Shown here: piece by piece, positions 1-32,000 of the stretch
Layout of the letters: the number at the start of each line of letters is the position of its first letter
How positions within the stretch are numbered: position 1 is the stretch's first letter
Assembly (NCBI GenBank): GCA_964648855.1
Contig: CAZYLT010000012.1
Location: 64,337 to 96,336 of the forward strand
From: an uncultured archaeon
GTDB taxonomy: Archaea; Asgardarchaeota; Thorarchaeia; Thorarchaeales; Thorarchaeaceae
Length of the DNA stretch: 32,000 bases
Reading direction: 5' to 3'
Made by a program: the position numbers and the translations under genes
Notes under the pieces: generated by a model
What the model was told of the DNA's origin: nothing
The model's database searches: none
Seen by the model: only the letters and a program-made list of their open reading frames with translations

Positions 1-910
1 TGTCCCGACCACTTATCCTGACCCACTCGTACGGAACTTTGACCGGTCCATCCCAGTCAAATACGCGTCGAGAAACCTCCAGTCCTGTATCGTAAGAACC
101 CCCTTTCACCGAGTGGTCTTTTCCAGCAGGCTCACAACTAACGTCAAGGACATACCATTTCGCTGGCCAATCAACACGCCAAGTCAATTTGATTCGCACA
201 TCAGTGAGAGGGAGGGTAGATCTGTGACCACATCCAGGGCACTCGAAGGATACCATATCATTTTCTTCATCATAGTCTGTGACTCTGTTTGGTACTATCT
301 CACCTTTTGCCCCAGATTGAAATTTCCCGCATTCCGGGCAAATCACTGAGGCAGGATACCAAGATTCCATCGCACTGAGATACTGCTTCTTTTGTTCAGG
401 ATTGAAATCCTTTGCAACATACTCCTTCATTATCTCGCGAATGATTTCTGTTTTCTTCAAACATATACGAACTGCATCAAGCATTTCGTCAGTTCCATAC
501 AACTTGCTTGTCCATACAATCTCTGGGTCTATACCAAACTCCGGGAATGTTTCGATGAGTTCGTTCGCCCAATGGGCTCCAAAACTCTCACAACACCCAA
601 ATTCATCCGGGACATCAGAATAGGGGACTCCAGCCCATTCAGAGAGCGACAAACTAACTGATTGCGGAAGAGACCTGAGTGGATCATAATCATCAACTAC
701 AAACATTGAACGAGCTTCTTTTTCTAGGCGAAGGAGTTCTCGTTTAATTACATCTGCGATTATCAGTTCTCTCATTATACCGATATGGATGCTGCCACTT
801 GGGCTCTTCCCTGTAGAAATGAGATAATCGTCAAATCCCCGTTCTACTGTTTCTTGTACAACATCTTCTATCCAATGTATCGAGAATTCTTTATCTACTC
901 CTTCGGACAA
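1..910 (-). CDS. lysS: Class I lysyl-tRNA synthetase, N-terminal ~303 codons; runs off the window start and is absent from the ORF track
   Basis: Manual translation of parts of the minus strand: TTG at 910 with GAGGT upstream gives MSEGVDKEFSIHWIEDVV..., STGKSPSGSIHIGIMRELIIAD (HIGH region), KLTWRVDWPAKW, EPAGKDH and PYEWVRISGRD just before the expected KMSKS-like motif. Confidence 0.93.
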   Translation of the reverse strand, partial: MSEGVDKEFSIHWIEDVVQETVERGFDDYLISTGKSPSGSIHIGIMRELIIADVIKRELLRLEKEARSMFVVDDYDPLRSLPQSVSLSLSEWAGVPYSDVPDEFGCCESFGAHWANELIETFPEFGIDPEIVWTSKLYGTDEMLDAVRICLKKTEIIREIMKEYVAKDFNPEQKKQYLSAMESWYPASVICPECGKFQSGAKGEIVPNRVTDYDEENDMVSFECPGCGHRSTLPLTDVRIKLTWRVDWPAKWYVLDVSCEPAGKDHSVKGGSYDTGLEVSRRVFDWDGPVKVPYEWVRISGRD

Positions 911-960
911 GTTTCTTACCTCAAGAGCCCACCAGCTGAATTTCTAAAGAACGTTTCCAA

Positions 961-2811
961 TTACACTGCAAATTCGGAAATACGTAGGTCCTTTCTACTC
1001 ATAAAAATCAAGTAGACGGGAATGGCGGCAAGAACGATTACTCCCAGAAGTGCCAATAGTAGGAGCCCAGCTGTAAAAGGAAGATAGACGAGAGAGGGAA
1101 CGGAGGCCTCGGGAACCAAGAAGAATACACTGAATAGGACTGATACAAAGAGTGCAGGAATACCACTTTTCATTCCCATACTGAGTCCTTCAGCAATTAT
1201 TGTCTTTGCAATGAAACTTGGGGAGGCCCCCACTGATCGCATGACAACATAGTCCCTGAATCTGCTGAACACTGAAATCAGCATATAATACATCAATCCA
1301 AGAAAAGCGCTCACCAGTGCCATGATTGGAATAGGCTGCATCAGGCTCCAATACGACCCAATGATACCCTGATTGGCTTCGAGTATTTCTTGTTGTTCGT
1401 ATATCGAGAGTCCATATTCCTCAGCCAATAGACGGAGTTGAACTACTGTAGATTCCGTGTACCTGCTTAGTTGAACTAATACTAAGTTTACACCATTCAT
1501 ATCGAAAATATCCTGCATACGAGCAAGTGGTATTAGTGCCACTCTTCCACCGTTCAGAATTTCAAAAGCAATCCCATTTATCTCAAATGAGCTGCCTCTT
1601 ATTCCTACAGATTGTATCAACGGATCTTCAAATGAGTTGATTGCGATTTCACCACCAATCCAGGCAGATGTGGTTGTATTGACTTCAGTGCCCTCATAAT
1701 ACCAATCGGAGAGTGTGTTTTCCCAATCAATACCGACAACAAGGGCGTCAACTACTCTGTCTTCACCTATCCGTTCATATCTTTCTAGGGTTGGATTCCA
1801 TATTATAGCTGGATTCTCTGCAACCTCCGCAAACTGGACTAAGCGGCCTTCTATTCCATCTACAGCACTCATTTCGGATGCTTCCACTAAGAGCTCTTGG
1901 GGTATGAACTGCTGATTCCCTGTATAATTGAAGGGAGCACTAAGTTGATTCCCATCTAGCCGGTATGAATCATAGTACTGACTGAGGAGACCAGGATCAC
2001 CAATTGCCACAACGTTCTCACCCATAGACCTAGTAACATAGGAGTCCATTGTTGTTTCAACGATGCCTCCACCTATCAGCAATACGGATGCAAGTGAAAA
2101 GGACAAGAAGAGCGAGAGGATAGTTCGCCGGGTGCCTTGGATTCTTCTTCCGGTACCTTTTGTCGCGATTTTGAATGGGAGCCCAAAACTATCCATCAAA
2201 CCATACTTCTTCACTTTCATTCCCACATCAGGATTGAGAGCCCGGATAGGAGACTCGTGAACAGCATCATAGATTGGCTTTTGCGCTGCGAAATAGCCCA
2301 CAAATAGCAGAAGACCGGCTATCAGTAGAATCTGAACCCATGGGAAGACAAAGACAAATTCTAAACCGGGTACTGCAAAGGCTAACCAAATCAACCCCAA
2401 TAGGTATAGGAAACTCCCCAGAGCAACACCTAGAATGGTGCCAACACCTAAGATGATTACAGACTGCGCCATAAAATGGTCAAAAATGGTATCTATGAGA
2501 GTGCCAATGGATTTCATTAATCCAATATCCTTCCGACGACTCACAATTTCTAGGGAGATATTGCTAGAAACGACGGTCACACCGAGGGATATGATCAAGA
2601 TGAGAGCAGCCCAAATGAAAGTTTCAAAAAAGACTCCAAGGGCAGAGGCGAGCCCGATAGATGTGAGGGTTGATGTTACATCTAGCATGACATTTGAGAA
2701 TAGGAATAGGAATGTTGTTGCACCTACTACAGTCGCAATGGAAAGTAATACTACTGAGGTTCTGAAGGGGCGCCGCTTGAGGTCTTGTGAAGCATAGTCC
2801 TGTTCAGACAT
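961..2811 (-). CDS. FtsX/MacB-family ABC permease with two FtsX-type domains
   Basis: RRKDIGLMKSIG and RFRDYVVMRSVGAS motifs, multiple TM segments and a large extracytoplasmic domain. ATG 2811 overlaps the ATPase stop; the track start is 2829. Confidence 0.85.
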   Translation of the reverse strand: MSEQDYASQDLKRRPFRTSVVLLSIATVVGATTFLFLFSNVMLDVTSTLTSIGLASALGVFFETFIWAALILIISLGVTVVSSNISLEIVSRRKDIGLMKSIGTLIDTIFDHFMAQSVIILGVGTILGVALGSFLYLLGLIWLAFAVPGLEFVFVFPWVQILLIAGLLLFVGYFAAQKPIYDAVHESPIRALNPDVGMKVKKYGLMDSFGLPFKIATKGTGRRIQGTRRTILSLFLSFSLASVLLIGGGIVETTMDSYVTRSMGENVVAIGDPGLLSQYYDSYRLDGNQLSAPFNYTGNQQFIPQELLVEASEMSAVDGIEGRLVQFAEVAENPAIIWNPTLERYERIGEDRVVDALVVGIDWENTLSDWYYEGTEVNTTTSAWIGGEIAINSFEDPLIQSVGIRGSSFEINGIAFEILNGGRVALIPLARMQDIFDMNGVNLVLVQLSRYTESTVVQLRLLAEEYGLSIYEQQEILEANQGIIGSYWSLMQPIPIMALVSAFLGLMYYMLISVFSRFRDYVVMRSVGASPSFIAKTIIAEGLSMGMKSGIPALFVSVLFSVFFLVPEASVPSLVYLPFTAGLLLLALLGVIVLAAIPVYLIFMSRKDLRISEFAV

Positions 2812-3562
2812 TTTCACCAATAACCCCATTTTTCATTGTGAGTAGTCGAACTCGGTCTTGCTCAATGATATTGATATCGTGCGTCATGCACAGCACGGTC
2901 TTTCCAGACTCATTCAGCCAAAGCAGTACATCACGAATCATCTGTGCTGACTCAGCATCAAGATTGGCAGTGGGTTCATCAGCCAGAATGATAGGGGGAT
3001 CATTTGCCATAGCCCGCGCAATTGCCACTCTTTGTTGCTCGCCTGAACTTAACTGCCAAGGAAGATGGTCTGTTCTTTCACCAAGGCCAACTCTCCGCAG
3101 CAGTTTGTCCGCTTCTTCCTCTGCATCAAGCTCCATGTCATCAAACAGCTGCATGGGAAACATGACGTTTTCTAATGCAGTAAGGGTGGAAATCAGATTG
3201 TAGCTTTGAAAGATGAAGCCAGTATTTGTTAATCGGAAGAGAGCACGAAAGTGTTCATCATAGTCCCCGATTGGTACATCCATGACCAATACCCTGCCAG
3301 ATGTTGGATAATCAATCGCACCAATCAAATTTAGAAGTGTCGTTTTACCTGATCCAGATGGCCCTTCAACAACCACAAATTTGCCGGGGTTCACTTCGAG
3401 GTCGGTCTTCCTTACTGCAACGATTTCCCGGTTCCCCAAAGAATAGCTTCGAGTCACATCAACCAGCTTGATTGCATTCTTGACTTCTTCCGAGCCAAGA
3501 GATTCCATGAAGTCAAACTCGTCATCCATTGGTGCTAGGTCAACTGATGTGTCATCGTCCAA
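2804..3562 (-). CDS. ABC transporter ATP-binding protein, LolD/SalX type
   Basis: GPSGSGKTT Walker A, GFIFQSYNL, LSSGEQQRVAIARA signature, ILADEPTANLD Walker B, THD. Confidence 0.95.
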   Translation of the reverse strand: MDDDTSVDLAPMDDEFDFMESLGSEEVKNAIKLVDVTRSYSLGNREIVAVRKTDLEVNPGKFVVVEGPSGSGKTTLLNLIGAIDYPTSGRVLVMDVPIGDYDEHFRALFRLTNTGFIFQSYNLISTLTALENVMFPMQLFDDMELDAEEEADKLLRRVGLGERTDHLPWQLSSGEQQRVAIARAMANDPPIILADEPTANLDAESAQMIRDVLLWLNESGKTVLCMTHDINIIEQDRVRLLTMKNGVIGENV

Positions 3563-3689
3563 TTCTATTTCACCTATGTTTGCAGTGGGCTCAATTGAGG
3601 AAATTGACCAACGTGCTACTGTATTCCTTGTTATCAGACATAGGACTGCGTTATCGTTCTAAGATAAACATGGGGTTTAAGGAGTGAAG

Positions 3690-4442
3690 TCACACGAGTT
3701 CAAAGCTTGTAAGTGCCTGGTCAGCCCATTTGGTTAGGGCTAAGGGACGTTCACGGCCAAATACTCTGATAGTTCGAAGAACTCCTGATTCGACAAGACT
3801 GTTCGCATAATAGGATACCAGACTCTTATCGATGTCCAGGGTTCTACTCAAAACAGCCTGTGTGATGCGTCCTTCGGTTTTGACTTCAGAGAGTATTGAA
3901 CGAATTGTAGGATTTCTCGTCATGGAGGCAAGCATGAGAGTGTTTTCATCATCCGAATAATTTCGCATGAAGAAATGTCGTGAGTTGCCATTCCTGATAG
4001 ATATAACCTGACCATCAGCCTCCAAATTGTCTATATGATACTGAAGAGCACCCATAGCACAGTCTACTGACCGCTGTAGCTCTCTGAGATGGATTCCAGG
4101 ATTAGCCTCTATTTCGATAAGAATCCGGTCGCGAAGTGAAAGTTGTTCGTCTTCACTTCTTCGTTCCGAGGCGACTGTGCCGATTGCAAATGCGACAACA
4201 GTACTCACTGTGAGAGACCTAGTTAGAAAACTGGGAAAGAGAACGGATGTACCACTAGCCATAGGAATAGACAGCATCTGAACATCCAGTGAGCCAATAT
4301 CTGAATCATAGGAAAGAGGAATATCTTGAATAGCAGCGTCACCTACTACTGCATTAGAACTGATCAAAAAAATGCTGACTAGACCGGTCATCATTAAGGA
4401 TAGAGCTAATGCCATTAGTATTTTCTGACTGCGATCGCCCAT
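3690..4442 (-). CDS. Membrane-anchored or signal-bearing double winged-helix transcriptional regulator (COG3398-like)
   Basis: N-terminal hydrophobic segment(s), then NPGIHLRELQRSVDCAMGALQYHIDNL and ITQAVLSRTLDIDKSLVSYYANSL wHTH motifs. Confidence 0.75.
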   Translation of the reverse strand: MGDRSQKILMALALSLMMTGLVSIFLISSNAVVGDAAIQDIPLSYDSDIGSLDVQMLSIPMASGTSVLFPSFLTRSLTVSTVVAFAIGTVASERRSEDEQLSLRDRILIEIEANPGIHLRELQRSVDCAMGALQYHIDNLEADGQVISIRNGNSRHFFMRNYSDDENTLMLASMTRNPTIRSILSEVKTEGRITQAVLSRTLDIDKSLVSYYANSLVESGVLRTIRVFGRERPLALTKWADQALTSFELV

Positions 4443-4504
4443 CTTATGCCTATTCTAACATACTTCAATATATATTTAGGGCATTGGTATGTGCAATGTT
4501 CGTA

Positions 4505-5056
4505 CTATTCTCCTCTTGGCGGGTAACTCATCTTTATGTGAAATGAGCACAGCTCGTGTCCAGTTGCCATACATCTCTCTTCTACTACAGTAAGAGTTTC
4601 ATATTCTATTCTATTATAGTCGGTTAGATACTCTAGGACAGACTCAATAAAGCCGCGCAAAAAGTAGCAAGATGGATCTTCGCTTTCATATCCTGAGGCG
4701 TACGGATTATCACGAATCTCGATTATTGCTTCTTCATCCAACCAAAGCTTGTAAAGCTTGGCAATTTTGATGTCGCCGAACGGCACTATTAGAGTTTCCA
4801 GAGCCATTCTTATGAACTCAACAATACCCTTGAAATCTCCAGGAGGTTTTTGGTCCCCAATTTTGAAGTATTCTCGCTGTGCTTCAAGTCCTGCAAGACG
4901 TCCTGCAGAGTAATACAAGTCTCGCACTCTATCGGGAAACATAACTCCTATGCGATTTCCGATTTTGGTCCATGTCTTTCCAAAAAAGGCACGCATTAGC
5001 TCCTGCTCTTTTAGTCGACCTTTCCACCATTCAATGACTTCATCCTGATTAGACAT
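4505..5056 (-). CDS. V4R-domain protein
   Basis: LYYSAGRLAG, DNPYA, SCYFLRGFIESVL and EERCMATGHELCSF give the classical V4R C/E/C/C metal-site pattern. Confidence 0.85.
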   Translation of the reverse strand: MSNQDEVIEWWKGRLKEQELMRAFFGKTWTKIGNRIGVMFPDRVRDLYYSAGRLAGLEAQREYFKIGDQKPPGDFKGIVEFIRMALETLIVPFGDIKIAKLYKLWLDEEAIIEIRDNPYASGYESEDPSCYFLRGFIESVLEYLTDYNRIEYETLTVVEERCMATGHELCSFHIKMSYPPRGE

Positions 5057-5128
5057 CTTGGTCTCTCCAGTCTAGCTCTCAAAGGAGTGGTAGGTTAAGT
5101 GCTTTATGTTGATAAATTAAAATCCAAT

Positions 5129-5602
5129 CTATCCTAGCCGGACATTCCAAACGCAAACTTCTGCACCGGTAGCACGACTCATTTCTTGAAAGACCTTCAC
5201 GTCAACTCCCTTAAAGTCCAGAATAGATTCCAATATGCCACTAAAAATCTCGCAGTATCCAAATCCGCGCATTCCCTCGAGGTTCACTTCTTGGCACCAG
5301 ACGCACTCTTCGTCTGTCACACGGATTGATCCTCGTGCGGAGTCCATATCCAAGTCGTCAGGCTTCTTATCATATAGGACTTTGAAAACGGATTCAATGA
5401 GTTTGGATACGTCTTCTCGAGTGGTTATCGTGTCTTTGGTTTTATCAGCAATCTCGGTATTTAGGTATAGATTTGTACCCAACCCACGACCGATATCACG
5501 AAGCCTTTCATTTGCAGCCTCGATATTACTGGTCTCCTCCATCACACCATCTACTATCCAACCATATATACTAAGCAACAATGGATTCTCGATATCGCCC
5601 AT
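5129..5602 (-). CDS. TRAPP Bet3-like/V4R-fold protein (copy 2)
   Basis: NERLRDIGRGLGTNL, ECVWCQ, YCEIFSGILESIL and ATGAEVCVW; collinear with 8018..8524. Confidence 0.75.
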   Translation of the reverse strand: MGDIENPLLLSIYGWIVDGVMEETSNIEAANERLRDIGRGLGTNLYLNTEIADKTKDTITTREDVSKLIESVFKVLYDKKPDDLDMDSARGSIRVTDEECVWCQEVNLEGMRGFGYCEIFSGILESILDFKGVDVKVFQEMSRATGAEVCVWNVRLG

Positions 5603-5627
5603 TAGGATGAAACCTCACTTATGACTA

Positions 5628-6614
5628 CTATACAGTTTTGCCAATCATACTAACATTCTTTCGGTATTTAGCTAGCACATTGATGACCATCTGCTTCTGA
5701 ACCCCAGCAGCTTCTGCAACTTCTGCAGTAGTTCTAGTACCATCACAGAATTTTAGGATATCTTCGTCTGCGTCCATCGCCTTCGAAAGATCGCCCTCAA
5801 ATTTCGGACATTTTACGAATTGACCCATGGTGCCTGCCTTGGCGCCCTTGCCGTCTTCTGCTTCAATGGCTGGAACATCAACAATATTCCTCGATGCTGC
5901 CCATTTAATGCACTCTATAACTCGCTCTGTAGGTTGAAACATCGAGTCTGCAACTTGAGCAACACTCACGTTGCCATCAACCAGCATCAAGACATCAAAC
6001 CCGAAGTTCCGATATGTCTTTTTCATCTCGGATGATAATTCAGAGTCTAGTGACAAGGTAGTGGCATATGCAGCTCCCCGTTTAGGAATCGTGGTCGGGA
6101 TAACCTTGAAGTCATCAGGAGACCTTTCTTCAGGGGGAGCCTCCTCTGATTCTACTTCTGGTTCCGCTTCAGCAGTGACCAGTACTTCAGCAGCGGGTTC
6201 TTCTGCAGCTGTAGAGGCTGCTTGAATACCTATACTCTCTAGTACCTGTAGATTACCTTCAGCAGACTCCTCGAATTCATCCGGAGGAGGTGGAAGTTCT
6301 ATTCCCTCTAGCATTCTAAGTACATTCTTGGTCTTTGCTATAGCCAATCCAAGCTGCAGCTCAGGCACATACAGAACAGTCAGAATCCAGTGCTCATCTA
6401 CAGGGGATAATACAACGAGGCCTTTCTCGGTATCAATAGTCATGAGTCTTAAATCAGACTTGTATAGCGAGATGCTATCTTTGACTCTTGGAAAGAGCTC
6501 GTCGGGGAATGAAAAACTAACGAAGGGTCGACCTCCGCTTGTCATCAATGAGTATCCCAGCACTTGGTCATCAAATCGGAGTTTTGAGAGTGCTCTTTCT
6601 AAATCGGTGGACAT
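5628..6614 (-). CDS. Roadblock/LC7-like domain + acidic Pro-rich linker + two wHTH repeats (copy 2)
   Basis: LERALSKLRFDDQVLGYSLMTSGG...WILTVL...LGLAIAKTKNV roadblock pattern; VDGNVSVAQVAD and CDGTRTTAEVAE repeats; paralog of 8540..9466. Confidence 0.65.
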   Translation of the reverse strand: MSTDLERALSKLRFDDQVLGYSLMTSGGRPFVSFSFPDELFPRVKDSISLYKSDLRLMTIDTEKGLVVLSPVDEHWILTVLYVPELQLGLAIAKTKNVLRMLEGIELPPPPDEFEESAEGNLQVLESIGIQAASTAAEEPAAEVLVTAEAEPEVESEEAPPEERSPDDFKVIPTTIPKRGAAYATTLSLDSELSSEMKKTYRNFGFDVLMLVDGNVSVAQVADSMFQPTERVIECIKWAASRNIVDVPAIEAEDGKGAKAGTMGQFVKCPKFEGDLSKAMDADEDILKFCDGTRTTAEVAEAAGVQKQMVINVLAKYRKNVSMIGKTV

Positions 6615-6839
6615 GATTGTATTCCTCGAATCCTCTGGTTGTGGTCTAAAGCTGCGCTTCCGATTCTTCCTTCCCGAGTATAGTGAAAAGGGTTGCGGTA
6701 ATGAATCACAGGTCCATGACGAGCGATTGCATGATTATCGTGAGAATGAGGAAGAAGATACATTTCAGTGGTCGTAGTGGCGATGGCAACAACATTAAGA
6801 GGCATTCTCATAACTACCAGCTGGTAGAGGTCAGAGAAA

Positions 6840-7433
6840 ATGCGAAATTTTGCAGGAGGTTTTGTCGGGTCAATTTTGGCTATGGCATTGGCTTATTTCT
6901 TGATAGACAACACATCAATCGCCTATCCTGAGAATGTAGAGCTGGTAGGCTTCCTGCTCACAGGCTCAGTCATACTCTCGGGGTCTCTAGAGAGCATTAT
7001 TTCGCTCAATTCCATATTGGAACTCATAGTATTGTGGGGACTAGTCGGTCTAATAGTTGCACCGTTCGGGGTTAGCGAATGGAACTTGCTTAGAACCGCG
7101 GTTTGGATGGGCGGAATAATAGCAACGTTCGCTCTCTCATCCACATTATCAGTAAATCCCGGTTTTTGGGTCCAAAACGATCGAAACCTGCTCCTAGCCA
7201 TTCTCTATGCGAAAACAATCATTGCTTCTCTAATCTCAGTTCCATTCTCATTTTTGGTCTTCAATGCAAAGAAGCGGTGGCTGAGAAAAGGACCGGAACC
7301 GGTACCTGAAAAGATAGAAACAGTCTGTGAGTGCGGGGCAATCTACAAGTCAAATCCTCTTATTTGTGTAGAGTGTGGCCGACAGCTTCGAGGGCAGACA
7401 GAAGAAAAATCGGGTGAATTATCTGGGTCGTGA
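6840..7433 (+). CDS. Multi-pass membrane protein with C-terminal zinc ribbon
   Basis: 4-5 hydrophobic segments, then CECG-x7-ICVECG. Confidence 0.75.
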   Translation: MRNFAGGFVGSILAMALAYFLIDNTSIAYPENVELVGFLLTGSVILSGSLESIISLNSILELIVLWGLVGLIVAPFGVSEWNLLRTAVWMGGIIATFALSSTLSVNPGFWVQNDRNLLLAILYAKTIIASLISVPFSFLVFNAKKRWLRKGPEPVPEKIETVCECGAIYKSNPLICVECGRQLRGQTEEKSGELSGS

Positions 7434-7934
7434 GATTCCACCGCCCAAAAGGCCACCCACAACACTGGCAATTGCTGGATAAAGAGCACCCTCTAGCACA
7501 ACTTGCAATATCAGCATTGATTGACCGCCGATTATTGCGGCGTAGTCAGTGGTTTGCACCAAAAAAATCAACAGCCAACTCAGAAAAGCCCCAATAATCA
7601 CCGCAAATAGAGCAGCAAATATACCCTGAACAATGTCACGGGAAAGAAGACCAGCAATAAGGCCACCAGTCCCCCAAACCAAGAACGTTAGAACTTGGCT
7701 GCCTGTTGCTCCGTATCCAATGTACATCCCGATGTTTACACCACTCAGTGTTGTTGGATAAAGAACTGTGGAGATAATAACCAGTTTGAGTTCGAGGTCA
7801 CTTCTATCCAAGAAGTCGCTTATGATTGTGGGATCAATTACTTCTGGCGGAATAGCAATACCGATGGTTAAAATAACGAAAGTCAAAGCAAAAGCAACCA
7901 CCAATCCTGCCAGTGTGCCGATTCCTTGACCCAA
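7419..7934 (-). CDS. Gly-rich multi-pass membrane protein
   Basis: About 4-5 TM segments with GxxxG motifs (GTGGLIAG, VGGLLGGG); GGAGG upstream of the start. Confidence 0.8.
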   Translation of the reverse strand: MGQGIGTLAGLVVAFALTFVILTIGIAIPPEVIDPTIISDFLDRSDLELKLVIISTVLYPTTLSGVNIGMYIGYGATGSQVLTFLVWGTGGLIAGLLSRDIVQGIFAALFAVIIGAFLSWLLIFLVQTTDYAAIIGGQSMLILQVVLEGALYPAIASVVGGLLGGGISRPR

Positions 7935-8017
7935 TCTATGTCCTCCATATCAAACTGATATTACAATTCGAATGTAGTGTTTTAAGCATATTCAAGAGCG
8001 ATTTCTATCTGGATACT

Positions 8018-8524
8018 CTAATCCAATTTTCTTAGGGTCCATGTGCAAACATCGTCACCCAATGCTTTACAGGACTCCTGAAATGAGTCAGCATTAAAGC
8101 CGCGCAATTTCATGACTGCATCGAATACTCCACTGACTAGATTGCAGTATTGTAGCCCTGGCATATCAGTAATCTGAACACCTTCACATATTGGACAATT
8201 GGCATCTGTAAACTTGATAGTCCTCTCGTCATCACTGATCCAAACGCCCGTGAAGTCTTGTCCAGAATTAACTTTGTAAGCCAACTGAAGCGTGTTGGAG
8301 AATTCTGCAAAACTAGCCGCATGATCTTTGATTCTATCAGCGTAGTCCATCAAGAGAGTTTCACCCACCTTGAATCCAACATCCTTCATTTTCCTGTTTA
8401 TCTCGTCCACACTCTCACTTGTTGTCATCAGCATATTCTGCAGCTCTCGATAAGTAGCTTGAAATAGTGTTTTTGATACTTTGTCAATTTTGAGAGCCCA
8501 AGCGAGTTTTCCTTTGATACCCAT
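8018..8524 (-). CDS. TRAPPC3/Bet3-like protein (copy 1)
   Basis: KVSKTLFQATYREL, EINRKMKDVGFKVGETLLMDY and LQYCNLVSGV resemble the recalled Bet3 motifs (ELFTLTYGAL, VNKQLDKMGFNIGVRLIEDF, LIYSNLLCGV); also CPIC and ESC...VC cysteines. Confidence 0.8.
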   Translation of the reverse strand: MGIKGKLAWALKIDKVSKTLFQATYRELQNMLMTTSESVDEINRKMKDVGFKVGETLLMDYADRIKDHAASFAEFSNTLQLAYKVNSGQDFTGVWISDDERTIKFTDANCPICEGVQITDMPGLQYCNLVSGVFDAVMKLRGFNADSFQESCKALGDDVCTWTLRKLD

Positions 8525-8539
8525 AGTATTACCTTCATT

Positions 8540-9466
8540 TTATATTCTTGATTTACGCACGAACTTCACTGCTTTCCCTCTATATGGAACTACACTCTGT
8601 AGAGCCTGAAAATATGGAATATTCAACAACTGTGCAATTTCTTGTAAGGTGTGAGTGCCATCACATTTTTCGATAACATCACGATGTTCCTTCTTTATCT
8701 TGTTGATTTCTCCCTCAAAAATAGGAACTTCGACAAGTTCCTTCTTTTCTAAAGCTTGTTCCTCAGGACATTCGGCCGAAATAATCTTCCGTGAAACGCA
8801 CCAGCGAAGAACATCCATTACTTTTTCAACTTGCCGTGCCACGGCTTCAGCAATCTTGAAGGCGGTTCGACGTTCATCAACCATCATAAGAATATCAAGA
8901 GCTGTGTTTCCAAATTCGGCTGTGAGCTCTGTATTTACAGGGGTGTTTGTTGCCATTGATTGACTGTAGTTTTCGTCTCGGTGAATTATGCAGCCATGTC
9001 GCATTTCCACTTCATCAGGGGAAAATGATTGCCGCGGGGTTTCGACAACAGGCGATTCCTGTGCCGTGATTGCTTCTATTTGGACGACTTCCGTAACTTC
9101 TTCGTCTGAAACATCTGGATCCGGCACATATACTGAACTGGGAGGAGAAGGCAAATCAACTTCACCTAACAACTCCATTACGTTTCGTGTCTTCTGCAAT
9201 GCCATCCCTAAGGACTCTTCAGCATCGAAAAGGACCCCCAGAACCCAATAGTTGTCAACCCGCGCTAGAACAACTGTTCCTGCACCGCTCATGATGTTCA
9301 TCAGTTTCAGGGATTCTGCATGAATTTCCAGAGTTTCCTTAATTGTAGGGAGAATTTCATCAGGTAGAGAGAAAGAGAGGAAGGGAGTTCCATCGTTGGT
9401 GAAAAGAGCATAGCCATTAACCGACTGATCAAATCGGAGTTTCGTTAATACTCGCTCTAGTTCCAT
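8540..9466 (-). CDS. Roadblock/LC7-like domain + acidic linker + two wHTH repeats (copy 1)
   Basis: Start moved to ATG 9466 (MELERVLTKLRFD) by paralogy with 5628..6614 and to remove the overlap with the kinase; GYALFTNDG, VDERRTAFKIAE, VPIF...CDGTHTLQEIA. Confidence 0.65.
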   Translation of the reverse strand: MELERVLTKLRFDQSVNGYALFTNDGTPFLSFSLPDEILPTIKETLEIHAESLKLMNIMSGAGTVVLARVDNYWVLGVLFDAEESLGMALQKTRNVMELLGEVDLPSPPSSVYVPDPDVSDEEVTEVVQIEAITAQESPVVETPRQSFSPDEVEMRHGCIIHRDENYSQSMATNTPVNTELTAEFGNTALDILMMVDERRTAFKIAEAVARQVEKVMDVLRWCVSRKIISAECPEEQALEKKELVEVPIFEGEINKIKKEHRDVIEKCDGTHTLQEIAQLLNIPYFQALQSVVPYRGKAVKFVRKSRI

Positions 9467-9503
9467 TAATGCTTCCCTAACCTGTAAGTTCTGACGCGTC
9501 TTA

Positions 9504-10610
9504 TTATCCTCTGGCAGATTTAAGTAACTTTGTGCCATGAATTGAAACGTCAGGATTGGACTCTAAAAACGAAATTAGCTGGTTCAGTGATGGATGTGTT
9601 GCATCTTTAGACGAAACATAAAGTGCTGCAACAGCATTTGCTAGAGCTAATCGGTCAAGAGAATCGAGATTATTCAAGAGTCCAAATATATTGCCAGCAT
9701 TCCAAGCATCACCAGCCCCACATAATGTTCTCTCGGTTACATTGAAACTGGGGAAGGAAACAGTCTCTGAGTTTTGAATAGAAGATGAAAAGAAAGGCGT
9801 GTGAAGATCGATTTGACAGTTTATATGCTTCGATAATATTTGAGCGGATTCGAGCCATCTTTCAGGCGTTTCTACAATCTCTTGCCAATCACTGGAGGCC
9901 CCGCTCAGAGCACGAAAAAGCCATGCAGCCTCATTTTCATTTACGCCCAATACATCAATCAAGTTTGAGGGAAATATTCTGTCAACGAGGTCCGCAACCA
10001 TATCAGGGCGATTTGAGGGATCACCAATATCGAGATATGTAATCGCATCGCTTTCAGATCGAACAAATTCAAACAGATTCTCTGTTAATTCCATTGCCGC
10101 AAGGTTGTGATTTAGATTAACCAGAACCACCATCTTTGATTCTTTGATTGATTCTAAGTCGCTTTCAGTCAAATCTTCAAACCTGAATTGCTTTGCAGAG
10201 CCACTGTCACTCATCATAACATTGGCCCTTCGTCCTTCATAGTTGCCCTCCAATGAAACTGTGGCTGACAAAGAACCGTCTGTATGAATGTGGGATAAGT
10301 CCATAGAGGATTCAACAAGGCTTTCGAGTAGGCGATACCCATATGCATCAGTTGTGATTATTGGAACAGCTGGAACAGCTAATCTAAGAAGGGCTGATGA
10401 TGTGTTAATGGCATTACCACCCTTCCGGACGAATTGTGTATTACCAAGAATGTTGCCACCGCCCTGTTTAGCTATTCTCCGGATACTGTCAAGGAGATCC
10501 TCCAAATCTTCCACAATCACAAAGTGGTCTAGAAAGAAGTCAGGCAAAACGGTGACTTGTGGACACTCTGTTTCCTTTTTCAGAATTGATATGAGATTTG
10601 TATATACCAC
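9504..10610 (-). CDS. PfkB/ribokinase-family carbohydrate kinase
   Basis: GGNAINTS, NENEA and CGAGDAWNAG PfkB signatures. Confidence 0.85.
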   Translation of the reverse strand: MVYTNLISILKKETECPQVTVLPDFFLDHFVIVEDLEDLLDSIRRIAKQGGGNILGNTQFVRKGGNAINTSSALLRLAVPAVPIITTDAYGYRLLESLVESSMDLSHIHTDGSLSATVSLEGNYEGRRANVMMSDSGSAKQFRFEDLTESDLESIKESKMVVLVNLNHNLAAMELTENLFEFVRSESDAITYLDIGDPSNRPDMVADLVDRIFPSNLIDVLGVNENEAAWLFRALSGASSDWQEIVETPERWLESAQILSKHINCQIDLHTPFFSSSIQNSETVSFPSFNVTERTLCGAGDAWNAGNIFGLLNNLDSLDRLALANAVAALYVSSKDATHPSLNQLISFLESNPDVSIHGTKLLKSARG

Positions 10611-10647
10611 TAGAATCGCCCCTATTGGGACGTATTCAGCAATAAGT

Positions 10648-11091
10648 TTAGACCTTCTTAAGAGCTGCTTTCACCATTGAGGTGATTTTGTCCTCATCAA
10701 TTCCAGTCTTGTTAGTTGTCTTCTCAATATCGCAATAAGCCAAGTCAGAGATGGTCAGGATTCCTGCACCAGCAAGTGCTTCAGCATTTGCTTTGCTTAC
10801 GCCACGAATTGATGACAGCTCCTCAATTGCTGTGGCAACATTGGTTGCAGGCTCTTCAAGGGACATCGCCTCGATAATGTCATCAATCTCTGCAACATAG
10901 TTCTTCAGAGCTTCAACGTTCTCTTCATGGAGCGTTCTCCGTCTGAGGTCAACAATGAGCCCCATATCTCTGGTCTCAGGGATAGTGAGATCAGCTGCTT
11001 CAATCTCCTTCTGACTGAATCCACGTCCAATACGCGGCCGTTTGTCTTTGGGTGCTCGTACAACAGGTTCAGGTGTTATGTCGAAGCTCAT
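10648..11091 (-). CDS. rpl13e: Ribosomal protein L13e with C-terminal helix-hairpin-helix extension
   Basis: RIGRGFSQKEIEAA...GLIVDLRRRTLHEENVEAL is the L13e core; LSSIRGVSKANAEALAGAGI is HhH-like. Start placed at ATG 11091. Confidence 0.9.
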   Translation of the reverse strand: MSFDITPEPVVRAPKDKRPRIGRGFSQKEIEAADLTIPETRDMGLIVDLRRRTLHEENVEALKNYVAEIDDIIEAMSLEEPATNVATAIEELSSIRGVSKANAEALAGAGILTISDLAYCDIEKTTNKTGIDEDKITSMVKAALKKV

Positions 11092-11394
11092 TTTTTCGTT
11101 GGCTCCTATCCAGAACCATCGACTCGACAAAGCGCTTATTAGGCTTTCGAGATGGCACAAATTCAACTAATCGCTATATCGACCTATGCCGCAAAATCCA
11201 TGGTGCAGCAATCTCCACCAATGCTGCTAGAATGATAGAAAGCAAGAGAGGAGGAACTGAGCAATATTAACAAACTGAAGTGCAGGATAATCCAACTCAA
11301 TCTAGTGTATGAATCATAAATACATACCCTCCATGGTGATTTTACGTATATCCTTATTAATTGAGTAATGAAAGCAAAAAGCACTACGTGGCTT

Positions 11395-12225
11395 CTAGAA
11401 CTGGTCTAACGAGGTCTGCTCGATAGCGAGCTTTGCTTGCATTGATTCTAGCTTTTTCTTCTGACGAGGCTCAATAACATCCAACATCTCCAGCATTTGC
11501 AGAGCATTTAACGGAGCGTATCCAAAGAAATGGTTGTTGAAGTATCCCAACACGGTATCGTTGTTGTCCTTGAGCTTCTCTAACCTCGGTTTCCACTCCT
11601 CCAGTTCATCCATCGAGTATTTGTACTTGTACCATGGATTGGTGCCGTGACCATGCCAACGAACATACGCAAAATCCGTTGTTGTACGCATGTTGACCGC
11701 CAGACGTGGTTCGTCAACAATGACGTGAGCAATGTCATATTGTTCTAGGAGTTGCCAAGTTCCTGGACATAACCAACTCTCATGCCTAAACTCAATTGCA
11801 TATCTAAAGGAGGCATCCAATTCTGAGAGAAATGTTTCCAAATCAGCCATTTTATCGATGTGCCAGGGAGGCAATTGAATCAGTAATGCAGCAAGACGAT
11901 CAACAATAGGGCGGAGTAGTGTGAAGTATTCGTGAAGTACTTGCCCGCCATCGCCAGAGATATCAAGTCGATTATCGTGCGTGACCTTCTTAGGTAGCTT
12001 TGCTGTGAAAAACTTCGTTTCATCTACACTCGTTTTCAGGTGCTGAATGAACCCTCTCTTTGGGAGCGCATAGAAAGTTGAGTTGATCTCCGCAGTATCG
12101 AAGTAAGTAAGATACTGTTGCAGCAAGGAAGACATCGAATGATAGAATATCTCCTTCCATCCAGTAGAGTCTTTGTAAGACCAACCACTAGTGCCAATAT
12201 GCAGTCCTGAAATCATTGCTTCCAC
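11395..12225 (-). CDS. DUF72 (YecE) family protein
   Basis: IGTSGWSY, EINSTFY, KLPKKVTH, LIQLPP, EFRHESW, YVRWHG, YFNN. Confidence 0.93.
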   Translation of the reverse strand: MEAMISGLHIGTSGWSYKDSTGWKEIFYHSMSSLLQQYLTYFDTAEINSTFYALPKRGFIQHLKTSVDETKFFTAKLPKKVTHDNRLDISGDGGQVLHEYFTLLRPIVDRLAALLIQLPPWHIDKMADLETFLSELDASFRYAIEFRHESWLCPGTWQLLEQYDIAHVIVDEPRLAVNMRTTTDFAYVRWHGHGTNPWYKYKYSMDELEEWKPRLEKLKDNNDTVLGYFNNHFFGYAPLNALQMLEMLDVIEPRQKKKLESMQAKLAIEQTSLDQF

Positions 12226-12336
12226 AAATACCCCAATGGTTTTGGCTCTTTGCGTGAATGAAATTCATCCCAGCTAGCTTACTACGTCTAAGAAGAGATT
12301 CAAAAGGGATGAAGACATCTTATTTCTTGATTCAAG

Positions 12337-12654
12337 ATGAAGGCAGAAAACGTCAAAGCCGAGTTTTCTAATCTCAGCATACATATGGGTGACTTCGGTC
12401 ATTCAAAATTCAAAATGAAATGTGATGTCACATACGAGGACATGATGCTAGTGATGGACGACGGGAAACGGGTCGCTCGCCTCCATGCTCGCAACATCAA
12501 TAATGTGCATCTCGAAAAGAAGGCCATACGAATCTCAGCCATGAATTTCGAGATCAAAGAGAAGGAAGATGTCAGTGTGGCTACTGGGTCAATTAGGTTA
12601 GAATTAGGTGATGAAGCCAAGGCATGGTATGAGGAGCTTTGGGGTTATTCTTGA
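12337..12654 (+). CDS. Hypothetical protein, probable PH-like fold
   Basis: About 7 predicted beta strands followed by the terminal amphipathic helix DEAKAWYEEL. Confidence 0.6.
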   Translation: MKAENVKAEFSNLSIHMGDFGHSKFKMKCDVTYEDMMLVMDDGKRVARLHARNINNVHLEKKAIRISAMNFEIKEKEDVSVATGSIRLELGDEAKAWYEELWGYS

Positions 12655-12722
12655 GCTTAGAACACATTTTTTAGTGCATATTTATTTGCATGACGATGCC
12701 TTTAATCAGGGGTTAAGTGCAA

Positions 12723-14027
12723 ATGGCTGGAAAAATTGAGTACATTGAGTATCGACTAGCGGACATCCTTGGTCAACTAAGAGGAATGGTGGTTCCCTGC
12801 GAGCCTGTCGATAGCCTCGAGGAGCTGAAGAAGAACCCGGAGCTTCTTGAAGGGACAAGCGTTGATGGTAGCTCCATTCTAGGTCTATCGAGAGTAGAAT
12901 CATCCGACCTCAGACTGGATCCAGACCCCAATTCTCTGGTGGAACTACCATACTCGCATCATCGGACAGCAGCTGTCATGTGTTTTGTACGTGACAAGGC
13001 GTTTGCCGATAAGAAGGAGTTCTATCCAAAGGATACAAGAGGTGTTCTTCACCGTGTCTGTGAACAGTATCTTGCTCCAGAGATGATGCTGAAGACAAAG
13101 GTCGAACCTGAATTCTACTTCACCTCCATGGATGGAGAGCCCTTTGATTTTGCACAGTATGCCGCAACCTTTCCCATGAATTCAAGTCAGACTATCCTCT
13201 TAGATATTGCCAGTGCAGTTCGAAGTACGGGTGTAGGCGTTCATGTCATCCACCACGAGGTTGGAATAGCACAGCAAGAAGTAGAACTGGCATACGAAGA
13301 GGTCCTTCGTGCATCAGACAATATTCTGCTGTTCAAGAATGTCGCCAGAGCAATAGCTGCGAAGAATGGAATAGATGTTACCTTCATGCCCAAGCCATTT
13401 TCGGACCAGGCAGGAACTGGTCTTCATTGCCACCTCCAGCTCTGGGAGAAAGGAGAGAATCTATTCGGTGACAAGGAGAATGATTCCCTTTCTGATACTG
13501 CAAAGAGCTTCTTGGCAGGATTGATGAAGCATGCACCGGCAATCACAGCAATTGCCAATCCGACCATTAATTCTTACAAGCGATTGGAACCCCATCAGGA
13601 AGCACCTGTGTACATTTCCTGGGGGATGCAGAATAGAACAACTCTCATACGTGTGCCTCTGTTTCAGAAATCAAGCAAGGCAGCCATTGAATTTCGGTCT
13701 CCTGACCCAACATCAAATCCATACTTAGTTTTTGCATCTATTATTGCTGCGGGGATGGAAGGAGTGAGAGAAGAAATGAAACCAATCCAACCAGTTGAAG
13801 GCGATGTGTTCCATATGGCTGACTCTCAGAGGGATGAAATGGGAATCAAATCGCTTCCAGTTACGCTGAAAGAAGCACTTGAGCATCTGAAAAGGGACAG
13901 GCTCATCAGCGAGGCGCTCGGAAAAGAAATCATCGATACATACATTGACATCAAGCTTGGTGAATGGAATGATTTCATTTCTCATAGTGTGACTGATTGG
14001 GAATGGAATACGTACTTTGACATGTAG
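12723..14027 (+). CDS. glnA: Glutamine synthetase type I (or GS-like ligase)
   Basis: DGSSI, EPEFY, HHEVG, FMPKP, GTGLHCH, NSYKRL, NRTTLIRVP, EFRSPDP-NPYL. Confidence 0.88.
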   Translation: MAGKIEYIEYRLADILGQLRGMVVPCEPVDSLEELKKNPELLEGTSVDGSSILGLSRVESSDLRLDPDPNSLVELPYSHHRTAAVMCFVRDKAFADKKEFYPKDTRGVLHRVCEQYLAPEMMLKTKVEPEFYFTSMDGEPFDFAQYAATFPMNSSQTILLDIASAVRSTGVGVHVIHHEVGIAQQEVELAYEEVLRASDNILLFKNVARAIAAKNGIDVTFMPKPFSDQAGTGLHCHLQLWEKGENLFGDKENDSLSDTAKSFLAGLMKHAPAITAIANPTINSYKRLEPHQEAPVYISWGMQNRTTLIRVPLFQKSSKAAIEFRSPDPTSNPYLVFASIIAAGMEGVREEMKPIQPVEGDVFHMADSQRDEMGIKSLPVTLKEALEHLKRDRLISEALGKEIIDTYIDIKLGEWNDFISHSVTDWEWNTYFDM

Positions 14028-14028
14028 G

Positions 14029-15180
14029 TTACGAGAAATACTTGGCCATCCTGTCAAACGATTCATCTACGGCTTCAGGAGTGAGGGGGCCAACCGATAT
14101 TCGAATATGCCCTTCACCTGCAGGCCCGAAGACTCTTCCTGGTAACGTAAGAATCTTGATTTCATCAAGCATGTCAATCACTAGATTTCTCGAATCTTCA
14201 CAGCCTCTTACACGTGGAAAAAGATAGAAGGTGCCTTTCGTTCGAATGATTTCGAATTTATCGATTTCTTGGGTCCGGATGTAGACTAGCTCTCTTAGTT
14301 TTCCCAGTCGATTCAGTTCATCATCTACAAACTCAGCTCCCTCTTTCAAGATCTCTAACGCAAGCATTTGACTTGCGGTCGGTGCGCAAATGGTCACGGT
14401 ATCTTGAACTTTGAGAAACTCCTTCATGAAAGTTTGAGAACCGACAATGTAGCCAACTCTCCATCCACTAATCCCAAAGTCCTTCGAAAAGCTTCCCAAT
14501 ACAACAACATAGTCCTCGGCATCCCGTCTTCTTCTTGGACTGTAATGAGTGGCTCCTTCAAACACCAAGCGAGCATATGCTTCGTCCGATATTAGAAACA
14601 GTTCATTCTCCAGGCATATGTCAACTATTTCGTCGACCACTTTTTGCTTATAAACCGCACCAGTTGGATTGTTTGGTGAAACCAGCAGGACCGCCTTTGT
14701 GTTGTCATCTATCGCTTTGCGGATTGAATCAGGATTGGGTTGAAACTTCTCATCAACTTCAACTGCCTTTGCATCACCGCCAGCTAGCTGAATGGCCATT
14801 ACTTGATTGAAATAGAATGGCTCAGGAACCAGTACGTTCTCCCCAGGCTCAAGCAAGGTAAGCATAGCACCAGAAAAGGCGTTATTCCCGCCTGCGGTGA
14901 TTGTAATCTCTGTCTGAGGATCAACATCAAAATTGGAATGTTTTCGCAGATATAGTGCTAATTCCTCTCGCAATTCCAAGTGACCTTGGTCAGGCGTATA
15001 TTGATGGGTTACAGGGTGCAGTATCTTCTCGCCCAAGGAGGTCAGTATTGATTTGGGTGGGATGTGCCCAGGTAGTCCCTGTCCAAGATCGATGAAATCT
15101 TGTGAGCCAGCATATTTCTTTGCAGCCTCAGCCAGCTTCACGATCGGAGGTGGCGTGATATTTTCTGTGCGGAATTTCAT
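14029..15180 (-). CDS. PLP-dependent aminotransferase class I/II
   Basis: SPNNPTGAVY, SDEAY, SFSKDFGISGWRVG, GHIRIS. Confidence 0.93.
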   Translation of the reverse strand: MKFRTENITPPPIVKLAEAAKKYAGSQDFIDLGQGLPGHIPPKSILTSLGEKILHPVTHQYTPDQGHLELREELALYLRKHSNFDVDPQTEITITAGGNNAFSGAMLTLLEPGENVLVPEPFYFNQVMAIQLAGGDAKAVEVDEKFQPNPDSIRKAIDDNTKAVLLVSPNNPTGAVYKQKVVDEIVDICLENELFLISDEAYARLVFEGATHYSPRRRRDAEDYVVVLGSFSKDFGISGWRVGYIVGSQTFMKEFLKVQDTVTICAPTASQMLALEILKEGAEFVDDELNRLGKLRELVYIRTQEIDKFEIIRTKGTFYLFPRVRGCEDSRNLVIDMLDEIKILTLPGRVFGPAGEGHIRISVGPLTPEAVDESFDRMAKYFS

Positions 15181-15386
15181 ATCTTTGCAAACCTGGGGTA
15201 TAGCCCCTAACTAATCATGTACCTCTCCTAAGAAAAAGGAATCGTCTTGACAAGCTCATTTTGTATCTCTGGAGTGCGATTTCTTCAGATGAAACAGACT
15301 GGGTGAACATAAAAACAGCCGAATATATCTGCCAAACATCCCTAAATGATATTTAATAACGCAATTATTCATACGGGAAGAAGGAG

Positions 15387-16184
15387 ATGCACTATATGAA
15401 CGAGGAAATGAAAAAATGTGCTGCAAAGATACTGGGTTCTCCAGACGCACAAGTAGTTCAAACAAGAGAAATTGAGATGGACGAACCTCTGCTTATTTGC
15501 GGTTTCCCCTCAGCGGGAGTGGTTGGTACGATTGCCGCCAATACCATAATTGAACAGTCAGAGATGGAGGAGATTGCGCATGTTCGGTCCAAATACATGC
15601 CCTCAGCAGCAGTATTCATGGATGGTAGACTTAGACATCCGTTTCGCGTATATGCAAGCAAGGATAAGAAACTCCTTTTGGTGACAACAGAGTTGCCGGT
15701 AGCAGAACAGGGTATGTATCAAGTCAGTTCTGCGTTGCTGGATTGGGCAGCAGAACTGGGAGTTAAAGAAACAGTCGTTCTTGATGGTATTCCTGTACAG
15801 GGAATGCCTTCTGAGAGGAAAGTCCTGTATGCTGCAGAAGAGGAGAAAATCGCTGATTTAGAAGAGCAAGAGGAAATGGAAATACTGCAAAAGGGGATTA
15901 TTACTGGAATAGCAGGGTCGATTCTATCTGAAACACTGTGTAGGGATATGGTTGGATTTGCCCTCCTGACGCCTGCTCTCACCATGATTCCTGATCCGGA
16001 GGGAGCAGTGAAACTTCTCCAAGCTTTGACTAAGCTATATGATGTAGAAGTTGATGTTTCCGAGCTACAAGAAAGTGCGGACAAAATCCGAGAAAAGATG
16101 CGGGACATGGCAAAACAGGTCGACGGAATGCGTCAAGGCCAGCAACCAGGTGTCCCCTCAGGATATGAGAGAATATACGCTTAG
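15387..16184 (+). CDS. Proteasome assembly chaperone PAC2 family (PbaA/PbaB-like)
   Basis: GFPSAGVVGTIA, HPFRVY, GIITGIAGSIL, PDPEGA; C-terminal IYA. Confidence 0.9.
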   Translation: MHYMNEEMKKCAAKILGSPDAQVVQTREIEMDEPLLICGFPSAGVVGTIAANTIIEQSEMEEIAHVRSKYMPSAAVFMDGRLRHPFRVYASKDKKLLLVTTELPVAEQGMYQVSSALLDWAAELGVKETVVLDGIPVQGMPSERKVLYAAEEEKIADLEEQEEMEILQKGIITGIAGSILSETLCRDMVGFALLTPALTMIPDPEGAVKLLQALTKLYDVEVDVSELQESADKIREKMRDMAKQVDGMRQGQQPGVPSGYERIYA

Positions 16185-16205
16185 ACTGTCCCGTGAAGCA
16201 GTAAG

Positions 16206-16240
16206 CTAGGGATTGAAACCTGTACTTGGTTTCACCCTAG
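16206..16240. terminator. Hairpin between convergent genes, possible bidirectional terminator
   Basis: CTAGGG-AT-TGAAACC / 7-nt loop / GGTTTCA-CCCTAG: 13 bp with a 2-nt bulge. Confidence 0.45.
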
Positions 16241-16794
16241 TCACTGCAGGACTTATAGGCCTCTTCCGCTCCCGCAGCATTCTTTTTACCTACTTTTTCA
16301 GGCCAGTTCTTCTTGATCACTTCTTTTACTGTTTCTAACTTAACCAAGCCAGTTGCCTTTGCAAAAGCGCCCAGCATCGTGGTATTGACGACGGGAAGTC
16401 CTGAAACCAAAAGACCGTGTTTCAGTGCGATTCCAGTCCCATCATATGTGTAGACATGTCCCACATCAAAATCAAACTCAGACGCCTTTTTTGGACTGTT
16501 GATGATGATTTTCCCATCTTCTTTCAGCCCTTCAGTGACATCTGCAAGTTCGATGATAGTGGGGTCAAGAACTGCAACTACGTCAGGTTCGTATATCTGG
16601 CTTCGAACGTTGATCTCCTTGTCAGCTATTCGTGTGAAGGCTTTGACGGGAGCCCCACGTCGTTCAGCACCGAAATATGGAAACGCTTGTACACCCTTAT
16701 AGCCATCCTCGTATGCAGCCTTTGCCAGTAGTTCGGCGAAGGTTACACCACCCTGACCTCCGCGGCCGTGAATTCTAATCTCAATCATTTTCAT
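16237..16794 (-). CDS. porG: Pyruvate/2-oxoacid:ferredoxin oxidoreductase gamma subunit
   Basis: EIRIHGRGGQGGVT, FPYFGAERRGAPVKAFTRI, VNTTMLGA. Confidence 0.92.
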   Translation of the reverse strand: MKMIEIRIHGRGGQGGVTFAELLAKAAYEDGYKGVQAFPYFGAERRGAPVKAFTRIADKEINVRSQIYEPDVVAVLDPTIIELADVTEGLKEDGKIIINSPKKASEFDFDVGHVYTYDGTGIALKHGLLVSGLPVVNTTMLGAFAKATGLVKLETVKEVIKKNWPEKVGKKNAAGAEEAYKSCSD

Positions 16795-17004
16795 TTCAGA
16801 AGACTCCTCTATGAGGACTGCCTAATAGACAAGGAGAGGCGGACAACGGTATAACAAAACTGTTTCGTTATCGCCACGATTTTTGATATCTGAAAAGATG
16901 AGATGTGGGACGTATATCTTCAGGTAAAAAAAAAAACGGAATCTCCATTTCTCACTAGCGAGAGCCCGTCCTATCATTTTGAAACATATCTGTCCATATA
17001 GTTA

Positions 17005-18378
17005 CTATGCGAAATCATCTTCGTGAAGTGCTTCGATTACCCCTTGAGCAGAGTTAGCGGCTTGTTGAAGGCCCACTCCTGAACCAGCAGTATCAGTCCC
17101 CACGATGTAGAGTCCTCTCAAGGGCGTTCTAGGGCCTGGGCGGTCTAAATCGGTCTGACCGGGAACGAGAGCTGCTCGGGTTGCATATGATGTCTGAAGA
17201 TGCTCCATTTCTATGTTCTCAAGAATTTCTGGGTAGTAGGTATCTATTCCGTTACCCTTCATTTGTTCGACCTGTTCTTCTAAGGAGATGGATTCATCAC
17301 GCATCATCGCAAGACCAATGAGCTCCTTGCCCTCAGGAGCGCAGGTGGGGTCAAAACTTGATAAGGAGATTATCCAGCGGTTCGGCTCGGGATACACCAA
17401 GACTCGAGACTTTCTATCACCGATGACGACCTTTTCAAGTCCAAGCCAAAGCGTGACACCTTCCGTGATTTGCATCGAGTCATAGTTGTTAAAGAATTCC
17501 TTGACTTCACCCCGGTCGGATTCAATGATGCTTGACATAGACCATAGGGGAATGTTGCTGATGATTCGAGTGTGTCTGATTTCTTGTTTATCAACGGTAA
17601 GAGATAATGTTCCATCTGGAGTTTCTGAAATCTTGTCTACTCTGGAGTTCAAGACATAGTCCCCGGAAATGGCATCTTTGACTCGTTCAACCAGATTGTT
17701 CATGCCCCCGATAACATATCCTTCGTCGTATTCGTCAGAACCAAACAGCAGCCTCTTTGCGGATTCTACCTTCGAAGTTTCCCTATCCGTGTCTTTCAAT
17801 GTGCGTAGGGCTTCATAAGCTGACGCCTCAGTGATTGGAACGCCTGCAGCCATATAGATAGCGCTCTGCATAACGTCCAGCATGACTTGATTTGTAGCAT
17901 CTTGAGATTCCATAAATTCGTGAAAGGTGATATCCTTGTATTCCTTCATCTCAGCTAGCTTCATGGTCTTGATTTTTGCACCAATCCTTGCAAGGCCTAA
18001 TCTTCCCCTCAGACCTGTCAGCGGCCAACGGAGAGTTTCACCAATGCTGGTTGGTATTGTGCCAACTTTATCGTTGACTCGGAAATACCATCCATCATGG
18101 AGAACGAACTCTGGAGGGGGGTCAAGGTTTTCTCTCATGAATTCTGCAAAAGCACCTCGCTTTACACGCGTAATCATATGAAGACCATTATCTACCCGAT
18201 ACCCATCCGTTTCATATCCATGCCATACACCGCCCAGACGGTCAGCCTCGTCTATAACGAGGACTCGCTTATTCAATGCTGAGAGACCTAAGGCAGTCAA
18301 AAGCCCACCTGCACCTGCACCAGCGATGATGAAATCATATGAAGATACATCAACCTCGTTAGACGAAATCTCCTGCAT
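17005..18378 (-). CDS. FAD-dependent oxidoreductase, phytoene desaturase-like (COG1233)
   Basis: IAGAGAGGL, LGGVW...GYRVDNGLH, DPTCAPEGKE, RTPLRGLYIVG. Confidence 0.85.
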   Translation of the reverse strand: MQEISSNEVDVSSYDFIIAGAGAGGLLTALGLSALNKRVLVIDEADRLGGVWHGYETDGYRVDNGLHMITRVKRGAFAEFMRENLDPPPEFVLHDGWYFRVNDKVGTIPTSIGETLRWPLTGLRGRLGLARIGAKIKTMKLAEMKEYKDITFHEFMESQDATNQVMLDVMQSAIYMAAGVPITEASAYEALRTLKDTDRETSKVESAKRLLFGSDEYDEGYVIGGMNNLVERVKDAISGDYVLNSRVDKISETPDGTLSLTVDKQEIRHTRIISNIPLWSMSSIIESDRGEVKEFFNNYDSMQITEGVTLWLGLEKVVIGDRKSRVLVYPEPNRWIISLSSFDPTCAPEGKELIGLAMMRDESISLEEQVEQMKGNGIDTYYPEILENIEMEHLQTSYATRAALVPGQTDLDRPGPRTPLRGLYIVGTDTAGSGVGLQQAANSAQGVIEALHEDDFA

Positions 18379-18432
18379 TTCAGAATCGAGTTTTATCGAC
18401 CACGTGACTACTTAAGCATGTTCAAAGAAGAA

Positions 18433-19539
18433 CTAGAGAAGGGCAATGCATCGGTTCTTGTCGGTTGATTCATAGGCTGCATCCACAATATTGTGTGCTG
18501 CAACTGCGTCACCGAAATCTGGCGTAGGCGATTTATTTTCCTTGACAGCCCTTAGGAATGCATAATCCAATGCAGTATATCTTTCTGATCCAACAGAAGT
18601 AAGCGCTTCTATGGCAGCAGGGCGGACATCTTTACATTCAAGACCTAGTTTGTCGAGAAGTGCCGAATTGGCGGTTTCGCTCCACACTTTTACTGGGGCA
18701 TCTCCCTGTAAATGGTATTCCAGATAGCGTTTATCTGATTCCAAACTAATGCCGATATAGCCCTTCTCAAAAAAGAACTCCAGATACCGTTCGTTTGGTC
18801 GCTCGACCCAATGCCAAACAGAGTCCAAGGTACTGGCTGCGCCAGTTGTGTGGTTGATTATTACAGATGCATGGTCCTCAACATCTCGACCAGCGAAGTG
18901 ATTGGTTTTAGCATACACACTCTCAATGTCTCCAAGAAACCAATTTAGAGTGTCGATATCATGGATGCTATGTTCGATCAATGTCCCGCCCCCTGCGATT
19001 GTCTTGTTGGCGCGCCAGTGGCTATAATAGATATAATCAACAGGAAATCTCTGGTCATCTCTGATATGTGCAAGCATGGGGGTTCCAAAATCATGCTCGT
19101 CGACCAGTTTCTTAGCATATAGGAGGAATTGGTCATAACGTAGTACCAGACCTACGCCGGCAGCTACTCCAGCATCCCTTGTGGCGGCCATCATGACCTG
19201 TGCTTGGGGAGATGATCGAGCCAAGGGTTTCTCACAGAAAACCGCCTTATGATTCTTCGCCGCTTCTTTGACCATGTCACTATGCAGATTAGTAGGTGTA
19301 CAAACGTAGATGATATCAACATCAGGGCTTTCTATCAGCTCATCGTAGTCTACATATGTTGTTTTTATATCAAAAAGCTCAGCTGCCCGATTGAGTGATT
19401 CTTGATCAGTGTCGCATACTGCTGCAATATCTATATCCAGAAGACCTGCTTTCTGCAATGATGCGAAACTTATCAGATGGATCTTCCCGATGTTTCCAGT
19501 TCCGATAAGACCCACATGCAAGGCATCTTTGTTGCTCAA
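18433..19539 (-). CDS. Gfo/Idh/MocA family oxidoreductase
   Basis: GLIGTGNIG, CTPTNLH, CEKPLA, GGGTLIEHSIHDID. Confidence 0.93.
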   Translation of the reverse strand: MSNKDALHVGLIGTGNIGKIHLISFASLQKAGLLDIDIAAVCDTDQESLNRAAELFDIKTTYVDYDELIESPDVDIIYVCTPTNLHSDMVKEAAKNHKAVFCEKPLARSSPQAQVMMAATRDAGVAAGVGLVLRYDQFLLYAKKLVDEHDFGTPMLAHIRDDQRFPVDYIYYSHWRANKTIAGGGTLIEHSIHDIDTLNWFLGDIESVYAKTNHFAGRDVEDHASVIINHTTGAASTLDSVWHWVERPNERYLEFFFEKGYIGISLESDKRYLEYHLQGDAPVKVWSETANSALLDKLGLECKDVRPAAIEALTSVGSERYTALDYAFLRAVKENKSPTPDFGDAVAAHNIVDAAYESTDKNRCIALL

Positions 19540-19681
19540 TGCAACTCCCTTACTTTACTTCCGGTACTCCCACATATTATCCTTTTGTTAAGTGGATAAG
19601 TGTATCACAAATCACTTTATGACAAGCCATATGTAGTTGGATACTAGAAGAAACATCTAACAACCTCAGGCATTCTTCGAT

Positions 19682-21535
19682 ATGGTGATAACGGTGGCTT
19701 CCGACAAGGAAAAACTTGCAAAAGCAATGGAGGCGCTCAAGAAGGGAAAGAATGATGTTGCTCAGATTCTCCTATCACAAATCGCAGATAGTTTTGCATT
19801 ACAAGGGTTGCATTCCAAAGCTGCAAATCTGTATGAGAAAGTTGCCATCCTAGGGTATCAACTCGACAAGACAGAAGTTGCTCTCAGAGCGATTGAGAAT
19901 GCTACTCTTATGTATGTGCGATTGTCTGACGAAGGGGTATACAAGGACATTGTGCGCCTAAATGAGAGGGGCTCCAAAATAGCAGAGAAAGCAGAAATGT
20001 ATGAAAGAGCAGCAGATGGTTACTTCAGAGCCTTAGATTTTGCAGCATCGGAACAAGAAAGAGATCGCCTAACCTGCAAGGCCGCGGACGCACTTGAGAA
20101 TCTTGCAGATATATTCGAAGAGAGAAAGGAGTTTGAGGAAGCTGTTAACACACTCAAAAAAGTTGGACGTCTTTACTATTCTGCAGGAGACCGCGAATTA
20201 GGATTAAGAATCCATGAAAGAGCGATAAGAGTTGCAATCCGTTGGGCAGACCAAGCAAAAGATTCGAAGAACTATTTGGCAGCAGGAAATGCTTTGGCTG
20301 AGGCAGCACAGATCATTCAGAATCAGGGAGATAATGTTGAGGCAGCACGTTTAATGATGGAGGCGGGAGAATATTATGAGAAGGGCGAATTGCATGAGAA
20401 AGCAGGGAATATCTATGATGCGGCACAGGAAGCTTACGATTTTGAGCGATTGACCAGTGCTACAAAGCAGGCTATGGCCCAAGCGGCAGAAGCGTATATG
20501 AAGATGGAAGGAAAACCGCAAGTTCTCGCTCCGCTTCTGGTAAAGGCTGGAGATATGTTCTCTGAACTTGGTCGTGTTATGAAAGCAAAATGGGCATACA
20601 AGCGAGCCAGTGAGCTCTTTGCTGAATTGGCTAAGAATGCAGCTGAAGAGGGAGATATCGATTCTGAAAAAACGAATCTTAGATATCGGGCGATGGGTCT
20701 AAGAAAATGGGGTAGAGAGAGAGAAGCTGATGAAATCTATACAGAAGTTGCCCAGTACTATCTCAACCAAGCAAAAAGAGAAGAAGAAAGAGGCGATGTC
20801 GAGAGGCAAGGCCTTTCGCTGGAGGAAGCATCAAAGGTTCTCTATGAGTACGGGGATGAAGAGAAAGCTCAAAGCAGCCTGAAACAAGCAATGGAGATAT
20901 ACCGCAACTTGGCTCAAACTGCCACTGATTCAGAGGAACCAGAGGATGCTTCGAAATTCTTTGGGAGGGCCGCGGAATGCGCTGGACGCCTTGGAGATAA
21001 GGAAAGAGAGAAGGAGTTTCATATCCTTGCGAGCAAACGAGCTGAAGATGCTGCGAAATACTTTGCAGATGTGGGTTTGAAGCAATTGTCAACAATTTGG
21101 AAGAGAACTGCAGCAGAAGAAGCCCTGAATACTCACAATCCAGATATGGTTGACAGAGCGATTGAGCTTCTGAAGCAATCGGTAGAGGGATTTCAGGATA
21201 CAGGAGAACTCAAAGAAGCCTTTGAGGACTTGTACACAATTTTCTTCACGGTGTATATGCAAAAGCCCCAGGAGAGATCGAAGCTGGATGGCATTGTAGA
21301 ACAAATGAATGACATTGCAATAGATGAACGCGACCTCTACTACTCCTCCATGGTGAATGTCATTCGGGCAGTTAATAAATCCGATAAAATTGGTGCACTA
21401 TTAGCATTTCAAGAACAGGAAGACGAGCTCATTGGGAAAAGAGAGTCATTGAGGTCGCTTATTGAATCCGTCGAACCACCAGAAGAATCCGAGGATGAGG
21501 CTCCCAGAGACTCGACTCACTGGCTTTACAAGTAG
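19682..21535 (+). CDS. Alpha-solenoid TPR/SNAP-like repeat protein
   Basis: All-helical, with recurring KAANLYEK, RAADGYFRA, AAGNALAEAA, KAGNIYDAA, KAGDMF and FGRAAEC units. Confidence 0.7.
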   Translation: MVITVASDKEKLAKAMEALKKGKNDVAQILLSQIADSFALQGLHSKAANLYEKVAILGYQLDKTEVALRAIENATLMYVRLSDEGVYKDIVRLNERGSKIAEKAEMYERAADGYFRALDFAASEQERDRLTCKAADALENLADIFEERKEFEEAVNTLKKVGRLYYSAGDRELGLRIHERAIRVAIRWADQAKDSKNYLAAGNALAEAAQIIQNQGDNVEAARLMMEAGEYYEKGELHEKAGNIYDAAQEAYDFERLTSATKQAMAQAAEAYMKMEGKPQVLAPLLVKAGDMFSELGRVMKAKWAYKRASELFAELAKNAAEEGDIDSEKTNLRYRAMGLRKWGREREADEIYTEVAQYYLNQAKREEERGDVERQGLSLEEASKVLYEYGDEEKAQSSLKQAMEIYRNLAQTATDSEEPEDASKFFGRAAECAGRLGDKEREKEFHILASKRAEDAAKYFADVGLKQLSTIWKRTAAEEALNTHNPDMVDRAIELLKQSVEGFQDTGELKEAFEDLYTIFFTVYMQKPQERSKLDGIVEQMNDIAIDERDLYYSSMVNVIRAVNKSDKIGALLAFQEQEDELIGKRESLRSLIESVEPPEESEDEAPRDSTHWLYK

Positions 21536-21596
21536 GAAGAGCAAGCTTAAACCATCAAGAGCTATCTCAAGCACAGATAACATAGCATTAGAAGAG

Positions 21597-22025
21597 ATGA
21601 TACTAGTGGGCACTTTTACAGATACCTTAGAGTTTGAAACGAATGGTCATTGTGACATGATAGACATTACCGAACGGGTTCAGAATGTTGTAACACAGAG
21701 TGAGATGAATACGGGTATTTGCACTGTTTTTGTGCCCGGATCGACCGCATCCATTATCACCATTGAGTATGAGAAAGGGCTTCTGAAGGACTTCCCTGAT
21801 GCCATGGAGAGAATTGGTCCGAAAGATGCAGTTTACGAACACCATCTTAGATGGAGGGATGGCAATGGGCACTCTCATGTCAGGGCCTCCGTAGTTGGAC
21901 CCAGTCTCACAATCCCCTTCGTAAATGGTGAGCTAACTCTGGGAACTTGGCAACAAGTAACATTTGTTGATTTTGACAATAGGCCCCGAGCTAGAACAGT
22001 TCAACTAGTGCTGATCGGCGAGTGA
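21597..22025 (+). CDS. yjbQ: YjbQ/UPF0047 family protein
   Basis: DITERV, PGSTAS, DGNGHSHVRAS, LGTWQ, DFDNRPRAR. Start ATG 21597 or GTG 21606. Confidence 0.9.
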   Translation: MILVGTFTDTLEFETNGHCDMIDITERVQNVVTQSEMNTGICTVFVPGSTASIITIEYEKGLLKDFPDAMERIGPKDAVYEHHLRWRDGNGHSHVRASVVGPSLTIPFVNGELTLGTWQQVTFVDFDNRPRARTVQLVLIGE

Positions 22026-22295
22026 CTAGTAAAATTCCGCACTGGGGTCAAGATCCCATGAGAGCTCCCGGATTGATTCGGGAACAGGGGTGGTCTCTCT
22101 TATTTTCAGGGCGAGATAGTGGATTCTTAATGCTCGTCTCAGGCGGTGTAAATGATAGGGCATTGTCCAACCAGGCGGACTATTACGATATTGGGTAGTA
22201 TCCATAAGATCTCTGACAGTGTCAAGTTCACGCTGAATTTGCGCTTTTATGTCATCAATCTCGCGGTTTATCGTAGGTTCGCCTCTATATCTCAT
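22026..22295 (-). CDS. Small hypothetical helical protein
   Basis: GAGGAG before the ATG, a TATA-like box about 26 nt upstream, and it fills the intergenic gap; no recognisable motif. Confidence 0.6.
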   Translation of the reverse strand: MRYRGEPTINREIDDIKAQIQRELDTVRDLMDTTQYRNSPPGWTMPYHLHRLRRALRIHYLALKIRETTPVPESIRELSWDLDPSAEFY

Positions 22296-22344
22296 GAAAT
22301 CTCCTCGTCATGAATCAGACTAATAAGCTTTCAAATAATCTAGT

Positions 22345-22362
22345 GTATTACTGAAGTAATAC
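22345..22362. promoter_or_regulatory. Perfect inverted repeat, candidate operator
   Basis: GTATTACT-GA-AGTAATAC just upstream of the minus-strand GAAAGCTTATTA promoter box at 22321-22332. Confidence 0.45.
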
Positions 22363-22388
22363 GCGCCAAATAGCGAAAATTCAGTGTA

Positions 22389-22913
22389 TCAGGGGATATG
22401 TTCCTTCTTCACGGCGCGTCGCCGCATTTCTGTGCCACAAACAGGGCACATCTTGCCTTCATCTACGGTCTTGCTCGTATGCCCACATGCAGGGCAATGG
22501 TATGTCCATTTGATGCGTCTTTTCATTCGCCCAGATGGGTCTAGGACTTCTAGCCCCAGATGACTAGCGGTATTCAGCACAGCTAAATCAGTAGAAACAA
22601 GGACAATATCATCGCTTGTTGTTGCCTTCTCAAGAGCAAGAGCAATTATTCCTATATCAGTGGGCGATAAAGTAGGTGCGTCGCCATATTGCATGGCTGC
22701 TTTCTCTGCCTTTTTCATTTGTTCCTCAGACGGCTCTTGAACAAATAGGCGACCAACAGAAATCAAAGTGTCAATTCTAGTCTTGCTGGGTCTGTTTTCC
22801 ACTTCGTCAATGACCGAGGGAGTTGTAAAAAGGTCGCTCTCACGGATTTTCTGGGTCCAAGTAGACAATAATACACCAGTGTCCAATACATACTCTCGCA
22901 TTATCCCAGTCAC
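22389..22913 (-). CDS. nob1: Nob1 rRNA-maturation endonuclease (PIN + Zn ribbon)
   Basis: VLDTGVL, LSPTDIGIIALA, STDLAVLN, CPACG...CPVCG. Confidence 0.9.
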   Translation of the reverse strand: MTGIMREYVLDTGVLLSTWTQKIRESDLFTTPSVIDEVENRPSKTRIDTLISVGRLFVQEPSEEQMKKAEKAAMQYGDAPTLSPTDIGIIALALEKATTSDDIVLVSTDLAVLNTASHLGLEVLDPSGRMKRRIKWTYHCPACGHTSKTVDEGKMCPVCGTEMRRRAVKKEHIP

Positions 22914-23783
22914 CTATCGTGTGCGCGGCACAAGTCTAGTGTTGAGTCGGTCATAGTAATTATCCTCTAACCTTATGAATCGCGTAACGGTGTCGGATTT
23001 GCGAATCCACACTTTCTCGAACTCGTCGACTTCATAGCGTATTTGACCGTCTATTACAGCAAGACCAGGCGCGCCCTTCTTGACGAGTTCCAGTTCCAGA
23101 GTACTAGTATCTGGAATAACTAACGACTTCAGTTCAAATCTTGGGGGGCAAACTGGAACGAATATCAAACCATGAACATTTGGTGTAAGGATGGAGCCAC
23201 CCGCGGCCAAGGCATATGCTGTAGATCCGTTGGGGGTGGCAAGCATCGCTCCGTCAGCTCGACCATAATCAACTCGTGTTCCGTCTAATGTGACCTGAAA
23301 GGTTAGAAGACGGCCTGGGATTCGCGATACCACGTAAACTTCATTGAGTGCCTCTTCAAAGGTTCTGTCCCCCACCCCGGCAGCAAGATTGATGCTACTC
23401 TCAATTACTGCTTTATTCTCTAAGACCTGCTTCAGGACATTCACTGCGTTAGTGGTACTTGCTTCAGTCATAAAGCCAACAGTCCCCCTATTTACGCAAA
23501 ACAGGGGAATTTCTCGATCAGGAAGCCGTGATAGAGTATAGAGAATTGTGCCATCACCCCCAATAGTAATGACAAAATCCACATCCATCTTTGAGATTTT
23601 CACTGGATCCAGTCTGCCATGAGTTGCATGACAAGAGCCCTCATCCACTTGAACATTGATATCTTTCGACAGAAGCAGATCGGCTAATACCGAAGCAGTC
23701 TTCTCAGCTTCAGGCCGTCCTGGCTTGCAGACAAGCCCAACTGATTTCTTATCTGAAAGAATCTGTGGATTCTCCTCAATCAT
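22914..23783 (-). CDS. nadK: NAD kinase
   Basis: GGDGTIL, GTVGF, ALNE, ADG...TPNGSTAYALAAGG. Confidence 0.95.
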   Translation of the reverse strand: MIEENPQILSDKKSVGLVCKPGRPEAEKTASVLADLLLSKDINVQVDEGSCHATHGRLDPVKISKMDVDFVITIGGDGTILYTLSRLPDREIPLFCVNRGTVGFMTEASTTNAVNVLKQVLENKAVIESSINLAAGVGDRTFEEALNEVYVVSRIPGRLLTFQVTLDGTRVDYGRADGAMLATPNGSTAYALAAGGSILTPNVHGLIFVPVCPPRFELKSLVIPDTSTLELELVKKGAPGLAVIDGQIRYEVDEFEKVWIRKSDTVTRFIRLEDNYYDRLNTRLVPRTR

Positions 23784-23840
23784 CTTTTCGCCACGTCCGA
23801 TATCGATGACTTGTTCTAAGTAGCCTTTTACTCTTGCGGA

Positions 23841-23897
23841 GTGGGCTTAAGTGAAATCAGACCCGCGTGCAAACGCCCGAATGTGAAGGCCCACATG
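23841..23897 (+). ncRNA. Candidate structured RNA (hairpin with GNRA loop and 3' ACA)
   Basis: GGGCTT/AGGCCC basal stem followed by ACA, with an apical GCGT-GCAA-ACGC hairpin. Confidence 0.25.
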
Positions 23898-24046
23898 TAA
23901 ACGGTAACTAATGAAAAGACATCTAATCGAGAAATCACTAATATGCCAAAATTGACAATACTGGGGAAAGAAAAAGTATAATTGGGAGGTTCAAGACGTT
24001 GGTTCTGAATAGGTCTGCAATAAAACAGACATTAGGGTGACCAACA

Positions 24047-24445
24047 TTGAGCATTAAGAAAACATCTGCAAAATCTTTGAAACCCGGAAGCTATGTCGTG
24101 ATTGATGGCGAACCATGCAAAGTGACAAGTATTGAGAAGTCTAAGCCAGGGAAACATGGGTCCGCCAAGGCAAATATTACTGCAATTGGTTTCTTTGATA
24201 ACCGAAAAAGAAACGTGATAATGCCTGCAGACCGCATGGTCGATGTTCCCATTATCGACAAACGTTCCGCTACAGTAATTGCGGAGATGGGAGAACGGTA
24301 TACTCTGATGGACACAGAAACCTACGAGACCTATGATATCAAGAAGCCAGCAGACCCGGAAATTGCGAGCAAGATGGAGCTCAATAAAGAAGTTGAAGTC
24401 TGGGAACTCATGGGCGAGCGAGTCATTACCAGAGTAAAGAATTAG
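24047..24445 (+). CDS. eif5a: Translation factor aIF5A/eIF5A
   Basis: SKPGKHGSAK hypusination motif and VPIIDKR; TTG start after a GGGTGA SD. Confidence 0.96.
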   Translation: MSIKKTSAKSLKPGSYVVIDGEPCKVTSIEKSKPGKHGSAKANITAIGFFDNRKRNVIMPADRMVDVPIIDKRSATVIAEMGERYTLMDTETYETYDIKKPADPEIASKMELNKEVEVWELMGERVITRVKN

Positions 24446-24528
24446 CGCCAATTGTTGCACAGTTATCAGAAGGACCCTGTCAACTTATCACAGACAAGGA
24501 AAATCCATACCAAAAGGGGCTAGGCAGT

Positions 24529-24966
24529 ATGAACCATTCCAATGTGGATGAAAAGGATAGAAAGATAATAGATATCCTAGGCGAAAACTCCCGAAGCTCA
24601 TTGAGGGACATCGGAGATGAGGTGAAACTCAGCCCAAGCTCAGTTCGCAACAGGATGACTTCCCTCATAGAGGACGGAGTGATTCACCGTTACACAGTTG
24701 ATGTTGATCATAGAAAACTTGGCTATGAGGTTCAGGTGATTGTCTTGATCACAGCGAAGCCAGGCTTTTCTGAGGAGCTATATTGGAAACTGAGATCCTA
24801 TGAGCAAATATCCCTAGTATATTGGACATCGGGTCCGGCAAACTTTGTTTCATTACTCCGCTTCAGAAACATGCAGGAGCTTTCCAAGTTCATGACTGAG
24901 AAACTTGAGAAACTCGATGGAATAGAACGTGTTGAGAGCATGTTTGTTATGCCTCCACCGGAATGA
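24529..24966 (+). CDS. Lrp/AsnC family transcriptional regulator
   Basis: DEKDRKIIDIL...NSRSSLRDIG...SVRNRMTSL..GVI, followed by a RAM domain. Confidence 0.92.
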   Translation: MNHSNVDEKDRKIIDILGENSRSSLRDIGDEVKLSPSSVRNRMTSLIEDGVIHRYTVDVDHRKLGYEVQVIVLITAKPGFSEELYWKLRSYEQISLVYWTSGPANFVSLLRFRNMQELSKFMTEKLEKLDGIERVESMFVMPPPE

Positions 24967-25074
24967 AGAGGCCCAAATCGTAATCACCAGGAAACACGGC
25001 GAAATTCTCGCAGGCAACCTTCATATTATATTGATGCAATCTAAAATCTACTGACTCGTGGATGGGTTATAGAT

Positions 25075-26988
25075 TTGAGTGAGGATGGTTCACCAATTGG
25101 GAAGCGGCTAAAACGAACTGGAAAGATGCTGCTCGATGGTGCAGAAAAGCAAGTGAGTGATTATAGAGATAGATTTGATAGTCTCTCAGGTGCTTTTGAT
25201 GACCTTCTCTGCGATTTTATGAGGTCATATCCGCAGGAGAAGCTCGACACAGATTTCGCAGACGAGTTCTTCGGCAAGAATCGCCTGTATTTCCGTGGAA
25301 TTGACGGTACAGTCTGCAAGAATCCCGTTTTCGACCTAATCATCTTTTTTGCTGGAGCCTATTCATCAGGAGGGTATCTTGATGTCAAGAATGATGGTGA
25401 ATTCGATATAGTATATGATGAAAATCATCTGGAGTCGGGTATTGGGATTTCAAGTGTTTTACCGGTCTACATAAGTGAGGTTCCTGATATTGACAAGAAG
25501 GTTACACCACGTGATGAAGAAGGTTACGTTGACCCTGCAATATCATATTCTGATGCTTGGATTATTGACAACTCGGCTATTGCAGACTATATGATGGGAT
25601 TTGCGGAGTTCTATCTAGGATACAAGTCAGTATCGAGAAAGAATCCGGTGGACATACTTTTTCTGGATAGAATACTCTCTTCCGAGGTTTCATCATTCTA
25701 TGCTGAAACCTCACCATCAAGAGTTAGGCTTGACAAGGAGTCAGCGATTATTGGCAATTCATTTGATGGTGAGGTGTATACACCAGCTGATTGGATTTAT
25801 GCCCGCAGACTATTTGGCAATCCCAAGCTTGGCACACCCCCGCCGCGTGGGGAATATATCCTTCCACGTGTGATGAATGAGTTGATTGAAGATAATGGAC
25901 TAACTGAAGAACAGCTTGCCAAGCGTCTAGGTATCGACACAGAAGCTCGAAGAAAGCGGTTACATAGTGAACTAAAGAAAGGCACTAAGGCCTACGCCGG
26001 GACTGAACCGGTTCTAGAGGTCATGGGAGATAAATTCAGTGTTCGCTCGGGGGTCTTGAGCCTACATGAACGAACTGAGTCTATACTAGGAGAAATTGGT
26101 GAGAAAATTTTTTCAGAAGGAATCGACATTTCGGTGCAAGACCGGTTCAAAATCGACTCACACTGGCTTACTACAGTAGACTTCTCATTCCTTAGTCTCA
26201 TGTCGATTTATTTTATGGTTGAAAACTGTCACAAGAACAATATACTTCTCCTCGGTATTGCCAAGGACACATCAGCAAGAGACCTGAAGCGGCAAGTCAT
26301 CCCAACTCTTAATCACACAAAAATCTATGATGGAGGGTTTGGTCCAGCAGCCTCTCAGGTTCCCGATACTGATAGAATGATTCTTCAATGGACATCCTTG
26401 AAGGCTCGAGATAAGATTCCTGTGCCATGGGCTACCATTGAATATGATACTGCATTCAAAACAATCATTCCACATTTTGATAGAAAACAAGATTTGGTAT
26501 CAGGAGCAAGAAGGAATCAGATATCTCTTGAGAAGACCTTCGCGAAGTCCTATTTTCAGTTATCACAAGCAAAGTCGGACCCCAAATTGAGAAGTAATGT
26601 ATTGCTCTATGATAGGCTCGTATATCCTTCATTTGACACAAATGAGAATCAAGTGACGCGGTTACAGCATGACTATACTGGAGACCCAGCAGAACCAGAA
26701 CCGGTCGATTTAATTCTCTACCTTGAAGCCGAAAATAGTGTACAGCAGTTTATTATAACTCTCATGAGAGCAATGACTAGTTCGAGTATTCCAGAGCTAT
26801 TTGGGCATCTAAAGCCACTATATGTAGCGGACAAGGTTGCAAAATACTATTACCAGCAATTCGACTCAATTGTTCGCAGCACAGCAAACTGGCTGGTTAA
26901 CCGCCCAAGCCTTAGAGAATTTCTATTCTATTTGAGCACTTTTAGAGAAAGGAGGACAGAACATGAAGAAACAAGAAGAATTTCCTGA
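25075..26988 (+). CDS. Large NurA-family nuclease with internal HTH-like insertion
   Basis: GIDGT, LFLDR, GIAKDT, GHLKPLYVADKVAK; overlaps the downstream HerA gene. Confidence 0.75.
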   Translation: MSEDGSPIGKRLKRTGKMLLDGAEKQVSDYRDRFDSLSGAFDDLLCDFMRSYPQEKLDTDFADEFFGKNRLYFRGIDGTVCKNPVFDLIIFFAGAYSSGGYLDVKNDGEFDIVYDENHLESGIGISSVLPVYISEVPDIDKKVTPRDEEGYVDPAISYSDAWIIDNSAIADYMMGFAEFYLGYKSVSRKNPVDILFLDRILSSEVSSFYAETSPSRVRLDKESAIIGNSFDGEVYTPADWIYARRLFGNPKLGTPPPRGEYILPRVMNELIEDNGLTEEQLAKRLGIDTEARRKRLHSELKKGTKAYAGTEPVLEVMGDKFSVRSGVLSLHERTESILGEIGEKIFSEGIDISVQDRFKIDSHWLTTVDFSFLSLMSIYFMVENCHKNNILLLGIAKDTSARDLKRQVIPTLNHTKIYDGGFGPAASQVPDTDRMILQWTSLKARDKIPVPWATIEYDTAFKTIIPHFDRKQDLVSGARRNQISLEKTFAKSYFQLSQAKSDPKLRSNVLLYDRLVYPSFDTNENQVTRLQHDYTGDPAEPEPVDLILYLEAENSVQQFIITLMRAMTSSSIPELFGHLKPLYVADKVAKYYYQQFDSIVRSTANWLVNRPSLREFLFYLSTFRERRTEHEETRRIS

Positions 26989-28828
26989 AAAGTTGTTCAC
27001 GGATTTTGATGGCGTTTTTGACGGTGTCTTAGCAAGAGTTGCGTCAATACCCGCGAATTACACCTCGGAGTGGGCGGGTTCAGCAGCACGCTATGAGTGC
27101 AAGATAAAGATACGATACAACAAGGAACTGATGGCACAACTAGAAGAGGGCATGATGCTTGCAGTGCGCAACTTTCGAGGTCAATCTGAACGCGCCAAAA
27201 AAGAGGGGATCCAAAGGTATACTGTAATGGTAGTCAGCAAGGTTTGGCCCCTACACTATGGCTTAGGTGGGGTTCGTGATAGCCATTATTACCCGCTGCA
27301 AATGGAGATCATAGAGCAAACGGTTCCAGATTGGGATACTGATGACCAATCCACGATGATGATCCATATGGCTGCCATCCCAATCAACTACGACTTAGTA
27401 ATTGATGCCGATGGGAAAGTCCACTTCAAGAAGGGATTCTCGTATCCGCTGATAGGTGACAAGGTCCATGTCATTAATCTTGAAACAGTTGACATGATAT
27501 ACAACTCCAGAGTAAAAGAGGCGATAGGTTTCGATGGTGACCCGCTAGCAGAAGACCCGAAGGATAACCCTCGAGTAGGGGTATTGAGAATGTTCATGGA
27601 ATCTGACAGGAAGGTCCCTATCTATGTTGACTTGCACAAATTAGTGAGATATCACTTTGGCGTCTTCTCCTTCACAGGGGGCGGCAAGAGCAATCTCTTA
27701 TCGAACCTGTTCAGGAGACTGACCTATCACGCAGAAGATACGAAGATTGTAATCTTTGACATAAGTTGCGAGTATCCCTTTCTTCTGAGTGATGTTTTCT
27801 CGGACGCCAGCATTCCTACGAAGATTATTTTAGATGAGGAACCTAAGAACGCTGACAATTTTGCTCGGGCAATCGTGAAACCTCGCGACTTTGAGGATGA
27901 ACCGAAGGCGAATGATGCGCTGCGAGAATTGTACGACAAGGGCATTGTCACTTTCTACAATAAGCCCTTGACCCGAGTGCCCACGTATGGGGGTCTCTTG
28001 GATGAGATGAGTTCGTTGCGAGCTGATAACGCCGGTTCGCCGACCTACGTTCAAGCGATAGATGAGGCCATGAGTGCGGCCCATGGTTGGATGGAGGAAT
28101 ATGATAAGGAAACCCATGAAGAACTCGACCCAACCTTTGTAGACATGTTTCATGAAGCGGCTTCAAAGGCAATGCAGAAGTATTCTGTACATGAGAAGTC
28201 GAAGCTCTTTGCATGGGGCACTACAAGGGATTCACTCAAGGATGCAATTTCCAGAGCAAGGAAAGCAACTAGCAAGGGGGTAACCGTAAAAGATATTCTT
28301 CGAATGTTGAGCGGGCCAGAGAGGATTATTTGTATCTCAATCGCAGACCCAGAAACAATCAGGGATCTTGTAATCCGTGTCACCAGTGCGGCATTAAGAT
28401 ATCGAAAGAAGAGTTTCGAGATTAAGCCTCATCTGCTCTTTGTATTTGACGAAGCCCAAGAGTTCATTCCTTCAAATGCCAGCGGTCAAACAGCCCAATG
28501 TAGTGCTGCAGTTGAACGTCTCCTCCGTCAGGGACGAAAATATGGCCTTGGCGGGACAATCGCCACCCAGCGGATTGCGTATCTTAATACAAACATAATG
28601 CAGCAACTGCACACATTCTTTGTTGGCACGCTCCCGCGACCGTATGATCGAACAGTGGTTAGCAGCTCGTTTCAAATAGACCTGAGCATTCTGGACAAGA
28701 CCTTGGAGTTCCCGCCAGGCTCATGGCTTCTCTCCAGCTATATTGCCACAGGACTCGATAATGTACCAGTATTCATATCAGCTGATAATTCAGAAGACAT
28801 ACTGAGAAAACATCTTGCTTCGATATAG
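26963..28828 (+). CDS. HerA/FtsK-family ATPase
   Basis: HFGVFSFTGGGKS Walker A, VIFD, VFDEAQEF Walker B, RQGRKYG arginine finger, IATQR. Confidence 0.9.
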   Translation: MKKQEEFPEKLFTDFDGVFDGVLARVASIPANYTSEWAGSAARYECKIKIRYNKELMAQLEEGMMLAVRNFRGQSERAKKEGIQRYTVMVVSKVWPLHYGLGGVRDSHYYPLQMEIIEQTVPDWDTDDQSTMMIHMAAIPINYDLVIDADGKVHFKKGFSYPLIGDKVHVINLETVDMIYNSRVKEAIGFDGDPLAEDPKDNPRVGVLRMFMESDRKVPIYVDLHKLVRYHFGVFSFTGGGKSNLLSNLFRRLTYHAEDTKIVIFDISCEYPFLLSDVFSDASIPTKIILDEEPKNADNFARAIVKPRDFEDEPKANDALRELYDKGIVTFYNKPLTRVPTYGGLLDEMSSLRADNAGSPTYVQAIDEAMSAAHGWMEEYDKETHEELDPTFVDMFHEAASKAMQKYSVHEKSKLFAWGTTRDSLKDAISRARKATSKGVTVKDILRMLSGPERIICISIADPETIRDLVIRVTSAALRYRKKSFEIKPHLLFVFDEAQEFIPSNASGQTAQCSAAVERLLRQGRKYGLGGTIATQRIAYLNTNIMQQLHTFFVGTLPRPYDRTVVSSSFQIDLSILDKTLEFPPGSWLLSSYIATGLDNVPVFISADNSEDILRKHLASI

Positions 28829-28877
28829 CGACTATATTGTGAGGCTTATAATATCAAGCTCCAGCTCGGATTCAGCC

Positions 28878-30692
28878 ATGGAACGAAGCAATACTCCCGA
28901 CTGGAATAGAGATGTACTCGTTAAGGACACTTCTCCAGAGAGTATCATAGCGACCTACGATGATATTGTACAAAGAGCTATGATGCTGGAACGAGGGTAC
29001 AGGGAGTCGGTCGATAGACTCGATGCAATTGGGCTCTACAGCATGATTAGGAAGATTGAAGCTACAAAATCTAGTTTTGAGGGCCCGTATCTCTACGCAT
29101 ACCTAGGCTACATGTCGAACTCTAGTAATTCTGATTGCCAAAGCCTCTACCAAGTTGCAGAGAGGAGAAGACACGAGCTTGATTGGATTCTGGGGGCACT
29201 AGATTCGAAGCTAATCCAACGGATGAAAAAAGAGCCTTCACTCTTAGAAATGCCTGCTTTGGGAAGGTACAAACACATATTGAAGAAGCAATTATCCTTC
29301 GATATCTTTTCACTTGACAGAAGTAGTAATAGAATTGTAGAGCGAAAAGACAGACATGGAGTAGACACATGGTATAGACTGCATCAAGAACTTCTATCTT
29401 CCATGGTTTTCAAAATCGATGCCCATGGACAACAAGAGTATCTGTCCTTCCAAGAATCAGCAGGAATGAGGTATTTTCATCCTGATAGAGAAATCCGAAA
29501 AGTGGCAACCAAACAAGTCTTCTCTCAGCTGGCGGAATACTCACAGGTATGGTCGACGGCATTCAGATCCGTTGCCGCAGACTATCTCTCTGAGAACAGG
29601 ATTAGAGGATACTCCGATTATATTCAGCCAGTTCTCTTGAACAATGATATCGAACGAAAAACACTGGATTCGCTGATGAGTACAGTGAAACATCGAGCTG
29701 ACCTCTACAAGAAATACGTCGAGATTAGAAGGCGCATGCTCGGAGTTGACAGAATCGGAAGCTGGGATTTGACAGGAAACCTGTATGAGGTTGACAGATA
29801 TATCGACTGGGAGGAAGCAGTGTCTATAGTATCGGAGGCATATTCAACTTTTGATGACAGCTTTGGGCGCATTGTTCGAAAAATCATACAAACCAAACAG
29901 GTGGACGCGAAACCTCGAAAAGGAAAGGTTTCCTTTGCATTTGGCTATCCATGGTATACTGCTGCCTCTTCATGGATATCTCTTGTCTATACGGGAAATG
30001 TTGGCGACCTCTTTACAATGGCTCATGAGTATGGTCACGCAATCCATAACACAATTCTAGCGAATTCACAACCATGGACAGTCTTTTGGAATGTTGGAAA
30101 GGTTTTGCAGGAGTCAGTTAGTGTCTTCGGCGAACTCCTTCTATCAGATTTCTTATGCCTCCAAGATGAAGCATCAAAATCAGCCGCGCTCTTGTCGGTC
30201 TTGGATCAAGGCTTCACTCTAATCTTGGGGGGTGCGACAGCCTTCCTTTTTGAGAAGGAGATTTACGACTCCATTGAATCTGGGCAATTCTTGGACGGAG
30301 AAACTATTTCTCAAAAATGGGTACAACAAAGAGATCTGATATTTTCAGATACAATTGAGTGGTTGCCAGAAAATAGATGGGCTTGGGTGGCATCGGGTCA
30401 TTATTTCAGACCAAGAGCTAGATTTTACAATTTTCAATATGCACTCGGACAACTGCTGGCTTATGCCATCTATGAGTCCTACCAACAGAACAGAGATGCT
30501 TTCGCAGAAGACTACAGGCAGTATCTTCGGAAAGGTGGGACGGAATCACCAGGGGACCTTCTATTGCGGTTGAACCTAGATATCAGTGACACAGACTTTT
30601 GGAATCTTGGTTTTGATTACCTAGAAAGGCAATTGGAGAAGCTTACTGAAAACATCAGGCAGTATAATTCGACATTATGGGATAAAAGGTAG
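28878..30692 (+). CDS. pepF: M3B oligoendopeptidase F
   Basis: TMAHEYGHAIH zinc motif, PRKGK, ESVSVFGE, HYF...FYNFQYALG. Start ATG 28878 lies about 30 nt after a TTATA box. Confidence 0.88.
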   Translation: MERSNTPDWNRDVLVKDTSPESIIATYDDIVQRAMMLERGYRESVDRLDAIGLYSMIRKIEATKSSFEGPYLYAYLGYMSNSSNSDCQSLYQVAERRRHELDWILGALDSKLIQRMKKEPSLLEMPALGRYKHILKKQLSFDIFSLDRSSNRIVERKDRHGVDTWYRLHQELLSSMVFKIDAHGQQEYLSFQESAGMRYFHPDREIRKVATKQVFSQLAEYSQVWSTAFRSVAADYLSENRIRGYSDYIQPVLLNNDIERKTLDSLMSTVKHRADLYKKYVEIRRRMLGVDRIGSWDLTGNLYEVDRYIDWEEAVSIVSEAYSTFDDSFGRIVRKIIQTKQVDAKPRKGKVSFAFGYPWYTAASSWISLVYTGNVGDLFTMAHEYGHAIHNTILANSQPWTVFWNVGKVLQESVSVFGELLLSDFLCLQDEASKSAALLSVLDQGFTLILGGATAFLFEKEIYDSIESGQFLDGETISQKWVQQRDLIFSDTIEWLPENRWAWVASGHYFRPRARFYNFQYALGQLLAYAIYESYQQNRDAFAEDYRQYLRKGGTESPGDLLLRLNLDISDTDFWNLGFDYLERQLEKLTENIRQYNSTLWDKR

Positions 30693-30772
30693 TCAGGTAC
30701 AGAGATGAGTATCCGAAAAGGTAAAAAGAATTTAGCGGGGGCTAGTGTCTATACTGGTCAAGCACAAATATT

Positions 30773-30860
30773 GCGGAGGTTGCCAAGCCAGGTTAAAGGC
30801 GCTAGACTCAGACTCTAGTCCTGTAGAGGTTCGTGAGTTCAAATCTCACCCTCCGCACCA
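30773..30860 (+). tRNA. tRNA-Leu(CAG), intronless, CCA encoded
   Basis: Acceptor GCGGAGG/CCTCCGC, discriminator A + CCA; anticodon stem CTAGA/TCTAG with loop CT-CAG-AC; long variable arm CCT-GTAG-AGG; T arm GTGAG-TTCAAAT-CTCAC. Confidence 0.95.
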
Positions 30861-30918
30861 TCTAGTTTTCATATCAAAGACTCTGAGTCGGTCAAAATTA
30901 TCAAATAAAGGAAGGGCT

Positions 30919-30947
30919 TCAGACTGCAATAGAGCTAAGCAGTCTGA
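30919..30947. terminator. Hairpin between the convergent tRNA and peroxiredoxin genes
   Basis: TCAGACTGC-N11-GCAGTCTGA perfect 9-bp inverted repeat. Confidence 0.35.
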
Positions 30948-30984
30948 GATCCACTTCTCTGGTGTTTTGTAAGAGTTGATTTAA

Positions 30985-31482
30985 TCATGCCTCTAGGGCT
31001 TCAAGTCTTTCAATGAATCTGCTCAAATTGGGACAAGCGCCCTGGTCGGGCTTAACCACATCTATCATCTCGATGAAGCCCTTTTTGTCTATGAGGAAGA
31101 CAATCCGTTTCCCATATCCTTCATCAGGTACGAAGCAATCATATTCAAGAGTGACATCTCCTGGGGGATGGAAGTCTGAGAGAATGGGAAAACCAAGGTC
31201 TCCAACTTCATCCATCCATTCTTCATTAGCCTCTACAGAATCCATGTTAACTCCAATCACAATGGTATCGAGCTCATCCAGCTCTTCCAAATGTTTTCGG
31301 AAAAACTCAAAATATTCCTTACACAACTCATTTACTTTACCCGGGTGAAATACCAGCAAGACATTTTTCTCGCCCTGTAAGTCTGATAATTGAACATCAT
31401 CACCATTTTGATCTTCTAGCTCAAAGTCGGGAGCCTCCTCACCGACGGTTAGACATACACCGCGTTCTCTAAGAAGTACCAT
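30985..31482 (-). CDS. Peroxiredoxin-like protein (AhpE/BCP type)
   Basis: VGEEAPDFELEDQNG, VFHP-x6-C, FPILSDFHP, KRIVFLIDKKG. The true start may be TTG 31455. Confidence 0.8.
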   Translation of the reverse strand: MVLLRERGVCLTVGEEAPDFELEDQNGDDVQLSDLQGEKNVLLVFHPGKVNELCKEYFEFFRKHLEELDELDTIVIGVNMDSVEANEEWMDEVGDLGFPILSDFHPPGDVTLEYDCFVPDEGYGKRIVFLIDKKGFIEMIDVVKPDQGACPNLSRFIERLEALEA

Positions 31483-31560
31483 TTTATTTCATCTCGCTCC
31501 TTATGTTGGTTAAAATCGTATTATGAAATGGTGTGTCTAACTATTGTTAATATTTTTGGT

Positions 31561-31899
31561 TTAGTACTTCAATCGATCCATCTTGCGTTTCAGTACATCC
31601 CAATCTCCTATCTCGCTGATAACTTCGTGTTTCGACAACGCACGATCAGTAGGGCCATCATATATGAGGCGACCATCCTTCAACACAGCAACAGAATCAG
31701 CCCAGTTTTCAATGAAGAAACGATTATGGGTAGTAAACATTACACTGATACCCTCCCTTCTCAGTTGACTGAAAATATCCACAATACTCCCAATCATAGG
31801 AAAATCGAGTCCCGAGAATGGTTCATCTAAAAGGAGGATTTTTGGTTGCATAGCGAGGATTCCTGCAAGCGCCACTCTCTTTGCTTCTCCGTGACTCAT
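31561..31899 (-). pseudogene. C-terminal half of an ECF/CbiO-type ABC ATPase
   Basis: Begins at the signature motif (MSHGEAKRVALAG) and has LLDEPFSGLD and TTH. No Walker A; an in-frame TGA lies directly upstream. Confidence 0.75.
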
Positions 31900-31919
31900 T
31901 CATTTTCGCCAGGAGGTGC

Positions 31920-32000
31920 TATAAGAGTGTTACTTGATTGTAAACTCGTGTCACTTATATTGGCACTCTGTGTCACTAAATCAGTATAAGAGTGAGTGAT
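31920..32000. repeat. Degenerate ~21-22 bp periodic repeats
   Basis: GTGTYACT at 31927, 31948 and 31970; TATAAGAGTG at 31920 and 31985. Confidence 0.55.

Follow-up and report, generated by a model that had tools for sequence, protein, structure and literature searches.

Two sister operons in Thorarchaeia pair roadblock-winged-helix genes with TRAPPC3/Bet3-like genes: candidate parts of a GTPase-regulating platform

Two ancient sister operons, each with a gene for a roadblock protein carrying winged helices (A1 or A2) followed by a gene for a TRAPPC3/Bet3-family zinc protein (B1 or B2), are found in a 32,000-nucleotide stretch of DNA (the window) from an uncultured thorarchaeon; A2>B2 is followed by a V4R gene (D). 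The A proteins are predicted to be platform proteins in which a roadblock domain is joined by a flexible acidic linker to two winged helices of the NPRL2 type. With a probability estimated at about 45%, A1/A2 and B1/B2 form a soluble hetero-oligomer that serves as a GAP or GEF platform for a small Ras-superfamily GTPase. A literature search found no published description of the A-B pairing.

Gene order, spacing and linkage

The window carries all seven open reading frames where a preliminary description had placed them. A1 (8540..9466), B1 (8018..8524), A2 (5628..6614), B2 (5129..5602) and D (4505..5056) are on the reverse strand, as is C1 (7419..7934), a small protein with about four transmembrane (TM) segments by hydropathy. 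C2 (6840..7433), with about four TM segments and a zinc ribbon at its C-terminus, is on the forward strand, and its 3' end overlaps convergent C1 by 15 nt. The longest frame for A1, orthologues of which occur in 19 loci, begins at 9538; the Met at 9466 is the better start, since A2 and all orthologues align from it. The region had been read as two paralogous three-gene sets, which holds for two of the three genes: A1 and A2 (31% identity over 327 aa, E 2e-58) and B1 and B2 (24% over 152 aa, E 6e-23) are true paralogs, whereas C1 and C2 show no similarity in pairwise comparison (best E 0.25) and are not. The gaps of 15 nt (A1 to B1) and 25 nt (A2 to B2) are as first described. In 19-20 related genomes the median A-to-B gaps are 15 and 28 nt and the gap from B to the next gene is 69-89 nt; the A-to-B range, 0-36 nt, is far tighter than that of the other junctions.

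The A family, and with it the A-B linkage, is conserved in 85 of the 87 Thorarchaeia genomes searched, 86 of which were supplied by one family, and both paralogs are kept in that family. A 12-gene block, including genes for a PfkB kinase, an L13e protein, a DUF72 protein and an ABC transporter, is collinear in 19 of its genomes. Within the family the gene order stays the same for over 40 kb, so synteny at this level is weakly informative. In a sister family of Thorarchaeia the A-B adjacency persists despite flanking genes that are all different, and D lies 3' of B2 in both families, including the sister-family locus L053. The linkage recurs, reordered as A>V>B in Freyarchaeum and as B>V>A in Borrarchaeum; in both, a roadblock-/longin-like winged-helix (wHTH) gene is next to a pair of TRAPP-like genes.

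A membrane-anchored double winged-helix regulator, with an HVO_0163-type N-terminal HTH and an HTH_24 domain (Pfam) and one TM segment, is encoded 62 nt 3' of D on the strand shared with D (3690..4442). It is collinear in the same 19 genomes and missing from the sister-family locus. A MacB-type ABC pair is located downstream on the same strand.

The window has no GTPase domain in frames of at least 90 aa, in agreement with the preliminary description, and in the family to which the window belongs the module neither contains nor adjoins a GTPase gene. GTPase adjacency is confined to the sister family, where the A-B-V4R set is divergent from an operon of a small GTPase and a TPR protein, and to Wukongarchaeota, where the gene for a protein whose C-terminal domain is TRAPP/V4R adjoins two Ras/Rab-like GTPase genes. 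The orthologue of the sister-family GTPase in the window's family lies 32-42 kb off in five of six genomes and 875 kb off in the other. The Freyarchaeum and Borrarchaeum loci have no GTPase gene. Elsewhere in the window's genome, GTPase genes beside roadblock genes (loci on contigs C2 and C4) have no A or B relatives near them. The small GTPases of this genome include a Rag-like pair (contig C17), the one in the GTPase-TPR operon (contig C12) and an Arf-like one (contig C2).

The roadblock-winged-helix proteins

In the AF2 model of A2 (pLDDT 85), residues 1-111 form a roadblock domain, 112-165 a disordered linker and 165-328 two winged helices. In comparisons with this predicted model, residues 1-111 matched LAMTOR2/p14 with Z 13.3 (rmsd 2.1 Å, 103 residues) and MglB with Z of about 12, which bears out the roadblock-wHTH identity first proposed; the fold is that of MglB, LAMTOR2/3 (Ragulator) and the Asgard roadblock proteins 7F8M and 9JUE (Z 12-13.3). 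Roadblock domains of the MglB and LAMTOR2/3 type dimerise and bind small GTPases. Such proteins are usually encoded beside a GTPase, as seen at the contig C2 locus of the same genome. Unlike these single-domain proteins, A adds the linker and two winged helices, and it scores only 13.7 bits on PF03259, below the cut-off of 23.

The best Foldseek/PDB matches of full-length A2 were NPRL2/Npr2 (E 1.5e-6). For the C-terminal half alone, 13 of the 13 top Foldseek matches were NPRL2/NPRL3 (E 1e-3), and an exhaustive VIA search of 48,161 chains ranked residues 162-236 of NPRL2 first (Z 9.9) and Npr2 second (Z 9.6). At Z about 10, the likeness to NPRL2 is of moderate strength; generic wHTH proteins gave Z 5-6.

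NPRL2 and NPRL3 (Npr2 and Npr3), paired subunits of GATOR1/SEACIT, the GAP for RagA/Gtr1, consist of a longin domain and tandem wHTH domains (PMC3747258). Like them, A has an N-terminal platform of the longin/roadblock superfamily followed by tandem winged helices, and occurs as two paralogs side by side, only one of which has an invariant Arg by the G-x-P loop. This is A2, where G-R-P (GRPF) in the β1-β2 loop, before strand β2, is invariant in 120 of 120 homologs; the same loop of A1 is G-x-P, with x variable and without Arg. The GP motif of GAP longins sits in the corresponding loop (PMC12290439). Unlike NPRL2/NPRL3, the N-terminal domain of A is modelled with the roadblock strand order (α-β-β-α-β-β-β-α) and not that of longin, and its linker is disordered and acidic. 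The Pfam search gave no NPR2 match in A, no IML1/DEPDC5 was found, and the A genes are coupled to Bet3-like genes, which are absent from GATOR1. A GAP role of A is putative.

Sub-threshold matches to HTH_47, Sigma70_r4 and TrmB-like families were obtained with the winged-helix region of A, and the winged-helix halves have median pI values of 6.9 and 5.8, which is neutral to acidic. The actinobacterial conservon also has a roadblock protein (CvnB) working with a winged helix (the DUF742 protein CvnC), together with a GTPase (CvnD) and a kinase (CvnA). DUF742/HTH_47 matches, all below the Pfam cut-off, were detected in the wHTH of distant A relatives and in the Freyarchaeum protein. In contrast to the conservon, roadblock and winged helix are fused in A, and the operon has neither GTPase nor sensor kinase.

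TRAPPC3/Bet3-like and V4R proteins

B2 and the crystallised Thor-TRAPPC3 (7YH3, E 7.6e-76; 7YH2, E 1.1e-74; Tran, Akil, Senju and Robinson 2024, PMC10933270) are orthologues, and B1 is a paralog of both. On PF04051, B2 scores 40 bits and B1 26.3 bits; both score higher on TRAPP than on V4R, and neither matched a bacterial V4R structure in profile searches. As a single sequence B1 matches 7YH3 (E 1.4e-22) and eukaryotic TRAPPC3 (E 1e-7), and its orthologue profile matches eukaryotic TRAPPC3/Bet3 directly (E 1.6e-10). Five Cys are invariant among B1 orthologues. Judged by sequence, B1, so far unstudied, is the more eukaryote-like paralog, a closer match than B2 to TRAPPC3/Bet3. Thor-TRAPPC3 is a Zn-binding homodimer that has cavities inside and a PoxR-like Cys4 Zn site, and its crystallographers favour ligand binding; a longin-TRAPPC3 fusion has been described in Heimdall (PMC10933270). 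The upstream roadblock-wHTH gene, the B1 paralog and the duplicated operon are not reported in that paper. Both B proteins retain the V4R-type Cys/Zn site, which eukaryotic Bet3 has lost.

D is a classical V4R protein, as first annotated (PF02830, 44 bits against a cut-off of 31), and its orthologue profile matches MJ1460 (2OSD, E 4.6e-3). It is a member of the V4R sensors (PoxR/XylR/DmpR; archaeal MJ1460), with which the B proteins share fold and Zn site. In the tree, however, the D clade is apart from the B1 and B2 clades (support 100/100). By domain scores, profile matches and tree together, the B proteins belong with TRAPP/Bet3 and not with generic V4R sensors, in agreement with their original naming as Bet3-like.

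Proposed function and its alternatives

In the proposed hetero-oligomer, A1 and A2 would pair via their roadblock domains, in the manner of NPRL2-NPRL3, LAMTOR2-LAMTOR3 and MglB dimers, and B1 and B2 would dimerise via N-terminal helices, a contact already seen in the homodimer of the B2 orthologue. The B proteins could dock on the winged helices or linker of A. The assembly would act on a GTPase encoded elsewhere, as GAP or GEF platform, with client and direction both presumptive, and a hydrophobic ligand in the Bet3/V4R cavities may gate it. The connection to a small GTPase and all protein contacts are ones that we infer from predicted folds, homologies, paralogy, tight spacing and cross-lineage linkage.

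A possible though rather doubtful alternative is a signalling or transcription module without a GTPase, in which B1, B2 and D take up a small hydrophobic ligand, in the way of PoxR/XylR-type V4R domains, and the signal passes to A1/A2 and the membrane-anchored wHTH regulator and on to transcription of neighbours, for example the downstream ABC exporter. The cavities and PoxR-like site of the B2 orthologue, with the ligand binding proposed by its authors (PMC10933270), fit this reading, as do the classical V4R nature of D, the two wHTH domains of A with their sub-threshold HTH matches, the regulator and MacB-type pair collinear on one strand in 19 genomes, and an operon that lacks a GTPase in three lineages. 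However, the pI of the A winged helices is unlike the basic profile common in DNA binders, and structurally they match the protein-binding wHTH of NPRL2 best, with DNA-binding wHTH proteins scoring far lower. Roadblock is a GTPase-platform fold in all characterised systems, and the loci of the sister family, Freyarchaeum and Borrarchaeum contain neither the regulator nor the ABC genes. It is very improbable that A and B share no function and are adjacent only because the region rearranges slowly. The collinear block, in which even the GTPase at 32-42 kb stays in place, would suit such an explanation, but A-B adjacency outlives duplication, survives the change of flanking genes in the sister family, recurs in other gene orders and is much closer in spacing than the other junctions.

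The preliminary description had proposed a membrane-anchored complex with a pair each of Bet3-like, roadblock-wHTH and TM subunits, as a candidate proto-TRAPP system of GTPase regulation. That such a six-subunit complex acts as a Rab GEF is improbable. C1 and C2 do lie between both A-B pairs in 19 family genomes, each of the 10 loci inspected in a 'Hodarchaeota'-labelled family has one A-like gene that converges on a TM1->TMZn pair, and the cytosolic zinc ribbon of C2 (CxCG..S.P..C..CG, its Cys, Ser, Pro and Gly invariant in the family alignment) could serve docking. But beyond their lack of paralogy, C1 (TM1 family; weakly homologous to the 'Hodarchaeota' TM1 gene, E 2e-4) and C2 (TMZn family) each have separate orthologues elsewhere among Asgard archaea. 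Members of the C2 family are present in 196 of 400 Asgard genomes; A and B are absent from most of these 196, and the usual context of the TM pair across the phylum is geranylgeranyl reductase (GGR)->TM1->TMZn. The sister-family pair lies beside Snf7 genes on a contig other than that of the A-B-V4R set, no TM1- or TMZn-family frame was found near the TRAPP-like genes of Freyarchaeum and Borrarchaeum, and B1 and C1 are separated by 66-136 nt, A1 and B1 by 0-27 nt. C1 and C2 are best regarded as neighbours of the module, candidate members at most. The label 'proto-TRAPP Rab GEF' is an analogy only, in which a longin partner of the TRAPPC1/2/4 type and a GEF activity are hypothetical, the closest structural match of A being NPRL2/NPRL3 of a GAP complex and not a TRAPP subunit, and the earlier interpretation as a whole is partly supported.

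The component parts were already known; by their conserved pairing, A and B become candidate partners, open to experimental testing, in a possible archaeal complex that regulates GTPases.

Two gene pairs and their Bet3-like products

Two pairs of genes lie close together in the Candidatus Thorarchaeota genome (3.1 Mb, 94.6% complete). In each, a gene for a protein with a roadblock domain, an acidic linker and two winged helices (A1, 8540-9466; A2, 5628-6614) is associated with one for a TRAPPC3/Bet3-like protein (B1, 8018-8524; B2, 5129-5602). All of the open reading frames named in a preliminary description of the sequence are found at their window coordinates. The longest frame of A1 begins at 9538; in alignments with A2 and the orthologues, the shared start is the Met at 9466. 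As proposed there, A1 and A2 are paralogs (31% identity over 327 residues, E 2e-58), and so are B1 and B2 (24% identity, E 6e-23). They are the sole A copies in the genome and its sole matches to Pfam TRAPP (PF04051), respectively. The same description viewed each pair, together with a membrane protein, as one of two paralogous three-gene sets. This has to be given up: the membrane proteins encoded between the pairs, C1 (7419-7934, minus strand) and C2 (6840-7433, plus strand), are unrelated (best E 0.25), so that the sets are two-gene pairs. The C1 and C2 genes are convergent, with 3' ends that overlap by 15 nt (7419-7433). Two of the compared genomes have in-frame stops in set 1, with TAA in B1 in G003 (L044:8192-8695) and TAG in both A1 and B1 in G016 (contig C41, 23543-24885). 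Sequencing error, decay of set 1 or read-through may account for them.

B2 scores 40 bits against PF04051 (cut-off 27) and, judged by sequence, is the orthologue of both crystallised Thor-TRAPPC3 proteins (7YH3, E 7.6e-76 over 154 residues; 7YH2, E 1.1e-74). In the account of Thor-TRAPPC3 given by Tran et al. (2024; PMC10933270), these are Zn-binding homodimers with internal cavities, structurally nearest to eukaryotic TRAPPC3; the zinc is held by four Cys in the crystal, ligand binding is proposed, and a longin-TRAPPC3 fusion is also reported. The passages of that paper that treat Thor-TRAPPC3 do not mention the genes adjoining it; here, the B genes adjoin a gene for a roadblock-domain protein. 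From its match to the solved homodimers, B2 has the Bet3 alpha/beta fold with dimerisation via the N-terminal helices, and by homology B1 would share both features.

In the source genome B1 scores 26.3 bits against PF04051 (cut-off 27), and the domain is present in most B1 orthologues. The single B1 sequence matches Thor-TRAPPC3 (E 1.4e-22) and also eukaryotic TRAPPC3/Bet3 directly, while a profile of 19 orthologues finds TRAPPC3/Bet3 at E 1.6e-10 to 2e-6 and no bacterial V4R protein. The B2 profile matches TRAPPC6, TRAPPC3 and TRAPPC5 at about 1e-3. The neighbouring gene D (4505-5056) encodes a V4R protein (44.3 bits against PF02830, cut-off 31), and the sole match of the profile of its orthologues is the archaeal V4R protein MJ1460. 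In a tree of B1, B2, D and Asgard TRAPP-like genes, D forms a clade apart from all the others (100/100); this tree is unrooted and contains no eukaryotic TRAPP sequences, and TRAPP/Bet3 membership of B1 and B2 rests on the profile scores. With TRAPP subunits as the profile matches and D in its own clade, the Bet3-like proteins belong with TRAPP/Bet3 and not with generic V4R sensors; a placement with such sensors was what the preliminary description had named as counting against it. The eukaryotic-type TRAPP core lacks the V4R zinc site, whereas both B1 and B2 retain invariant V4R-type zinc-site cysteines: C110, C113, C127, C152 and C160 are invariant in B1, as are C100, C103 and C150 in B2, where C117 is near-invariant.

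The roadblock-winged helix proteins A1 and A2

Pfam detects only weak winged-helix matches in the A proteins, apart from a match of A2 to Robl_LC7 (PF03259) that at 13.7 bits is under the cut-off of 23; A1 has no match to PF03259. Searching PDB sequences with the A profile gave nothing useful. An exhaustive profile search of 1.84 billion representatives gave three full-length clusters, with the other matches confined to the winged helices. A short A-like protein, P0137, was set aside; the genes around it (ETF and PHP) are unrelated.

In an AlphaFold2 model of A2 (alignment of 41 orthologues and paralogs, mean pLDDT 85), residues 1-111 form an alpha-beta-beta-alpha-beta-beta-beta-alpha domain, a disordered linker follows, and residues 165-328 make up two winged-helix units. 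The N-terminal domain as modelled is a roadblock fold, with Z scores of 13.3 to LAMTOR2/p14, 13.2 to MK-D1 Roadblock3 and about 12 to MglB (101-109 residues). For the whole model, the best Foldseek matches are full-length NPRL2/Npr2 of GATOR1/SEACIT (E 1.5e-6). When the C-terminal half is modelled separately (pLDDT 85), the top 13 Foldseek matches are all NPRL2/NPRL3 chains (best E 1.6e-3). An exhaustive VIA-align comparison of this half with 48,161 chains ranks human NPRL2 first (8fw5_B residues 162-236; Z 9.9, rmsd 2.3 Å over 75 residues) and yeast Npr2 second (8adl_S, Z 9.6); for ordinary winged helices that bind DNA, Z is 5-6. The predicted tandem winged helices of A2 are thus of the NPRL2 type.

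NPRL2 and NPRL3 consist of a longin domain and repeated winged helices (Levine et al. 2013, PMC3747258). They form a paralog heterodimer; A is present as two paralogs, kept across Thorarchaeia, that may pair with each other. An NPRL2-like family noted in 'most Thor MAGs' (Liu et al., bioRxiv 10.1101/2020.10.19.343400) is probably the A family. Membership of A in the NPRL2 family is nevertheless not established, for several reasons. Pfam NPR2 (PF06218) has no match in A1 or A2 at E up to 1, nor anywhere in the genome. The N-terminal domain of NPRL2/NPRL3 is a longin, whereas the predicted order of elements in A2 is that of a roadblock, a fold of the same structural superfamily, and single-domain roadblocks rank above NPRL2 as matches to it. 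DEPDC5/Iml1 (PF12257) is likewise without a match in this 94.6% complete genome.

All A2-type homologs (120/120) have T..G-R-P-F in the loop ahead of strand beta2, and A1 orthologues have G-x-P, with x variable, in the equivalent loop. GAP-active longins carry a GP motif at the same structural position, beside an arginine finger (PMC12290439). The G-R-P and G-x-P loops may be equivalent to this motif, and the Arg of A2 to the finger residue Arg78 of NPRL2. In contrast to roadblock/LC7 proteins such as MglB and LAMTOR, whose cognate small GTPase is usually encoded alongside, no GTPase gene lies beside A in the window; as the preliminary description had stated, none was detected among window ORFs of at least 90 aa. 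DUF742 winged-helix matches, of the conservon CvnB-CvnC type, occur below threshold in A relatives only, and the A-B operon contains no conservon-type GTPase or kinase.

Gene neighbourhoods in Thorarchaeia and other Asgard archaea

The A family is found in 85 of the 87 genomes of the class, usually as a pair of copies separated by about 3 kb. In 19 genomes, which represent 16 genera, a block of 12 genes is collinear, in the order ABC ATPase, membrane wHTH, D, B2, A2, C2 (inverted), C1, B1, A1, PfkB, L13e, DUF72. Median gaps from A to B are 15 and 28 nt, compared with 69-89 nt from B to the next gene. A GTPase gene 32-42 kb away also holds its position in 5/6 genomes, so synteny inside the family is weak evidence by itself. 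Following D on the same strand (961-4442) are a membrane-anchored double-wHTH regulator (HVO_0163-type) and a MacB-like ABC pair (ATPase and FtsX permease), and these genes are collinear in 19 family genomes. On the other side (10648-11166) is a gene for a 172-aa protein with an L13e-like domain fused to a helix-hairpin-helix domain. A homolog occurs within about 5 kb of an A-like gene in both the Thor family and a 'Hodarchaeota'-labelled family, which hints at very old synteny.

Outside the family the neighbourhoods change. In a sister Thor family (one genome), a single A>B>V4R set has wholly different neighbours and is divergent from an operon for a small GTPase and a TPR protein. Candidatus Freyarchaeum has a gene for a 252-aa protein followed by two TRAPP/V4R-like genes; the N-terminus of this protein is roadblock-like in its sequence pattern by eye, and hhalign matches its last winged helix to the A profile (probability 95.6%, E 1.3e-8), with the motif 'lelCDG..T..eIA' common to both. 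In Candidatus Borrarchaeum a TRAPP-like gene comes first, then a V4R-like gene, then a gene for a wHTH protein of 244 aa; the N-terminus of this protein appears longin-like by eye, and the protein matches A weakly (probability 47%, E 2e-4). In Wukongarchaeota, a protein that is at least 408 aa long and has a TRAPP/V4R domain at its C-terminus adjoins two Ras/Rab-like GTPase genes; in profile-profile comparisons neither its N-terminal part nor the 485-aa product of a gene that follows a TRAPP-like gene in family f28 matches the A profile. Otherwise, in a set of 268 Asgard genomes, PF04051 is scarcely found outside Thorarchaeia (0/106 in the largest family).

The membrane proteins have a distribution of their own. 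C2, a 4-TM protein, carries a zinc ribbon at its C-terminus (invariant CxCG..S.P..C..CG), and its family occurs in 196/400 Asgard genomes from many families. The usual context is a triad in at least five Asgard families, in which a geranylgeranyl reductase gene (PF22578) is followed by genes for a small TM protein (TM1, the family of C1) and the 4-TM zinc-ribbon protein (TMZn, the family of C2), e.g., at L065:3665-6075 and at L078, L079, L080, L083, L086 and L091. This pair may be tied to membrane-lipid saturation, not to the A-B module. In the 'Hodarchaeota'-labelled family, which has no TRAPP gene, the triad converges with a single A-like gene, whose product has a roadblock, a Pro-rich linker and one wHTH, and an L13e gene is close by as in the window; TM1 and TMZn are co-directional there, unlike the convergent C1 and C2. 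In the sister Thor family the TM1/TMZn pair is on a separate contig, beside two Snf7 (ESCRT-III) genes (L087:4171-6628, G025).

Candidate GTPases and the function of the A-B pairs

Several small GTPases are encoded elsewhere in the genome. About 33 kb from the module, on the same contig (C12, 34956-36594; L067:4956-6594), a 238-aa small GTPase precedes a TPR/SNAP-like protein in an operon. The GTPase is 75-81% identical across the family, and the orthologous operon is the one that divergently adjoins the A-B-V4R set in the sister Thor family (L053:6304-8100). Within the window, 19682-21535 encodes a protein of 617 aa that contains SNAP-like and TPR repeats. Two tandem Rag/Gtr1-like GTPase genes on contig C17 (35420-36538; open frames of 182 and 186 aa) are candidate clients of an NPRL2-like platform. 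A separate GTPase-roadblock system is present on contig C2 (168182-173695; L098:6182-11695), with genes for a Sec23/24-like protein, LAMTOR5-like and MP1-like roadblocks, an Arf-like GTPase, a zinc-ribbon protein, a third roadblock and UPP synthase. No relative of A, B or D was detected by HMMs (E up to 1) at the roadblock/GTPase loci on contigs C2 and C4.

The best supported reading, with a probability of roughly 0.45, is a soluble assembly of A1/A2 and B1/B2, with or without D. The roadblock domains of A1/A2 would dimerise into a platform for a small GTPase whose gene lies elsewhere, and ligands in the Bet3/V4R cavities may exert additional control. The folds, the asymmetry between the paralogs, adjacency to GTPase genes in two cases and the longin-TRAPPC3 fusion reported in the literature favour it; the lack of a GTPase in the operon in three lineages and the retained V4R-like features weaken it. 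Its main rival, a ligand-sensing winged-helix regulatory module that works without any GTPase, is less likely. Weighing against it, the winged-helix halves are near-neutral to acidic, and their structural matches are of the NPRL2 type and not the DNA-binding type.

The membrane-anchored proto-TRAPP hexamer of the preliminary description is quite improbable: judged by its contexts, the membrane pair has long adjoined A in two lineages but does not belong consistently to the A-B module. Mere synteny of A and B can be given very little credence. Their adjacency outlasts duplication, change of neighbours and reshuffled order, which is good evidence for joint action of proteins of the A and B types. 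A bolder form of the platform reading, itself unlikely, would have A1/A2 and B1/B2 in one hetero-oligomer that joins an NPRL2/NPRL3-type platform to TRAPP Bet3 subunits and acts as the switch of a Rag-, Arf- or Rab-like GTPase; the catalytic finger would be Arg29 of A2. If this were true, an assembly principle older than eukaryotes, and one that can still be seen in Thor-, Frey- and Borrarchaeia, would be common to the eukaryotic GATOR1-type GAPs and the TRAPP GEF core.

Thor-TRAPPC3, Asgard roadblocks and the NPRL2-like family are already known; a full-text literature search found no paper on the operonic pairing of A and B, the B1 paralog, or the duplication. Asgard genomes encode many eukaryote-like GTPases, roadblock/longin proteins and TRAPPC3-like proteins, and which of these cooperate is an open problem. 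Genome layout rarely reveals Asgard partners, according to Tran et al. (2024; PMC10933270). The A-B locus does: its conserved and duplicated operon points directly to candidate partners for the crystallised Thor-TRAPPC3, and the candidate partner has an NPRL2/NPRL3-like build. The question of TRAPP- or GATOR-like regulators in Asgard archaea thereby narrows to a few proteins and a handful of GTPases from the same genome.
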